Assembly (NCBI GenBank): GCA_049512075.1
Contig: JBEKXL010000007.1
Span: forward strand, 39,751 to 103,750
Source: Candidatus Bathyarchaeia archaeon
GTDB lineage: Archaea; Thermoproteota; Bathyarchaeia; Bathyarchaeales; Bathycorpusculaceae
DNA: 64,000 bases
Direction of reading: 5' to 3'
Each line of letters begins with the position of its first letter. Within the stretch, counting starts at the first letter, position 1. This document shows positions 1 through 64,000 of this stretch, in pieces. A model generated the notes under the pieces. That model saw only the letters and a program-made list of their open reading frames with translations, had not been told where the DNA came from and did not search any database. Both the position numbers and the translations under genes were made by a program.

Positions 1-737
1 TGTGGCAAACCTGCACCAGTTCCGATGAAAACCGCGTCGAACCCCTGCTTGAGAAGCTCAGGAATCGTGAAAGTCCTCCCGACAAGGCAGCTTGCACGAA
101 TCTCTACGCCGAGTTTCTTGACGTAATCAGCTTCTGCCTGAACGATGCTCTTGGGCAAACGAAACTCGGGTATTCCATACATGAGCACCCCACCCGGGCG
201 ATGCAACGCTTCGAAAATAACAACCTCATGTCCAAGCTTCACCAAATCAGCGGCTGCCGTGAGGCCAGCAGGACCCGCACCTATGATAGCAACGCGCTTG
301 CCATTCGATGGGGCCTCCTCCGAGCAGGCGATTCCTGTCTGCCGTTCCCAATCCGCCAGAAACCTCTCCAACCGTCCGATGCTTACTGCGTCGCCCGCCT
401 TGCCAAGCAGGCAGAGCTTTTGACACTGCTCCTCCTGCGGACACACACGCCCACAAATAGCAGGAAGGCAATTCTTCTCCTTGATCTTCCTTATAGCTGC
501 GCCATAATCTTTTTCCTTCATTAACTTGATGAAAACGGGAATGTCAATCTCAACTGGACAACCTTGAATGCACTGAGGTTTCGGACATTGCAGACAACGG
601 CCGGCTTCCGCAAGAGCTTGCTCCTCAGTGTAGCCAAGCGTAACCTCATTGAAGTTTCGTATGCGAACTTCGGGCGCCTGCTTAGGAATCTGAACAGCTT
701 GCTTCTGAAGCTTGGGTTTTGCTTTGGGCTCACTCAT
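1..737 (-). CDS. sudA: NADH-dependent ferredoxin:NADP+ oxidoreductase large subunit (NfnB/SudA, GltD-like), 3' end outside window
   Basis: Manual translation from ATG at 737: MSEPKAKPKLQKQAVQIPKQAPEVRIRNFNEV...RCLQCPKPQCIQGCPVEIDIP...CGRVCPQEEQCQ...AIIGAGPAGL...GGVLMYGIPEFRLP. Overlaps the stop of the upstream small subunit. Absent from the ORF track because there is no stop in the window. Confidence 0.9.
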   Translation of the reverse strand, partial: MSEPKAKPKLQKQAVQIPKQAPEVRIRNFNEVTLGYTEEQALAEAGRCLQCPKPQCIQGCPVEIDIPVFIKLMKEKDYGAAIRKIKEKNCLPAICGRVCPQEEQCQKLCLLGKAGDAVSIGRLERFLADWERQTGIACSEEAPSNGKRVAIIGAGPAGLTAAADLVKLGHEVVIFEALHRPGGVLMYGIPEFRLPKSIVQAEADYVKKLGVEIRASCLVGRTFTIPELLKQGFDAVFIGTGAGLP

Positions 738-1572
738 AGTGTGTGCACTTCTTTTCTTGCAGACGTTGTAAGGCCGCTTTTTCCTCTGACATGTACACCA
801 TTTGCCTCTTCAACAATTCACCAAAATTCACCAAGTGAGCGTCAAACTCTGGACCGTCCACGCATGCAAATCTTGTCTTGTCACCGACGCTGACTCTGCA
901 TGCACCGCACATGCCCATGCCGTCGACCATTATGGGGTTTAAACTTACGATGGTTTTGATGCCGTATGGTCTTGTTGTTTCAGCGACAGCTCGCATCATC
1001 ACGGTCGGCCCTATCGCGTACACGACGTCAAAACCATAACCTTTCTCAATCAGCGTCTTCAAAACGTCGCTGACGAAACCCTTGTGTGCCTTCGATCCGT
1101 CATCGGTGGAAATGAACAGTTCATCAGAAGCCTTCTTCATTTCATCTTCAAGAATTAGCAACCCCGCAGTCTTGGCCCCTACTATTGAGACCACTTTGTT
1201 GCCTGCCTCTTTGAAGGCTCTGGCAATCGGAAACGCAGAGGCGGTGCCCACTCCCCCGCCTATGACACACACGGAACCGTATTTCTTTATGTCGCTCGGA
1301 TTGCCCAAGGGGCCAAGAACATCGAATATTACATCCTCGACCTTGAGTGCACCGAGTTTTTCAGTGGAAACTCCAATTTCAAGAAAGATTAGAGTTATCG
1401 TGCCTTTCTTCTTGTCCCAATCCACAATCGTTAAAGGAAACCGTTCGCCATTTTCATCGATTCTCAAGATGACAAATTGCCCTGCCTTGGCTTTTTCAGC
1501 TATCTCGGGTGCCTCAATTTCAAGCAGCTTGATTTTCGGGGCTAACTCCTTCTTTGAAACGATTTGATGCAT
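730..1572 (-). CDS. sudB: NfnA/SudB small subunit (FAD/NAD-binding, 2Fe-2S)
   Basis: AKAGQFVILR, ERFPLTI, GPLGNP, GGGVG, DG.GMCGACRV...CVDGPEF motifs. Likely start MHQIVSKK at 1572 (ORF track extends to 1623). Confidence 0.92.
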   Translation of the reverse strand: MHQIVSKKELAPKIKLLEIEAPEIAEKAKAGQFVILRIDENGERFPLTIVDWDKKKGTITLIFLEIGVSTEKLGALKVEDVIFDVLGPLGNPSDIKKYGSVCVIGGGVGTASAFPIARAFKEAGNKVVSIVGAKTAGLLILEDEMKKASDELFISTDDGSKAHKGFVSDVLKTLIEKGYGFDVVYAIGPTVMMRAVAETTRPYGIKTIVSLNPIMVDGMGMCGACRVSVGDKTRFACVDGPEFDAHLVNFGELLKRQMVYMSEEKAALQRLQEKKCTHYE

Positions 1573-1697
1573 GTCCGAGTGAACCTCTGACAGTTCGTGT
1601 ATGGAGAAGAATTCTAAAGGCATATATGCAGATATAAGAGTTTAGGGGCAAGAGGCTAAAACATTCCTTTCTCATACAAACTATTGTGTTTGGCAAA

Positions 1698-2651
1698 TTA
1701 CCTCTTTTGATAGTAGGGTCTTCTAATGAAACCGTAGGCTTCCAGTGCGGCCGTGATGCCTTGCCCAACAGCCGTTCCCACTTGTTTGATGGGATGGTTT
1801 GTAACGTCGCCTGCAGCATAGACGCCTTCCAAATTCGTTCGTTGCTGGGCATCCGTGATGATGTAGTCGTCCTCATCTAAAGCGATACCTGCATCCTTGG
1901 CTATTCGACTGTTAGGATCCTCACCTACCTGAACGAAAACCCCGTTGACCGGCAATTCTCTGGATTCGCCAGTGTCTTTGTCGAGCAGTATAACTTTTTG
2001 GACGACCTTGTCGCCGCGTATCTCTTTTATTTCGGTGTTCCACAGAATCTCAACGTTCTTTGTGTTCTTCAAACTCTGAGTTAGCGCTTCTTCACAGCGA
2101 AAGGCTTCTCTCCTGTGAACAATCATGGTCTCGGCAGCGATGCCCGACAGGTAGAGAGTTGTCATCGCGGCTGAGTTTCCCCCGCCTACCACAAGTACGC
2201 GTTTTCCTCTGAAGAAAGGTCCGTCGCAGATTCCGCAGTAGCTAACCCCTCTGCCACGAAATTCCTTCTCACCAGGAACACCGAGTTGGCGATAATGGCT
2301 TCCAGTAGCAACTATAACTGCACTGGCTTCGTAGACAGTTTTCTGGGTTTGAACGCGCTTCTTTTCACTCTTGAGATCAAGGCTGACAACCGCTTCAAGC
2401 TCGTTTAGCGTAACCCCCGCGCTTTTGGCATGAGCCACCATCTTCTGCGCAAGCTCAGTTCCTGAAACGCTTGGAAAACCCGGGTAGTTCTCAACTATGG
2501 GCGCGTCTGCCGCCGTACCCCCCGCCAACTTTTCTTCCAGAACAATGGTCTCAAGGCCACTTCTCACGCTGTAAATTCCTGCAGTCAATCCTGCGGCACC
2601 CCCACCAATGATGACAAGCTCCAAATCTTCCATCCTGAACGCCCTCGGCAC
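1698..2651 (-). CDS. trxB: Thioredoxin-disulfide reductase
   Basis: GGGAAG FAD motif, GVSYCGICDG redox CxxC, GGGNSA, GVYAAGD. Alternative start at 2633. Confidence 0.93.
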   Translation of the reverse strand: MPRAFRMEDLELVIIGGGAAGLTAGIYSVRSGLETIVLEEKLAGGTAADAPIVENYPGFPSVSGTELAQKMVAHAKSAGVTLNELEAVVSLDLKSEKKRVQTQKTVYEASAVIVATGSHYRQLGVPGEKEFRGRGVSYCGICDGPFFRGKRVLVVGGGNSAAMTTLYLSGIAAETMIVHRREAFRCEEALTQSLKNTKNVEILWNTEIKEIRGDKVVQKVILLDKDTGESRELPVNGVFVQVGEDPNSRIAKDAGIALDEDDYIITDAQQRTNLEGVYAAGDVTNHPIKQVGTAVGQGITAALEAYGFIRRPYYQKR

Positions 2652-2799
2652 TAATTCTTACTGAGAATGACACATATCAATTATTCCTAGCAAATAGGGT
2701 GTTTCCCTTCAGAAAGAGCCTTTCTTCAGCGCCCACTCAAATGTTTTTCATTGCGTGTTCTGGTTGCGATGAAACTTTACAACCCAAACCCAAGCGCAA

Positions 2800-2928
2800 C
2801 TATTTCTTATCTTTCGAATGTTTTGCAGGAAGCGAAACCTGTTTTTTCTCTTTTCTTTTCAGTTCTTTCTCTCGCTGTAATTTTTTATGCTGCTCTAAAC
2901 CTGCAGCTTTCTTTTCTCTTCTTGACAA
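2800..2928 (-). CDS. Putative small basic protein (42 aa)
   Basis: TTG-MSRREKKAAGLEQHKKLQREKELKRKEKKQVSLPAKHSKDKK*, preceded by GATGAGGT SD-like sequence. Confidence 0.4.
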   Translation of the reverse strand: MSRREKKAAGLEQHKKLQREKELKRKEKKQVSLPAKHSKDKK

Positions 2929-3260
2929 AACCTCATCAACCTTAACTGGGAATAGAAGCGTTACGCATTCTAAAGCGTTGTCCTTTTGTCTGCACCTGAA
3001 GGACGTATACTCGATTCGTATACTACCCCCTATATCCTGTTCTAACTGTATTCCTGCCTCTGTTCTCTACTGCCAAGTTTACTATTCCCTGAAACGAGTA
3101 TACGTCCTGTCCTAGACCGTTTCCACTAGGGTTTGGTTTGGATAAAACTTTACCCTAAATTAGGCTAAGTCTGACTTAAATGGTGAGTCCAGATGATTTT
3201 GCGAGCAAATGCTTTTACTTTTAAACTTGAATGCTGTCTATTGTTAAGGTGGCGTTTGAA

Positions 3261-3467
3261 TTGGTTAAGTGGGAGTATAAGGTGATTCCGATAAAGACGC
3301 AGGTTCATTCAGATCATTTCGAAGTCGACAAAAGGCCAGTGATAGACGATGTTCAAAATGACCTGAACGCCCTAGGCAATGAAGGATGGGAACTGGTCGG
3401 CATCCAAGACATCAGCCTGCCAGACGGCAGAATGTTCACTGTCGCCTACCTCAAGAGACAAAGCTAA
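3261..3467 (+). CDS. DUF4177-family small protein
   Basis: KWEYKV...LNALGNEGWELVGI...YLKR signature; likely TTG start at 3261. Confidence 0.8.
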   Translation: MVKWEYKVIPIKTQVHSDHFEVDKRPVIDDVQNDLNALGNEGWELVGIQDISLPDGRMFTVAYLKRQS

Positions 3468-3595
3468 CGCGTATAAAGGCGCATATAGCTTATGGGCGCG
3501 CGTGCTAAGAAACTTGACAAAGCGTTTCAACAATGAATTACGTGAGGCATGGACAGTAAGTGATTTGGGTCAAGGGTCTATGTGTGGTGATAAGT

Positions 3596-3664
3596 TTGGA
3601 GGAGGAAAATTGGCAAGAAGAAAACTGGGACGACTCAGAGGACGAAGACAATTTTGAGGACTAA
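3596..3664 (+). CDS. Putative acidic micropeptide (22 aa)
   Basis: GGTGAT SD then TTG-MEEENWQEENWDDSEDEDNFED*. Confidence 0.4.
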   Translation: MEEENWQEENWDDSEDEDNFED

Positions 3665-3760
3665 CTCACGCGCCTCATCGACCTGACAAAGAGAGAGAGA
3701 AAGCGTAAAGTTTTATCCAAACCAACCAAGAATTTGTCAGCAAATACTCATGCTTTTAGC

Positions 3761-4064
3761 GCGCGCTGGCCTGTCCCGAAATTGGTCTAAAATGGTTCTA
3801 ATTCTTCTTTTGCCTTTTTATGCTCAATTTGAGCTTGTTTGACAGGTAGATCTTGGCCGTTTTGAGGGGTGGTGAATAATGGGAGCTTCGCAGATCCTGC
3901 GGGAAGTGGGGTTTTCCCATAACACGTGGAGGCTGCACTTGGCCCGCTTGGAACGTCAAGGCATGATCGTGAAAGCTAACAGCGCATGCGCCTCAAAACT
4001 GCCCCCAAACCCCAAAAAAGGAATAAACACCGTTTTTAACCATTTTAGGGACAAGCCAGCGCGC
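3761..4064 (+). mobile_element. MITE-like element copy 1 with ~44-bp imperfect TIRs carrying a degenerate winged-helix ORF
   Basis: 3761-3804 matches the reverse complement of 4021-4064 at 35/44 positions. Internal LSLFDR*ILAVLRGGE / ILREVGFSHNTWRLHLARLERQGMIVK / KKE*. Homologous to 62543-62762. Confidence 0.7.
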
Positions 4065-4131
4065 TACTTGGTTCTCGCTCTAACAAGACTGAATCAAGGC
4101 CATCCTGAGCGTCCGTTTGAAGAGTTGGATT

Positions 4132-5250
4132 CTATAGTGCTAGATTGAGCAGTTCGGCAACGTCCATGATTTGGATTTTGCCCTCTGCCCCTGTGGTCTT
4201 GACAGCATCTTCGAATGTTAATAGACAGTACGGGCAGGCTGTAGCGAGGATGTCTGCTCCAGCTTCAACAGCGTCTTTCACGCGGGTTTCCGCTAAGCGT
4301 GGACCCGGAATGTCAACCCACATCCTTCCTCCGCCTCCTTCGCAGCAGACGCTTCGGGCTCGGGAACGGTCGAACTCCAACAGTTTGACGCCTGGCACGC
4401 TTTCGATGACTTTTCTCGGTTCTTCGTAGATGCCATTTTGTTTGCCCAAGAAGCACGGGTCGTGATAGATGACTTTCTTGTTCACTTCCTTCGATAAGGT
4501 GAGCTTTTTCTCGTTAATCAGTTTGGCAAGCAGTTGCGTGTGGTGTTGGATCTCGAAGCTTGTCTGGTTGTACCTGTTCTTGAACGCGTGATAACCGTGT
4601 GGACAGCTTGTCACTCCTTGCTTTACGTTGTATTTGTTGAAGGTTTTCATGTTCTCTTCAACTAGGAAGTCGAACAGGCCTTTTTCTCCCATGCCGTAGA
4701 CTTCGCTTCCGCAGCAGTTTTCTTCGTCGCCTAGGACACCGAAGTTCAATCCGGCGTTTGCAAGGACACACGCTAAGCTCCTAGCGACACTTTGGACTCG
4801 CGGATCATAAGCCGGGGTACAACCGACAAAGTATAGAATGTCTGCACCCTGAGACATGTGTTTAAGGTTCAGGCCTTGAGCCCATTCTGACCTTTTGTTG
4901 CGGATTCTTCCCCATGGGTTGCCGTTCTTGAATATGCTTTCTAACGCGTCTCGGATTGTCGGTGCGATTTGTCCTTCCTCAACCGCCATGCCGCGAACGT
5001 CAATCAAAAACTCGTATGGGTTCAAATCCTTTGGACAACGGACGCCGCATGCACTGCAGGTTGTGCAGCTCCACAGCTCATTCTGCGAATGCTGTGTCAG
5101 CTTGCCCATTGTGGCAACTTCTCGCATGTACTTCCTAACGTTTAAGTTGGCTTTACGCGCAACTGGGCAGCTTCCCGTGCATGTTCCGCACTGGATGCAT
5201 TCGAGGAGCTTATGTTTCTGAGTGAGCTCTTGAGCGTTCATATTGTCCAT
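4132..5250 (-). CDS. HdrD/FadF-like Fe-S oxidoreductase (2x[4Fe-4S] plus two CCG domains, soluble)
   Basis: CIQCGTCTGSCP, CTTCSACGVRCP, GNPWG, YFVGC, ENCCG, YHDPC, CCEGGGG, TACPYC. Likely start at 5250 or 5241. Confidence 0.88.
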   Translation of the reverse strand: MDNMNAQELTQKHKLLECIQCGTCTGSCPVARKANLNVRKYMREVATMGKLTQHSQNELWSCTTCSACGVRCPKDLNPYEFLIDVRGMAVEEGQIAPTIRDALESIFKNGNPWGRIRNKRSEWAQGLNLKHMSQGADILYFVGCTPAYDPRVQSVARSLACVLANAGLNFGVLGDEENCCGSEVYGMGEKGLFDFLVEENMKTFNKYNVKQGVTSCPHGYHAFKNRYNQTSFEIQHHTQLLAKLINEKKLTLSKEVNKKVIYHDPCFLGKQNGIYEEPRKVIESVPGVKLLEFDRSRARSVCCEGGGGRMWVDIPGPRLAETRVKDAVEAGADILATACPYCLLTFEDAVKTTGAEGKIQIMDVAELLNLAL

Positions 5251-5338
5251 CACTTTTAGTTGAATGGGGAGCATAAGATTATTAAAGCGTTTTCCCGTGA
5301 ATTGTTTGAAACATATCCTGGAAAAGGAGATTTCACCG

Positions 5339-7705
5339 ATGGAGAAGAAATCGCCCAAGATAGGCGTTTTCGTCTGTGAATGCGGCGGCAACATAGGGGA
5401 AGTTGTGGATGTCAAGGCAGTTGTTGACACTGTCAAGACATGGGACGGTGTTGCCGTAGCCAAATATCACAAGTATTTATGCTCAAAACCGGCTCAAGAA
5501 ATGATTCTTGACGCCGTGAAAAAGGAAAATCTAGACCGGGTTGTGGTTGCAAGCTGCACGCCTCGTATGCATCTTGCCACTTTTCAGAGTGTTTTGGAAC
5601 GAGCTGGTCTAAACCAGTTTATGCTTGAATTCGTGAACATAAGGGAGCAAGACTCATGGATATTGGGACCGCATCCTTCGCCGGAAGCGACGAAGAAAGC
5701 TATCAGTCTAATAAGAGGTGGTTACGAGAGAAGTCGCGAGCTTGAGCCGCTGCAGCTCATAAGCGAGAAGGGCTCCAGAGAGATACTCATTATCGGCGGA
5801 GGCATCTCAGGTATAACTTCTGCCCTTGAGCTTGGATATTTGGGTTACAAGGTTGACCTTGTTGAAAGAAAGTCCAGTATCGGCGGCAACATGGCCAAAC
5901 TGACCAAGGTTTTTCCCACTTTGGATTGTGCACAGTGCATTTTAACGCCAAGGATGGCGGAAGTGGGCAGAAACACAAACGTTAACCTATACACCTACGC
6001 TGAAGTGCAAGAGGTCAGCGGAAGACCGGGCAACTACGATGTAAAAATACGCATGAAGCCGAGAGGCGTTGACGTTCAGAAGTGCAGAAGCTGCGGTGTC
6101 TGCGCGAAAGTTTGTCCGGTAACGGTTTCAGACGAGTTTAACGAGGGTTGGTCGCAACGGAAAGCAGCCTACATCGAGTTTCCACAAGCCGTGCCCTCAG
6201 CCTACACCATTGACTTCAGCGCGTGCACAAAGTGCGGAAAATGTGAGCAGCTTTGTCCAGCCAAGGCCATAAGCTTGGCAGATCCGGGAAGCACAGTCGA
6301 CCTGCACGTTGGTGGCATAATAGTGGCCACTGGCTATCAGCTCTATGACGCTAAGAAACTTGAAACCTACGGCTATGGCACATACAAAGACGTAATCACA
6401 ATGATGGACCTGGAGCGGTTCGTCTCTGCAACTGGGCCAACAGGTGGCTACATCAAGAAAGCTGACGGCACCGATGTTAAACGCATGGCAATAGTGCTCT
6501 GTGCAGGCTCACGGGACAAGAACTACATCTCGTACTGCAGTAGGATCTGCTGTATGTATTCTTTGAAGCAGGCTTTTGTGCTGAAGAAGATGCTCGGCAT
6601 AGACGTGAGCATTTACTACACTGACATCAGGGCAACGGGCAGGGGATACGAGGATCTCTATTGGCGTGACCAGGAAGCTGGTGTCACCTTTATCCGTGGC
6701 AAGGTGGCGGAGGTGTACAAGAACGCCAAGGATGGCAAGCTCGTTGCTGTTGCGGAAGATACGATAACAGGCGAGGTGACCGAAGAAGAGTTCGACATGA
6801 TTGCTTTGGCCACGCCTATGGTTCCGCCCACAGGGTTGAAGGAACTTGCTGAGAAAATGAAAGTCAGCATCAGTGAAGACGGGTTCGTCACGGAGAAGCA
6901 TCCTAAACTCGACCCTGTTGATTCGCTAGTCACTGGTATCTTCGCATGCGGCTGCGCGTTGGGTCCCAAAGACGTCAGAGACACGGTTTCGGATGGCTTG
7001 GCCGCCTCAGCTAAAGCGGCATTGTTCCTGAAGAGCGACTACGTTACGACAAGCCCCGAGAAAGCTTTCGTCATCAGCGACTTGTGCAACGGCTGCAATG
7101 CCTGTGTGCCAACCTGTCCGACAAACGCCATAAGCATGCAAGACGGGAAAGCCAAGATTGACCCGTTCCTGTGCACAGGTTGTGGCGCATGCATACCCGT
7201 CTGTCCTCAAGAAGCCATTGACTTCAAGAATGCGACGACTAAGCAGATAACTGCAAGTCTGAGAGGAGTACTGGCAGAAAAGCAACCGGGCGAAGTCAGA
7301 GTCGTCGCCTTCGTAGACAAAAACGTTGGTTACACAGGCATGGACTTCTTAGGCCTGGACCGCACAAACTATCCTGAAAACATCCGCATCGTACCCGTTC
7401 CCACCACCGCCATCCTAGGCTTGAAACATCTGCTTTACGCATTCGCATACGGAGCTGACGGTGTTCTGGTCATCGAAGGAACACAGGAAATTGATGAAAA
7501 GTTTACGAAGAAGAAAATGATCGACATGGGAAGGGAATTGGCCAGATACAATGTTGAAAGCATGAGAGTGCGCTACAGCTACGTGCCCCTCCCAGTTTAC
7601 AAGAAGGCTGCGGAGCTATTCACAATGTTCACGGATAGGATAAAGAAATTCGGACCGTTTCCAGAAGAAAAACGCTGCGAGATAAAACAGAAGCTTGGCC
7701 TGTGA
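5339..7705 (+). CDS. hdrA: Heterodisulfide reductase subunit A fused to a C-terminal MvhD/FlpD-like domain
   Basis: IGVFVCECGGNI, ASCTPRMH, GGGISG, FPTLDCAQC, CAGSRD..YCSRICCMY, GPKD, two ferredoxin inserts; C-terminal R.NYPENIRIVPV...GADGVLV. Confidence 0.92.
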   Translation: MEKKSPKIGVFVCECGGNIGEVVDVKAVVDTVKTWDGVAVAKYHKYLCSKPAQEMILDAVKKENLDRVVVASCTPRMHLATFQSVLERAGLNQFMLEFVNIREQDSWILGPHPSPEATKKAISLIRGGYERSRELEPLQLISEKGSREILIIGGGISGITSALELGYLGYKVDLVERKSSIGGNMAKLTKVFPTLDCAQCILTPRMAEVGRNTNVNLYTYAEVQEVSGRPGNYDVKIRMKPRGVDVQKCRSCGVCAKVCPVTVSDEFNEGWSQRKAAYIEFPQAVPSAYTIDFSACTKCGKCEQLCPAKAISLADPGSTVDLHVGGIIVATGYQLYDAKKLETYGYGTYKDVITMMDLERFVSATGPTGGYIKKADGTDVKRMAIVLCAGSRDKNYISYCSRICCMYSLKQAFVLKKMLGIDVSIYYTDIRATGRGYEDLYWRDQEAGVTFIRGKVAEVYKNAKDGKLVAVAEDTITGEVTEEEFDMIALATPMVPPTGLKELAEKMKVSISEDGFVTEKHPKLDPVDSLVTGIFACGCALGPKDVRDTVSDGLAASAKAALFLKSDYVTTSPEKAFVISDLCNGCNACVPTCPTNAISMQDGKAKIDPFLCTGCGACIPVCPQEAIDFKNATTKQITASLRGVLAEKQPGEVRVVAFVDKNVGYTGMDFLGLDRTNYPENIRIVPVPTTAILGLKHLLYAFAYGADGVLVIEGTQEIDEKFTKKKMIDMGRELARYNVESMRVRYSYVPLPVYKKAAELFTMFTDRIKKFGPFPEEKRCEIKQKLGL

Positions 7706-7877
7706 ACAGAGCCCTCACTTCTTCGGATTCAGAACCATAAAGCCTCCTTTTTGTCAATACCATGTTTGGATCAGTAGACCAACGGTAGGGTACGTCGGTG
7801 CACACACAACGAAAACCTGAGAGCCTTCAATAGCGCGCTAAATCATTTGTAACAACTGCTCGCGCTTTTGGAATGAC

Positions 7878-7925
7878 CAGTGATGAGAGTTGAGCGTGCG
7901 AGGTGTGAAATCGGTCGAGCTGAAA
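7878..7925 (+). ncRNA. Candidate box C/D methylation guide sRNA
   Basis: GTGATGA (C) - 11 nt - GCGA (D') - GGTGTGA (C') - 11 nt - CTGA (D). Flanks 7861-7869 and 7923-7931 can pair at 8/9 positions. Confidence 0.5.
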
Positions 7926-7932
7926 AGAGCGT

Positions 7933-8190
7933 TTAAGTGCTAGTGACTATTTCTGCTCCTGCGGCTACAGGTCCTGACGTCGTGATTTTGATTCTTAAAT
8001 GGTCTCCGGGCTTTGCGTTACCAACGAAAACTGGGAAACCCTTGATTCTGCCTATGCCTTCCCCTTGAGGGCTTGTTTCGGTTATATCCACTTCGTATTC
8101 TTTTCCAGTCTCAACTGGGCAGTTCTGAACGCCTCTGCCACGTTTGCTCTTGGCATTTCTCGGGCTTCTTTTTCGCGGGCTCATTGGCAT
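7933..8190 (-). CDS. Single TRAM-domain RNA-binding protein
   Basis: PVETGKEYEVDI...GEGIGRIKGFPVFV.NAKPGD. Confidence 0.85.
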   Translation of the reverse strand: MPMSPRKRSPRNAKSKRGRGVQNCPVETGKEYEVDITETSPQGEGIGRIKGFPVFVGNAKPGDHLRIKITTSGPVAAGAEIVTST

Positions 8191-8887
8191 CTTCCTTTTT
8201 CTGCTTTTATGATGATATGATTATCGCCCCTCAGTGGCTTAAATGTTCCGCATTTTACTGCTCGCGCTAACCCAATTGAAAGTGCAATAATCTATCTAAA
8301 GTCCATATTCAGGAACGGCCCCCCATCTTCTTTCGTTTGCAATTGAGACGAAAATTCAAAACCCACTCACCTCCCCATCAAAGGGTCAGGAAGACAATCA
8401 TAATCCTTTTTCCAGATAGGCTTTCGATTCACATAGGCAGAATAGGCATCGCCCACTTTGCAGGCTTCTCGCAGGGAAAACCCCTATCTTCAATGTGTAC
8501 GAGACGGAACTTGAGGAAAAATGGTCGGCGCATCCGTTAGATTTGTTGCTTCTGGTTCATACTGATGGGAAGAAAATTCATCGGAGATCGGTTGCTTTGT
8601 TCCGCAAGGATATACTTCAATGTCAGGAACTCTGAACGTTATGAAGATAGAAAAAGAGAAACAGGGCTTCCAGAAAGAGGGTTCCCGAAACAAGGCGTTC
8701 AGACTGACATCTTTGGAGAAAAAGGAAGAAGACCAATAGCGCGCGCGTAGGTTCAAGCCACGCTAAAAGAGAGTTGCAACCCTTCTCAAGGACAGCTGAG
8801 TACTGCCGCGCGTGGCGCTAAACGTGAGCACATATCAAGTAAACCTTAAACATAACCACAAAGTCCTATTCAAGTCGGTGAAAGGCT

Positions 8888-9598
8888 GTGACTAGAGCGT
8901 TGTATCTGGAGGACAGTTATCTCAAAGAATGTGACGCTGTCGTTGCTTCGGTGAAGGACGAAAAATACGTCGTTTTGGATCAGACCATCTTCTACCCAAA
9001 GGGAGGCGGTCAACCCTGCGATACTGGAAAAATCATCAGCGGAAATGAGGTTTACAACGTTGTTTATGTCGGCAAATTCTCCGGCGAAATCAGTCACGAG
9101 GTCGATCGTTTGGGTTTGAAAGCAAGTGACAAAGTTCACTGCGTGCTGGACTGGGACCGAAGGTACAGGCTCATGCGAAGCCACACAGCAGCCCACCTTT
9201 TCGCTTCACTGTTGTGCAACGGCACGGGCGCGCTTGTCACAGGCAACCAGCTTGAAACAGACAAGATACGCTTCGACTTCAGCTTGGAACAGTTCAACCC
9301 TGAAATCCTAGAAAAATACGTGGCCAAAACGAACGAACTACTCAAAAAAGACACGCCAGTAAAATCCTATGAACTTCCAAAAGAAGAAGCCCTCAAAATC
9401 CCCGGCGTAGTAAAAATGGCAGAAGCCTTCCCACCAGACATCCCCCGCCTCCGCATCGTAGAACTCGTCGACCTCGACAAACAAGCCGACGGAGGAACAC
9501 ACGTCAAAAACCTGGAAGAGGTCGGCCAAATAAAACTGCTCAAGACCGAAAACAAAGGCAAAAACAACAGAAGAATCTACTTCACCCTGACACCTTGA
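8888..9598 (+). CDS. alaX: Alanyl-tRNA editing protein AlaX-M
   Basis: LDQTIFYPKGGGQPCDTG, MRSHTAAH, DGGTHV. Confidence 0.92.
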   Translation: MTRALYLEDSYLKECDAVVASVKDEKYVVLDQTIFYPKGGGQPCDTGKIISGNEVYNVVYVGKFSGEISHEVDRLGLKASDKVHCVLDWDRRYRLMRSHTAAHLFASLLCNGTGALVTGNQLETDKIRFDFSLEQFNPEILEKYVAKTNELLKKDTPVKSYELPKEEALKIPGVVKMAEAFPPDIPRLRIVELVDLDKQADGGTHVKNLEEVGQIKLLKTENKGKNNRRIYFTLTP

Positions 9599-9808
9599 CC
9601 TTCAGGAAACCCCACTGGAAATTGAGGGCTTATTGAAATCTAGGCGTAGAGGGCTCCTTTCAATACGTGGCCCAGAGTCAATCAAGCATCGATGCACTTT
9701 CGAGCGTCAGGACCTTCGCAGATCTTGGCAAAATGTCTTCTCGGAGGAGGCAAAAGTTTTCAAACGTCAAATACCTATTCACACCATGCTTGGGGAAAGT
9801 GAGAGCCT

Positions 9809-11287
9809 GTGTCTAAGAGCGAGCTGAGAATTCAGTATTCGGGCCTCATCATATTCGCAGCTCAGCTAATCAGCGTGGTCACAGGCATGGCATTCATTCT
9901 ATTACTTACAAGAAACATGACAACAGACCAATATGGTGTATGGGGAAACATCTTCGACGTAACAGGTTACTTCCTGTTGTTTTCAGGGTTCATCCCGTTC
10001 TGGGCAATACGGTTTGTCGCTCGGGGAGAAGAAGGCGCAACTAAGACAGCTTTTGTGGCAAACCTCACCGTGGCCATAGCTTCAGCCGCGGCATACATTC
10101 CAATAGCCCCCCTTATCGCAGCGAGTCTTCACATCACTGAAACCAGTGTTTACGTCTTGGCCTCAGCTCAAATGGTCACCGTGTACGCTGTTAGCACGCT
10201 TGAATCTTGTCTGCGTGCGAAAAGACCCCAGGCAATAGGATATGGCCTCCTGTTGGAAGAAGTGGTCAAACTTAGCCTGGCTTACCTGTTTATCGTGAGA
10301 CTTCAGCAGTTGTTCATAGGCGCCATGCTCAGCCTCATCCTATCCGGTTCATTCCAAACGCTCTTCTATTTGAAGCTCTTGTCAAAGGATATCCGACAAA
10401 AAGTCCAGTGGAGCTACGTTAGAGAATGGCTCAAGGGCTCAGCAGCACTCGTTTACAACGCTGTTGGAGGGCAATTGGCCAATTTCGTTCTTATTCTGCT
10501 TATTATTTACGGAACCCAATCAGGCAGAGGTGACTACCTGGCAGCAACGACATTTGCAACCATCATCGGATACTCCTCATCCTTGGCGTTTGCACTCTAC
10601 CCGAAATTGCTAGCTGAAAATAGCTTGAGAGAAATAACCGCATCTCTTAAAACGGTGCTAATGTTCGCGCTCCCACTGGTAGCAATCATCATCTCGATGT
10701 CACCATCCCTCCTAACGGTCCTGAAAATATCCTACCGCGAGGCCTGGCCCGTACTCATCGTCCTCTCAATCGATGCCCTCATATCTCTGGTATCGACATT
10801 CTACACCAACGTGCTTTACGGTGTTGAAAAACTAGACGAAGAAGCAAGAATACCGCTCAGAAAACTCGTTAAGAGCAAGATGTTCAAGCTGCTGACATTA
10901 CCTTACATACAAGCTGCTCTCACCCTGCCAACAACACTGTACATTTTGACCCAATTCACGAACGGGCAGGCTGTGCGAGCAGCCACTTACGTGGCAATCA
11001 TCATCATGGCTGCCCATGCTATCATGCTTCTTCTCACCTACCTTATCATGGGAACATCAGTGAGAATAGTTGTTCCTTGGGGAAGCATAGGAAAATACGT
11101 TTTCGCTTCATCCGTCACCGCAGTTATCCTGTACGTGCTTCCTCACCCGGCGACGCTGGCTTTGACCTTCGTTGCTGTTATCGTAGGAGCAGCGATATAT
11201 GCCGCATTGCTGTTGGCAATCGACATAGATGCGAGAATGCTGGTTCGTTCAATACTGCAGGAAATCGGGTTGGTACCCAAGCAATAG
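9809..11287 (+). CDS. MOP/MATE-superfamily (Wzx-like) flippase/exporter
   Basis: About 14 hydrophobic segments; N-terminal LLTRNMTTDQYGVW typical of Wzx-like proteins. Confidence 0.65.
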   Translation: MSKSELRIQYSGLIIFAAQLISVVTGMAFILLLTRNMTTDQYGVWGNIFDVTGYFLLFSGFIPFWAIRFVARGEEGATKTAFVANLTVAIASAAAYIPIAPLIAASLHITETSVYVLASAQMVTVYAVSTLESCLRAKRPQAIGYGLLLEEVVKLSLAYLFIVRLQQLFIGAMLSLILSGSFQTLFYLKLLSKDIRQKVQWSYVREWLKGSAALVYNAVGGQLANFVLILLIIYGTQSGRGDYLAATTFATIIGYSSSLAFALYPKLLAENSLREITASLKTVLMFALPLVAIIISMSPSLLTVLKISYREAWPVLIVLSIDALISLVSTFYTNVLYGVEKLDEEARIPLRKLVKSKMFKLLTLPYIQAALTLPTTLYILTQFTNGQAVRAATYVAIIIMAAHAIMLLLTYLIMGTSVRIVVPWGSIGKYVFASSVTAVILYVLPHPATLALTFVAVIVGAAIYAALLLAIDIDARMLVRSILQEIGLVPKQ

Positions 11288-11451
11288 GCTCATCGCATAA
11301 AACTGGCCAGGCATCTGAAAAATGACCTTTGCCAACGGTGTGAAACCGCTTGAACGCAAGCTTTTCGATGTTAGGAAGCAAGGATTTACAAGCAAAAGCT
11401 ATATGAAAACAGCCTGCTAAATCATGTCTCATTACTAGGAGAGGAAAGCAT

Positions 11452-12240
11452 TTGGACATAATTGTTTGTGTCAAGCATGTTCCAGAAACGGCTGAGGCAG
11501 AGTTGAAAATTGACTCTACGGGCAAAGCTATAGACAAAACAGGCTTGGTCTTTGACATCAACGAATGGGACGATTATGCGTTGGAAGAAGCAGTGCGCAT
11601 GAAGGAAAAGCAGGGAGGAACCGTCACGGCCATAACCATAGGCGCTGAAGACTCTGACACGACCCTGAGAAAATGTCTCGCCCGAGGAGCTGACAAAGCC
11701 ATAAGGCTTACAGACCCGAAATTCAACGATTCGGATGGGTACGCCATAGCAAAAATTTTGCACAGCGTAATCAAAACTTTGCATTTCGACTTGATCCTGA
11801 CAGGAATGCAAGCAGGCGACGACGGCCAGGCCATTGTGGGCCCGATTCTTGCAGAAATGCTCAAGGTCCCTCACGCGACGATGGTAAAGAAAATCGAGCT
11901 TGCCACAGGCACAGCTAAAGTCAACAGAGAGCTTGAAGGCGGATTGGAAGAGCAGGTTGAAGTGAAAACGCCCGCGTTGCTTTCGGTTCAGACAGGGATA
12001 AACGAGCCAAGATACGTTTCAATAATGGGCATCAGAAAAGCCATGCAGAAAGAAATAAAACTCATGACCCTGGCAGACACTGGCCTAACTGAGAACGATG
12101 TTGGTGCAGCAGGATCGTGGGTCAGAATAGAGAAGATGTACGTTCCGCCGGTCGAGAAACAAGCAGAATTCATCAAGGGAAGCCCTGATGAAATCGCGGC
12201 AAGAATAACTGAAATCCTCAAGTCAAGGGGGTTGATCTAG
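11452..12240 (+). CDS. etfB: Electron transfer flavoprotein beta subunit
   Basis: IIVCVKHVP, INEWDDYALEEA, RGADKA, INEPRY. Confidence 0.95.
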   Translation: MDIIVCVKHVPETAEAELKIDSTGKAIDKTGLVFDINEWDDYALEEAVRMKEKQGGTVTAITIGAEDSDTTLRKCLARGADKAIRLTDPKFNDSDGYAIAKILHSVIKTLHFDLILTGMQAGDDGQAIVGPILAEMLKVPHATMVKKIELATGTAKVNRELEGGLEEQVEVKTPALLSVQTGINEPRYVSIMGIRKAMQKEIKLMTLADTGLTENDVGAAGSWVRIEKMYVPPVEKQAEFIKGSPDEIAARITEILKSRGLI

Positions 12241-12241
12241 A

Positions 12242-13237
12242 ATGGCCAAAATCTTCGTTTTAGCCGAGCACCGGCAAGGGCAAATCAGAGACATAACCTA
12301 TGAGATGCTCACGAAAGCGCGAGAACTGTCCGAAAAGACCGGCTCAGAACTGACAGCCCTTCTTCTTGGCAAAGACGTGAAAGAACATGCAAAGATGCTG
12401 GCAGAATACGCGAAGACCGTTGTACTGGTTGACGATGCCAAACTTGAAAACTTCAACTCTGAAGCTTACAAGCAAATCTTGTCAACCCTAATCACCCAAC
12501 ACAAGCCCCTACTGGTCATGATGGGCCACACCTCCTACGGCGTGGACCTTGCCCCAAGATTGGCAACAGCGCTGAACCTGCCGCTCGCAACAGACTGCAT
12601 AGATCTAGCATTTGAAAACGGCGCGCTCACCGTAACGCGGCAAATGTTCGGCGGCAAGGTAAACGTCAAAGCCGCTGCCAGAAAGGCTGAAACTTATATC
12701 ACAACAGTTCGTCAGGCGACGTTCGCGCCGCAAAAACCCTCACCGCCCGCAAACGGACAAATCGTTGAGACCGCCTCACCTTTAACGGAGGAAATAGCCG
12801 AAAAGCGGTTCATACAGTACGTTTCGGCTCCCCCAGGCGGAGTTGACATAACAGCCGCTGAGAAACTCGTGGGCATCGGTCGCGGAATAAAAGACGTCGC
12901 CAACATGCCAGTAGCAGATGAACTCGCAAAAACATTGGGCGGAGTACTTGCCTGTTCACGTCCAATCGTGGACAAAGGCTGGCTTCCCACAGATCGTCAA
13001 GTGGGCACTTCCGGAAAGACCGTGAAACCAAAACTGTATCTCGCCCTCGGAATCAGCGGTGCGTTCCAGCACGTGCTCGGAATGAAAAGCTCAGACCTGA
13101 TAATAGCCGTGAACAAAGACCCCAAAGCACCAATTTTCAGCTACGCCGACTACGCCGTGGTCGAAGACCTATTCAAAATAGTTCCTTCTCTAAGGAACAA
13201 AATAAATGAATCAAAAACGCAGAGGACCTGCAAGTAA
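12242..13237 (+). CDS. etfA: Electron transfer flavoprotein alpha subunit
   Basis: GIGRG, ACSRPIVD, QVGTSGKTVKPKLYLALGISGAFQH, INKDP-like. Confidence 0.95.
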   Translation: MAKIFVLAEHRQGQIRDITYEMLTKARELSEKTGSELTALLLGKDVKEHAKMLAEYAKTVVLVDDAKLENFNSEAYKQILSTLITQHKPLLVMMGHTSYGVDLAPRLATALNLPLATDCIDLAFENGALTVTRQMFGGKVNVKAAARKAETYITTVRQATFAPQKPSPPANGQIVETASPLTEEIAEKRFIQYVSAPPGGVDITAAEKLVGIGRGIKDVANMPVADELAKTLGGVLACSRPIVDKGWLPTDRQVGTSGKTVKPKLYLALGISGAFQHVLGMKSSDLIIAVNKDPKAPIFSYADYAVVEDLFKIVPSLRNKINESKTQRTCK

Positions 13238-13254
13238 CTAGGAGAGAAGAACAG

Positions 13255-14406
13255 ATGGACTTCAAACTGAACGATGAACAACAGGAGATAAAACGTGCAG
13301 TTCGCGAATTCTGCACTAAAGAATTGACTCCAGAACTTGCGCTGGAGCTTGACCAAAAAGAAGAGTTCCCAATGGCCCTCTACAAAAAGGCTGCACAGCT
13401 CGGATTCACAAGCATGCGAATACCGCAGGAATACGATGGACAAGGGTACGGCGTGTTGGAAGACTGCTTGGCGGTCGAAGAAATGTGCCGAGCAGACCCA
13501 GGCCTGGGAGTCGCAATCTCGCTTGGAAACCTCATGGTTCCAGACGTCCTTCTGAAACACGGAAATGAAGAGCAAAAAAAGAAATACATCCCGCCTCTGG
13601 CAAGAGGCGACAAAATAGCTGCAGCAGCATTCACCGAACCCGAGCACGGTAGCGACATAACACGCATGGACTCAACCGCAGTGAGAAACGGAAACGAATG
13701 GACTATCAACGGAGCAAAAGAATTCATAACGAACGCCACCAGCGCCGACACGTTCATCCTTCTCTGCCAATCAGACCCAAACGCTCAGCCTTCACACCGA
13801 GGACAAAGCATCTTCCTCGCAGAGAAAGGCACGTGCGGGCTCGAAGCAACCAAACTACACGGGAAAATGGGCATCAAACCATGCGTAACAGGCTCACTTT
13901 CAATGGCCGACCTCAAGGTACCAGAAACCAACCTGGTAGGCGAACAGGGAAAAGGCTTCTACTACACGCTCGAACTCTTCGACGGAACCAGAATAACCGT
14001 CGCAGCCCAAGCAGTCGGCATGGCACAAGGAGCTTTTGAACGAGCACTAGCCTACGCGAAGACTCGGAAACAATTCGGGCAACCAATAATCAACTTCGAG
14101 GGCATTAGCTTCAAACTCGCAGAGATGATGATAAAAGTCGAGTCCGCTAGGCTAATGACGTACAAGGCAGCATGGCTCTACGACAAAGAAAAGCCGAACG
14201 CCGTTGCCACCTCAATGGCCAAGGCCTACGCAGGCCGCGTCGCAATGGAAGTGACAGACGATGCCATCCAGATCTTCGGAGGCTACGGTTACCTAGCCGA
14301 CTACCACGTCGAACGATTCCACAGATGCGCAAAAATAACAGAAATCTACGAAGGCACGAGCGAAATGCAAAAATACACAATAGCCAACTACCTAGCCAAA
14401 CAGTAG
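13255..14406 (+). CDS. Acyl-CoA dehydrogenase
   Basis: FTEPEHGSD, INGAKEFITN, RKQFGQPI, QIFGGYGY, IYEGTSE. Confidence 0.95.
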   Translation: MDFKLNDEQQEIKRAVREFCTKELTPELALELDQKEEFPMALYKKAAQLGFTSMRIPQEYDGQGYGVLEDCLAVEEMCRADPGLGVAISLGNLMVPDVLLKHGNEEQKKKYIPPLARGDKIAAAAFTEPEHGSDITRMDSTAVRNGNEWTINGAKEFITNATSADTFILLCQSDPNAQPSHRGQSIFLAEKGTCGLEATKLHGKMGIKPCVTGSLSMADLKVPETNLVGEQGKGFYYTLELFDGTRITVAAQAVGMAQGAFERALAYAKTRKQFGQPIINFEGISFKLAEMMIKVESARLMTYKAAWLYDKEKPNAVATSMAKAYAGRVAMEVTDDAIQIFGGYGYLADYHVERFHRCAKITEIYEGTSEMQKYTIANYLAKQ

Positions 14407-14487
14407 CGGTCCCCTTCTTCCTTTTTCGCTCTGCAATCTAAAAGCACAAATTCACAAGTCTTATTACCATTCTTCGTCCACTCTAGA

Positions 14488-15699
14488 ATGTCCAACGGAG
14501 GAAACATTTTGACAGCTGAAAAGATAAAGAAGGCAACGGTCATCGGCTCTGGTTCAATGGGCCATGGAATAACTCAACTCTTGGCAATGAACGGGTGCGA
14601 AGTCACCATGGTGGACATAAACGATGAAATACTGCAGAAAGCCAAGGAAAAAATAAAGTGGAGCCTCGGCAAGCTCGCTGAGAAGAAACGCATAAGACAA
14701 GAAGACGCTGACGCAGCGCTGGCGCGGATAGCCACCACTACCAGCTATGAGCAAGCAGGCAAGGACATTGACTTTGCAATAGAAGCCTCTCCCGAAAACA
14801 TAGAGCTGAAGAGAACCGTTTTCGCCAAACTTGACCAAGTAACCCCTCCGCATGCCATACTGGCGTCTAACACGTCAACACTGAGCATAACAGAAATGGG
14901 AAAAGCAACCAAACGCCCAGATAGAGTGGCTGGGATGCACTTCTTCAATCCACCTCAAATGATGGCGTTAGTCGAAGTTATCAAAGGAGACAGCACAAGC
15001 CCAGAAACCATCACAACCTTGGCGGAGCTGGCTAGGAAACTCGGAAAAACACCGATAATCGTGAGAAAGGACGTGCGAGGCTTTATCGTCAACCGTGTAC
15101 TCGGAGCTGTTTTCAACGAGGCCTTCTGGGCTTACCAACGGAAAGAAGCAACCATGGAAGGAATCGACGCCTCAGTAAAGTACACGGGCGGTTTCCCAAT
15201 GGGATGGTTCGAACTCGCTGACTTTGTCGGGCTCGACATAGCCTACGAGGTTGGGAGAATACTCTACGAGGCTTACGGCGAAAGGTTCAAACCGTGCTCA
15301 GAAGTAATCGACCCCTTGATAAAAGACCATAAGTTCGGACAGAAAACGGGCGTGGGCTTCTACGACTGGACAAAGGGTCGGCCGAGGATACCGTTCAACA
15401 TGCTGGACGAGTATGACGTCGACAGGTCATGGGCAGTCGCCGCGAACGAGGCTGCTTGGCTGATTTATGACGAAGCTGCAAACCCTGAAGACATCGACAC
15501 GGGAATGAAACTGGGAACATACTGGCCCTCGGGTCCATGCGAACACGCAGACCGGGCAGGGCTAGACGCAATTGTCGGCAAGCTTAAAGAGCTGTACGCG
15601 AAGTACACTATGGAAATGTACAAACCTTGCCCCATCCTCGAAGAGTATGTGAGCAAGGGGTGGACTGGAAAGAAAGCTGGAAGGGGGTTTTACAAATGA
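14488..15699 (+). CDS. 3-hydroxyacyl-CoA dehydrogenase with duplicated C-terminal domain
   Basis: GSGSMGHGI, ASNTS, GMHFFNP, GFIVNR, two GxKxGxGFY motifs. Alternative TTG start at 14509. Confidence 0.93.
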   Translation: MSNGGNILTAEKIKKATVIGSGSMGHGITQLLAMNGCEVTMVDINDEILQKAKEKIKWSLGKLAEKKRIRQEDADAALARIATTTSYEQAGKDIDFAIEASPENIELKRTVFAKLDQVTPPHAILASNTSTLSITEMGKATKRPDRVAGMHFFNPPQMMALVEVIKGDSTSPETITTLAELARKLGKTPIIVRKDVRGFIVNRVLGAVFNEAFWAYQRKEATMEGIDASVKYTGGFPMGWFELADFVGLDIAYEVGRILYEAYGERFKPCSEVIDPLIKDHKFGQKTGVGFYDWTKGRPRIPFNMLDEYDVDRSWAVAANEAAWLIYDEAANPEDIDTGMKLGTYWPSGPCEHADRAGLDAIVGKLKELYAKYTMEMYKPCPILEEYVSKGWTGKKAGRGFYK

Positions 15700-16850
15700 A
15701 ATTCGAGTTGACAGAAGAACAACTTCACATCAAGAATGCCGTCCGAGAGTTTTGCCAAAAAGAGTTCAAACTCGAACTGGCGCTGGAGCTTGACAAGAAA
15801 GAGGAATATCCACTGGACTTGTACAAGGCCGCTGCGAAGCTGGGTTTTACGAGCATGTCTTTTCCAGAAGAATACGGCGGTCAAGGATGCGGACTGTTCG
15901 AGACTTGCATCGCAGTAGAAGAGATGTGCCGGGGCGACTCCTCATTAGGTGTGGCAATTTCGAGCGGCAACTTCGGAAGCGAATTCATCCTCGAACACGG
16001 AACCAAAGAACAGAAAGAAAAATACCTGCCCCCCATATGCAAGGGCGACTATCTTTCTGCGGCAGCGTTCACTGAGCCAAACATCAGCGGAAGCGAAATA
16101 ACCAAAATGGAAACCACGGCAACAAAATACGGAAACGAATGGTGGATAAGCGGCCAGAAGACCTTCATAACAAACGCCACTATGGCGGATTTCGTCGTTG
16201 TTCTTGCACAAACGGACACGAAAATCAGACCCACTCACCGAGGAGAAACATTGTTCGTGGTTGAAAAGGGAACCGCGGGCTTTGAAGCCACAAAGCTCCA
16301 TAACAAAATGGGAATAAGGGCCTCCACGACGGGTGAACTCAACTTCGACAACGTCAAAGTCACGGACTGGAACATAGTCGGCGAACTGAACAAAGGCTTC
16401 TACTATTCCATGGCATTCTTCGATAAGACAAGAGTAGGCGTTGCAGCACAAGCCACCGGAATGGCGCAAGGAGCTTGGGAAATAGCGTTCAAGTACGCAA
16501 AACAGAGGGAGGCTTCTGGGGCTCCGATATTGCAGCACGAAGCAATCGGCGTGACACTGGCTGAAATGGCCACGAAAATCGAAGCCGCAAGGCTGTTAAC
16601 GTACAAGGCGGCTTCATTGGTTGACGAAGGAAAAATGGATCCCATGGCAACAGCAATGGCGAAGTACTACGCTTCTCACGTTGCGATGGAAGTCACGAAC
16701 GGGGCAATCCAAACTCTGGGAGGCTACGGATACTTCGGCGAGTACAGAGTTGAAAAATACCATCGTGACGCAAAAATAACTGAAATCTACGAGGGAACTT
16801 CTGAAATTCAAAAACTTCAAGTGCTCAAGTACCTCCTCAGCAAATACTAG
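15696..16850 (+). CDS. Acyl-CoA dehydrogenase (paralog 2)
   Basis: FTEP.SGS, GQKTFITN, QTLGGYGY, IYEGTSEIQ; ATGA overlap with the upstream gene. Confidence 0.95.
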   Translation: MKFELTEEQLHIKNAVREFCQKEFKLELALELDKKEEYPLDLYKAAAKLGFTSMSFPEEYGGQGCGLFETCIAVEEMCRGDSSLGVAISSGNFGSEFILEHGTKEQKEKYLPPICKGDYLSAAAFTEPNISGSEITKMETTATKYGNEWWISGQKTFITNATMADFVVVLAQTDTKIRPTHRGETLFVVEKGTAGFEATKLHNKMGIRASTTGELNFDNVKVTDWNIVGELNKGFYYSMAFFDKTRVGVAAQATGMAQGAWEIAFKYAKQREASGAPILQHEAIGVTLAEMATKIEAARLLTYKAASLVDEGKMDPMATAMAKYYASHVAMEVTNGAIQTLGGYGYFGEYRVEKYHRDAKITEIYEGTSEIQKLQVLKYLLSKY

Positions 16851-16910
16851 CAAATCATGCGCAAAAAAAGTCATATATGTTTACAGAAGTAACTCTGTAG
16901 TAGGTGATAT

Positions 16911-17702
16911 TTGTTGAGCAAGTCGTATGAAACCATCAAAGTAGAAAGAGAACAGAACACGCTGTGGATAATACTGAACAGACAACATCGATTGAACGCC
17001 TTCAATGACGTTTTGCTTGAGGAGCTCGGCGACATGCTGGAAACCGCTGAGAAAGACCCAACTGTCAAGTGCGTTGTAATTACTGGCGACGGAGACAGAG
17101 CCTTCAGCGCAGGTGCAGACGTAACCATGTTTCCGAAGGCAACTCCGGTTAAGGCTGAGGAATTCTCAAGAGCAGGTCAGAAGACTTTCGGCAAGATAGA
17201 AGAAATGAGTAAGCCAGTTATAGCTGCGATCAACGGCTTCGCGCTCGGCGGAGGCTTGGAGCTAGCGTTGGCGTGCGACTTCAGAGTGGCTGCTGAACAC
17301 GCAGAGCTTGGAAGCCCCGAAATTGCCCTAGGACTGATACCGGGATGGGGTGGAACCCAAAGACTTGTCAGAATCATAGGATTGCCCAGAGCCAAGGATC
17401 TTGTGATGCTTGGAAACAGAGTGAAAGCGGATGAGGCTCTGAGAATCGGGTTGGTGCACAAGGTCGTGCATTACGAGAAGCTGCGAGAAGAGGTCGGGGA
17501 GATGGCGAAGAAGCTTTCAGAAGGTCCACCGATAGCTATGAAATACGCCAAGAGCGCGCTAAACTACGGAACACAAGTGCCTCTAGAAGTCGGATTGAGA
17601 TTGGAAGCAGGGTTGATGGGCTTGGCATTTTCCACTGAGGATCTCAAGGAAGGCGTCGAGGCTATGATGTCCAAGAGGAAGCCCGAGTTCAAAGGAAAAT
17701 GA
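16911..17702 (+). CDS. Enoyl-CoA hydratase (crotonase)
   Basis: AFSAGAD, ALGGGLELALACD, PEIALGLIPGWGGTQRL. Confidence 0.95.
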   Translation: MLSKSYETIKVEREQNTLWIILNRQHRLNAFNDVLLEELGDMLETAEKDPTVKCVVITGDGDRAFSAGADVTMFPKATPVKAEEFSRAGQKTFGKIEEMSKPVIAAINGFALGGGLELALACDFRVAAEHAELGSPEIALGLIPGWGGTQRLVRIIGLPRAKDLVMLGNRVKADEALRIGLVHKVVHYEKLREEVGEMAKKLSEGPPIAMKYAKSALNYGTQVPLEVGLRLEAGLMGLAFSTEDLKEGVEAMMSKRKPEFKGK

Positions 17703-17762
17703 TCTCTTACCTGTTTTTCTTTGTTATTTCCAAGTAAATCAAGAATAACGGATGTGGTTAGG

Positions 17763-18935
17763 TTGAGAAAGGTAGCGATCATAGGTGTTGGCAGCTCGAA
17801 GTTCGGTGTAAGAAACGACGTGACTATTTCGGAACTTGCGTTTGAAGCGGTTAAACCTTCTCTTGAAGACGCGGATCTAGCCGCGGAAGACATAGAGTTT
17901 GTCGCCCTTGGCTCAGTGGGAGCCGGAGCTTGGTACGAAGAGCTGCTTCCAGCGGTCGTGATCTCAGAGTATTGCGGCATGACCAAAGCGGGGTTGGTTC
18001 GCTGCGAAGCTGCGTGTGCAAGCGGCAGTGCGGCTTTCTTCACTGCCTATTCAGCCATTGCCAGCGGTCAGGCTGACATTGCCATGGCATTGGGCGCTGA
18101 GAAGATGAGGGAAATCGATTCAGCTACAGCCATGGAGTGGATTGGAAGGGCTGGATACTACCTCTGGGAATTCCACAACTTCGGCGTCACGTTCCCAGCA
18201 TACTATGCCCTGTACGCCAGCGCGCACATGGCCAAGTACGGGACCACTGAAGAAGACTTGGCCTTGGTTGCCGTTAAGAACCACAAGTACGGTTCGATGA
18301 ATCCGATTGCACATCTGCGAAACCGAGTGACGGTTGAAGACGTATTGTCCTCGATGGTCATTGCCTACCCTCTCAAACTGTATGACTGCTGTCCCTTGAC
18401 GGATGGTGCCTCTTCCCTCATTCTTGCTTCCGAAGAGAAAGTCAAAGAATTGAAGATTGACACTCCCGTGTGGGTGGCTGGAATTGGCTATTCTTCCGGG
18501 ACGGCAAATCTGAGCAAGAGATCAGATTTCGTTGGGTTGGAGGCCAGTGTCTTGGCCTCTGAGAGAGCGTACAAGGCCGCTGGAGTCACGCCGGATCAGA
18601 TTGAGGTTGCCGAAGTTCACGACTGCTTCACTATTGCAGAGATAATGGCCTACGAAGACATTGGACTGTGCAAAAAAGGTGAAGGCGTCAAACTCTTGCG
18701 CGAAGGACAAACAGAGATAGGCGGGAAGATACCCGTCAACATGGACGGAGGACTGAAGGCTAAGGGGCATCCGATAGGTACAACAGGTTGTGCAATGATT
18801 TACGAGCTAACCAAGCAACTCAGAGAAGAAGCAGTTGAAAAAACAAGACAAGTACCATTGAAAAACTACATCGCCCTCGCACACAACGTCGGCGGAACCG
18901 GCCACTACTGCTACGTCACAATTCTGAAGAGGTGA
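17763..18935 (+). CDS. Archaeal thiolase (SCP2-type acetyl-CoA C-acyltransferase)
   Basis: EAACASG, EVHDCF, KGHPIG, HNVGG; likely TTG start at 17763. Confidence 0.92.
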   Translation: MRKVAIIGVGSSKFGVRNDVTISELAFEAVKPSLEDADLAAEDIEFVALGSVGAGAWYEELLPAVVISEYCGMTKAGLVRCEAACASGSAAFFTAYSAIASGQADIAMALGAEKMREIDSATAMEWIGRAGYYLWEFHNFGVTFPAYYALYASAHMAKYGTTEEDLALVAVKNHKYGSMNPIAHLRNRVTVEDVLSSMVIAYPLKLYDCCPLTDGASSLILASEEKVKELKIDTPVWVAGIGYSSGTANLSKRSDFVGLEASVLASERAYKAAGVTPDQIEVAEVHDCFTIAEIMAYEDIGLCKKGEGVKLLREGQTEIGGKIPVNMDGGLKAKGHPIGTTGCAMIYELTKQLREEAVEKTRQVPLKNYIALAHNVGGTGHYCYVTILKR

Positions 18936-19372
18936 GTCATGTGTCGATGCCGTCAATCAAATCCAGAAAAATAGACATCGTTCAGGACATCCCTATAAGC
19001 AAGAGCCTGAAGTTCTGGGAAGGCCTGAAAGAAGGAAAAGTCTACGCTACCAAGTGCAAAGCTTGTGGAAAAATATTCTTCCCTCCGAACGCCGACTGCC
19101 CCGAGTGTTTGACGAACGATTTGGAGTGGGTTGAGCTTAGCAATGAAGCAGAGGTCGAAACCTTCACGCACGTGGTGATAAGACCTACCACTTTCCAACA
19201 GAACAAACCATACACCGTTGCAATCGGAAAGCTGAAAGAAGGCGTAAAAGTTCTTGCTTGGCTATTAGGATTCAAACTTTCAGAAATCAAGGTTGGCATG
19301 AAAGTGAAACTGATTGCCAAAACTTCAATGGAAGGAAATCCAACGTACGAATTTGTGCCCCTTCAACAATAA
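18932..19372 (+). CDS. DUF35 Zn-ribbon/OB-fold thiolase partner
   Basis: FWEGL...KCKACG..FFPP..DCPEC; overlaps the thiolase stop. Confidence 0.92.
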   Translation: MSHVSMPSIKSRKIDIVQDIPISKSLKFWEGLKEGKVYATKCKACGKIFFPPNADCPECLTNDLEWVELSNEAEVETFTHVVIRPTTFQQNKPYTVAIGKLKEGVKVLAWLLGFKLSEIKVGMKVKLIAKTSMEGNPTYEFVPLQQ

Positions 19373-19393
19373 TTGGCGTTGATTCAGCGGATT

Positions 19394-20197
19394 CTACTTC
19401 CACCTTTCTATCCATTCCATCGTCTTCGATATCAACTCGTCTTCCTTCCCCTCGTAAGTGGGACCTGCGGATTTTATTACCATGAGTGTTTTCGGATCGT
19501 GTGCCGAAGAGAAGACCTTACGCGCCTCATCTTCACTATGAATGACGTCTGAGTCCCCTATCACGATCAGTACCGGAGTATCCTTCAGTTTTGAAATCTC
19601 TTCACACTCATTCAGCTTCATGAGTTTTTCCCGCACATACCTCAGACGCAAGCTTATCCCGAAGACTTCAAGTCTGAACAGTCTCGAAACGTTCAAGAAT
19701 CGATCTATTCTAGAAAGTAACAGGAAAGTGTAAAGGCCTGATTTCCCCCTTGTGCGGGTTATGAACTTCTTAACGTTATAGTCGTGGTCCTTGGGAGGGG
19801 ACCAAAGGACTAGTCCCTTGATTCGATTCCCGTTCTGAACCGCGCAGAGTGAAACAGCAGCGCCTAAGCTGTGCCCAACAATGAAGATGTTATCCGGCTT
19901 GACTTCAGGTCTGGAAGCCAAGTAGTCCATGGCGCACTTCACGTCTTGTTGTTCGCCGAGGCCGTAGTCAAATTCACCACTGCTTTTCCCGACTCCGCGA
20001 AAATCGAACAAAAAAGAAACAAATCCACTTTGGCAAGCTCTTTCAGCCAACATGGAATAGATTTTCAATCCATGATAGCCTCGAACATCCATAAAGTGAC
20101 AGATCAGGATTCCAGGTGCGGGGCAGTGATCTGGAACACACATTTCGCCGTAAAGCTTGACGTTTCCGCACCGTATCCATGCTTCTTCGACTTTCAC
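19394..20197 (-). CDS. Alpha/beta hydrolase (possible thioesterase)
   Basis: FDFRGVGKSSG, GHSLG nucleophile elbow, IGDSD; likely GTG start at 20197. Confidence 0.85.
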   Translation of the reverse strand: MKVEEAWIRCGNVKLYGEMCVPDHCPAPGILICHFMDVRGYHGLKIYSMLAERACQSGFVSFLFDFRGVGKSSGEFDYGLGEQQDVKCAMDYLASRPEVKPDNIFIVGHSLGAAVSLCAVQNGNRIKGLVLWSPPKDHDYNVKKFITRTRGKSGLYTFLLLSRIDRFLNVSRLFRLEVFGISLRLRYVREKLMKLNECEEISKLKDTPVLIVIGDSDVIHSEDEARKVFSSAHDPKTLMVIKSAGPTYEGKEDELISKTMEWIERWK

Positions 20198-20264
20198 TGA
20201 CGATCCATCCGTGGAAAATATTATTACTTCTAGTAATCCTATATATTTAAGAATAGGGCTGTTT

Positions 20265-21983
20265 ATGTCTGTTAAGAAAAAGAGCAGAAAAGAACCAAGT
20301 CCAATCGAAAAACCTTGGTTCAAGTTTTGGCCTGAAGATGTTCCAAGACACATTGAATACCCTAGTGTTCCACTTTCTGAAATTCTGAGAAAAACCGCCG
20401 AAAACAATCCCAACCAAACCGCAATAATCTATTTTGACAGAGGAATAACCTACAGAGAGCTGGATCAAGCCTCTGATCGTTTTGCGGCTGCGCTTGCGGC
20501 TCTTGAAGTAAAGAAGGGTGATAAAGTCGCAATTTTCCTACCGAACATCCCTCAGTTTGTAATATCGTATTACGGCACTCTGAGGCTTGGAGCTATCGAG
20601 ACGGCTATAAGCCCGTTGTACAAGGAGCGCGAGGTTGAGCACCAGCTCAATGATTCCGAAGCTGAAACCATCGTCATCCTGGATGCGCTTTACCCGATAT
20701 TGGAGAACGTCGTTGCCAGAACCAAGGTCAAGAGAATCATTTTCACAGGCTTGAAGGATTTCATGCCGACTGGCACCGCACTGTTGGGTTCACTGCTCAG
20801 GAAGATTCCATCGTATAGGGTTGAACCAAAACCGGGAACATACTCTTTCAAAGAACTTCTAAAAGAGTATGACGCGAAGCCTCCGAAAGTTGACATCGAC
20901 CCCCAAGAGGATCTAGCCGCCCTGCAGTATACTGGCGGAACGACTGGAATTTCAAAAGGAGCAATGCTCACGCACATGAACCTGGTATCAAACGCAGTCA
21001 TGTGTGCCGAATGGCTTAAGGGAAAACAGGCTGAAGAAAAGTTTCTAACGGTTCTGCCCCTGTTCCACATATACGGAATGACGACAGGAATGAATGCTCC
21101 AATATACCTTGCCGGAAAAATGGTCTTGCTTCCACGCTTCGACGCGGCTGTCACCCTCGAGGCCATCGAAAAAAACAAGGTCACGGTGTTCTGTGGCGCT
21201 CCAACAATGTACGCGATGCTTCTTGCTCATCCAAAGGTCAACAACTTCGATCTGTCATCGGTTCACTTCTGCATTTCCGGTTCGGCCCCGCTGCCCCCTG
21301 AAATTCAGAAAAAATGGATGGAAGTAACAAAGGGAGTTCTCGTCGAAGGTTACGGGCTGACAGAGTCTTCTCCGGTCACTCATTGTAACCCTCTTGACCC
21401 CACTATGAAAACAGTGAAAGTAGGCTCCATCGGCCTGCCTTGGCCAGACACGGATGCGAAAATCATGGATGCGGAAACAGGGGAAACAGAGCTGGGCGTC
21501 AATCAGGACGGAGAGCTTGCCGTTAAGGGACCTCAAGTTATGAAGGGCTACTGGAAGATACCTGAAGAATCTGGAGCTGTTCTGCGAAACGGATGGCTCT
21601 ACACGGGAGACATCGGCAAGATGGACGAAGACGGCTACTTCTACATTACAGACAGGAAGAAGGATCTCATCAAATACAAGGGCTACAGCGTTTACCCGAG
21701 GGAAATTGAAGACGTCATTTATGAACACCCAGCTGTCAAACTCTGTGCAGTCATCGGTAAACCGGATGCGGTCGCAGGTGAGATTCCGAAAGCCTTCGTC
21801 GTGCTTAAAGAAGGGAAAACGGCAACCGCAGATGAGATTAAAGAATTCGCGAACGGCAAAATGGCACCCTACAAAGCAGTAAGAGAAGTCGAATTCAGAA
21901 CTGAGCTACCCATGACTCTGGTGGGCAAGGTTCTGAGAAGAGTGCTTCAAGAAGAGGAGAAGCAGAAGACAGCCAAAGCCTGA
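20265..21983 (+). CDS. fadD: Long-chain fatty acid-CoA ligase
   Basis: YTGGTTGISKG, EGYGLTE, GWLYTGD, DRKKD, GKVLRR. Confidence 0.93.
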   Translation: MSVKKKSRKEPSPIEKPWFKFWPEDVPRHIEYPSVPLSEILRKTAENNPNQTAIIYFDRGITYRELDQASDRFAAALAALEVKKGDKVAIFLPNIPQFVISYYGTLRLGAIETAISPLYKEREVEHQLNDSEAETIVILDALYPILENVVARTKVKRIIFTGLKDFMPTGTALLGSLLRKIPSYRVEPKPGTYSFKELLKEYDAKPPKVDIDPQEDLAALQYTGGTTGISKGAMLTHMNLVSNAVMCAEWLKGKQAEEKFLTVLPLFHIYGMTTGMNAPIYLAGKMVLLPRFDAAVTLEAIEKNKVTVFCGAPTMYAMLLAHPKVNNFDLSSVHFCISGSAPLPPEIQKKWMEVTKGVLVEGYGLTESSPVTHCNPLDPTMKTVKVGSIGLPWPDTDAKIMDAETGETELGVNQDGELAVKGPQVMKGYWKIPEESGAVLRNGWLYTGDIGKMDEDGYFYITDRKKDLIKYKGYSVYPREIEDVIYEHPAVKLCAVIGKPDAVAGEIPKAFVVLKEGKTATADEIKEFANGKMAPYKAVREVEFRTELPMTLVGKVLRRVLQEEEKQKTAKA

Positions 21984-22042
21984 AACATCGTTAATTCTTC
22001 CGTCGCAAGTAAACGCACGCCTTGCTCCTTTCCAAAGAGGGG

Positions 22043-23569
22043 CTACACAGGCTCGTTTATTTTCTTTCCAGTCCTCTTTGTCCACTCTATTATGGGCACC
22101 GAGAACTGTTTTTCGACGTTAGGTCGATGTATGCTGTTGTAGGTGCAGAAGCATCTCACCTTGCCATCGGGTGTGGCATAGTGAATTGCACATCTTTGAA
22201 CACGATCGATGTCTATGTTCCAGACATCCTGGAAGTGCATTATCCCAATCATGACCATTCTGTGCATAAGGTCTCCTAGAGCCTCATAGCTTCCCTTGCG
22301 TACGATGTTCCCAATCAAGCCTCTAACAAAATCAGATTTTGCCATCGGCAGAAGCTTGAGCATCTTCATCTTTGCCATCGTCTTTTTGCCTTTCACTCCT
22401 GAGTAATAGACGTCCCAGAAAACTTCGGCAAATTTGTCAACATCTACGTATCGCATAATGGGCTTGTAAGAACCATCCTTGTCAATAACCAAGAATGTTG
22501 CTGCGCCGCACATGGGACTCATCGTGAACTCTGGATAGGCTCTGTTCTTGATGACGCCCATTCCCTTAGCAATCGGGACTGGCCAGTCAACTGGTCTCCA
22601 GTCAAACCGGCCGACAGCACCTTTCGTTTGTTCCTCTATTTCTTTCATCGTGTCGGGAATGGTTATCCGCATTTTTCGCATTTCCTCTTTTCTGGCTTTT
22701 CCAGCCATTGAAACTGGCTGGATGTTGATGCAGCGGACAACGTCATGGTTCTTGACCGCGAAGTCGATTATCTCTCCCAAGTCCTTGTCGTTGACACCTT
22801 TCGCCAGGGTGACAACCAGAACAATTGAGTGTAGTCCTAACTTTCTTGCGTTTTCTAGTACCTTCAACTTTATGGGAATCATGTCAGCCCTTGCTCTGGT
22901 CTTTTTGTAGATTTCTTCTCTCAAACCGTCAAACTGAAGGTAAAGGGTGCTTAGCCCAGAGTCCAGCAGCTTCTTGAAATATGCAGTGTCTTCAGCGATG
23001 CGAATACCGTTAGTGTTAACCTCCACATGAGTAATCCCAGCTTTTTGAGCCTCCTTAATCAGGTCTGGCAGATCGTTTCTCAACGTCGGCTCTCCTCCGC
23101 TGAACTGCAACGCGTTGCAAGCCCATGGACTGTTGGACCTGAGCACTTTCATCATATCTACAATCTGATCATAAGAAGGCTCATACACGTAGTTGGTAGC
23201 TCCCACGTAAGCAAAACAGATTGGGCAAGCCATGTTGCACCTGTTCGTAACGTCTATGATCCCTAGAATCGTGGGCGTCTTGTGTTGCGGGCAGATTCCA
23301 CAGTCGAACGGACAACCATCAACAGTACTAGTGTGCGGCTTCTCTAGGCCGCTACCCGCATAGCGGGCATTGTGCCAGTTATTATTGAACCACTTGAAAA
23401 GCTCAGCATCACCCCAATAAACATCCTCAAACTTGCCATGCTCAGGGCATGTCTTCTCAAGATAAATCACGCCGTCGTCCTCATATATCCTCATAGGAAT
23501 TTTTTTCATGCATTCTGGACATAGACTAGTCGAATAGGTCTCAAACTTTGATTCTTGTGGCTTCGCCAT
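22043..23569 (-). CDS. tes: Tetraether lipid synthase (Tes/GDGT-MAS, radical SAM)
   Basis: N-terminal SLCPEC...KTCPEHG, GCPFDCGICPQH, CNMACPICFA radical SAM motif, C-terminal RCAIHYATPDG...FCTYN. Confidence 0.88.
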   Translation of the reverse strand: MAKPQESKFETYSTSLCPECMKKIPMRIYEDDGVIYLEKTCPEHGKFEDVYWGDAELFKWFNNNWHNARYAGSGLEKPHTSTVDGCPFDCGICPQHKTPTILGIIDVTNRCNMACPICFAYVGATNYVYEPSYDQIVDMMKVLRSNSPWACNALQFSGGEPTLRNDLPDLIKEAQKAGITHVEVNTNGIRIAEDTAYFKKLLDSGLSTLYLQFDGLREEIYKKTRARADMIPIKLKVLENARKLGLHSIVLVVTLAKGVNDKDLGEIIDFAVKNHDVVRCINIQPVSMAGKARKEEMRKMRITIPDTMKEIEEQTKGAVGRFDWRPVDWPVPIAKGMGVIKNRAYPEFTMSPMCGAATFLVIDKDGSYKPIMRYVDVDKFAEVFWDVYYSGVKGKKTMAKMKMLKLLPMAKSDFVRGLIGNIVRKGSYEALGDLMHRMVMIGIMHFQDVWNIDIDRVQRCAIHYATPDGKVRCFCTYNSIHRPNVEKQFSVPIIEWTKRTGKKINEPV

Positions 23570-23827
23570 TCGAACACTTTCCTAGGATACGAATACTACG
23601 TAGAAACGGAAGCTGTTAATAAATGGTAAAGTGAGCGGCTACACACCAAGTGCATAAACGAGAACTCAAGAGATCGGACAACAGCTTCTTTTCTAGAGCT
23701 CGCGAAAGTCTGCTCCAACCAACTTACGAAGGCAGATCCACATTCCGTAATTACAACTTTGCTCTAGCTCTTCAACAAGGCTTGGTCAAAACGTATATGA
23801 AGTGTGGTTCGTCACTAAAGTTTAGAG

Positions 23828-26116
23828 ATGGCTCCGTTGCGTCTGAAAATTCAAGTCACAGGCATAGTTCAGGGAGTGGGTTTTCGACCGTTTGTTTATC
23901 GAATAGCCGTGCGAAACGGGCTTTCTGGTTATGTTAAGAACCGAGCAGATGCCGGAGTGGAAATTTTGCTGGAAGGTCAAGAGCAGGCCATCCAAGAATT
24001 TTTGAAGAATTTGAAAGAGAACAAACCGCTCTTGGCCCAGTTTCACCACATTATCACCTCGAAGCTTCCGGGAAAGAATGAATGCACAGAATTCGTGATA
24101 AAGAAAAGTTCCAATGAAGCTGAGCTGTCAGGTTCAGTCATCCCGCCTGACATTGCCATTTGTGATGACTGCCTCAGAGAGCTTCGAGATCCCAAAGATC
24201 CGCGGTTTGAGTACTTCTTCATCACGTGTACAAACTGCGGACCAAGATTCACTATAATCGAGAAATTGCCTTATGATCGCGATAACACAACTATGCGCGC
24301 GTTCCCAATGTGCGGCTTCTGCCTGAACGAGTACAAGGATCCTCTGAACAGGCGTTTCCATGCACAGACGGTTGCCTGCCCAAGGTGCGGTCCCCACGTC
24401 TATCTCACAGATGCAAAGGGTGAAGTGTTAAGAGAAAAGGATCCGGTTCGAGGAGCAGGCAAGCTCTTGTCAGAGGGCAACATTCTTGCAGTCAAAGGCT
24501 ACGGCGGTTTCCACGTTGCTGTGTCAACCACCAAATCTGAGCCCTTAATGAGGCTGAGAGAAGTCAAGCATCGAAGCCAGAAGCCCTTTGCTGTCATGGC
24601 TCGAAGCTTAGAAGCGACAAAAACGTTTGCAGAGGTGAGCAAAAGCCAAGCGGAACTTCTGACTTCATACGCCCGCCCGATAGTGCTTTTGAACAAAAGC
24701 AGAGAATATTATTTATCTGATTCAGTCGCTCCGGGGCTGCACAACATCGGCGTGATGCTCCCCTACACAGGTCTGCACTATATGCTGTTTGACAAAGTGG
24801 AAGATTCGGCTTTCGTCATGACGAGCGCTAACCCGCCTAACCAACCTATAACAAAAGACAATGATGAAGCATTAAGAACCCTCAAAGGCACTGTTGACTT
24901 CTTTCTTTTTCATGACCGGCAAATAGCCTATCGTTGCGATGATTCCGTAGTCCGTACTCACGGCGTCAACAGGGTTTTCATAAGACGGTCAAGGAGTTAC
25001 GCGCCCGCCCCGATAACGCTCAGGAGAAAGGCAAGACGTTGCGTTTTAGGCTTGGGAGGGGAGCTGAACAACACCTCCTGCATACTGAACGGTGACAAGG
25101 TCTTCTTTTCTCAACACATAGGCGATGTAGACAACGTCGAAACGAGGGCTTTTCTAGACAATGCCACAAAACACCTGATCCGTCTTACAAACAGCAGGAT
25201 AGATGCAGTCGCGTGTGACCTGCATCCAAAATTCGTTACCACGCAACTTGCCCACCAGTGGGCAGAAGAGAACAGTTGGCAAACAGTACGCGTGCAACAC
25301 CATTACGCACACATTGCTGCACTCATGGTTGAGCACAACGTGGGTGAGATTTTGGGCGTCTGCTGCGACGGCTACGGCTATGGAATAGACGGTGAAGCTT
25401 GGGGAGGGGAGATCCTGTTATGCACTGATGAGGCTTTCGGTTTCAAACGCGTAGCTCATCTTGAAACACAGCCTATGATGGGCGGAGACCTAGCTACCTA
25501 TTACCCGCTGAGAATGGCCGCCGGAATTCTGCATGGTCACGTCGACTTGGAAGATTGGCTACTGAGAAACAAGCAGCACTTTCCACACGGCGAGAAAGAA
25601 GTTAAGATAATTCTTCAACAGCTGAAAAAAAAGGAAAACGCGATTAGAACTACTAGCTGCGGAAGGGTATTGGACGCCGTTTCAGCCGTTCTGGGCATAT
25701 GCCATGAACGTACGTACGAGGGCGAACCATCCGTGAAACTCGAGTCAATCGCAGTGAAAGGCAAGGACGTACTGAAACTCAAACCGATAATACGAGGCGA
25801 CACCCTTGACACTACGCAAGTGCTTCTGGACATTTTTGAAAACAAAGACAAGCATTCTAAGGCAGACTTGGCGTACTCTGCACACGCGTATCTGGCTAAG
25901 GGCTTGGCGGCGTTGGCAATCGAAAAAGCATGCGAGAACAACATCAAGATCGTCGGCTTCTCAGGAGGAGTTGCAGCAAACGAAATCCTAACATTGACCA
26001 TGGGAGAGATTGTGAAGGCATCAGGCCTGCGATTTCTTGTCCACAGAGATGTTCCGCCCGGCGATGGTGGTTTATCGTTTGGTCAGGCTGTTGCATCTAG
26101 GTTTTTCCATTTCTAA
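23828..26116 (+). CDS. hypF: Carbamoyltransferase HypF
   Basis: GIVQGVGFRPF acylphosphatase domain, two Zn fingers, DLHP, QHHYAH, PPGDGGLSFGQ. Confidence 0.96.
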   Translation: MAPLRLKIQVTGIVQGVGFRPFVYRIAVRNGLSGYVKNRADAGVEILLEGQEQAIQEFLKNLKENKPLLAQFHHIITSKLPGKNECTEFVIKKSSNEAELSGSVIPPDIAICDDCLRELRDPKDPRFEYFFITCTNCGPRFTIIEKLPYDRDNTTMRAFPMCGFCLNEYKDPLNRRFHAQTVACPRCGPHVYLTDAKGEVLREKDPVRGAGKLLSEGNILAVKGYGGFHVAVSTTKSEPLMRLREVKHRSQKPFAVMARSLEATKTFAEVSKSQAELLTSYARPIVLLNKSREYYLSDSVAPGLHNIGVMLPYTGLHYMLFDKVEDSAFVMTSANPPNQPITKDNDEALRTLKGTVDFFLFHDRQIAYRCDDSVVRTHGVNRVFIRRSRSYAPAPITLRRKARRCVLGLGGELNNTSCILNGDKVFFSQHIGDVDNVETRAFLDNATKHLIRLTNSRIDAVACDLHPKFVTTQLAHQWAEENSWQTVRVQHHYAHIAALMVEHNVGEILGVCCDGYGYGIDGEAWGGEILLCTDEAFGFKRVAHLETQPMMGGDLATYYPLRMAAGILHGHVDLEDWLLRNKQHFPHGEKEVKIILQQLKKKENAIRTTSCGRVLDAVSAVLGICHERTYEGEPSVKLESIAVKGKDVLKLKPIIRGDTLDTTQVLLDIFENKDKHSKADLAYSAHAYLAKGLAALAIEKACENNIKIVGFSGGVAANEILTLTMGEIVKASGLRFLVHRDVPPGDGGLSFGQAVASRFFHF

Positions 26117-26164
26117 ACCATAATGAATTTATCGCGCCAAACGTTTTCGGGTATCTTGATGGAA

Positions 26165-26392
26165 ATGTGCCTCGCGATTCCAGCAAAAGTTGTAACCATC
26201 AAGCAGGACAAGGCCAAGGTGGACTTTGGCGGAGGAGTAGTGAGGGAGGTCAACGTGACCCTCGTGACCGTTGGAGTCGGCGACTACGTTCTAGTTCATG
26301 CGGGCTATGCCATTCAGGTCTTGGATAAGGAAGAGGCCTTGGAAACCTTACGATTGTGGAACGAGATTCTTGAATTCGAACCCAAGCCATAG
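26165..26392 (+). CDS. hypC: Hydrogenase maturation chaperone HypC
   Basis: MCLAIP N-terminus, VGDYVLVHAGYAI. Confidence 0.95.
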   Translation: MCLAIPAKVVTIKQDKAKVDFGGGVVREVNVTLVTVGVGDYVLVHAGYAIQVLDKEEALETLRLWNEILEFEPKP

Positions 26393-26414
26393 TAACGGGA
26401 CCAGATGAAATGAA

Positions 26415-27506
26415 ATGATTGCGAACGCTAGGTTCAGAGATGAGAATCTTTCAAAACGCGTGGCACAGAAGATTCACGAAGTTGCAGCAAGTGAGGGATC
26501 GGTCAAGATCTGTCACGTTTGTGGCACGCATGAGTGGACGATCACGCATTTTGGCATACGAAGCCTTCTACCCTCAAACATAGAGGTAATAGCGGGTCCA
26601 GGTTGCCCCGTTTGCATAGTTCCAGCATCGGAAATCGATGAAGCCGTGCAACTAGCCATGAAGAAAGTAACGGTAACATGTTTTGGCGACGTTTTGCGCG
26701 TTCCCGGTTCAAAGAGGTCTCTTCTGGATGCTAGAGCTGCAGGGGCCGACATCCGCATTGTTTACAGTGTCGAGGATGCGGTCAGGATGGCTAGGAACGA
26801 GGTTGGCAAGGATTTTGTCTTTTTTGCTGTAGGCTTTGAAACAACCGCGCCGTCCACCGCTGTCGAACTAGTTGGCAAATCGCCGCCTGAAAACCTGAGC
26901 TTTTTGATTTCTCACCGGCTTATCCCTCCTGCTATGGAGCTCCTTGTTAGGATGAGAGATTTGAATCTTGATGGCTTCATTGCACCAGGCCACGTCAGCA
27001 CGATTATCGGACTCAGGCCCTACGAGATTTTTCCAAAGACCTACAAGATGCCCACGGTTGTGGCGGGTTTCGAACCTCTGGACGTCCTATTTGCCATTTA
27101 CATGATTGTGAACCAGATAAAGGAAGGCAAGCCTCAGCTGGAGAACGAGTACGTGCGTGCCGTGCATCGGGAGGGAAACGTGAAGGCTCAGGAAGTGATG
27201 CGCAAAGTCTTTGACATCTCAGATGGCAATTGGCGCGGGCTAGGCGAAATACCCTCTTCTAGGCTCATGCTAAGTCACGATTATGAGGCGTTCGATGCCC
27301 TTTTGAAGTATAAAATACAGGTTGAACGTGGCGTTGACGCACAACACGGTTGTCAGTGTCATCTGGTCATAATCGGCAAAACGAAACCCACAGACTGTCC
27401 GCTATTCATGAAGGCTTGCACGCCGCAAAAGCCTGTCGGCGCCTGTATGGTTGGCAGCGAGGGAACTTGCCGTATTTGGGCAAGGACAGTGAAAATGCCA
27501 GAGTGA
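26415..27506 (+). CDS. hypD: Hydrogenase maturation protein HypD
   Basis: HVCGTHE, GPGCPVC, GFETT, PGHVS, GACMVGSEGTC. Confidence 0.96.
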   Translation: MIANARFRDENLSKRVAQKIHEVAASEGSVKICHVCGTHEWTITHFGIRSLLPSNIEVIAGPGCPVCIVPASEIDEAVQLAMKKVTVTCFGDVLRVPGSKRSLLDARAAGADIRIVYSVEDAVRMARNEVGKDFVFFAVGFETTAPSTAVELVGKSPPENLSFLISHRLIPPAMELLVRMRDLNLDGFIAPGHVSTIIGLRPYEIFPKTYKMPTVVAGFEPLDVLFAIYMIVNQIKEGKPQLENEYVRAVHREGNVKAQEVMRKVFDISDGNWRGLGEIPSSRLMLSHDYEAFDALLKYKIQVERGVDAQHGCQCHLVIIGKTKPTDCPLFMKACTPQKPVGACMVGSEGTCRIWARTVKMPE

Positions 27507-27575
27507 AGTGCTTTCCTGAACTAATGACTTTTGCAGCTCATCACTTCAAATGGGCTGGAAAAGATAGTCCCCAAC

Positions 27576-28643
27576 CTAGCATATTCTTGGTACGGGATCG
27601 CCAATTGGTCTCGCGATTATTCTCTTTCCGCCTATTGTCGTCTGCATTGCGACGTCCGTGAAATCTTTCGTTGTTTCGCCGATGATTTCCGCCTCTTTTC
27701 CGGGTTGTGTTGTCCTCAGAAGCTCCAAGATTTCTTCAGCTTTTTCCTTTACGGCTCCTATTACCACTTTTCCTTCATTTCCGATTTCAAGCGGGTCTAA
27801 GCCCAGCATTTCGCACGCTGCCAGAACATCGTTTCTGACGGGTATCTTGTCCTCCAATGTCAGTATGCCGACCTGCGATTTCTCGCTGAACTCGTTTAGC
27901 GCGTCGGCCAAACCGCCTCTCGTCGGGTCCTTCATGGCTACGATGCCTCCGACTTCACCCAGCAAACGTTGGATCAAACGGTTCAACGGTTTAACATCGG
28001 ATTTTATAGCACTTCCAAAACGCAATCCCTCCTGTGCGGACAAGACGGCTAAGCCATGGTCGCCTACAGTTCCGGACAGGATTATCTTATCCCCAACACA
28101 GAGGTTCGAGTCTAGCGTCCAGCGAGGCTTAAAGTCGCTCCTGAATTGCCTTACAACCTTGAAGTTCTTGTCCAAGGCTACGGTTCGCCTTCCAATCCCT
28201 GACGTGTTTATTATGCATCCGCCCAGACTTCCTTTCTCCACAACCTTGGTGTCTCCAGTAACGATGTTCACGTTTGCTTCAACACATGTTTCCTGCATGC
28301 TCGTCAGGATTCTTTCAAAATCATCCAAGGCCAAACCCTCTTCCAAAACGAAGCCGCATGCCAACGCATATGGTTCTCCCCCAACCATTGAAATATCGTT
28401 GACTGTACCAGAAACTGCTAAGCGTCCAATGTCACCTCCCGGGAAGAATATTGGTTTCACAACGTGCGAATCGCTCTTGAAAACCACGTCACCAACGACG
28501 GCGGCGTCATCCATGGCTTCAAGCGGAACTTCCGCGTTACTGGCTCCTCCGAAATGCTTGACGATGTAGTTTTTAACTAGATCGTGCATGACTGTTCCGC
28601 CTGCGCCGTGCAACATCGTAATATGCCCATTTTCTTCGGTCAA
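27576..28643 (-). CDS. hypE: Carbamoyl dehydratase HypE
   Basis: HGAGG, FPGGDIGRLAVSGTVND, DPTRGG, C-terminal PRIC. Confidence 0.96.
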   Translation of the reverse strand: MTEENGHITMLHGAGGTVMHDLVKNYIVKHFGGASNAEVPLEAMDDAAVVGDVVFKSDSHVVKPIFFPGGDIGRLAVSGTVNDISMVGGEPYALACGFVLEEGLALDDFERILTSMQETCVEANVNIVTGDTKVVEKGSLGGCIINTSGIGRRTVALDKNFKVVRQFRSDFKPRWTLDSNLCVGDKIILSGTVGDHGLAVLSAQEGLRFGSAIKSDVKPLNRLIQRLLGEVGGIVAMKDPTRGGLADALNEFSEKSQVGILTLEDKIPVRNDVLAACEMLGLDPLEIGNEGKVVIGAVKEKAEEILELLRTTQPGKEAEIIGETTKDFTDVAMQTTIGGKRIIARPIGDPVPRIC

Positions 28644-28844
28644 TCTGCCACACTCGCTTTCAACTTGGTACTAACTTCAAGAGTCAAAAATAAACACATC
28701 GTACCACATCGTCGGGTTACTCAAGTCTTTGTGCCAAAAAACGCGTTCGGAGAGCGCAAACAGCTCGGCAAACTGTTTGCTTTAGAGGAAAACCATATAA
28801 ATCACCATACTGCTGTTCATTTGCGCACCTGAGGAGAATATGAA

Positions 28845-29333
28845 GTGCCAAAATGGGGGTACTCAATAGCAGAAGAAGAACTGGATCCGGAGAAAACCGT
28901 GAAAGCCAGTGCAAGACAGATTAGTGTATCCCATAAATCGGCACGAGAAATATGTAGAACAATTAATGGTATGATGCTCACCCAGGCGAAGCAGTATCTT
29001 AAAGATGTCACGGTCAAAAAGAAACCTGTCCCGTTCAAGAGATTCAGAAAGAAATCAGGACATCGCCACGGTCTGGAAAAGGCGTTTGCGGGTAGATATC
29101 CGATCAAAGCTGCTGGGAAGATTCTGAAGCTGCTTGAGGGAGCTGAGGCAAACGCTGAAAATAAAGGTCTCGACACAGACAGACTGCGTATCATTCACGC
29201 GGCCACCAGTCAGGCGATGAAGATTAAGCGTTTTATGCCAAGGGCTCAAGGAAGAACCACACCGAGTTTCAACACTCTGTGCCACGTTGAGATAGCCTTA
29301 GAAGAGCAGCCAGAGAAAGGAGAAGGAGCCTAG
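28845..29333 (+). CDS. rpl22: 50S ribosomal protein L22
   Basis: ISVSHKSAREIC, GRYPIKAA, PRAQGR. Confidence 0.95.
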   Translation: MPKWGYSIAEEELDPEKTVKASARQISVSHKSAREICRTINGMMLTQAKQYLKDVTVKKKPVPFKRFRKKSGHRHGLEKAFAGRYPIKAAGKILKLLEGAEANAENKGLDTDRLRIIHAATSQAMKIKRFMPRAQGRTTPSFNTLCHVEIALEEQPEKGEGA

Positions 29334-30061
29334 TGTCAGTCGTCAAACATTTCATAACAGAATCCATAAAGAAGACGGAAATCGACGAGTTTCTGCAGAA
29401 AAAACTTGAAAGGGCGGGGTACGGCGGCGTGACCATATCGAAGACACCTTTGGGGACTCACATAGTCGTCTATGCTATGCGGCCAGGTTTGGTTATAGGT
29501 CGCGGTGGAGAAACCATAAGAGAGCTTGCAAGCATTCTGGAGGAAAAATTCAAGGTTTCAAACCCGCAGATATCTGTTTCTGAAATCGAAATTCCAGAGT
29601 TGAACGCTTACGTAGTTGCAACACGCGTTGCCGGTGCACTGCAGAGAGGTGTACATTTCAGAAGAGCCGGTTTCTGGTCTCTCAACCAGGTCATGGAGGC
29701 AGGCGCTCTAGGTGCAGAAATAGTCATAAGCGGAAAATTGAGGACTGAAAGGGCAAGATATGAAAAGTTCAAAGCCGGATACTTGGTAAAATGCGGGGAC
29801 CCATCAATAAAATACATACAGAGAGCTGCAGTTCATGTTCAACTGAAGCCGGGCATATTCGGCGTAAGAGTCAAGATAATGCCTCCAGACGCAATATTCC
29901 CCGACAAGATTAAGATAGTTGAAAAGCTCCCGCCCGAATTAAAACCGAAAGAGGCAGACGCAACAGAGGCAAAAACCGAGCAAGAACCACCGGCCGAAGA
30001 GGAGAAAGCCGAGGAAACAGGCACTGACGTGAAAAGAGAGGAAGAGGAAGGAACCGCTTAG
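29333..30061 (+). CDS. rps3: 30S ribosomal protein S3
   Basis: RPGLVIGRGG KH domain, GAEIVISGKL; acidic tail. Confidence 0.95.
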   Translation: MSVVKHFITESIKKTEIDEFLQKKLERAGYGGVTISKTPLGTHIVVYAMRPGLVIGRGGETIRELASILEEKFKVSNPQISVSEIEIPELNAYVVATRVAGALQRGVHFRRAGFWSLNQVMEAGALGAEIVISGKLRTERARYEKFKAGYLVKCGDPSIKYIQRAAVHVQLKPGIFGVRVKIMPPDAIFPDKIKIVEKLPPELKPKEADATEAKTEQEPPAEEEKAEETGTDVKREEEEGTA

Positions 30062-30301
30062 ATGCCCGTACTGCGAATGAAAGAGATACGCGACCTGTCT
30101 TCTGCCGAAAGAACGGAGAAGCTGAACGAGTTCAGAACGGAGCTTCTTAGAATGAAGACCATGATCGGCGCGGGTGGAACTGTAGAGAATCCGGCGAGGG
30201 TTAAGGCTCTGCGCAAAGCAATAGCAAAGATTCTGACAGTCGAACACGAAGAAAAGCTCGGAATAAGGAAGACAGAACCAATAAAGAGGAAAAAGAAATG
30301 A
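30062..30301 (+). CDS. rpl29: 50S ribosomal protein L29
   Basis: ENPARVKALRKAIAKILT; operon position. Confidence 0.93.
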   Translation: MPVLRMKEIRDLSSAERTEKLNEFRTELLRMKTMIGAGGTVENPARVKALRKAIAKILTVEHEEKLGIRKTEPIKRKKK

Positions 30302-30579
30302 ACATAACGCCAAACATAATCCGCTGCGAATTCATCGGTATTGACGTCAAGGTTGCTCGGAGCAGCCACAGAGGCAACGTTGGAATCTGCGGCAAAGTAG
30401 TGGGCGAAACACGAAATACCTTCGCTATCTTGCACGAAGGGAAGAAGAAAACTGTCGCAAAGGACTCGTCTGTTTTTCACTTCAAGTTTGCAGATAGAAC
30501 AATCGTCGAAGTCAACGGCAGGCTTCTTATGGGAAGACCTGAAGATCGCCTAAAGAAGAATGTTAGGAGACTATGGTGA
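30298..30579 (+). CDS. rnp1: RNase P protein component 1 (Rpp29)
   Basis: EFIG, GKVVGETRNT, GRPEDRLK. Confidence 0.92.
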   Translation: MNITPNIIRCEFIGIDVKVARSSHRGNVGICGKVVGETRNTFAILHEGKKKTVAKDSSVFHFKFADRTIVEVNGRLLMGRPEDRLKKNVRRLW

Positions 30580-30896
30580 TGTCGCTCACTTTCAAGAAGC
30601 CCAAGAAAGCCTGTGAAGACATGAACTGTCCCTTTCACGGAGAACTTCCAATAAGAGGTCGCGTGTTTAAAGGAGTTGTCGTCACCGCGAAGATGGAAAA
30701 GACCGTGGTTGTAGAACGCGATTACCTCTCATACATTTCAAAGTTCATGAGGTATGAAAGAAGGCGCAGTCGAATACCCTCCCACAACCCACCCTGCATA
30801 GACGCAAGAGAAGGAGACCATGTCATAATAGCTGAGACCCGCCCCATAAGCAAGACAGTGTCATTTGTCGTTGTTGAAAAGTTGGAAGGGAAGTAG
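30579..30896 (+). CDS. rps17: 30S ribosomal protein S17
   Basis: [29 protein letters not shown]. Confidence 0.95.
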
Positions 30897-30897
30897 A

Positions 30898-31338
30898 ATG
30901 GCGGCCAAAGCAAAACAGCGAGGGTTAGTCGCAAAGGGAATGCTTGGACATGGACCGAAGCTATCAAGAGGATTGCAACCGCCTGCAATTCTAAGATGCG
31001 CTGACAATACTGGGGCGAGACACCTGAGGCTAATTCAAGTTTATGGTTATAAGGGGAGATTGCGACGTTATCCATCTGCTGCGGTGGGTGACAAGATAAC
31101 TGTCTCTGTCAGGCAGGGAACACCCGACATGCGAAAGAAAATTTTCCAAGCGGTAATCGTGAGACAAAGAAAACCGTTCAGACGGATTGACGGTGTCTGG
31201 GTTGCATTCGAAGACAACGCGGCAGTAGTGATAACCCCCGAAGGAGAAATGAAGGGCTCGGAGATACGGGGTCCAGTGGCAAAAGAGGCGGCAGAAAGAT
31301 GGCCGAGGATAGCAAGCGCCGCCAGCATAATAATATAG
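30898..31338 (+). CDS. rpl14: 50S ribosomal protein L14
   Basis: [25 protein letters not shown]. Confidence 0.95.
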
Positions 31339-31350
31339 GTTGAGGAAAGC

Positions 31351-32019
31351 ATGCAGACAGCCAGACCCGTGACGAAGCCGACCAAACAAAGAAAAATGCT
31401 CTACCAGGCACCCGACCACGTGCGCCACAGGCTTCTTGCCGCACACCTCTCTCCGGAGCTCAGAGCCACACACATAGCGAAAAGCTTTCCAGTCAGAAGC
31501 GGAGATACCATACGCGTGATGAGAGGGGACCACAAAGGCTTAGAAGGGAAGATCACACGCATAGACCTCAAGAAATACAGAATTTACGTTGAAGGATTAA
31601 CACGAGAGAAGGTCGACGGAACCACAATATTCGTTCCAGTGCATCCATCCAAGTTAATGATCACACGGCTGAACCTTGACGACAAATGGCGAAAGAAGAT
31701 TTTGGAAAGAAAGCAAAAGGCACAAAAGAAACCACAGAAACCCGCGAAGAAGCCGAAGTTAGAACCTGTTCAGAAACCTCCAGAAACCGCCGAACTGAAA
31801 CAACCTCCAGAAGAGAAGATTACAGAAGAGAAGGTTACCGCCGCCATCGAGAGACCACCGAAAAAGAGAGCCTCAAAACCAAGAAAGAAAACGAAGAAGG
31901 CGGCCGCAGAGAAAAAGGAGGCTCAGGCTGCAGAAACCAAGACGGAAAAGGAGCCTAAGGTGCAGAGAAAAAGAACCAAGCGTAAGAGCGCCAAGAAAAC
32001 TGAAGAAGGAGAAGGATAG
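31351..32019 (+). CDS. rpl24: 50S ribosomal protein L24 with long charged C-terminal extension
   Basis: KQRKMLYQAP, VRSGDT.RVMRGD, PVHPSK; then about 100 aa rich in K/E/P/A. Confidence 0.94.
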   Translation: MQTARPVTKPTKQRKMLYQAPDHVRHRLLAAHLSPELRATHIAKSFPVRSGDTIRVMRGDHKGLEGKITRIDLKKYRIYVEGLTREKVDGTTIFVPVHPSKLMITRLNLDDKWRKKILERKQKAQKKPQKPAKKPKLEPVQKPPETAELKQPPEEKITEEKVTAAIERPPKKRASKPRKKTKKAAAEKKEAQAAETKTEKEPKVQRKRTKRKSAKKTEEGEG

Positions 32020-32021
32020 GT

Positions 32022-32780
32022 TTGGGCAAGAAGGGACAATCATCCGGGTTGAAACGGAAACCAGCGCCAAGATTCTGGCCAATTCATAGGAAGGAATTCA
32101 CTTGGGTCGTAAAACCCACTTCCGGGCCGCACTCGCTTGAAAAGTGCATGCCTCTAGCTCTACTCCTGCGCGACGTTCTCGGGCTAGCCGAGACCAGGAA
32201 GGAGGCTAAAACGATAGTTTCACAGGGAAGAGTCCACGTGGATGGAAACATTAGAACGAAGGACGATTTCCCCATTGGCCTGATGGACGTAATCTCGATA
32301 CCGGACGTAGGTAAAAACTTTTGTGTGTTGCCTTCATACAAGGGTCTGATACTCAAAGAGATAAGCAGTGAAGATGCGAAATTCAAGCTCTGCAGAATAG
32401 AGGACAAGACGGTTGTCAGCAAGGGGCAAGTGCAGCTTCATCTTCACGATGGATCGAACATCCTGGTCAAAATTGCTGACCTCAAGAATCCACACGAAGA
32501 CGTTTACGACACGTTGGACACTTTGAAAATAAGCCTTCCAGAAAAACAGATTCTCGAACACATCAAAATGAAAGAAAAAGACTTTGCAATAATCACTGGC
32601 GGGAAGAACATCGGCAATTGGGGCAAGGCAGTTGAAATTGAGAAGGCAGAGGGCAAGAAACGCAGAAACGCACTCGTGACGGTTGAAAATGAAAAAGGAA
32701 ACCGCTATCAAACAATACTGAACTTTGTTTTTGCAATAGGCGAAGCGCATCCCCTGATACCCTTAGCGGAGGCACTCTAG
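32022..32780 (+). CDS. rps4e: 30S ribosomal protein S4e
   Basis: LKRKPAP.FWPI, GPH, FPIGLMDVI, ITGGKN. Confidence 0.95.
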   Translation: MGKKGQSSGLKRKPAPRFWPIHRKEFTWVVKPTSGPHSLEKCMPLALLLRDVLGLAETRKEAKTIVSQGRVHVDGNIRTKDDFPIGLMDVISIPDVGKNFCVLPSYKGLILKEISSEDAKFKLCRIEDKTVVSKGQVQLHLHDGSNILVKIADLKNPHEDVYDTLDTLKISLPEKQILEHIKMKEKDFAIITGGKNIGNWGKAVEIEKAEGKKRRNALVTVENEKGNRYQTILNFVFAIGEAHPLIPLAEAL

Positions 32781-32781
32781 G

Positions 32782-33321
32782 GTGTCCGAAGACGAAATCC
32801 CCAAGCGGTGGGAGCAGCAGCCCATGCTCAAGCCAAGAATTGAAAAAGTCACCGTCAACATCAGTGTTGGAAAGTCCGGTGAACCACTGGAAAAAGCAAC
32901 GAAAGTCTTGAAAGAAATCACAGGTCAAACTCCGTGCAAGAGAAAAGCCAAGAGCAGCATAAGAGATTTCGGAATCAGAAAAGGCGAATCCATAGCCTGC
33001 ATTGTCACACTCCGAGAGGAGAAAGCGATTGAGTTCTTGAAGAAAGCTCTGGCAGTCGTTGACAACAAGATTTCCGCCCGAAGCTTTGACGGTCAGGGCA
33101 ACTTTTCCTTCGGCATAAAAGAGCACATTGAACTGCCCGGTGTAAGATACGATCCTGAGGTGGGCATATTCGGAATGGATGTCTGTGTCTCGGTCACTCG
33201 TCCCGGCTACCGTGTTAAAAACCGAAGGTACGGAAGAGCGAAGCTTGGTCCAAAGCACGTTTTGACACCGCAGGAAGCCATGGTTTTTGTCAAAGACACT
33301 CTGGGAGTAGAAGTTATGTGA
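32782..33321 (+). CDS. rpl5: 50S ribosomal protein L5
   Basis: [34 protein letters not shown]. Confidence 0.95.
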
Positions 33322-33335
33322 GATTGGTGGACTGT

Positions 33336-33500
33336 ATGGGTAAACAGAAATCAAAGAAGGATAGAAAATACGGGAAGGGCGCAAGGCCGTGTAGTAGGTG
33401 CGGGTCCTACGGACCGGTTATCCGGCGTTACAATTTATATCTCTGTCGGCATTGTTTTAGGGAGGTAGCGATAAAACTCGGATTCAAGAAATATGAGTGA
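33336..33500 (+). CDS. rps14: 30S ribosomal protein S14 (Zn type)
   Basis: CSRCG...[14 protein letters not shown]. Confidence 0.95.
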
Positions 33501-33517
33501 AAAAGGGGAAAAAGACG

Positions 33518-33901
33518 ATGGACACCTTGGCGAACGGTTTGACCGCCATAATAAACAGTGAGATGCGAAACAAGCACGAGTGCATAATCAGCCCAGCCTC
33601 TAGGCTTTTGGGCAGGGTTTTGAGGATTATGCAGCTGAATGGTTACATCGGTGAGTTCGAGTTTATAGATGATGGTCGTTCTGGCAAGTTCAAGGTTCAA
33701 CTCTTGGGGAGAATCAACAAGTGCGGCGCCATCAAGCCACGCTTTTCAGTCAAGATGGACAGGTTTGAAGAATGGGAGAAGAAGTATCTTCCATCAAGAG
33801 AGGTGGGATTGCTGGTCATTTCAAGTCCAAACGGCGTCCTGTCACACAAAGAGGCAAGAGAAAAACGCATCGGAGGCAGACTGTTAGCATTCATTTATTG
33901 A
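33518..33901 (+). CDS. rps8: 30S ribosomal protein S8
   Basis: GYIGEFEFIDDGR, CGAIKPR, GGRLLAFIY. Confidence 0.95.
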   Translation: MDTLANGLTAIINSEMRNKHECIISPASRLLGRVLRIMQLNGYIGEFEFIDDGRSGKFKVQLLGRINKCGAIKPRFSVKMDRFEEWEKKYLPSREVGLLVISSPNGVLSHKEAREKRIGGRLLAFIY

Positions 33902-33913
33902 AGGTGCCCCCAA

Positions 33914-34459
33914 GTGCGAGCCATAGAAATATCTGAGAATGTTCAAGTTCCCGACGACGTAGAGGTCAGTCTGGAAGGCAAAAGATTCACAGTGAAAGGA
34001 CCCAAAGGAACGTTGGTTCGTGACTTTTCTTTTGCTCCTATTTCGATGAAACTCAACGGCAGAACCATTTGCATTCGCGCTGAATGGCCCCGCAAGAAAG
34101 AAGCTTCCCTCGTGGGTACGCTCCGTTCACACGTTCAAAACATGATTACGGGCGTAAGAAAGGGCTTCACGTACAAAGTCAAGATAGTTTTCTCACACTT
34201 CCCGATTTCAGTAAAACTTAAAGGCAAGACCGTTCTCATCGAAAACTTCACTGGCGAGAGAAGCCCGAGGAAGGCAAAGATAATAGGCGACGTTCAAGTC
34301 AAAATCCAAAGCGAAGACGTTTTCGTTCAGGGCATAGATTTGGAAGCCGTCAGCCAGACCGCAGCAAACATTGAACAAGCAACCAGGGTGAAAAGGAAGG
34401 ATCCACGCATTTTCTTGGACGGCTTATACGTCTACGAGCGAAGTGAGGGGGTAGACTGA
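33914..34459 (+). CDS. rpl6: 50S ribosomal protein L6
   Basis: VKGPKG, SHFPISV, KDPRIFLDGLY. Confidence 0.95.
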   Translation: MRAIEISENVQVPDDVEVSLEGKRFTVKGPKGTLVRDFSFAPISMKLNGRTICIRAEWPRKKEASLVGTLRSHVQNMITGVRKGFTYKVKIVFSHFPISVKLKGKTVLIENFTGERSPRKAKIIGDVQVKIQSEDVFVQGIDLEAVSQTAANIEQATRVKRKDPRIFLDGLYVYERSEGVD

Positions 34460-34995
34460 TGGCCCTGCCAAGAGCAACCGCCTCTGAAAAGGCCTTGAAG
34501 CTGAGAAAGCGCGTTAAAGCAAAGAAGCCAAACTTCGTCAGACAAGAAAGTTGGAGGTACGTGCGCTTGAAAGAAAACTGGCGCAGACCCCATGGTCTGG
34601 ACAACAAAGTGAGAAAGAGGTTCAAGGGGTGGCCGGCCCGCGTAAGTGCGGGATACAGAGGACCGAAGAGTGCCAGGGCGCTTCACCCGTCGGGTTTTGA
34701 AGAGGTCTTGGTGTACAACGTAGATGGTCTCAAGAAAATTGATCCGGGGACCCAAGCTGCACGAATTGCCCACACTGTGGGCAAAAGGAAGAGAGTCCAA
34801 ATCCTAACCGAAGCAAGGAAGAAGAAAATAGTCGTCCTCAATCAGAGACAGGCAAAAGAGACTACTAAGAAAGAGGAAAAACCCGCTGAAGAGGCTGAGA
34901 CAGAAGAAGTTGAGACAGAAGAAGCAGCGAAGACAGAGGAGCCAAAGAAGGAAGAGAAAGCCAACAAGCGCAAGAAAAGGACTGAGAAGAAATGA
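34459..34995 (+). CDS. rpl32e: 50S ribosomal protein L32e with charged tail
   Basis: WRRPHGLDNK, GYRGP, LHPSGF. Confidence 0.95.
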   Translation: MALPRATASEKALKLRKRVKAKKPNFVRQESWRYVRLKENWRRPHGLDNKVRKRFKGWPARVSAGYRGPKSARALHPSGFEEVLVYNVDGLKKIDPGTQAARIAHTVGKRKRVQILTEARKKKIVVLNQRQAKETTKKEEKPAEEAETEEVETEEAAKTEEPKKEEKANKRKKRTEKK

Positions 34996-35447
34996 CGGAC
35001 CTCAAGAGTCAACGACGTCTCGCTGCGCAAGTGCTCAAGATCGGACAAAACCGTGTTTGGATAGATCCTGAAAAGGCAGATGACGTTGAGGCCGCGATAA
35101 CTCGAGACGAGGTCAGAAGGCTGATACACCAAGGAACTATCAAAGCATCACCGGAAAAGGGCATAAGCCGTGGAAGAGCGCGCATTATGCACGAAAAGAA
35201 AAAGAAGGGGCGACGAAGCGGACCTGGCAGCAGAACGGGGACACCCCATGCAAGAGTGACAAAGAAACAGGCTTGGATGAGTAAGATTCGGGCTTTAAGG
35301 AGAAAACTTCGCACGTTGAAGACAAAGAAGATGATTGCTGAAAACTCTTATCAGAAGCTCTACAGGATGGCAGGCAGCGGCAGGTTTGAATCAGTGGCTG
35401 ACCTTGAACGGTACATGAAGGCACACGAACTCTGGAGGAAACGCTAG
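34992..35447 (+). CDS. rpl19e: 50S ribosomal protein L19e
   Basis: QRRLAA, RVWIDP, GPGSR, WMSKIRALR. Confidence 0.95.
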   Translation: MTDLKSQRRLAAQVLKIGQNRVWIDPEKADDVEAAITRDEVRRLIHQGTIKASPEKGISRGRARIMHEKKKKGRRSGPGSRTGTPHARVTKKQAWMSKIRALRRKLRTLKTKKMIAENSYQKLYRMAGSGRFESVADLERYMKAHELWRKR

Positions 35448-36091
35448 TGGCAAGGAATTCACGTTACTGCATGCCGTTCCGTCGAAGAAGAGAAGGAAAA
35501 ACAGATTACAAGGCTAGGAAGGCATTCTTGCTTTCTGGAAAGCCTCGACTCGTGGCGCGTTGCAGCATTAATAACGTCAGTGCTCAAATAATCGTGGCTA
35601 AACCAAACGGGGACGAAGTTGTAGTTTCAGCCCAGAGCAAAGAAGTGGCGAGAAAGTACGGGTGGAAAGCTCCTAGAGGGAGCGTTCCAGCAGCCTATCT
35701 GACTGGTTTCCTATGCGGGTTAAAGGCTAAGGCTCATGGAATAGAGGGAGCAATTCTCGACATTGGATTATATCCGCCTTCGAAGGGAGCGAGGATTTTC
35801 GCCGTGTTGAAGGGAGTCTTGGATGCTGAAGTGAATGTGCCTCACAGCGAGGAAAAACTGCCTGATGAAAAAAGAATAGCAGGTGAGCATATCGCGAAAT
35901 ATGCACAGAGTTTAGCATCTGACGCCGAAAAATATCAATCAAGATTTTCGAACTATTTGAAAGAGAAAACCCCCCCAGAAACTCTTCCTAAACATGTTGC
36001 ACAGGTCAAAACGGATATGATGAAAGCATTTAAGAGCGGAGGTAGCAAGATTGGTGCGCAGAGGCCAAAGAGACAAACGAAGAAGAAGTGA
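35447..36091 (+). CDS. rpl18: 50S ribosomal protein L18
   Basis: RRRREGKTDY, AAYLTG, GEHIA. Confidence 0.95.
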   Translation: MARNSRYCMPFRRRREGKTDYKARKAFLLSGKPRLVARCSINNVSAQIIVAKPNGDEVVVSAQSKEVARKYGWKAPRGSVPAAYLTGFLCGLKAKAHGIEGAILDIGLYPPSKGARIFAVLKGVLDAEVNVPHSEEKLPDEKRIAGEHIAKYAQSLASDAEKYQSRFSNYLKEKTPPETLPKHVAQVKTDMMKAFKSGGSKIGAQRPKRQTKKK

Positions 36092-36716
36092 ACCTTCAGA
36101 AAACTTGGAGCAGTGGGTTCCAAGAACGCGTCTTGGAAAGATGATCCAGGAAGGGAGAATCACATCTATCGAAGAAGTTTTCATGGCAGGCTTGAAAATA
36201 CGGGAACCCCAAATCGTTAACTCGTTGATTCCAGATCTTCAGGAGGAAGTCATAAACATAAACTTGGTTCAGAAGCAAACAGACGCCGGGGAAAAGTCAA
36301 GGTTCAAAGCAATAGTCGCTGTCGGAAACAGAGATGGTTACATAGGATTGGGGTCTGGAAAGGCAAGCCAAGTGCGAAATGCGATAGAAAAAGCTGCTGT
36401 GGATGCCCGTCTCAAGATAATTCCAGTGAGGCGAGGGTGCGGAAGCTGGGAATGTGACTGTGGAAAACTTCACTCGATACCTTTCCAGGTGGAAGGCAAA
36501 ACTGGGGCTGTTCGAGTGGTCTTCGTTCCCGGCCCCAGAGGTCTGGGTTTAGTAGCGAGCGAGGTGTCGAAGGTGATTCTCGGTCTTGCCGGCGTGAAAG
36601 ACTGCTGGACCAGAAGCTACGGTTCAACAAGGACGATTCCATCCTTTGCGTACGCGGTTTTCGAAGCGTTAAAGGGAACGTACAGCCTCATTATTCCAAC
36701 GGACTGGGTGAGATAA
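36051..36716 (+). CDS. rps5: 30S ribosomal protein S5
   Basis: WVPRTRLG, QTDAGEK, RRGCGSWEC, PRGLGL. Confidence 0.95.
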   Translation: MVRRGQRDKRRRSEPSENLEQWVPRTRLGKMIQEGRITSIEEVFMAGLKIREPQIVNSLIPDLQEEVININLVQKQTDAGEKSRFKAIVAVGNRDGYIGLGSGKASQVRNAIEKAAVDARLKIIPVRRGCGSWECDCGKLHSIPFQVEGKTGAVRVVFVPGPRGLGLVASEVSKVILGLAGVKDCWTRSYGSTRTIPSFAYAVFEALKGTYSLIIPTDWVR

Positions 36717-37205
36717 TTGGCCGAACCGATGAACGAGCGCAAATGCATGCTGGCCATAAGGATTCGAGGAACAATCAGTGCGTCGAGGGAAGCTCGGGAG
36801 ACTCTCCGAATGCTTAATCTGACGAGGAACAATCACGCGGTTCTGATTGACGATCGTCCATCATTTCTTGGAATGATCGATACAGCGCGAGACTACATCA
36901 CATACGGTGAAATTTCAAAAGAAAGTGTTGCTTCCTTGCTAAAGGAAAAAGGAAGACTTGCCGGAAACAAGAAATTGACGGATGAATATGCTCAGAAAGT
37001 TGGACATAAATCGGTGGAAGAGCTTGCAGCCGCAGTCGCAGCCTGTCGAGTTGAATACTGGAAACTGCCCGCCATACAGCCAGTCTTCAGACTGCACCCG
37101 CCGACCAAGGGTTTCAAGGGAAAAATCAAAAGAGGCTATGGCGCGGGCGGAGAATTAGGATATCGCGGGGAGAGCATAAACCAGCTTTTGAACCGAATGC
37201 TCTAG
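36717..37205 (+). CDS. rpl30: 50S ribosomal protein L30
   Basis: IRIRG, FRLHPP.KGF, GELGYRG. Confidence 0.95.
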   Translation: MAEPMNERKCMLAIRIRGTISASREARETLRMLNLTRNNHAVLIDDRPSFLGMIDTARDYITYGEISKESVASLLKEKGRLAGNKKLTDEYAQKVGHKSVEELAAAVAACRVEYWKLPAIQPVFRLHPPTKGFKGKIKRGYGAGGELGYRGESINQLLNRML

Positions 37206-37214
37206 ATTCCCTTT

Positions 37215-37265
37215 CAGAGTCCTTTTTTCAATTTCCACATTTTTGTTTGCGATACGTTTTATAGT
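37215..37265 (+). promoter_or_regulatory. T-rich terminator-like tract followed by a TATA-like box upstream of hsp20
   Basis: CCTTTTTTCAATTTCCACATTTTTGTTT after the rpl30 stop; TTTTATA at about 37257-37263. Confidence 0.45.
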
Positions 37266-37303
37266 CACTTATGAAATGCCATCTATCCTAGGGGGAAGCA
37301 ATC

Positions 37304-37759
37304 TTGAGCGCGAAGTGGCGGAGAAACAGGGCAAACTCGAAGAAGCTTGACATTCTGAAAGTTTTCAGCAAGGTCAAGAACAAGAATGTTGTCCAAAGGT
37401 TTCGGATAAAGAATTCAGGTGCCAAGCAACAGACGAATTCATACAGATATAAGCTCCACAGGGTTTCTGCAGAAAAGAAGTGTCGGGAACCGAAACATTT
37501 GGTTGATGTCCTTGAAGGAACTGATGAGATAATAGTTGTCGCAGATTTTGCAGGTTTCAACAGAGAAGACTTGAGGGTGCACGTGAAAGGTGAAAGGTTG
37601 ACTTTAGCCGCTGAAGCATCGGATCGTAAATATCGCAAAAGTTTAAATCTCCCAAAAAGAGTGATTCCCAGCACCATACGCACAACATATAAGAATGGCG
37701 TGCTTGAAATAAGGTTGAAAAAAGCTGAAGAAAAATCAATAGGTAAGATAGCAGGTTAG
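37304..37759 (+). CDS. Hsp20/alpha-crystallin family protein
   Basis: EP.HLVDVLE, VVADFAG, LNLPKRV, TYKNGVLEIRLKK. Confidence 0.85.
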   Translation: MSAKWRRNRANSKKLDILKVFSKVKNKNVVQRFRIKNSGAKQQTNSYRYKLHRVSAEKKCREPKHLVDVLEGTDEIIVVADFAGFNREDLRVHVKGERLTLAAEASDRKYRKSLNLPKRVIPSTIRTTYKNGVLEIRLKKAEEKSIGKIAG

Positions 37760-37763
37760 CAAG

Positions 37764-38204
37764 ATGCCGCATAGACTTAGAAAAATCAGAAAGAACCGTG
37801 GTTCAAGAACTCAAGGCTGGGGCAGAGTGGGTCAACACAGGAGGACGGGATCCAAAGGAAGGCGGAACGCTGGACGACACAAAGCATTATGGTCGTACGT
37901 CATAAAATATGAGCCAGACTATTATAGCAAGGTCGGATTCACTTCACCCAAGAGCCTTAGACATGAAGTGAAGATAATAAACGTTGGAACGCTGAATGGG
38001 ATAGCCGCTAAACTGTCGACAGAAAAACAAGAAGACAAAACCGTCGTGGATTTGGCAGCTCTGGGTTATACAAAGCTTCTCGGCACCGGAAGAGTCACGA
38101 AGCCATTAGTCATAAGAGTTGCATCTTGCTCGAAGTCTGCGGCTGAAAAGGTGAAGAATGCCGGTGGGCAAGTCTTAATGGAAACCCGAGAAACTGGAGA
38201 GTAG
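37764..38204 (+). CDS. rpl15: 50S ribosomal protein L15
   Basis: RGSRTQGWGRVGQHR, KLLGTG, KVKNAGG. Confidence 0.95.
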   Translation: MPHRLRKIRKNRGSRTQGWGRVGQHRRTGSKGRRNAGRHKALWSYVIKYEPDYYSKVGFTSPKSLRHEVKIINVGTLNGIAAKLSTEKQEDKTVVDLAALGYTKLLGTGRVTKPLVIRVASCSKSAAEKVKNAGGQVLMETRETGE

Positions 38205-38214
38205 CGGCTGACTC

Positions 38215-39672
38215 ATGGCAGGAAGGTTCCTAAGCCTATTCAAGCCCGTTGCGAGGGCTCTTCCAGAGATAAAGGCACCAGAGCGTAGGGTTCGATTCAA
38301 CGAGAAACTCTTTTGGACAGCGCTGGTTTTGGTAATCTTCTTGGTGATGTCCGAGGTTCCGTTGTACGGCGCTAGCAGCACCGCGTTAGGACAGCTTACG
38401 GCTCTCAGAGTGATTTTTGCTTCAACCCGAGGCACCCTTATGGAGCTTGGAATCGGCCCAATAGTCACCGGCGGGCTGATACTGCAACTTCTGATAGGAT
38501 CCGACATGATAGAAGCCGATATGAACAATCCTGAAGACAGGGGCTTGTTTACCACAGCTAACAAAGTATTCGCCATAGCCCTTACTGGTATCCAGGCTTC
38601 AGCCTACATAATTGGGGGAATGTATGGCACACTAGCTGGCACGGCGGCCATACTCATCTTCATGCAACTAATGGCATCTGGAGTTATGGTCCTGCTCATG
38701 GATGAACTTGTCCAGAAGGGATGGGGATTCGGGAGTGGAATAAGCTTGTTCATAATGGCGGGGGTTGCTCAGAAGGTTTTCTTGGACTGTTTCTACGCCA
38801 GCCCATCAGTGGACAATTTTGGAAGTTCAGGAGTCTTCATTGCGCTTGCTCAAACATTAGCAAATCCCAAGATTTCCGTGTTGGGAATTATAGCAAGATT
38901 ACCAGCAACGGCCCAAGGAACGCAATATCCTTCGATAGTCGGATTCCTAGCCACCGTCGGTGCCTTTCTCGTCGTAATCTACATGGAAGGAGTGAGGGTG
39001 GAATTGCCGCTATCTTATGCTGGTTACAAAGGATACAGGAGCAGGTACCCGATAAAGCTGCTTTACGTGTCAAACCTTCCAGTGATTTTTGCATCAGCCC
39101 TCTTTGCCAACGTCTATTTCTTCTCCCAGATCTTGTGGAACTCGTACAATAGCAACAATTCCAACTTCTGGCTTAATCTCCTCGGTCAATTTACTCGTTA
39201 CACTCCCTCAGGTTCAACAACACAGCAGATTATTCCGTCCGGTGGGCTCGTATACTACGTGACCGCTCCTCGCAACTTCCTACAGATCATGGGCAATCCG
39301 GGTCAAGCCTTCGGTTACCTTGGAATTCTCGTCGTCTTCTGTGTTGTATTCTCGCTCACGTGGCTTGAAGTCGGCGGTTTAGGGCCTTCAACAGTTGCCC
39401 AGCAGCTCGTAGATTCGGGCATGCAGATTCCAGGATACAGGCGGTCTGGAAAAGCTATTGAATCAATCCTTAAACGGTACATCCCAGTGGTCACTGTCAT
39501 CGGAGGAATAATCGTAGGACTCGTTGCAGGTATAACGGACTTTTTCGGTGTTTTCGGTTCAGGCATGGGTATCCTACTCTCTGTGGGCATAATCTATCAG
39601 TATTATGAAACGTTGATGCAGGAAAGAGCAACTGAAATGTATCCCGCGTTCAGGCGGATATTTGGAGAATAA
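38215..39672 (+). CDS. secY: Preprotein translocase SecY
   Basis: GTLMELGIGPIVT, GSGISLFI, YPIKLLYVSNLP, GMQIPGYR. Confidence 0.97.
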   Translation: MAGRFLSLFKPVARALPEIKAPERRVRFNEKLFWTALVLVIFLVMSEVPLYGASSTALGQLTALRVIFASTRGTLMELGIGPIVTGGLILQLLIGSDMIEADMNNPEDRGLFTTANKVFAIALTGIQASAYIIGGMYGTLAGTAAILIFMQLMASGVMVLLMDELVQKGWGFGSGISLFIMAGVAQKVFLDCFYASPSVDNFGSSGVFIALAQTLANPKISVLGIIARLPATAQGTQYPSIVGFLATVGAFLVVIYMEGVRVELPLSYAGYKGYRSRYPIKLLYVSNLPVIFASALFANVYFFSQILWNSYNSNNSNFWLNLLGQFTRYTPSGSTTQQIIPSGGLVYYVTAPRNFLQIMGNPGQAFGYLGILVVFCVVFSLTWLEVGGLGPSTVAQQLVDSGMQIPGYRRSGKAIESILKRYIPVVTVIGGIIVGLVAGITDFFGVFGSGMGILLSVGIIYQYYETLMQERATEMYPAFRRIFGE

Positions 39673-39675
39673 TCC

Positions 39676-39753
39676 ATGAACAGAACCATAACAGTGACTG
39701 GTATCGCGGGAACTGGAAAGACCGCGCGCGCTAAGGCCTTGGAGGTTGCATAG
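39676..39753 (+). pseudogene. adkA: Adenylate kinase remnant (P-loop only)
   Basis: MNRTITVTGIAGTGKT-ARAKALEVA* at the syntenic adkA position between secY and DUF106. Confidence 0.75.
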
Positions 39754-39755
39754 GT

Positions 39756-40256
39756 ATGTTTCAAGCCTTTCTTAGCATTCCACTCAACAATATTCCTTTC
39801 TCGACGGTTTTCATACTCAGTCTGTCCGCAGCGATTTCTTTGCTTACAACGTTGGTTAACAGGCGTTTTACGAATCCTGAGAAATCAAGAGCTTGGAGGA
39901 AGGAGATTTCGGATTGGAACAAAGATCTTCGCACTGCACGGGGGAGTAAAGACAAGAAAACTCTGGAGAAGGTCATGAAGAAGCAACAGTATATTATGCA
40001 GCTTCAGTCCAAGATGATGTGGCAATCGATGAAAATCTCGCTTCTGTTTCTGGTACCGCTTTTCCTAATGTGGCAGATTCTGGGGGGTTTCTACGGGCCA
40101 GCGGCAATTGCGTATCTGCCGGGCATAGGAAATCAGCTGGTACTGCCGATTCTTAATATCGCCTTTTCTTCCCTCTTCTGGTGGTATTTGCTGTGTAGCC
40201 TTCTTTTCGGAACGGCGTTTCAGCATGTATTCAGGCTGATTGAGGTGAGTGAATAA
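39756..40256 (+). CDS. DUF106 / EMC3-TMCO1 (Oxa1 superfamily) membrane protein
   Basis: TM - coiled coil - TM, WWYLLCS; conserved position downstream of secY/adk. Confidence 0.88.
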   Translation: MFQAFLSIPLNNIPFSTVFILSLSAAISLLTTLVNRRFTNPEKSRAWRKEISDWNKDLRTARGSKDKKTLEKVMKKQQYIMQLQSKMMWQSMKISLLFLVPLFLMWQILGGFYGPAAIAYLPGIGNQLVLPILNIAFSSLFWWYLLCSLLFGTAFQHVFRLIEVSE

Positions 40257-40257
40257 A

Positions 40258-40527
40258 ATGCCAAGACCAAGTTTACGTACAAGGAGCAAGAGACGAATCC
40301 ACAAGACTCTGCCGGGCGGAAACAGAACTACAGATTACAGAGGAAGGACTGCTACCCCGTCATGTTGCAGCCTTTGTGGCCGACAGTTGACGGGTGTCTC
40401 GAACACTTCACCGTGTAAAACGCGCAAACTTAATCGGGGAAAGAGGAGAATCTGGCGTTTGAACGGCGGCCAACTGTGCCACGACTGTCTCAAAACAGCC
40501 CTTAAACAAGCCGCCAGAACGCTCTAA
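40258..40527 (+). CDS. rpl34e: 50S ribosomal protein L34e
   Basis: MPRP..R.RS, PGG, CSLCG, GGQLCHDC. Confidence 0.88.
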   Translation: MPRPSLRTRSKRRIHKTLPGGNRTTDYRGRTATPSCCSLCGRQLTGVSNTSPCKTRKLNRGKRRIWRLNGGQLCHDCLKTALKQAARTL

Positions 40528-40553
40528 AAGAGAATCCTTCCGAAGGCAACCCG

Positions 40554-41159
40554 ATGCTCTCACCTGAAAAAGGGAGGAGGAAGATTAGACAACCAATGGT
40601 TATCTGCATTGGAGGGATGGCCGGCAGTGGAAAAAGCACCGTGGCAAGAAAACTTGCTGAGAAATACAAACTTGAGTATCTTTCAGGCGGAGACGCGTTA
40701 AAGGCCTTAGCAGTGGAAGAAGGTTACAAATCCCTCGGGCCAGGGTGGTGGGAAAGCAGAGAAGGGATGCGATTTTTGGAAGAAAGAGAGAAGGATCACA
40801 GGTTCGATGAAGCAGTTGACAGAAAGCTTTTGCAGATGGCGCGCAAAGGCAACGTAGTCTTGGACAGCTGGACCATGCCATGGCTGTTTGAAGGTGCTTT
40901 CAAGATGTGGTTGGAGGCCTCTATGGAAAAGAGGGCGGAGAGAATAGCTGGAAGAGACAGAATAGGCTTTGAGGAAGCTTTGAACGCTTTGAAGCGCAAG
41001 GAAAAACAGACAAAAGCGATATACAAAGAACTCTACGGTTTCAATCTGGGAGAAGACTTCGCGCCTTTCAATTTTATCTTGGACACGAACAATCTGAAAA
41101 GCGAGGAAGTTTTCCGGATCGTATGCATGGTAATGGACAACGTCGTCTTCAAGTCGTAA
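40554..41159 (+). CDS. cmk: Cytidylate kinase (archaeal type)
   Basis: GMAGSGKST P-loop, RAERIAGRD, YKELYG; operon position. Confidence 0.9.
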   Translation: MLSPEKGRRKIRQPMVICIGGMAGSGKSTVARKLAEKYKLEYLSGGDALKALAVEEGYKSLGPGWWESREGMRFLEEREKDHRFDEAVDRKLLQMARKGNVVLDSWTMPWLFEGAFKMWLEASMEKRAERIAGRDRIGFEEALNALKRKEKQTKAIYKELYGFNLGEDFAPFNFILDTNNLKSEEVFRIVCMVMDNVVFKS

Positions 41160-41624
41160 AACTGTCGAAAACTTCGGATAGAGAGATTATTTCCGACACA
41201 AAACGATACTTGCTGGAAAAAGAAGGGAAAAACGTGACTGCGTAGGAGTTTTGGCTCATGAACCAATTGCGATGGACGACAAAAAAACTCGATTCTGGTC
41301 CGCCCACATCTTTTTAGGATAATCAGTCCCCGCAGTTTTCTCTTGGCGACTTTCTTTCGCACGGCAGTTTACAGCTTCATCGGAAATTTCTGACAGTTCA
41401 TTGATGTCGAGCTTAAGTCTAGCTGGACGACAGGACTAGGGTAAATCGGCTGCTCTCATTGCTTGCCTTACCCTCTTGCACAACATTCCAATATGTACCA
41501 AAACTCTCGTGGGTGTGCTCATTTCAAACAGCCTCCGGAAGAAATAGTGCACTCTGGACGCAACAATTCTTTCTGGTGATGGAAAAAGTCATATTACGAC
41601 TTTCTTCACTCTTAAAGTACTTCT

Positions 41625-41759
41625 TCATGTTGAAGTCTGGTTATGTCGCTCTATGTCTTCAAGTTCAATCGCGTCGCGCAATTTCTGAAGAATTTCGGGG
41701 TCGGGCTTCTCTTCTACAGAATGTTCAAGGTCACGAAGCTCTAAAAACGTCCTCCGCAT
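41625..41759 (-). CDS. Putative small protein (44 aa)
   Basis: MRRTFLELRDLEHSVEEKPDPEILQKLRDAIELEDIERHNQTST*; TATATATA about 29 nt upstream (leaderless-type spacing). Confidence 0.4.
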   Translation of the reverse strand: MRRTFLELRDLEHSVEEKPDPEILQKLRDAIELEDIERHNQTST

Positions 41760-42367
41760 CTCGGAAGTTGTCTCTGTTTTGAATCTCTATATATAGCTTG
41801 CGCAGCGTAATCTCCCTGCGAAAGCCTTTTTTTGGTATTTCGCACTTGATATTCAGTTTTCGAAGAGGTCGGTCAATTCTTTTGACTTTGTAGGAGTTTC
41901 ACGACCATGCCACAAGACTTCACACTGTGACGCTGGTTAGAAAAAGCAAGTGGGTTGAGTTTTTCCTTCTTCCCTAAGTCGGAAATATCGACTCCTGAGC
42001 GAGCAAGTACTCAGTTTCTCAATTTCTTAATTCAGTGAGATGAGAAAGTGGGACCGCTCGCTCACTCAAGAAACTGGCTTTGAGAAACTGACATATTGAG
42101 AAAGTTACGATGTTTCATACACTCCATAAACCTTGGACTTGTTCAGTCCCTCCAGCTTCAAGGTTCCAGGGTACTCTGTCGATTGTGGTTTTTGACGACG
42201 ATTGTTTCTGCAAAGCTTCTTGTATCTCTTTCAGTTTCTTCGGTTGACTCTTGGTGAGTTCGCGTGCGAGACCATTGTGCCCACCAAATATCATGTGGAA
42301 TTGGCTTCTTTGGAGAAAAGTGAGGAGACTGGGGCGGATTTGGCTGTCGTTAAGAAGGTCGCGAACA

Positions 42368-43450
42368 TCATTTCCGTCCTGCTAAATCTAGAACCCTGCC
42401 TGGTTTCTTTTTCAAGAATAGTGCTGCGCTTCTCCATCTGTCGGCCGCTACTTGCAGGTTGCCCGCAACCGTTCCGTGGAGAGAATAAAAAATGTAACAG
42501 AGATATGTGCATTGCGTACAGTTGCCGTAGCGATGTCTTAGATCGTCGAATTTGTCGCTGTTCCAGAGATAGGGGAGGTCATCAATTGATGCTACTGGAT
42601 CGTGAAGATGGCAACCGGCAACCCTGCCAAGATTGTCTATCATGAGGAAGTTTTGAAGCGCGTGACATCTCCATGTCCTTTTGTTCTCCGAGTAGAGGGT
42701 TTTTACGACCTTGAGTATTCTGTTTGTGATGAGGATCTGACCGTTTTTCCTTTTGAGCGCGGCGAGAGAGTCGCACAGGTTAGCCATGGCTTTTCTGTCT
42801 GTTATCACAAATTCGTCGTTTTGTTTTCCAATCTTGAATAGTTGATCTCGTTTTTCCGAAGGATCGAAAGAGTAGAGGCTGTACCACACTGGGATTTTCC
42901 TTGCCAGAAAGTAGTTGGTGATGTCAGTTATTTCGTACAGATTGAGCTGCGAAATGGTTGGTGCTACGCCCACACGAATTCCTTCTTCGCTCAGTTTTTC
43001 AACTGCTTGCATTGCTTTCTTTAATGCGCCTGGAACGCCCCTGATGTAGTCATTTTTTCTAGGGTCCAAGCTGTCTATAGAAATTGCGACGAAGTCAGCG
43101 TGGCGCAGTGCATCAGTTTTCTGGGCGGCCATGCTTCCGTTGTCGTACACTGTTGTAATGAACAATCGTGAAGAATACTCTATTATCTCGCCGATGTCTT
43201 CTCTCAGAAGGGGGTTTCCACCAGAAAGCACAATTTCTACGACGCCAAGTTCTTTGAGGATGTCTAATCCTTTCTTGATTTCTCTGGTTGGCAGTTCTGT
43301 TGCGTCCTGTTCCTGCCAAACGTTGCATCCTCTGCAGCGGTAGTTGCATCTCCTTGTGAGCATCCATTGAGCGTGATGAGGTCTGTTGGGGGTTAATGAA
43401 CGGACGATAATGCCTCTGGCTTTCTCCATCGTCGTCATCAGCGAACGCAC
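42368..43450 (-). CDS. Radical SAM protein with C-terminal SPASM/twitch-like Cys cluster
   Basis: CNYRCRGC, SGGNPLLR, C...G.V.GC...CTQCTYLC. Confidence 0.85.
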   Translation of the reverse strand: MRSLMTTMEKARGIIVRSLTPNRPHHAQWMLTRRCNYRCRGCNVWQEQDATELPTREIKKGLDILKELGVVEIVLSGGNPLLREDIGEIIEYSSRLFITTVYDNGSMAAQKTDALRHADFVAISIDSLDPRKNDYIRGVPGALKKAMQAVEKLSEEGIRVGVAPTISQLNLYEITDITNYFLARKIPVWYSLYSFDPSEKRDQLFKIGKQNDEFVITDRKAMANLCDSLAALKRKNGQILITNRILKVVKTLYSENKRTWRCHALQNFLMIDNLGRVAGCHLHDPVASIDDLPYLWNSDKFDDLRHRYGNCTQCTYLCYIFYSLHGTVAGNLQVAADRWRSAALFLKKKPGRVLDLAGRK

Positions 43451-43677
43451 GTACCTATTGAATCATGGTTTCAACTTGTTTTATATAAGTTTCTGATAAC
43501 TCATTAAACAAACAGGGAGCAGAATGCGAAAGCAGTAGTAGGCCGCGCTAGGCAAGCTGTGCTGGTTGAGGAGTGAATCGGATCCTATCTTGAGATAGAC
43601 ATTTATTCTATGAGCGATTCAGAATGGTTTGTTTCAACTTAGGTCTAAGAATACCCTCAATGAACGAGAGAGTGACC

Positions 43678-44415
43678 ATGATGAAGCCTGTGGACGTTGT
43701 GATACTCACGAAGAATAGTGAGAGACTGTTGAGGGAGTGTATCGATTCTGTTTACAGAAACGTGCCCGTCAACAACCTGATTGTTGTTGATGGTTACTCC
43801 AATGACGGTACCATGCAGATAGTGAAGGAGTTCCAGGAGAAGCATGGGAATGTCATTCTTGTTCAGGACAAGGGAACCCGCGGTAGCGCTAGACAGAAAG
43901 CAATGAACGAGGTGAAGAGTGATTGGTTCATGTTTGTCGACAGCGATGTCATTCTGTCTGAGAACTGGTTTGCTAAAGCGGAAAAACTGATAAAAGATGA
44001 CATAGGCGCGATTTGGGGAATCGAAATCTGGTCTGTACTGAGAAAAATGAAGATTCTGAAGCTTTTTGAAAGGGTTACGTTGAAAATATTTGAAAAGAGA
44101 GGTGGCACACACGATTTGTTGGTTCGACGCAAAGCCGTTGAAGGCATCCAAGTGCCCTTTCACTTGCACACTTACGAAGATGCGTACATCAAATCATGGA
44201 TTTGTGAAAAAGGCTATAAAGTAATCGGGGTCTATGAGCCGTACTGCTTTCATTTTCGACCAAATGCTGTGTGGACTGTCAGACAGAACATCAGCTTCAT
44301 AGTAAGTGATATCAAGTTCGCTGCTCGCCACCCTTCACTTCTGCTTTCATACGGATTCTACACAAGTATCGTCATGTATCAAATCGTGTCACATAAGTGC
44401 AAGCTGGTAAATTGA
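43678..44415 (+). CDS. Glycosyltransferase family 2
   Basis: VVDGYSNDGT, FVDSD (DxD), ED motif. Confidence 0.88.
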   Translation: MMKPVDVVILTKNSERLLRECIDSVYRNVPVNNLIVVDGYSNDGTMQIVKEFQEKHGNVILVQDKGTRGSARQKAMNEVKSDWFMFVDSDVILSENWFAKAEKLIKDDIGAIWGIEIWSVLRKMKILKLFERVTLKIFEKRGGTHDLLVRRKAVEGIQVPFHLHTYEDAYIKSWICEKGYKVIGVYEPYCFHFRPNAVWTVRQNISFIVSDIKFAARHPSLLLSYGFYTSIVMYQIVSHKCKLVN

Positions 44416-44427
44416 CAGCATGTCAGG

Positions 44428-45447
44428 CTAGGGAGTCGGAGAGCGTCTTAAGGCCTGCCAAAGCTGGTCAGCCACAGGTCTCACCAGAACTCCTGTCTTC
44501 CCATTTTCACGTATTATCAGTCGCTTTTCTGGTGAAGGAAGAAACTCTCCTATAGTCTCTGCGTGAATCATGTTTTTCCTCAGAGTCTCTATGATCTCTT
44601 CAGCGAATGCCGGTTCGGCAGCAATTAGCAGGCTGCCTGAGGCTATTAGTTGAAGGGGGTCTATTCGATAGAAATCGCATATCCTCGCAGTTTCGGGTTC
44701 CACTCTTATCTTTTCGCGGAAGACTCTCACGCCTAGGTTTGATGCGTCTGCCATCTCATGTACTGCTCCTGTTATGCCTCCCTCTGTTGGGTCATGCATG
44801 GCGTGTACACCTCCCGTTTCAAAGGCTGTTATTGCGTCTTTCACGACGCTGATTTGCCTGTAAAATTGTTTTGCACTTTTTATCGTTGTAGCACTCAGTG
44901 TTTTTTTCAGTTGCTTTTCTCGGTCCGACGCAAGAATAGCAGTGCCTTCGATTGCTGCACTCTTGGTTAGAATCAGTTTGTCGTTGGGTTTAGCTCCTCC
45001 GGCAGTTACGTATTTTCCCTTTTCTGTTATGCCTATCATACAGCCTACTACTATCGGGTTTTCTAGTCCTGGAGTTGTCTCACAGTGTCCTCCGACAATG
45101 GCGATTCGTAGTTCTCTTGCAGCTCGGCTCATTTGAACGCTAATGGTTTCAACGATTTTCTCATGAGCATTTTCAGGAAGCAGAATGCATGAGAGGAAGA
45201 ATGCAGGCTCGACGCCGAAAGTGGCAACATCATTCGCGTTGATGTTCACGGCAAGCCAGCCGATACGCTCTGTTGCTCCAGTTATGGGGTCCATGGAAGC
45301 AATCAAGAATTTGCTACCAATGTTGATAACTGTGCCATCTATCCCTGCTGAGGGACCTAAAACCACTTCGTCACGCATGAAACCTAGGTTCTTGAACACT
45401 ACTTCTTTCAACAGATCCACGGGGATTTTCCCAGGTGGCAGTTCCAT
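44428..45447 (-). CDS. AIR synthase (PurM/HypE/ThiL) superfamily protein
   Basis: DPITG, NANDVA, IVGGH, MHDPTEGG; lacks the HypE C-terminal PRIC. Confidence 0.85.
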   Translation of the reverse strand: MELPPGKIPVDLLKEVVFKNLGFMRDEVVLGPSAGIDGTVINIGSKFLIASMDPITGATERIGWLAVNINANDVATFGVEPAFFLSCILLPENAHEKIVETISVQMSRAARELRIAIVGGHCETTPGLENPIVVGCMIGITEKGKYVTAGGAKPNDKLILTKSAAIEGTAILASDREKQLKKTLSATTIKSAKQFYRQISVVKDAITAFETGGVHAMHDPTEGGITGAVHEMADASNLGVRVFREKIRVEPETARICDFYRIDPLQLIASGSLLIAAEPAFAEEIIETLRKNMIHAETIGEFLPSPEKRLIIRENGKTGVLVRPVADQLWQALRRSPTP

Positions 45448-45459
45448 TTTGAGCCCTTC

Positions 45460-46212
45460 TCAACCAGTTGCTGTTGTTCGAGTCCTAAGCTGTGGGAGAC
45501 TGTTCAGGACGATTCTCACGATGGGTAATGCGACAATTAGACCTATCATCATTTGACCTAGGTTTACTGGAATTTCGACTGCGGCAGTTGCGTCGCCGAG
45601 TACGAGTCGTTCGTACAGGAAGTATCCAGCAACCATCTCTAATCCCCCTATCATTATTGAAAGAATCGCTTGACCTGTTTCCTGTTGAGCTTTGAACCCC
45701 ATGTACATGATGAGTAGGGCAGCAATGGCTCCGGCGAGATACCACAATGCGAAGGGAACGGAGACAACGAAGTTGGGCGATGATGGTGGAGGCTGGCCAA
45801 GGTATAGTTGGATTTGCCCATAATAGAGGGAGCCCGTCACTGCAAGCAACATACCCACAATTACTCCCAGAAACACTGTGAACATTCTCCAATGAGATTT
45901 TGAGGTCTTCCTGAAGGTTCTGTTCAAGAGTCCCACGATAGCTCCCTCGCAACCCTTTACAATCAACGTTCCAGGTGCGAATTGAGCAGCTACAATCATG
46001 TCTGATATTGATGCGCCGACGCCACCTGCAAAGGCACCCACGCGCGGGCCGAAAAGCAGTGCAGCGATGTAGATTACTATCTCACCCACATTGAAATATC
46101 CGCCTGTTGCGGGAACGCCAAGCGTGAGAACCAGCGTCGTTACACATGTGAGAGCGGCGAAAACAGCAGCGATTGCGAGTTGGACGAATCTTGAGGAATC
46201 TTGTGATTTCAT
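45460..46212 (-). CDS. ECF transporter substrate-binding S component
   Basis: PATGGYFNVGE, GGVGASISD, APGTLIVKG.EG, MVAGYFLYE. Confidence 0.85.
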   Translation of the reverse strand: MKSQDSSRFVQLAIAAVFAALTCVTTLVLTLGVPATGGYFNVGEIVIYIAALLFGPRVGAFAGGVGASISDMIVAAQFAPGTLIVKGCEGAIVGLLNRTFRKTSKSHWRMFTVFLGVIVGMLLAVTGSLYYGQIQLYLGQPPPSSPNFVVSVPFALWYLAGAIAALLIMYMGFKAQQETGQAILSIMIGGLEMVAGYFLYERLVLGDATAAVEIPVNLGQMMIGLIVALPIVRIVLNSLPQLRTRTTATG

Positions 46213-46376
46213 GCCGAACCCTGCTAGAGTAGTATAATGATCGTCATGCTGTCTTTAGGTTTTCGCAGAATTGTTGCTGAAACATGTGAGCTTGAAGATT
46301 CTACAGGCAATCTGAAATGGGAAAGCCTAAATGCAAGTCTCGCGATGTTAGGTAGCGAAGTTTGGAGTTGACCCTC

Positions 46377-46760
46377 ATGAGTGAGGACAAGATCAGAGAA
46401 GATCCCGTTAGGTTGCATAAGCAAGCAAATACACTTTTTGAAGGTGGCAAGTACAAGGAGGCCATGGAGATCTTTGAAAGGACTGCTGAATTGTACTACA
46501 AGGTGCAGAACTTTTTTGATTCCACATCGATGTGTTATAAGGCTGGTGAATGTGCGTTTGCGCTCAAGAATTATGAGAAGGCTGCTGAGCTTTTCACGAA
46601 GTCAGCTGATTTGTCTTTCCAGAAGGGATTTGACAGGTTCGGGGTCAGCGCGCTAGAATATGCAAGAGACAGTTACAAGGCTATGGACAAGAAGGCTAAG
46701 GTTAAAGAACTGGAGAAGAAGATAAAAGAGGTTAAAGAGAAGCTGGAAGCTTCCTTCTAG
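46377..46760 (+). CDS. TPR/SNAP-like helical repeat protein
   Basis: Repeated A..Y/F..AA..Y helices (YKEAMEIFERTAELY, YEKAAELFTKSADL). Confidence 0.7.
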   Translation: MSEDKIREDPVRLHKQANTLFEGGKYKEAMEIFERTAELYYKVQNFFDSTSMCYKAGECAFALKNYEKAAELFTKSADLSFQKGFDRFGVSALEYARDSYKAMDKKAKVKELEKKIKEVKEKLEASF

Positions 46761-46865
46761 GTCACAAACGTCAGTAGTCCATCGCTCTTTTTTCGCGTGA
46801 TCGATTAACGCTTATCTCTTCAGCGGCGCAATCTAGAAATTGAGTTTAACATTAAGGCTGAAGTT

Positions 46866-48560
46866 ATGTCGACCAGTTTTAAGGCTTTGGCAGAGTTGGG
46901 TGAAAAACTGGAAGCTACGAGAAAGCGTCTTTTCATGATAGATGTTGTCTCAGAATTCCTAGAGCATCTGGATTCCAAAGAGATTGCGCCTGCTGTTTCG
47001 ATGCTATTGGGAAGGCCTTTTCCAAAATGGAGTCAACAGACTCTTGAAGTCAGTTGGACCACGCTGAGCAAGATAATAAAACGAACCACGGGAATCGAAT
47101 GGGGTATTTTTGAAGAGGCCTTCCGTGAAACCGGAGACGTCGGTTCCGCGACAAAAAAGGTTTTTGAGAACAGCAGAGTCAAACGGCAGGCTGTGCTCTT
47201 TGAGGAAGCGTTGACGTTATTGGAGGTCAGGCGCAGTCTGGAAGCGATAGCTGAAACAGTGGGTTACGGTTCTAGGGAAAGAAAGGAGAGGTTGATAACT
47301 GCGTTGCTGAGCAGATGCTCGCCTGTTGAAGCCAAGTACTTGGTGAAGGTTCTCATAGGTGAGATGCGAACGGGTTTTCATGAAGGGCTGATGGAACAAG
47401 CAGTTTCGAAGGCCTTTGAGACTCCCTTGAATGCGGTGCAGGAAGCAACCATGATCATAGGGGATGTTGGTGAAGTTGCTGCGATTGTTAAGACCGAAGG
47501 AACTGTGGGGTTGGCGAGAAAAGGTTTCACTGTTTTCAGACCTGTCAACCTCATGCTTGCACAAATGGCCAACGATGTTGCGGAAGCTCTTACCCTGCAT
47601 GATGGTAGAACAGCCTTTGAATACAAGTATGACGGGGCTAGGGTTCAGGTTCACAAGTCAGGCGACAAGGTGAGGGTTTTCAGTCGAAGATTGACCGATG
47701 TCACTGACAGTCTGCCCGAAGTCGTGGAGATGGTTAAGGGAAACATCAAAACGTCGGAAGCAATTCTCGAGGGTGAGGTGATAGCCGTAGACCATATGGG
47801 TTCTCCGATTCCTTTTCAACATATGATGCGTAGGTTCAGAAGAGTTCATTCAATAGAGGACATGGTGGAAAGAATACCTGTCAGGCTCTTTCTGTTTGAC
47901 ATGCTCTATTTTGATGGGAAAAGCCTTATTTCGATGCCGTACCTGCAACGGAGACAGACACTCGTTGAAAACGCTGGACAAATACCTCTGACGAAGCAGA
48001 CAGTCACAGGTAACGTTCAGGAAGCTCAAAGGTTTCTCGAAAAGGCGATGAGCGAAGGACATGAGGGACTTATGGCAAAAAGGATTGATAGTGGGTACAC
48101 GCCTGGAATTCGTGGGAAACGCTGGCTTAAGATTAAGCCTGTCCTCGAACCTTTAGACTTGGCCATCGTTGCCGCTGAATACGGTTACGGTCGCAGACAT
48201 GGATGGTTGTCGGATTATTATCTTGCGGCGCGCGATGCGGAGAGCGGTGAGTTTCTGCCAGTGGGCAAGACGTTCAAGGGGTTGACCGATGCCGAAATCA
48301 TCGACATGACGAACCGTCTCAAAGAACTGACAATAAAAAGAGAACGAGGGAGGGTTGTTGTCCTTCCACGGGTGGTTGTTGAAGTCGCCTACAATGAGAT
48401 CCAGAGAAGCCCTAAGTACGAGTGTGGTATGGCGTTGCGGTTTGCGAGAATAACTCGCATAAGAGAAGACAAGGCTCCGGAGGACGTCGATACGATACAA
48501 AAGGTCAGGGACATTTATGAGAGACAGTTTCTGAAAAAAGGTAGATATAAGACTGGTTGA
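46866..48560 (+). CDS. lig: ATP-dependent DNA ligase
   Basis: EYKYDGAR motif I, EGLMAK, WLKIK, LRFARI. Confidence 0.96.
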   Translation: MSTSFKALAELGEKLEATRKRLFMIDVVSEFLEHLDSKEIAPAVSMLLGRPFPKWSQQTLEVSWTTLSKIIKRTTGIEWGIFEEAFRETGDVGSATKKVFENSRVKRQAVLFEEALTLLEVRRSLEAIAETVGYGSRERKERLITALLSRCSPVEAKYLVKVLIGEMRTGFHEGLMEQAVSKAFETPLNAVQEATMIIGDVGEVAAIVKTEGTVGLARKGFTVFRPVNLMLAQMANDVAEALTLHDGRTAFEYKYDGARVQVHKSGDKVRVFSRRLTDVTDSLPEVVEMVKGNIKTSEAILEGEVIAVDHMGSPIPFQHMMRRFRRVHSIEDMVERIPVRLFLFDMLYFDGKSLISMPYLQRRQTLVENAGQIPLTKQTVTGNVQEAQRFLEKAMSEGHEGLMAKRIDSGYTPGIRGKRWLKIKPVLEPLDLAIVAAEYGYGRRHGWLSDYYLAARDAESGEFLPVGKTFKGLTDAEIIDMTNRLKELTIKRERGRVVVLPRVVVEVAYNEIQRSPKYECGMALRFARITRIREDKAPEDVDTIQKVRDIYERQFLKKGRYKTG

Positions 48561-48587
48561 CAGCAGAGTAAACGGGAGGGCTGCTTC

Positions 48588-49628
48588 ATGGTTAAAGAAC
48601 AATACGTCGTTAAACGTGGGGAATACTATGCTCGTCAGACCATTTTGAAGGAGTTTGGCAGGAGAGGACAGGAAAAGCTTGCCCAGTCGAAAGTTGCAAT
48701 CGTCGGACTTGGAGGGTTAGGCACAGTTTCGGCGCTCTATTTGACGTTGGCAGGAGTCGGGCATCTGCGTCTAATCGATCAAGATACGGTGGAGGTGAGC
48801 AACCTTCACAGGCAAGTCTTGTACACGCCAGATGATTTGAACTACCCAAAGGTCGAAGTGTGCGCCAAGAGATTGCAGAAAACTAATCCCCTCGTAAAGG
48901 TCGAGCCAATATCAGAAAATCTGAATTCAGGTGACGTCGAAGAGCTGCTGTTAGGAATGGATTGCGTCGTCGACGGCTTGGACAACATGCGTACCAGGTA
49001 TCTTGTCAACCGTGCATGTATGAGGTTTGGGGTTCCGTATGTTTTCGGAGCGGCCGTAGGACTTGAAGGAAACCTCTCGGTTTTCGCTTCTCCTGAAACT
49101 CCGTGCCTGGAATGCGTCCTGCCGGGTGTTGAGGATGATTTCTTGTCAACGTGCGATGTGCGAGGTGTACTAGGAGCTACTGCCGGAATCATTGGAACTA
49201 TGCAGGCCATGGAAACCATAAAGGTTCTCACCGGGATGGGTTCCGCCTTAAAGGGGAAACTGATGGTATGTGACTTCAGCGACATGTACTTCACAACCAT
49301 AGACATTTTCAAAAGAGAGGGTTGTCCCGCGTGTCAAGACGAGAAGGCATTTCCTGAAACGAAAGAAAAGTTCGTGTGGCTTTGTGGACAGAACACGGCC
49401 AATATAAACCCGGAAAAACCGTTGGAAAGAGACTTCAACGAAGTCTATGAAGCGGTGAAGCATAGCTTCAAAGTGCGAATAAGATCTCAGCTTGCTATAG
49501 TGTTTGACTACAAAGGCTTTGAAATCAGCCTCTTCAACGGCGGAAGGATGCTGATAAAGAACGTTGAAGACGAAAAGTCAGCCTTGAGGGTTTACAGGGA
49601 GGTCAGAAAGAAGCTTGAAAGCGGTTGA
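48588..49628 (+). CDS. ThiF/MoeB/UbaA E1-like adenylyltransferase with C-terminal domain
   Basis: YARQ, GLGGLG, SNLHRQ, PCLEC, CPAC. Confidence 0.9.
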   Translation: MVKEQYVVKRGEYYARQTILKEFGRRGQEKLAQSKVAIVGLGGLGTVSALYLTLAGVGHLRLIDQDTVEVSNLHRQVLYTPDDLNYPKVEVCAKRLQKTNPLVKVEPISENLNSGDVEELLLGMDCVVDGLDNMRTRYLVNRACMRFGVPYVFGAAVGLEGNLSVFASPETPCLECVLPGVEDDFLSTCDVRGVLGATAGIIGTMQAMETIKVLTGMGSALKGKLMVCDFSDMYFTTIDIFKREGCPACQDEKAFPETKEKFVWLCGQNTANINPEKPLERDFNEVYEAVKHSFKVRIRSQLAIVFDYKGFEISLFNGGRMLIKNVEDEKSALRVYREVRKKLESG

Positions 49629-49665
49629 GAATCTATTTATTCAGGTCTCAAAAGATATGTAAGTT

Positions 49666-49738
49666 GCCGGGGTGGCCGAACCGTTCAGGCGGCGGCCTGC
49701 AGAGCCGCTATATATGGGTTCAACTCCCATCCCCGGCT
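49666..49738 (+). tRNA. tRNA-Cys(GCA)
   Basis: Acceptor GCCGGGG/CCCCGGC, anticodon arm GCGGC-CTGCAGA-GCCGC, T arm ATGGG-TTCAACT-CCCAT, U73; CCA not encoded. Confidence 0.93.
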
Positions 49739-49834
49739 TTTCAGCATAAACCCATATACTAGCGCGCGTGGACGCTTCGAAGAGAAATCCTCTTATTAGT
49801 TGATTGCATTAGCTTCGTCCCGTGGTCGTAGTCT

Positions 49835-50278
49835 ATGCCGAAGATCCTTGTTATTTACTACAGCCGAACTGGAAACACCGAAAAAATGGCCAAAGCCGTG
49901 GCTGAGGGGGCAAGATCAGTTCAAGGGGTTGAAGTCGAGGTGAACTATTACATCTCTCCTGAAGAACTGGCTGGTTTTGACGCTATACTGGTAGGCGCCG
50001 CAACTTATCATCATGACATGCCCGTCAGTTTCAAGACTTTCTTCGAGGAGGTAGCTGTGAAAAATATTAATCTGAAAGGGAAGGTTGGAGCAGCATTTGG
50101 GTCTTACGGCTGGAGCGGTGAAGCAGCCAAACTGATTATCGAAATCATGAAAAACAAGTTCGAAATGAACGTCACGGAACCGCCGCTTCCAATCAAGTAC
50201 GAGCCAGATCAAGCGAGCATCGAGAAATGCAAAGAACTTGGGAAAAGAATCGCCGAAAGACTTATTCACACAGCCTAG
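49835..50278 (+). CDS. Flavodoxin
   Basis: YYSRTGNTEKMA, AFGSYGWSGEA. Confidence 0.92.
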   Translation: MPKILVIYYSRTGNTEKMAKAVAEGARSVQGVEVEVNYYISPEELAGFDAILVGAATYHHDMPVSFKTFFEEVAVKNINLKGKVGAAFGSYGWSGEAAKLIIEIMKNKFEMNVTEPPLPIKYEPDQASIEKCKELGKRIAERLIHTA

Positions 50279-50307
50279 CATGTTTTTAGGGAAAGGAGGC
50301 AAAGATT

Positions 50308-50787
50308 CTGAGCTCAAAAGATGAACTCGTCCGGTTTCTAAAAGATCAAATCAAAGTCGAAAACAAGATTGTGGAATCGTTGAACAAGTCTTTACCGGAG
50401 ATTGGAAATCCGACTGTCAAGGGCGTGTTAAGGGGGGTATCATTGGACTCGGTGAAACACGCGCAAATGTACTCTTCAGCCGTGATGCTGTTGACAACGG
50501 TATCGAAAGCTCTGACACAAGAGAACTTGGACAAACAGAAGGATTTGGTCGAAAAACACATACAGATGGAAGCTGAACTCATCCAAAAAATAGGCAAGAC
50601 ACTGCCAAGCGTCGAAGACAAGAAGGTGAGACTTCTCTTAGAAGCAATACTATCAGATGAGAAAAGACACCACGAACTTCTGAAAAACGTGCTGGAAATC
50701 CTCGTTAAAGGAGAAACCATAACTGAGGCAGACTGGTGGGACATGCTCTGGAAGGACGTTCCATTCCACGGCGCACCAGGAGGATAA
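50308..50787 (+). CDS. Ferritin-like (rubrerythrin-type diiron) protein
   Basis: DSVKH and DEKRHH motifs; the frame extends upstream of the GTG at 50371 to a CTG at 50308 after a GGAGG SD. Confidence 0.8.
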   Translation: MSSKDELVRFLKDQIKVENKIVESLNKSLPEIGNPTVKGVLRGVSLDSVKHAQMYSSAVMLLTTVSKALTQENLDKQKDLVEKHIQMEAELIQKIGKTLPSVEDKKVRLLLEAILSDEKRHHELLKNVLEILVKGETITEADWWDMLWKDVPFHGAPGG

Positions 50788-50874
50788 AAGACCGCCTAAA
50801 GAAAGAAAACCATCACATCACTCACTTTTCTGCCAAGGCCAGTGCGCGAGAGCGAGCGCACGTTTATCTGAGTG

Positions 50875-52269
50875 TCAAGCCATCCTCCTGGGATCAAGCA
50901 GTTCGTCTAAATTTCCCTCAATCTTCAATCCCATCTCCAGTATTATCTCTTTTATCGTCTTTCCATTTCTGCTTGCTTTTCGTGCAATTTCGGAGGCCTT
51001 ATCATAGCCTATAAGAGGAACAAGGTTTGTTACGACCATAAGATTCTTTTCCAGCTGAGAATTGATGCGGTCCACGTTTGCCTTCAAACCGTCCAAACAG
51101 TATCTGACGAAAGAGTTGATTCCATTTGCCAGGATCTCAATTGAATCAAGAAGGTTGGCGATCATCAAGGGCTTAGCCACGTTTAAGTCGAGCACGCTTC
51201 CGAATCCTTCTGCAAGAGAAACTGTAACATCATTTCCAATAACCTGCAAGCAGACTTGTATCACTGCTTCAGCTTGCGTGGGGTTGACTTTTCCAGGCAT
51301 TATGGAGGAACCAAGTTCATTTGAAGGGAGCGATAGTTCACCTAACCCTGCGTTGGGGCCGCTTCCCATCCAACGGATGTCGTTCGCCATCTTCAGAACC
51401 GAAAGGGCTAGGAGACGCAAAGCTCCGCTCGTCTCCACTATGGGACTGTGCGATGCTATGCCTTCAGCCTTGACAGGGTTCAGCTTGAAGGGAAACCCTG
51501 TGATTTCCCTTAAGCAGGAAACTGCCACTTTGCCGAAATTCTTGTCAGCCTCGATGCCTGTTCCAACAGCTGTTCCGCCGATGGGAACGTAACACAACTC
51601 TGCACGAGCATTATTCAGTCGCCTTCGGTTCGCTGCGACCTGTCTTTCGTAGACCTCAAACTCCGTCGACAGGCGGATCGGAACCGCGTCTTGAAGATGG
51701 GTTCTGCCTACCTTGACTATGCCTTCAAACTCGCGGATCTTTCTCCTGAGGCTCTTCCGTAAACTTTCCAAGGCTGGAAACAGGTCCGAATCAAGAAGCT
51801 CAAGGGTAGAGAGGTGCATAGCAGTGGGAATCACGTCGTTGGAAGACTGGCTCTTGTTCACGTGGTCATTAGGGTGGACTGGAGACTTTTTTCCCAACGG
51901 GTACCCTAGGATTTCGTTCGCCCTGTTTGATAGTACTTCGTTCATGTTGATGTTGAATTGCGTTCCGGAACCGGTTTGAAAAACATCAAGTGGAAACTGC
52001 TCTGTATGCTTTCCTCTTAGCACCTCTTCTATGGCTGTAAGAATCGCGCGGCTCTTCTTCTCGTCAATATTGCCTAGTTGCAAGTTTGCTTTGACGCAAG
52101 CCTTTTTGACTTCTGCAAGGGCGCGAATGAAGGACACGGGAAATCTTCTTCCGCTTATCTGAAAATACTGGACTGCTCTCTGAGTGGATATTCCCCAATA
52201 CGCGTTCTTTGGGACTTCAACCTCTCCCCAAACGTCCCTTTCTTTTCTCGTCTTGTTCTTCATGACCAC
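50875..52269 (-). CDS. fumC: Class II fumarate hydratase (fumarase/aspartase family)
   Basis: QTGSGT, HPNDHVN.SQSSND, GRTHLQDA, GSSIMPGKVNP. Confidence 0.88.
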   Translation of the reverse strand: MVMKNKTRKERDVWGEVEVPKNAYWGISTQRAVQYFQISGRRFPVSFIRALAEVKKACVKANLQLGNIDEKKSRAILTAIEEVLRGKHTEQFPLDVFQTGSGTQFNINMNEVLSNRANEILGYPLGKKSPVHPNDHVNKSQSSNDVIPTAMHLSTLELLDSDLFPALESLRKSLRRKIREFEGIVKVGRTHLQDAVPIRLSTEFEVYERQVAANRRRLNNARAELCYVPIGGTAVGTGIEADKNFGKVAVSCLREITGFPFKLNPVKAEGIASHSPIVETSGALRLLALSVLKMANDIRWMGSGPNAGLGELSLPSNELGSSIMPGKVNPTQAEAVIQVCLQVIGNDVTVSLAEGFGSVLDLNVAKPLMIANLLDSIEILANGINSFVRYCLDGLKANVDRINSQLEKNLMVVTNLVPLIGYDKASEIARKASRNGKTIKEIILEMGLKIEGNLDELLDPRRMA

Positions 52270-52527
52270 CGAGTCCTCAGATTTCGGGTAAACTAGCTCC
52301 TAAGCGTGCACGCGCGTGAGAACAGTGAGAAGATTACAAACCGATTGCTGACTTATGGTTCCTAACGCTTTTACACTTTTATCCTCACTTGTTTTAAACA
52401 TTAGTTTCCTTTGGCACACTGAAGCTATGGTCGAAACGATTATAAGAGATAGGTGTTCACTCAGCTTCTAAAGCAAGAGCAGAAGCCCAGCCCTTTGAAA
52501 GCTAGTGGTTTTGGACGGTGAGAATAT

Positions 52528-55500
52528 ATGGTGGCCGCTAATGCAGAAGAGAATAAGAATCTGCAGAAACCAGTTGGCTGGGCACAAACGGCAAGCCCTG
52601 AAGATATTCTATGCGTGCCCATCGACGACGTTCTTACAAGACTGAAGACCTCTCGTTCAGGTCTAACATCAAGTCAAGCAACGGAATCCCTGAAAATCTA
52701 TGGCTACAATGAGGTTGCTAAGAAGAAAAGAACCACTGCTGTTGTAAAGTTTCTCTTAAGTTTCAAAAACCCGCTCATGCTGATTCTGTTGTTTGCGGGT
52801 GTACTGACAGGCTTATTGGGAGACCGGGTAGAAGCGGCGATAATTCTCATGATAGTGCTAGTAGGCGTCGTTCTAATGTTCTTTCAGGAATCGAAGGCTG
52901 AAAAGGCAGCAGATGAACTGAAGGAAAAGGTCGCCACCACTGCCACAGTCGTTAGAGATAACGTTAGCAGGGAAATTAAGCTTTCAGATGTAGTTCCAGG
53001 GGATGTGGTGACCCTTTCCGCAGGCGACATTGTGCCTGCAGATGGAAGACTGATAGGTGCAAAGGACTTTTTCGTGGATCAATCAGCCTTGACTGGTGAA
53101 TCGTTTCCACTAGAGAAGACTCCTTCGGCTTTGACCGCGCAGGAGGCGTGCAGCATCAACGAATGGAACAATTATCTTTTCATGGGGACCTCCGTGGTGA
53201 GCGGATCGGCAACAGCTGTTGTCGTGAAGACCGGTAGCTCTACGGACTACGGCAAGATTGTTAAGAAACTTGTCGAGAGAAGACCTGAAACCGAGTTTGA
53301 AAAGGGGCTAAGAAGATTCGGATATTTGATCATGCAGGTAACTTTTCTACTCGTGGTTTTTGTTTTCTTCGTAAAGGCTTATAGTGCGCCTAATACCCGC
53401 GGCATTTTGGATGCGTTGCTTTTTTCAGTTTCACTGGCCGTGGGTTTGACGCCTGAACTTCTGCCGGTTATTCTTTCGGTCAACCTGTCGAAAGGCGCCT
53501 TGGCAATGTCGAAAAGAGGGGTAATAGTGAAAGAGTTGGCGTCAATCCAAAACTTCGGCAACATGGATGTCCTATGTACGGACAAGACGGGAACGTTGAC
53601 CGAAAACAAAGTCCGACTCCTGTTGCATGTTGACCTGGAAGGAAACGACAACGCGAAAGTCTTGCTGTACACTTTTTTGAACAGCCATTATGAGACCGGA
53701 CTTAAGAACCCCTTAGACGAGGCAATTCTTGAACATAGAGAGGTCCATGTGGAAGACTACGAAAAGATAGACGAAGTTCCTTTTGACTTTGTGAGAAGGC
53801 GGGTTTCAGTCGTCGCTGAACGCGAGAGGGAGCGATTCTTCATAACCAAGGGAGCACCGGAGGAAATATTCAAAGCCTGTTCATACTACGAGCTTTCCGA
53901 AAAAATATATGACTTGACTGCTGAAACGGAGAGAAGGATTGAACAGAAATACTATGATTTGAGCGCTGACGGCTTCAGGGTTCTAGGAGTTGCGTACAAG
54001 AAGGTCAAGGAAGAGAAGACAGTGTATTCTATTAATGATGAAAGTGAAATGGTTTTTCTAGGTTTTGTGGCGTTCTTGGATCCTCCTAAGGAAACCGCTA
54101 AAGACTCCCTCGAACTGTTCAGAAAGAGCAGCATAGAGCTCAAAGTTCTTACTGGCGACAACGAGTTAGTCACAAGAAAAGTCTGCGAACAGTTGGGTTT
54201 CGAGGTTAAAGGAGTCGTTCTTGGAGTTGATGTAGCGAAGATGAATGATGATGCACTTGCGAGAGTTGTTGAGACTGCCAACATTTTTGCAAGAGTGACG
54301 CCGTCTCAAAAAGACAGAATAATCACTGCACTGAAAAGCAATGGGCATGTCGTAGGTTTTCTTGGTGACGGAATAAACGATGCCCCCTCAATGAGAGTTT
54401 CAGATGTGAGCATATCGGTTGAAAATGCGGTAGATGTGGCTAAGGAAACAGCTGACATAATATTGTTGCACAAGGATCTGACGGTGCTTGAAGAGGGTGT
54501 TTTGGAAGGAAGGAAAACTTTTGGAAACACAATAAAATATGTCCTGATGGGAATCAGCTCCAACTTCGGAAACATGTTCAGCGCTGCAGGTGCATCTTTG
54601 TTCATAGGGAGTGTAACGAATTTTCAGTATCCAATGCTGCCTATACAAATACTTCTGAACAACCTTCTGTACGATCTGTCAGAGTTGGCCATCCCAACAG
54701 ATAACGTGGATGCAGAATACATTGAGAAACCAAAGAGGTTGGACATCTCTTACATCAGAAATTTCATGCTTTATTTTGGACCGATAAGCTCAATTTTCGA
54801 CTTTTTAACCTTTTTCATAATGCTCTACGTTTTCAACGCGTGGAATAATGGACCGCTGTTTCAAACGGCATGGTTCATTGAGTCTTTGTGCACACAAACG
54901 TTAGTAATATTTGCCATAAGAACGAGGAAGTCGCCCTTCTTCAAGAGTATGCCCAGTAAACCTCTGCTGGTGAGTAGTCTAGGAGTGGTTGCCGTTGCCA
55001 TTTTGCTGCCCTTCACGCCATTAGGCAAATTGTTCGAGTTCATAGCTCTGCCAATCGGGTTCTTTCTATTCTTGGCCGTCTTCGTCACAGTCTACTTTAC
55101 AATGGTTGAATCTCTGAAGAGACTGTTCTACAGACGATATGCCGAGCGTTTGGAGCAAATCCTAGTCCCTGCTAAAGGTCCGCCATTACTAACTCCGACA
55201 GTAAGGCTGACTCAAAACATGGTGGCAGTAATATGTTTGCGACCCGAAGGCGAGGTTTCAACAGATTCATTGCTTGACGACCTCAAATCAATCATGGCCT
55301 ACCCAATCGATTCTGACCATGTTATCCGCAACCTCCATCACATGCGACGCACGGGACTCGTGGATGTAGACTGGCGCAAAGGCATGATCATGCGCAAACT
55401 TTCCATGAAAGGCTACGTGGAAAAGCTTATCAAAAGTGACCTTTGGCCGAGAGTGGCGGACGATTGGCAGAGAATTGGCTCTTTGGTTCAGTCAAAGTAT

Positions 55501-55572
55501 AAGCAAGTCAACCCAGAATATCAGAAGCTGCTTCAGCCTTGGGGCGCGGGACAGGATCGTAAGGTTACCTAA
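52528..55572 (+). CDS. mgtA: Mg2+-transporting P-type ATPase (type IIIB) with C-terminal extension
   Basis: TGES, LTPELLP, DKTGTLT, PFDF.RRR.SV, TGDN, GDGINDAP, NNLLYD. Confidence 0.9.
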   Translation: MVAANAEENKNLQKPVGWAQTASPEDILCVPIDDVLTRLKTSRSGLTSSQATESLKIYGYNEVAKKKRTTAVVKFLLSFKNPLMLILLFAGVLTGLLGDRVEAAIILMIVLVGVVLMFFQESKAEKAADELKEKVATTATVVRDNVSREIKLSDVVPGDVVTLSAGDIVPADGRLIGAKDFFVDQSALTGESFPLEKTPSALTAQEACSINEWNNYLFMGTSVVSGSATAVVVKTGSSTDYGKIVKKLVERRPETEFEKGLRRFGYLIMQVTFLLVVFVFFVKAYSAPNTRGILDALLFSVSLAVGLTPELLPVILSVNLSKGALAMSKRGVIVKELASIQNFGNMDVLCTDKTGTLTENKVRLLLHVDLEGNDNAKVLLYTFLNSHYETGLKNPLDEAILEHREVHVEDYEKIDEVPFDFVRRRVSVVAERERERFFITKGAPEEIFKACSYYELSEKIYDLTAETERRIEQKYYDLSADGFRVLGVAYKKVKEEKTVYSINDESEMVFLGFVAFLDPPKETAKDSLELFRKSSIELKVLTGDNELVTRKVCEQLGFEVKGVVLGVDVAKMNDDALARVVETANIFARVTPSQKDRIITALKSNGHVVGFLGDGINDAPSMRVSDVSISVENAVDVAKETADIILLHKDLTVLEEGVLEGRKTFGNTIKYVLMGISSNFGNMFSAAGASLFIGSVTNFQYPMLPIQILLNNLLYDLSELAIPTDNVDAEYIEKPKRLDISYIRNFMLYFGPISSIFDFLTFFIMLYVFNAWNNGPLFQTAWFIESLCTQTLVIFAIRTRKSPFFKSMPSKPLLVSSLGVVAVAILLPFTPLGKLFEFIALPIGFFLFLAVFVTVYFTMVESLKRLFYRRYAERLEQILVPAKGPPLLTPTVRLTQNMVAVICLRPEGEVSTDSLLDDLKSIMAYPIDSDHVIRNLHHMRRTGLVDVDWRKGMIMRKLSMKGYVEKLIKSDLWPRVADDWQRIGSLVQSKYKQVNPEYQKLLQPWGAGQDRKVT

Positions 55573-55876
55573 TTCCTCAACGTATGCAGGAGATAATTTG
55601 CACGCGCCAGCTTGTCAGTTCTCGTTCATGTGCCCAGGACTGCTTGGTCATATTTCAAGCTGAACGAGGATACTGTAAACTTATTGTCATGGTTGGTTTC
55701 GATTTTGGTTTCGCAGTAATTCCTTTACCGTGATTGCTTTAATCTCTATGTTATCATGCAGTCTCGCTCTTGCAGTCTCACCAAATGCTTCATTTCCGAA
55801 ACTGAAGGCTACGATTATTCCCTTTTTCGCATTTTTCCGTCTAGCGCGCGCTGGCCACTGGTGGTCTATGCAGTTG

Positions 55877-56962
55877 TCATTTCGCGCGAGAACCATATGA
55901 ATCTTCAAGGAAGAAATCGTTCGGCCTGAAGGGTTGTATTGTTGTCAAAGGAACGATTTGTTCATCTTTCCTTTTCTTTCCAGCTGGCTCAACGTTGCGC
56001 GTTGCCTGTTCGATTGCTTGTTCGTCTTCCACAAGATGCGCTGTTGCCGTCAAGGCCTCGACAGCCAATTTGTGCATGGCTTCCAGCATTGTGCCCACTT
56101 TTAGGCCCTTGGCAGTTGTTGAGTAGGAGGCTGATCTCTTTCTGGTGAAGACCAATTTCTTTCCTTTCAGTCTGCGCAGGTACTTGTACGTTCTTCTGAG
56201 TGAGATTCCAGCTTCTCTTGCGAGCGAGCGGGCGGAAATTCCCTCTTTGGGAATTCTTTCGTAAACCCTTTTTTCCGTTGGGGAGAAGTCTGACTTGTCT
56301 GGGCTCCTTTTTGTTGTGAAGAAGAAGATGTAGTCTTTCTGGGTGTTTGTTTCGGCTAATGCTGCTTTCTGCAGACGGCTGAGAACGCGGGGTAGGCTTT
56401 TCTCAGGAATTATTGCCTTTAACCCTTCATGGGTCCGTGGCCTCTTCATGAGCGCGTCTAAAGCTATCTCCTCGTAGCATTCAGAGTGTGGTGACAAGAA
56501 GCCTTCGAGATCAGGGAAATCCTTCGTCAAATCGCTGATTCTGCGGCCGAATAGGGTCGAATGGTATAGGTTTTGATATTCATCTGCAAGTCCGACTGTT
56601 ATCAATGGGTTCAGGTATTCTTGACCTATTGTTTGCTGGCTGTGGTTGAAGCCCAATTTTCGCAGTTCCTGCTGAAGCTGTGTCATTGAGTGAGGCTCCT
56701 CTGAGATTATTTCCAGAAGCTGCAGTCGTCTCTTGTTTTTCAGGGTGTTCAGTAAGTTCATCATGAAGTTGGGGCTCCTTGTTTTTTCGTGCAGCTTTCT
56801 GAACTCGTTCTTGAGCTTCCAGTTCTTGCATCCGGACACACACGTGACGGGAGACAATGGTTTACAATTCTTGCAAGTTTTCTCCATAGCTCTTAGCAAA
56901 TCTGCTAGGCTTGTCTGTTTATCTGCCCCGTGCAACAAGGTAATAGTGTTTCTGTATTCCAT
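55877..56962 (-). CDS. Putative multi-winged-helix regulator with N-terminal Cys4 motif
   Basis: CKNC..SPVTCVSGC, then LKNKRRLQLL (ArsR-like) and GISARSLAREAGISLRRTYKYLRRL HTH. Confidence 0.7.
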   Translation of the reverse strand: MEYRNTITLLHGADKQTSLADLLRAMEKTCKNCKPLSPVTCVSGCKNWKLKNEFRKLHEKTRSPNFMMNLLNTLKNKRRLQLLEIISEEPHSMTQLQQELRKLGFNHSQQTIGQEYLNPLITVGLADEYQNLYHSTLFGRRISDLTKDFPDLEGFLSPHSECYEEIALDALMKRPRTHEGLKAIIPEKSLPRVLSRLQKAALAETNTQKDYIFFFTTKRSPDKSDFSPTEKRVYERIPKEGISARSLAREAGISLRRTYKYLRRLKGKKLVFTRKRSASYSTTAKGLKVGTMLEAMHKLAVEALTATAHLVEDEQAIEQATRNVEPAGKKRKDEQIVPLTTIQPFRPNDFFLEDSYGSRAK

Positions 56963-57053
56963 CCTTCAGGACCTTCAAGCGTACGTCACGACAGGTTTGG
57001 AGAAAGGGTCAAAATCGCTCTAAAAAGAGAGTTTGAGCCAGTTTGAACCTGTC

Positions 57054-57097
57054 ATGACATACGTCATAATTGATATGACATACGTCATGTTTAAATA
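57054..57097 (+). promoter_or_regulatory. Tandem palindromic operator (ATGACATACGTCAT x2) abutting a TATA box
   Basis: Exact 14-bp repeats at 57054-57067 and 57075-57088 (ATGAC-N4-GTCAT); TTTAAATA at 57090-57097. Confidence 0.75.
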
Positions 57098-57134
57098 CTT
57101 TTCCAACCTGAATAGGTCAAACGGTGAATTCCAC

Positions 57135-57533
57135 TTGATACTTCCATGCGAGGTTGCAGTAAGATCTGTTATACCAGCTGTCAGAGCATTAATCGCAAAG
57201 GAACTCATGGAAGAGCAGGGCTTGAAGCAAGATCAAGTGGCGGAAATTCTTGGCATATCGCAGTCTGCGGTGAGCAAGTACTCCCGAAAGGTCAGGGGGC
57301 ATGCAATAAGGGTTGACGACATAGAAGAAATACGGCCGTTCATTGATGGCATGGTGATTCTGCTGTTGGATAGAAAACGTCAAAGTGCCGAACTGCTTCA
57401 ACTCTTCTGTCAAGCATGCATAGCCGTAAGAAAGACGAATCTTATGTGCACGTTCTGCCAAAAATCAGACCCAACGATCAAGCTAGAAGAGTGCAGGTTC
57501 TGCACAGCAGTATCTGAAGAAGCTGAGAGGTAG
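57135..57533 (+). CDS. HTH transcriptional regulator (COG2522-like) with Cys-rich C-terminus
   Basis: LPCE...PAVRALIAKEL, QDQVAEILGISQSAVSKY; GGTGA SD then TTG at 57135. Confidence 0.85.
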   Translation: MILPCEVAVRSVIPAVRALIAKELMEEQGLKQDQVAEILGISQSAVSKYSRKVRGHAIRVDDIEEIRPFIDGMVILLLDRKRQSAELLQLFCQACIAVRKTNLMCTFCQKSDPTIKLEECRFCTAVSEEAER

Positions 57534-57539
57534 ATTGGA

Positions 57540-58490
57540 GTGTCTTCGTTTGACGAAAAGGCCGTCCTTGACATTCTCGATAATGCAAGCAAGAGCGTCG
57601 TGAACATAAGCACAATTAAATTCGTTCGACACATGTTCTATCAAGCAGCCCCAGTTGAGGGCATGGGTTCTGGAACGATAATTGACCCAAAAGGCCACAT
57701 TTTAACCAACAACCACGTCGTGGGCGGAGCACACAAAATAGCCGTGACATTGTGGAACGGTGAGATCCTGGAAGGAGCAACAGTCAGTGCCTGCGCCGTA
57801 CACGATACAGCCGTTGTGAAAGTAAGGAAACAGGGTCTCATAGCTGCTGAGTTGGGAGACTCAGACAAGCTGAGGGTTGGCCAAAGAGTTTACGCAATTG
57901 GAAACCCGTTCGGGTTGGCTGGTGGTCCAAGCGTGACTTCTGGAGTGATAAGCGCGACGAACAGGACTATAGAGTCTCAAAGGGGGTTGGTGGAAAACCT
58001 CGTTCAGACTGATGCAGCGATAAATCCTGGAAACAGCGGAGGCCCGTTGATTGATCTTGAAGGAAAAGTCGTTGCCATAAACACGGCGATAATCCCTTAT
58101 GCTCAAGGAATCGGGTTTGCCATACCCATAAATTCTGCAAAGAAATGCACGAGCGAAATGATACAAGAGGGAATCTCAATCAGACCTTGGCTAGGAATAA
58201 TAGGTCTAGGCCTAACCGAAGAGGTTTCTCGCTACTACGATTTGCCACTGGAGCGCGGGGTTCTCATAACAAAGGTCACAGACGGAAGCCCAGCACAAAG
58301 AGCAGGAATAATAATGGGCGACATAATCCTGCAAATAGACGGCGCCGATATCGGAAGCATTGAAGACCTACTGATGCAGATTCATCAAAAAAAAGTTGGA
58401 GAAAAAGTAAGGATCACCGTCTTTCGCAGGGGCTTTAAACAGTTCTTCGAAGCGACCCTGAGCAGCATGCCCCAAGACAGACCTGTCTAA
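57540..58490 (+). CDS. HtrA/DegP-type serine protease with one PDZ domain, no signal peptide
   Basis: LTNNHVV, AIGNPFG, QTDAAINPGNSGGPL, GSPAQRAG. Confidence 0.93.
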   Translation: MSSFDEKAVLDILDNASKSVVNISTIKFVRHMFYQAAPVEGMGSGTIIDPKGHILTNNHVVGGAHKIAVTLWNGEILEGATVSACAVHDTAVVKVRKQGLIAAELGDSDKLRVGQRVYAIGNPFGLAGGPSVTSGVISATNRTIESQRGLVENLVQTDAAINPGNSGGPLIDLEGKVVAINTAIIPYAQGIGFAIPINSAKKCTSEMIQEGISIRPWLGIIGLGLTEEVSRYYDLPLERGVLITKVTDGSPAQRAGIIMGDIILQIDGADIGSIEDLLMQIHQKKVGEKVRITVFRRGFKQFFEATLSSMPQDRPV

Positions 58491-58583
58491 TCGGTCTGCG
58501 CCTATTGAAATGTGCAAAATAAAGATATATGTGTTCGATCAAATCTGGAGTAGATGTTGGACAAAGTCAAGATGTGATCATGA

Positions 58584-59129
58584 ATGGTCAAAGAGATGAC
58601 TGAAACCAATCTTCGAAGCGCGTTTGCTGGCGAAAGCCAAGCCCACATTAGGTACAAGATATTTGCAGAAAGAGCCGAGAAATCAGGTTGGCCCAACGTG
58701 GCCAGGCTGTTCAATGCAATATCCCTTGCAGAGAGAATTCACGCAGGAAGCCATTTCAGAAACATACTAACCAAGGGAGGGGCACAAACAGTTTCAGCTG
58801 CAGTCTTTGGTGCCAGAAACACTTCAGAAGATCTTCAAGCAGGCATCGACGGCGAAACCTTCGAGATAAACGAGATGTACTCAGTCTACAAGGCCGTTGC
58901 CCAATTTCAGGAAGAAAAAGCTGCAGAGACGAGCTTCACGTGGGCATTGGAGGCTGAAAAAATCCACGTCAGTCTGTATAAAAAGGCCAAGCAAGCGGTG
59001 GATCAAGGCAAAGACGTCACTTTGGGGCCCGTCCAAATATGCAGTGTCTGCGGCTACACGGTTGAAGGAGACGCACCGGACAAATGCCCAATATGTGGCG
59101 CTTCAAGAGACAAGTTCCAGACTTTTTAG
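58584..59129 (+). CDS. rbr: Rubrerythrin
   Basis: AFAGESQA, E.IHA, EAEKIH, CSVCGY...CPICG. Confidence 0.93.
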   Translation: MVKEMTETNLRSAFAGESQAHIRYKIFAERAEKSGWPNVARLFNAISLAERIHAGSHFRNILTKGGAQTVSAAVFGARNTSEDLQAGIDGETFEINEMYSVYKAVAQFQEEKAAETSFTWALEAEKIHVSLYKKAKQAVDQGKDVTLGPVQICSVCGYTVEGDAPDKCPICGASRDKFQTF

Positions 59130-59210
59130 GCTGGCTTTGCCTCAACATTCAATTCAGGTACTAGGCAGTCCATCCTGTCTGAACGATCGCGGATATGCTC
59201 CAAGTAGATA

Positions 59211-59801
59211 ATGGGGTGTGCGTTGAAAATAACCTCTAAAGAGAGGCCAGCGGGGCGAATAAGTCTCAGTTTGCTAGCTTTGATTTCCTTCGTTGCCTCT
59301 TTCGTGATTGCAAGGGTATTCACAACAATCAGCGGCGTAGTTTTAAGAGGCGTTGGTTTTCACATTCATCACTTCTGGTATGGTATAATACTGCTAGCGG
59401 TTGGCGGTTGGCTTGGGATCAGCTATGATGAAGAGCGGATCGTTAGACTGGCAGCTGTCCTTTACGGTGCTGGTGGCGGACTTATCGGGGACGAAGTTGG
59501 TCTCCTGCTCACGTTTGGAAACTACACGACAGGAATTACCTACACGATAGTCGTCATTTTCATCGCCTTTGTTTCTGCTGTCATCTTGTTCATGCGATAC
59601 TCACGAGCAATTTCAACGGAAATTAAAGGATTTACAAGGAGCAGAGCGAGCTTCTACTTCGGCATCATTCTCGCCGCGGTTTCAATCGCGTTCTTGACGA
59701 CGAGAAACTCCCTAATAGCCCGCATTTCAACTGTTACAACCATAGCTGCCTGCATCATAATAATCGCATACATCGCTCAGCGAATTCGTACAAGGCACTG
59801 A
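59211..59801 (+). CDS. Conserved integral membrane protein (HIHHFWYG motif)
   Basis: About six TM segments; HIHH.WYG and GLIGDE motifs. Confidence 0.75.
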   Translation: MGCALKITSKERPAGRISLSLLALISFVASFVIARVFTTISGVVLRGVGFHIHHFWYGIILLAVGGWLGISYDEERIVRLAAVLYGAGGGLIGDEVGLLLTFGNYTTGITYTIVVIFIAFVSAVILFMRYSRAISTEIKGFTRSRASFYFGIILAAVSIAFLTTRNSLIARISTVTTIAACIIIIAYIAQRIRTRH

Positions 59802-59811
59802 GAAGGGCGAG

Positions 59812-60084
59812 TTGCGTCTGGCAAGCAAAATTCTGTCAAACCGCGTGCGCTGGAGACCTTTCAAACTTAAATGCGAAAATTGGACAGAAGAGGTTTTCAA
59901 GTGCACGGTTTTGACAGTCGTCTATTCTTGGCACAACCCATGTCCTTGGTGTTCACGCCTTACTCCAATTTTTGCTGAGATTGCAGAGGAGTTTAGGGGA
60001 AAAATCAGGTTTTTCAAGCTGAACGTACTTGAAAACCCCGCTAACTAGGAATTAGCAAGCAATTTTGGAATCACCTGGGCTTGA
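59812..60084 (+). pseudogene. Thioredoxin-like pseudogene
   Basis: WHNPCPWC..LTPIF...KLNVLENPAN*ELASNFGI: in-frame TAG, then loss of the downstream cis-Pro region. Confidence 0.65.
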
Positions 60085-60190
60085 GATTGTATGCTCAGGC
60101 AACGAACTGTTTAGGGGTTCTACACTTTGTTAGTAACGCTTATTAAGTCTCAAGATGCAGGTTACGGAATAACTTGATGGTGAATTAAGA

Positions 60191-60619
60191 ATGAGAAAAG
60201 CTGCTATTCCTAAGAGAGGTGTGAAAGACGGAAAAAGGCTGAATCCAGAAGTCGACGCAGAAACTGTGCGAGCCTTGAGAACGGTAAAAGACCAGGAAGC
60301 CTTCTACTTCTACGAGGCTGTTGGAAAACCAACGGGCGAAGTTGCCAGAAACCTTTCCGACTTTCTTAATAAGGTTAAGATTGTCAAATCGGAAAGTCTG
60401 GTTTTCCATCTTCAAAGAAAAGACTTCCAAAATTGGGTCGCAAACACTCTTGGCGATTCAAAACTTGCCGAAAAACTCGGAAGAATTTCTTCTTCAAACG
60501 ATAATAACCTTCGAACAAACGTTTGCAAAACTGTCGAGAATCGTATTGAAGAACTCAGAGAGTCATCCTTAGCGATTTCGATTGAAGATGAACGAACCGT
60601 CGTCCCCGTTAGAGTCTAG
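60191..60619 (+). CDS. DUF5752-like protein
   Basis: AFYFYEAVGKPTG, SLVFHLQRKDFQNWV..TLGD..LA. Confidence 0.75.
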   Translation: MRKAAIPKRGVKDGKRLNPEVDAETVRALRTVKDQEAFYFYEAVGKPTGEVARNLSDFLNKVKIVKSESLVFHLQRKDFQNWVANTLGDSKLAEKLGRISSSNDNNLRTNVCKTVENRIEELRESSLAISIEDERTVVPVRV

Positions 60620-61292
60620 TTCCGACATATGCGAAACACATTGTTTAATTGGTTAATCATATCTCCAAATCAGAAGACAAAGCGTCCATCAATACTTACT
60701 GCCTTAGCTCCGCTGTCACATTATTCATTTTCACCCGCCCACGCCCCTGCTTTTTTTGCATCTCGCATCCATGCGTTAGGATACTAATCATGTCTAAAAT
60801 GACGGTGTGACTAGATGAAAGGCTCAAAAGGCGTGTATTCTTTGGGAGTTGTTTTGACTTCTGGCAGGAATTAGCTATATTCCTTGCTTCTGGAGTGATA
60901 GTGATTGGTGTGGCTACCGTAGGATGGATAAGATGGGCACTTAACTGGGCTGGTTTTTGTCTCGGCTAGGATTTGCAGAACTTAACACTGTGTAACTACT
61001 TTGAGGCGGGCGACTTGCTTGGATTGCGTTCATCATGAGGCCCCAGGAGCTTTTCTCTTAATTCAGAGGCGCATCCTAGTCCCTGCATTCGTTTTTCGTG
61101 TTCTAGGCGTTCACTTTCAAGCCATTCGAGAATATCAAAACTCATTTCTGTCGGGGTTGTGTCTGCAGATCGGATGATATCAGCTTTTTTAGGTTGGCTG
61201 CAGACTTTGGTTGGCATATGATTTAGTTTTTAGAAAGTCAGTATTTAATACTTCTGTTATGGCATTAAAACAAGTATTAGGTAGCGTCTGTC

Positions 61293-61643
61293 ATGATTAC
61301 CATTGAAGGAACCAACGTCAAAGCCAGGATGATCCCGAGAAACACGATTATGTCTGTATGGAATTTGCTGACCAAGGAGCCCTTCCCCAAAGTAGCAGCG
61401 TTTCAACTGAAAGATGGAGATTTTGACCATGTCATGGAGCTGATGAAGTGTGCAGATGATGAAAGAAGAGAGATAGAAGAATGGGGAAGAGTGCTCTCAA
61501 CCCGAGGTGTTGATGCGTGCGTCTATAACGCAGATGAATCTTCTGACGTTGATTACATTATACTGATTAGAAAAAACCTTTATCATAGGATTGGAGAGGT
61601 TTTGAAACATGAATTGTCCCACATCGCCAGAGGAGATTTGTGA
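61293..61643 (+). CDS. Hypothetical protein with C-terminal HExxH
   Basis: Clean 116-aa ORF ending VLKHELSHIARGDL. Confidence 0.65.
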   Translation: MITIEGTNVKARMIPRNTIMSVWNLLTKEPFPKVAAFQLKDGDFDHVMELMKCADDERREIEEWGRVLSTRGVDACVYNADESSDVDYIILIRKNLYHRIGEVLKHELSHIARGDL

Positions 61644-61780
61644 ACTTAACTGCACGTGCAACGACGTGCACCGTACCAAGGTGGCTGAGAGAGTCGGGCT
61701 ACGAGCTCAGAGTGCGTGCCTTGAAGGGACTGCAGAGATAGGAAAATAGGATCAGAGTAGTGTCTTCAGAGCGCCGCGTT

Positions 61781-62283
61781 CTAAGCTTCACGAAACTTGT
61801 TGAAGCTTGCTATTTCTTCGATGGGCTTCTTTTTCTTGGGTTGCGGTTTTTCAGCTGGATGTCCAAATGAAAGGAGAGCGACAACATTCCAGCTTGCGGG
61901 AATGCTGAGGAGTTTCTTGACTTTTTCTTCACTGAAGTCTCCTATCCAACAAGAACCTATCCCTTAAGCCCAAGCAGCAATAACCATGTTCTCCAATGCT
62001 ATAGTTGTACCGACAACTGACCATTTTCCAGCAACTATATCCTTATGGGCACATCCTACAATGCAAACAGGAGCGTCCTTGATGAATCTGTTGAACATCC
62101 CTTTAGAAAATTCCTTCTTGATTTCGAATCAGTCACCACTATGAAGTGCCACGGTTGCTTATTAGCCGCTGATGGAGCTTGCCTGCCAGCCTCAAGAATC
62201 TTGTCAAGAACATCTCTTGAAATCTCTTTTTGCTCATAACGTCTTATGCTTCTTCTGCTGAGAAGAACATCAACAAGAGACAA
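61781..62283 (-). pseudogene. Nitroreductase pseudogene
   Basis: SRRSIRRY, APSAANKQPWHF; frameshift near 62125; then IAAWA*GIGSCWIG with in-frame TAA; a further frameshift near the 3' end. Confidence 0.85.
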
Positions 62284-62404
62284 GAACACCCTCCAGGCAG
62301 AGGGTGCTTCCAGTTTCATATAACCTTTATCACATTTTGTGAGAGATCTGAAGAAAGTGAGAGCTTGAAGAGAGGTTGGCTTAGTGCGCCGCCACCGATT
62401 GAGA

Positions 62405-62491
62405 CTACTTGTTTAAGCGTTTCTCTTTGTGCTTTCTTCTTTTCTCTTCTCTTTCCTTCTTGGTCATTGGTTTTTTCTTATTACTTCCCAT
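62405..62491 (-). CDS. Putative small basic protein (28 aa)
   Basis: MGSNKKKPMTKKEREEKRRKHKEKRLNK*. Confidence 0.35.
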   Translation of the reverse strand: MGSNKKKPMTKKEREEKRRKHKEKRLNK

Positions 62492-62542
62492 GCTCAACAT
62501 AATCGCCACATCAAGATACTCAGGATATGGAATTAAATTTTT

Positions 62543-62762
62543 GCTCGCATGCGTGTTGCTAAGATGGTGAGAAATGGTGCTTATTCCTTTTTTAGGGGGT
62601 TTGGGTGTGGAAACTGCATTCTGCAGTGTCCGCCGGGCTCCCCTGATTTGCAATCCCTCAATACGGCAAGGATTTGCTCATCAAACAATCCCATATTAGG
62701 CCGAAATGGGCAAAAGAAGAATGAAAACCATCTTGCACCAGTTCAGGAACAGACATGCGTGC
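62543..62762 (-). mobile_element. MITE-like element copy 2 (internally deleted) with ~44-bp TIRs
   Basis: First 110 nt (minus strand) align ungapped with 3761-3870 at about 72%; ORF MGLFDEQILAVLRDCK...PNPLKKE*; own TIRs match at about 31/44. Confidence 0.7.
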
Positions 62763-63039
62763 CACCGCACACCCAAACCTGAAAAATCATATTTGGCTCC
62801 AAATAGAAGGGCTACACCCGTTGTGCGCACACACAAACAACACAACACAGGGACGCTGCTCAGCCTTACTACACTCGAAGACCGAACTCGGGAACACAGA
62901 TGCGCGCTAGGCAGGAGAGAACAGAGGTTACTATGAATCACACGAAGTGCATGTTGATTGAGGCGCGAGCTAGATGATTGGGGTCACAAATATATTCAAC
63001 GTACGATATGTAAGCAAGAGATTTGGTCGAGGTTGAAAG

Positions 63040-63600
63040 ATGAAGACAGAAGTTGGAGCAAAGAATTGCTTGTATCCAATGCCCACTACACTTGCTGGAG
63101 CCTTGGTGAATGGAAAACCTAACTACATCACGATAGCACACGTAGGGATCATGGACCCCGGCACGGTCTCCCTGAGCATGAGCAAAGCGCACTATACCAC
63201 CGCTGGCATCAAGGAAAATGGAACATTCAGTGTAAACATTCCCTCGGTAAAGATAGTGAAAGAGACTGATTATTGTGGCCTAATGTCTGGAAAGAACGTA
63301 GATAAAGCATCGCTTTTCAAAACGTTCTATGGGAAATTGAAGACAGCACCGATGATTGAGGAATGCCCCATTAACATGGAGTGTCGTCTCATCAAAGCCG
63401 TTGATTTTCCAAATCACGATGTTTTCATGGGACAGATCATCGCAACATATTGTGATGAGGCAATTCTTACAGATGGAATTGTCGATTTCAGCAAGGCTCA
63501 GCCCATTCCATTCGTGATGAATGACAGAAGCTACTGGATGCTTGGCCACAAATTTGCTAAAGCCTGGAACATTGGCCAAGAGTTAAAAACCAAGGAATAA
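63040..63600 (+). CDS. Flavin reductase family protein (flavoredoxin-like)
   Basis: LYPMP, GKPN, FSVNIP, DYCG..SG, APMIEECPINMEC, HDVFMG. Confidence 0.9.
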   Translation: MKTEVGAKNCLYPMPTTLAGALVNGKPNYITIAHVGIMDPGTVSLSMSKAHYTTAGIKENGTFSVNIPSVKIVKETDYCGLMSGKNVDKASLFKTFYGKLKTAPMIEECPINMECRLIKAVDFPNHDVFMGQIIATYCDEAILTDGIVDFSKAQPIPFVMNDRSYWMLGHKFAKAWNIGQELKTKE

Positions 63601-64000
63601 CCTAGCAACACTACCGCTCGGCGCCAGACTCATAACGCAGAACTTGCCACCCACATGCCCCCTGGTGCAAATGCAAATGAGACAAAAACAAAAAGTCGTG
63701 CCATACCTTGACACAGAACCGGTCGACAGGACGCATGAGTCGAGCTTCAATCTCTCAAGAACCTTCGAAAACCATTTGAAACATTTGTTTTACAAGTTTT
63801 CGGCAGTATCCTCGGTGGAAAGCTTCGAAATCAATGACAAAGGGTCAAAATGGTGGGCTGCCCGTCCCCATACCCACACGGGTTCAAGTCCATTTCACAG
63901 AGGAAGCACGCTAAGCAATTCCCTCGAATGCTGGACGACATTGTAAAGTCGGGCCGCTAATTCGATTCCCATTTTGGCTGTACGTAGACTCCTCGCATCC

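Follow-up and report, generated by a model that had tools for sequence, protein, structure and literature searches.

Two short elements in the window (the whole stretch of 64,000 nt that was analysed, positions 39751-103750 of contig C7 of the source genome G000, which comprises 2.7 Mb in 86 contigs) are, with a probability that we put at about 0.8, dead, internally deleted MITE-like copies, of 304 and 220 bp, of an IS-derived cassette of Bathyarchaeia that would be moved in trans. The cassettes fall into end classes, their outer ends match those of ISs and no transposase lies inside; they are therefore interpreted as mobile insertion cassettes (MICs) with MITE derivatives. Both window copies look like MITEs: they are short, bounded by terminal inverted repeats (TIRs) and multi-copy, the ORF that they carry is broken, and their ends are shared with an IS. 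The cassette is neither invertible nor autonomous. The features of the two copies, in window coordinates, are as follows:

3757..3760, no strand: left flank of copy 1, TA (3757-3758), then an additional GC (3759-3760)
3761..3812, plus strand: left TIR of copy 1, the outer ~24 nt of which are a class-A end (GCGCGCTGGCCTGTCCC...)
3829..3978, plus strand: N-terminal, winged-helix part of the cargo-ORF remnant of copy 1, with in-frame stops and a frameshift
3979..3989, plus strand: internal-deletion junction of copy 1, with ~175 bp of the 481-bp unit gone (roughly codons 54-112)
3990..4026, plus strand: C-terminal end of the cargo-ORF remnant of copy 1 (...APQNCPQTPKKE), its TAA (4024-4026) within the right repeat
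4013..4064, minus strand: right TIR of copy 1, whose outer 21 nt and TA flank recur unchanged as the left end of the IS copy that closes contig C40
4065..4066, no strand: right flank of copy 1, TA
62543..62762, minus strand: copy 2, a relic of 220 bp whose ends are degenerate and class-B-like (GCACGCATGTCTGTTCC / GCTCGCATGCGTGTTGC)
62543..62595, plus strand: ORF-distal arm of copy 2 (nhmmer E=6.7e-11; C7:102293-102345)
62709..62762, minus strand: ORF-proximal arm of copy 2 (nhmmer E=2.3e-11; C7:102512-102459)

An inverted-repeat search delimited the arms of copy 1 (3761-3812 and 4013-4064) as 52 nt each, 79% complementary and separated by 200 nt; the ~44-bp TIRs that the first-pass annotation had matched at 35 of 44 positions are contained in them. 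An nhmmer profile of element ends, built from 26 ends, detected both arms at E=1.4e-15 and identified 115 ends in the whole genome, and the inverted repeat of copy 1 is therefore not a product of chance. The inner part of the left TIR has the AAAWTGGT motif in doubled form, as well as a TATA-like stretch rich in T. Compared with the intact 124-aa ORF (C35:532-906), the ATG start codon of copy 1 is replaced by TTG at 3829-3831. Residues 21-57 of the intact protein (P0001) matched C7:43638-43748 at 70% identity in a tblastn-type search. Together with the in-frame stops, the frameshift, the deletion and the terminal TAA, this bears out the earlier reading of a broken ORF whose stop codon lies inside the right repeat.

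The left end of the contig-end IS on C40 equals the right arm of copy 1 (C7:43816-43794) at 23 of 23 nt, flanking TA included. The claim that TA flanks copy 1 on both sides was right for the right side, while on the left the TA is parted from the arm by GC. The sequence TAGC also stands ahead of two of the 36 class-A ends in G000 and at loci L199 and L201. Copy 2 lies on the opposite strand, as had been noted. Its two ends and its retained ORF start align with those of copy 1, with a longer gap in between; its internal deletion is larger than that of copy 1, and it has no TA flanks. Thus, the window contains one class-A element (copy 1) and one of degenerate class B (copy 2). Copy 1 is intergenic, since it sits downstream of a minus-strand HdrD-like gene (4132-5463) and has an HdrA/MvhD-like gene close by. 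No Rfam family was matched in window positions 3000-5000.

When copy 1 was used as a query, 79 DNA matches were found in the genome. The ends could be paired into 31 elements of 151-482 bp, so the count of two copies in the window, correct as far as it goes, gives too small a picture of a family with over 30 paired copies. Three sizes recur, namely 303-304 bp (the type of copy 1), 212-213 bp and 183-185 bp, and the members of each of these families have their breakpoints in common. The breakpoints of copy 1 were also found in 303-304-bp copies of G002 and G004, two further species of the genus, and on C31 of G000, which shows that this deletion derivative has itself multiplied. A further family of MITEs, with six copies of 162 bp, has only the outer 23 nt in common with the cassettes, and a motif scan found the outer end motif ahead of different interiors elsewhere in G000. 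Ten contig ends close 125-127 nt into identical element ends, which indicates that near-identical copies break the assembly; these identical ends are an apparent sign of recent activity. The longest two copies in G000 (481-482 bp) are C35:464-944, with an intact ORF, and C2:161410-161891, in which the ORF is frameshifted. The genome carries one intact cargo ORF versus dozens of dead copies, and the description of the window elements as relics of a mobile cassette holds.

The first-pass annotation had also allowed for an invertible cassette. A regulator gene bracketed by inverted repeats is what an invertible or non-mobile regulatory segment, for example a palindromic operator pair around the gene, would look like. 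However, about 50 dispersed loci occur in one genome, in both orientations and with different flanks; the element is patchy in relatives, where multi-copy and broken forms are found, and no recombinase gene adjoins the copies. We therefore give such a segment practically no chance.

The intact cassette of G000 (C35:464-944) carries the 124-aa ORF P0001 at C35:532-906. A complete unit, at 477-482 bp, consists of a TIR of ~52 nt, the 124-aa ORF and a second TIR that contains the stop codon. In 55 complete units the ATG is at unit position 63-69, and in the commonest arrangement (26 of the 55) the stop codon finishes 38 nt short of the right element end, inside the repeat. The 124-aa ORF is the sole gene within the 481-bp unit, and the view that the only cargo is a small winged-helix protein, with no transposase, is supported.

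The cargo protein is composed of a winged helix and a C-terminal C-x7-C-x6-C-x4-C motif. Its Pfam matches were all below threshold (HTH_24, 18.9 bits with a cut-off of 21.9; HTH_5, 18.6 bits with a cut-off of 22; HTH_34 likewise), as were NCBIfam matches to Lrs14, SufR-like and Sta1-type models. An ArsR/SmtB-type assignment was not obtained, the thresholds of Pfam HTH_5 and of the NCBIfam metalloregulator model (NF033788, 15.9 bits versus 55) not being reached; in the ESM Atlas the protein falls in Bathyarchaeota clusters labelled 'ArsR-type'. The AlphaFold model has a mean pLDDT of 74, with values around 90 for the winged helix (residues 1-80) and an unconfident C-terminus of 27 residues. In a Foldseek search this model matched winged-helix regulators of the TFE-alpha, YodB/HxlR, PadR, ArsR/HlyU and MarR types at E values around 1e-4. 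Across 64 homologues, F29, S30, H31, N32, T33 and L34, as well as C97, C105, C112 and C117, were invariant or nearly so; the segment F29-S30-H31-N32-T33-L34 is presumed to be the recognition helix.

The 481-bp unit might in principle be autonomous, with the 124-aa protein acting as a new minimal recombinase or transposase: the ORF always lies within the repeats and is under selection, and there is no adjoining transposase. Against this, the model shows only a winged helix and about 45 residues with four Cys, no catalytic domain was found by Pfam, NCBIfam or fold search, the ends belong to a DDE IS, and derivatives without the ORF multiply. An autonomous unit is therefore regarded as very improbable. 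No fused or longer form of the cargo protein was found in a search among longer proteins, which is weak evidence on this point, and the longest relative in the full profile search had 219 aa. In two runs, the predicted complex of the partner transposase (described below) and the cargo protein scored 0.00; controls were not folded, and the score counts neither way.

The distribution of the cassette was examined at three levels: (i) protein clusters, (ii) related genomes and public genome contigs, and (iii) metagenome loci. A word-index search returned 252 clusters of the cargo protein, nearly all of 124 aa, and the full profile search 559 clusters at E<=1e-3, many of them fragments of 50-100 aa. 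Among 41 related genomes the cargo ORF was matched in 12, in a patchy pattern and often in several copies with broken ones among them (12 copies in G021, six in G004). Three of four intact ORFs in related genomes had full ends at a spacing of 478-481 bp and the fourth had inner parts only; in public genome contigs both ends were present around five of five. The metagenome set comprised 80 loci out of 339 relatives, with 70 full-length ORFs, 63 of which had enough flank. Of these 63, 61 lay between both repeats (50 intact, 11 with stops) and two had one repeat. The unit length was 477-482 bp in 62 of 65 measured cases, and exactly 481 bp in 37. Homologues of the ORF are thus routinely flanked by TIRs, a check that the first-pass annotation had proposed.

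NG86 dN/dS was 0.077-0.43 in 37 of the 45 pairs among ten intact ORFs, the other eight pairs having been left out owing to saturated synonymous sites (dS undefined). The cargo ORF is under purifying selection, and the cassette is conserved as a whole unit across genera.

The ends led to the partner of the cassette. An intact IS of 1113 bp at C39:6540-7652, with one long ORF, has the same ends as the cassettes, whose repeats equal the ends of this IS over their outer 18-24 nt. The first-pass annotation had recognised no described IS family at the ends, which this IS in the same genome, with its DDE_Tnp_1 and DUF772 domains, contradicts. By the rule set out in that annotation, ends that match an IS make the element IS-derived, and thus a MITE or a mobile insertion cassette.

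Starting at GTG, the ORF of the partner IS encodes 335 aa, and most of its 2138 relatives in the database have this length. The transposase matched DDE_Tnp_1 (4.7e-12, 46.5 bits; Pfam cut-off 23) and, at its N-terminus, DUF772 (9e-9, 35.6 bits; cut-off 23.1), while the NCBIfam cut-offs were not reached (IS1182, 86 of 270 bits; IS5_4, 69 of 140; IS4_1, 22 of 115). A Y-x2-R-x3-E-x6-K stretch, which we take to be an IS5/IS1182-type transposase signature, is invariant in 22 sequences. By these sequence features the partner IS belongs to the IS5/IS1182 superfamily, a placement that is set below the NCBIfam family-level cut-offs. It aligns over positions 1-1113 at 82-89% in G001, G003, G004 and G021 (two copies), and a frameshifted copy with 76% identity is present on C32 of G000.

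Three IS lineages were found to correspond to the end classes of the cassettes. The left and right ends of IS-A, the 1113-bp IS, are GCGCGCTGGCTTGTCCCTAAATTA and GCGCGCTGCCTTGTCCCTTTATTA; an intact IS-B occurs in G002 (L093:1421-2502) and has the ends GCGCGCATGCKTGTTCC; IS-C is represented by contig C77 and a broken copy on C15, with ends GCGCGCCAG..CGTTGC. The transposases of IS-B and IS-C are further lineages, with about 43-50% protein identity. IS-A matches class A, IS-B class B and IS-C class C, which includes the intact cassette, and the match extends to a left-versus-right G/C difference at position 9. The 77 ends with the inner motif in G000 are distributed as 26 of class A, 37 of class B, two of class C and 12 unclassed. 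No intact IS-B was found in G000, only relics, though class B is the largest MITE class there. Among 58 cassettes from metagenomes, the similarity of the ORFs follows the end class in 57, the exception being L144.

The transposase of the partner IS most likely moves the cassette in trans. It would recognise the outer ends that cassettes and MITEs have in common with the IS, and would move both by cut-and-paste, usually into TA. Physical linkage was rare: two of the 80 metagenome loci have transposase sequence within 3 kb of the cassette, in both cases a fragment. Among the 41 relatives, which are kin, so that these counts carry no statistical claim, the transposase occurs in 13, both genes in eight, the transposase alone in five and the cargo ORF alone in four, two of which rest on weak matches. 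The cassette ORF is present in G014 (98% complete) and G032 (91%), where no match to the transposase was found. These two genomes, the scarce linkage and the lack of an intact IS-B in G000 in spite of its 37 class-B ends would also fit another enzyme as the mobiliser, in which case the outer ends shared with ISs reflect common descent only. Against it stands the match of the end classes to three distinct IS lineages, which includes the G/C difference at position 9, and linkage is unnecessary for action in trans; another enzyme has only a slim chance. The TA flanks had raised the possibility of an IS630-type (Tc1-mariner) mobiliser, but the sole DDE_3 gene, on C58, has no ends in common with the family. 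C58 is a self-overlapping contig of 1.9 kb.

The target site was studied from the flanks of the elements. TA precedes 48 of 97 ends, compared to a TA frequency of 4.3% in the genome. By class, the numbers in G000 are 28 of 39 for B, 15 of 36 for A and five of 19 for C-like ends. TA was present on both sides of 12 of the 30 pairs scored in G000. The same holds for 12 of 58 cassettes from metagenomes, every one of these 12 belonging to class B. When widths of 2-9 were tested, exact flanking direct repeats occurred at width 2 only. A 2-bp TA duplication is thus likely for class B, as judged from these flanks. The TA on the right flank is mostly missing from IS copies and from class-A and class-C cassettes of full length, and therefore TA may reflect a target preference or belong to the end instead of being a duplication. 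No consistent target duplication was seen around seven IS copies.

In L112, the sequences on either side of the cassette adjoin each other directly in two paralogous repeats of G000, on C48 and C36, which places the insertion boundaries at the GCGCGC ends, within 2 nt. In this single comparison of a filled with an empty site, between copies that are 87% alike, there was no TA duplication, and the filled site is 2 nt short. The empty sites in related strains that the first-pass annotation had proposed to look for were not obtained: synteny across four same-genus genomes gave no clean filled/empty pair, the elements sitting at synteny breaks or at the edges of variable islands. Insertions at G002 C4:156358-158660 proved to be unrelated. 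No paralogous empty sites were found inside G000, and Logan contigs of four runs on C3:1-20000 break at MITEs, with no joint that skips exactly one element. The populations in which this genome occurs are from peat and wetland.

The repeats of the cassette are made of two parts. The outer ~24 nt differ by class and match ISs. The inner ~28 nt, made up of AAAWTGGT-N2-AAAATGGT and then a T-rich box and ATTC, do not vary between the end classes; they form an exact inverted pair at both ends and are absent from ISs. In the left repeat, the T-rich box is about 29 nt upstream of the ATG, and this repeat would thus provide a TATA-like promoter for a leaderless mRNA that begins at the ATG. In the right repeat the same sequence, read backwards, yields the stop codon and a T-run, a putative terminator.

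There is close to an even chance that the cargo protein binds the doubled inner motif at both ends of the element. Bound there, it would repress its own promoter, and it possibly marks the ends for the borrowed transposase. The end-marking role is weakened by the 162-bp MITE family, which, with only the outer 23 nt, indicates that the inner motif is not needed for mobilisation. That the 124-aa protein is the end-binding factor of the cassette, which acts on the AAAWTGGT doublet and hands the ends to a borrowed IS5-like transposase, is clearly unlikely. If it were so, the cassette would be a parasite of the IS that brings its own DNA-recognition module and, as a prokaryotic two-element counterpart of PIF/Harbinger, could show how that system arose, and its MITE offspring would scatter binding sites of one regulator across the genome.

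Somewhat more probable, though still on the unlikely side, is a pure passenger: a metal- or redox-sensing regulator of host genes with no role at the element ends, kept through an indirect benefit to the host or the element, the long repeat being promoter and terminator only. The fold is that of an ordinary ArsR-, PadR-, HxlR- or MarR-type regulator, the MITE family without the inner motif has still multiplied, and a single intact ORF in G000 stands against dozens of dead copies. Moreover, an excerpt of the MIC literature (PMC3913671) defines MICs by passenger genes unrelated to transposition; in contrast to the constant cargo found here, however, the MIC231-type cassettes in that excerpt carry varied cargo. 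All cassette lineages have the same cargo, which has diverged in step with three end classes, the inner motif remains an exact inverted pair while the outer ends switch class, and no stretch of the protein is more conserved than the putative recognition helix, all of which argues against a mere passenger.

Whichever role the protein has, the IS-derived cassette family gives an archaeal example of a mobile insertion cassette, from uncultured Bathyarchaeia, which is unusually small (481 bp) and has one conserved DNA-binding protein as its sole, constant cargo. A sizeable fraction of short repeats and of contig breaks in these genomes stems from this family, and so do many fragmentary metagenomic gene calls labelled 'ArsR-like' (the 559 clusters, many of 50-100 aa). 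The three parallel end classes of cassettes and ISs represent a natural system for following how non-autonomous elements track transposases. If the protein does bind the ends of the element, a testable model of accessory DNA-binding proteins in IS5/Harbinger-type transposition would be available.

Several known systems resemble this family in part. The partner IS is similar to ISs of the IS5/IS1182 group in its DDE_Tnp_1 and DUF772 domains, its 1.1-kb size and its short TIRs, and differs from them in lying below the NCBIfam equivalog cut-offs and in the lack of a clear target duplication at the seven IS copies. PIF/Harbinger elements of eukaryotes encode a DDE transposase related to IS5 and move Tourist MITEs in trans; both of their proteins, the second being the Myb/SANT-like ORF1, are in one element, and their target site duplication is 3 bp. 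Their mobilisation requires ORF1 as a second, separate DNA-binding protein, according to an excerpt of PMC2836001. This requirement, combined with an IS5-related transposase, makes an end-binding role of the cargo protein tempting by analogy. The DNA-binding gene described here, however, is on a mini-element of its own and encodes a winged helix, any part of it in transposition is conjecture, and the flank is TA or none instead of a 3-bp duplication.

The closest parallel is provided by MICs, which, in the excerpts of two papers (PMC3913671; PMC3129680), are cassettes bracketed by inverted repeats that have a passenger gene and no transposase, MIC231 being mobilised in trans by the transposase of IS231A. 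As in MICs (MIC231 with IS231 of Bacillus cereus, mic-qnrD, mic-qnrS2), IS-like inverted repeats enclose a unit with no internal transposase that carries a gene, whose own expression signals are here predicted from sequence. Movement in trans has been shown for MIC231 and is thought to occur for the others; for the Bathyarchaeia cassette it is the most likely mode. The differences are that (i) the host is archaeal and the unit only 481 bp, (ii) the same small DNA-binding protein is present in every lineage, whereas MICs carry varied enzymes or resistance genes, (iii) the repeats are about twice the length of the IS ends, with a cassette-specific inner half, and (iv) the partner IS is of the IS5/IS1182 superfamily, compared to the IS4 family for MICs. 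In the portions of the MIC and MITE literature on archaea and Bathyarchaeota and of a 2026 archaeal IS survey that are openly available (CC-licensed PMC, bioRxiv), no account of the element was found.

The window copies themselves resemble the IS-derived MITEs of prokaryotes, for example those of Sulfolobus as presented in an excerpt of PMC10969869, in being short, non-coding, multi-copy and mostly intergenic. According to the same excerpt, MITEs 'often encode novel ORFs', whose nature is unknown or unconserved. Unlike these MITEs, which derive from an internally deleted IS, the window copies have as their parent an ORF-carrying cassette, the interior of which is unrelated to the transposase gene.

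One MITE family of the source genome (G000), 162 bp in length, was found to have only the outer 23 nt in common with the cassettes (transposase-less units with inverted ends and a winged-helix ORF) and to lack the inner AAAWTGGT motif, which shows that the outer ends are enough for spread. The copies of this family in G000 are as follows (contig:positions).

C2:75232-75393, 162-bp MITE
C3:164751-164912, 162-bp MITE
C4:14726-14887, 162-bp MITE
C8:85318-85479, 162-bp MITE
C9:68961-69122, 162-bp MITE
C12:39784-39945, 162-bp MITE

Two additional short repeat families, of ∼243 bp and ∼316 bp, are represented on contig C3 of G000 (L077) at 17730-17972 and 3299-3614, respectively. Numerous copies of the ∼243-bp repeat are present in the related genomes G001 and G002. 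MITE-like repeats are abundant in these genomes.

In several genome comparisons, MITEs were found to occupy the edges of variable regions. An island of ∼6 kb in G000 (C1:117494-123534), of which G004 has a shorter version and which neither G002 nor G003 has, opens with a 184-bp MITE carrying class-B ends. The island contains ORFs of 272 aa and 1413 aa, the former being taken, from its sequence alone, for a candidate integrase.

Another variable segment of G000, of 1290 bp (C3:12093-13382; L077), codes for a 364-aa proline-rich protein, which is probably a surface protein. The segment has the direct repeat AGCGCGCGCT on both sides, and a Logan contig from read run X7 skips it (side 255 nt). This indel polymorphism lies at a (GC)n motif resembling the ends of the cassette family.

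A degenerate cassette copy of a diverged lineage lies at C8:32260-32722 of G000, with the ends GCGCGCCAGCTTGTTGC; its winged-helix ORF is broken, and the C-terminal remnant is 40% identical to residues 80-122 of the intact product (P0001). A public genome contig of 1549 bp (L110), binned as a Thermodesulfovibrionales bacterium, carries a complete cassette whose ORF is intact. The ORF of this cassette and that of a Bathyarchaeota contig (L109) share 98% identity at non-synonymous sites, and the bacterial bin probably represents a binning error rather than transfer. At a further locus, L128, a transposase fragment (2640-2924; 47% identity to residues 235-329 of the transposase P0122) stops directly at the left end of the complete cassette spanning 2933-3413; this cassette may have landed within a related IS copy.

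Other elements were recorded on C58 and at contig ends of G000. Contig C58 (1927 bp), unrelated to the cassette/MITE family, has a 127-bp self-overlap, as a circle or a tandem would. A visibly G+C-rich half, in which the sole DDE_3 (IS630-type) transposase gene of G000 is located, adjoins an A+T-rich half. This contig may be a contamination or a chimera.

The G+C-rich hairpin sequences CCCCGGAGCAAGCTCCGGGG and CCCCGGGGCTTGCCCCGGG are common to two sets of contig ends (n = 9 and n = 11), with examples on the following contigs.

First set, hairpin-bearing ends: C1, C9, C11, C16, C18, C23, C27-C29
Second set, hairpin-bearing ends: C2, C3, C6, C8, C17, C19, C23, C25, C30, C31

At its start, C40 codes for a peptide that resembles a Y1 (HUH) transposase motif. 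The hairpin contig ends look like an IS200/IS605-type element of ∼10 copies that interrupts the assembly.
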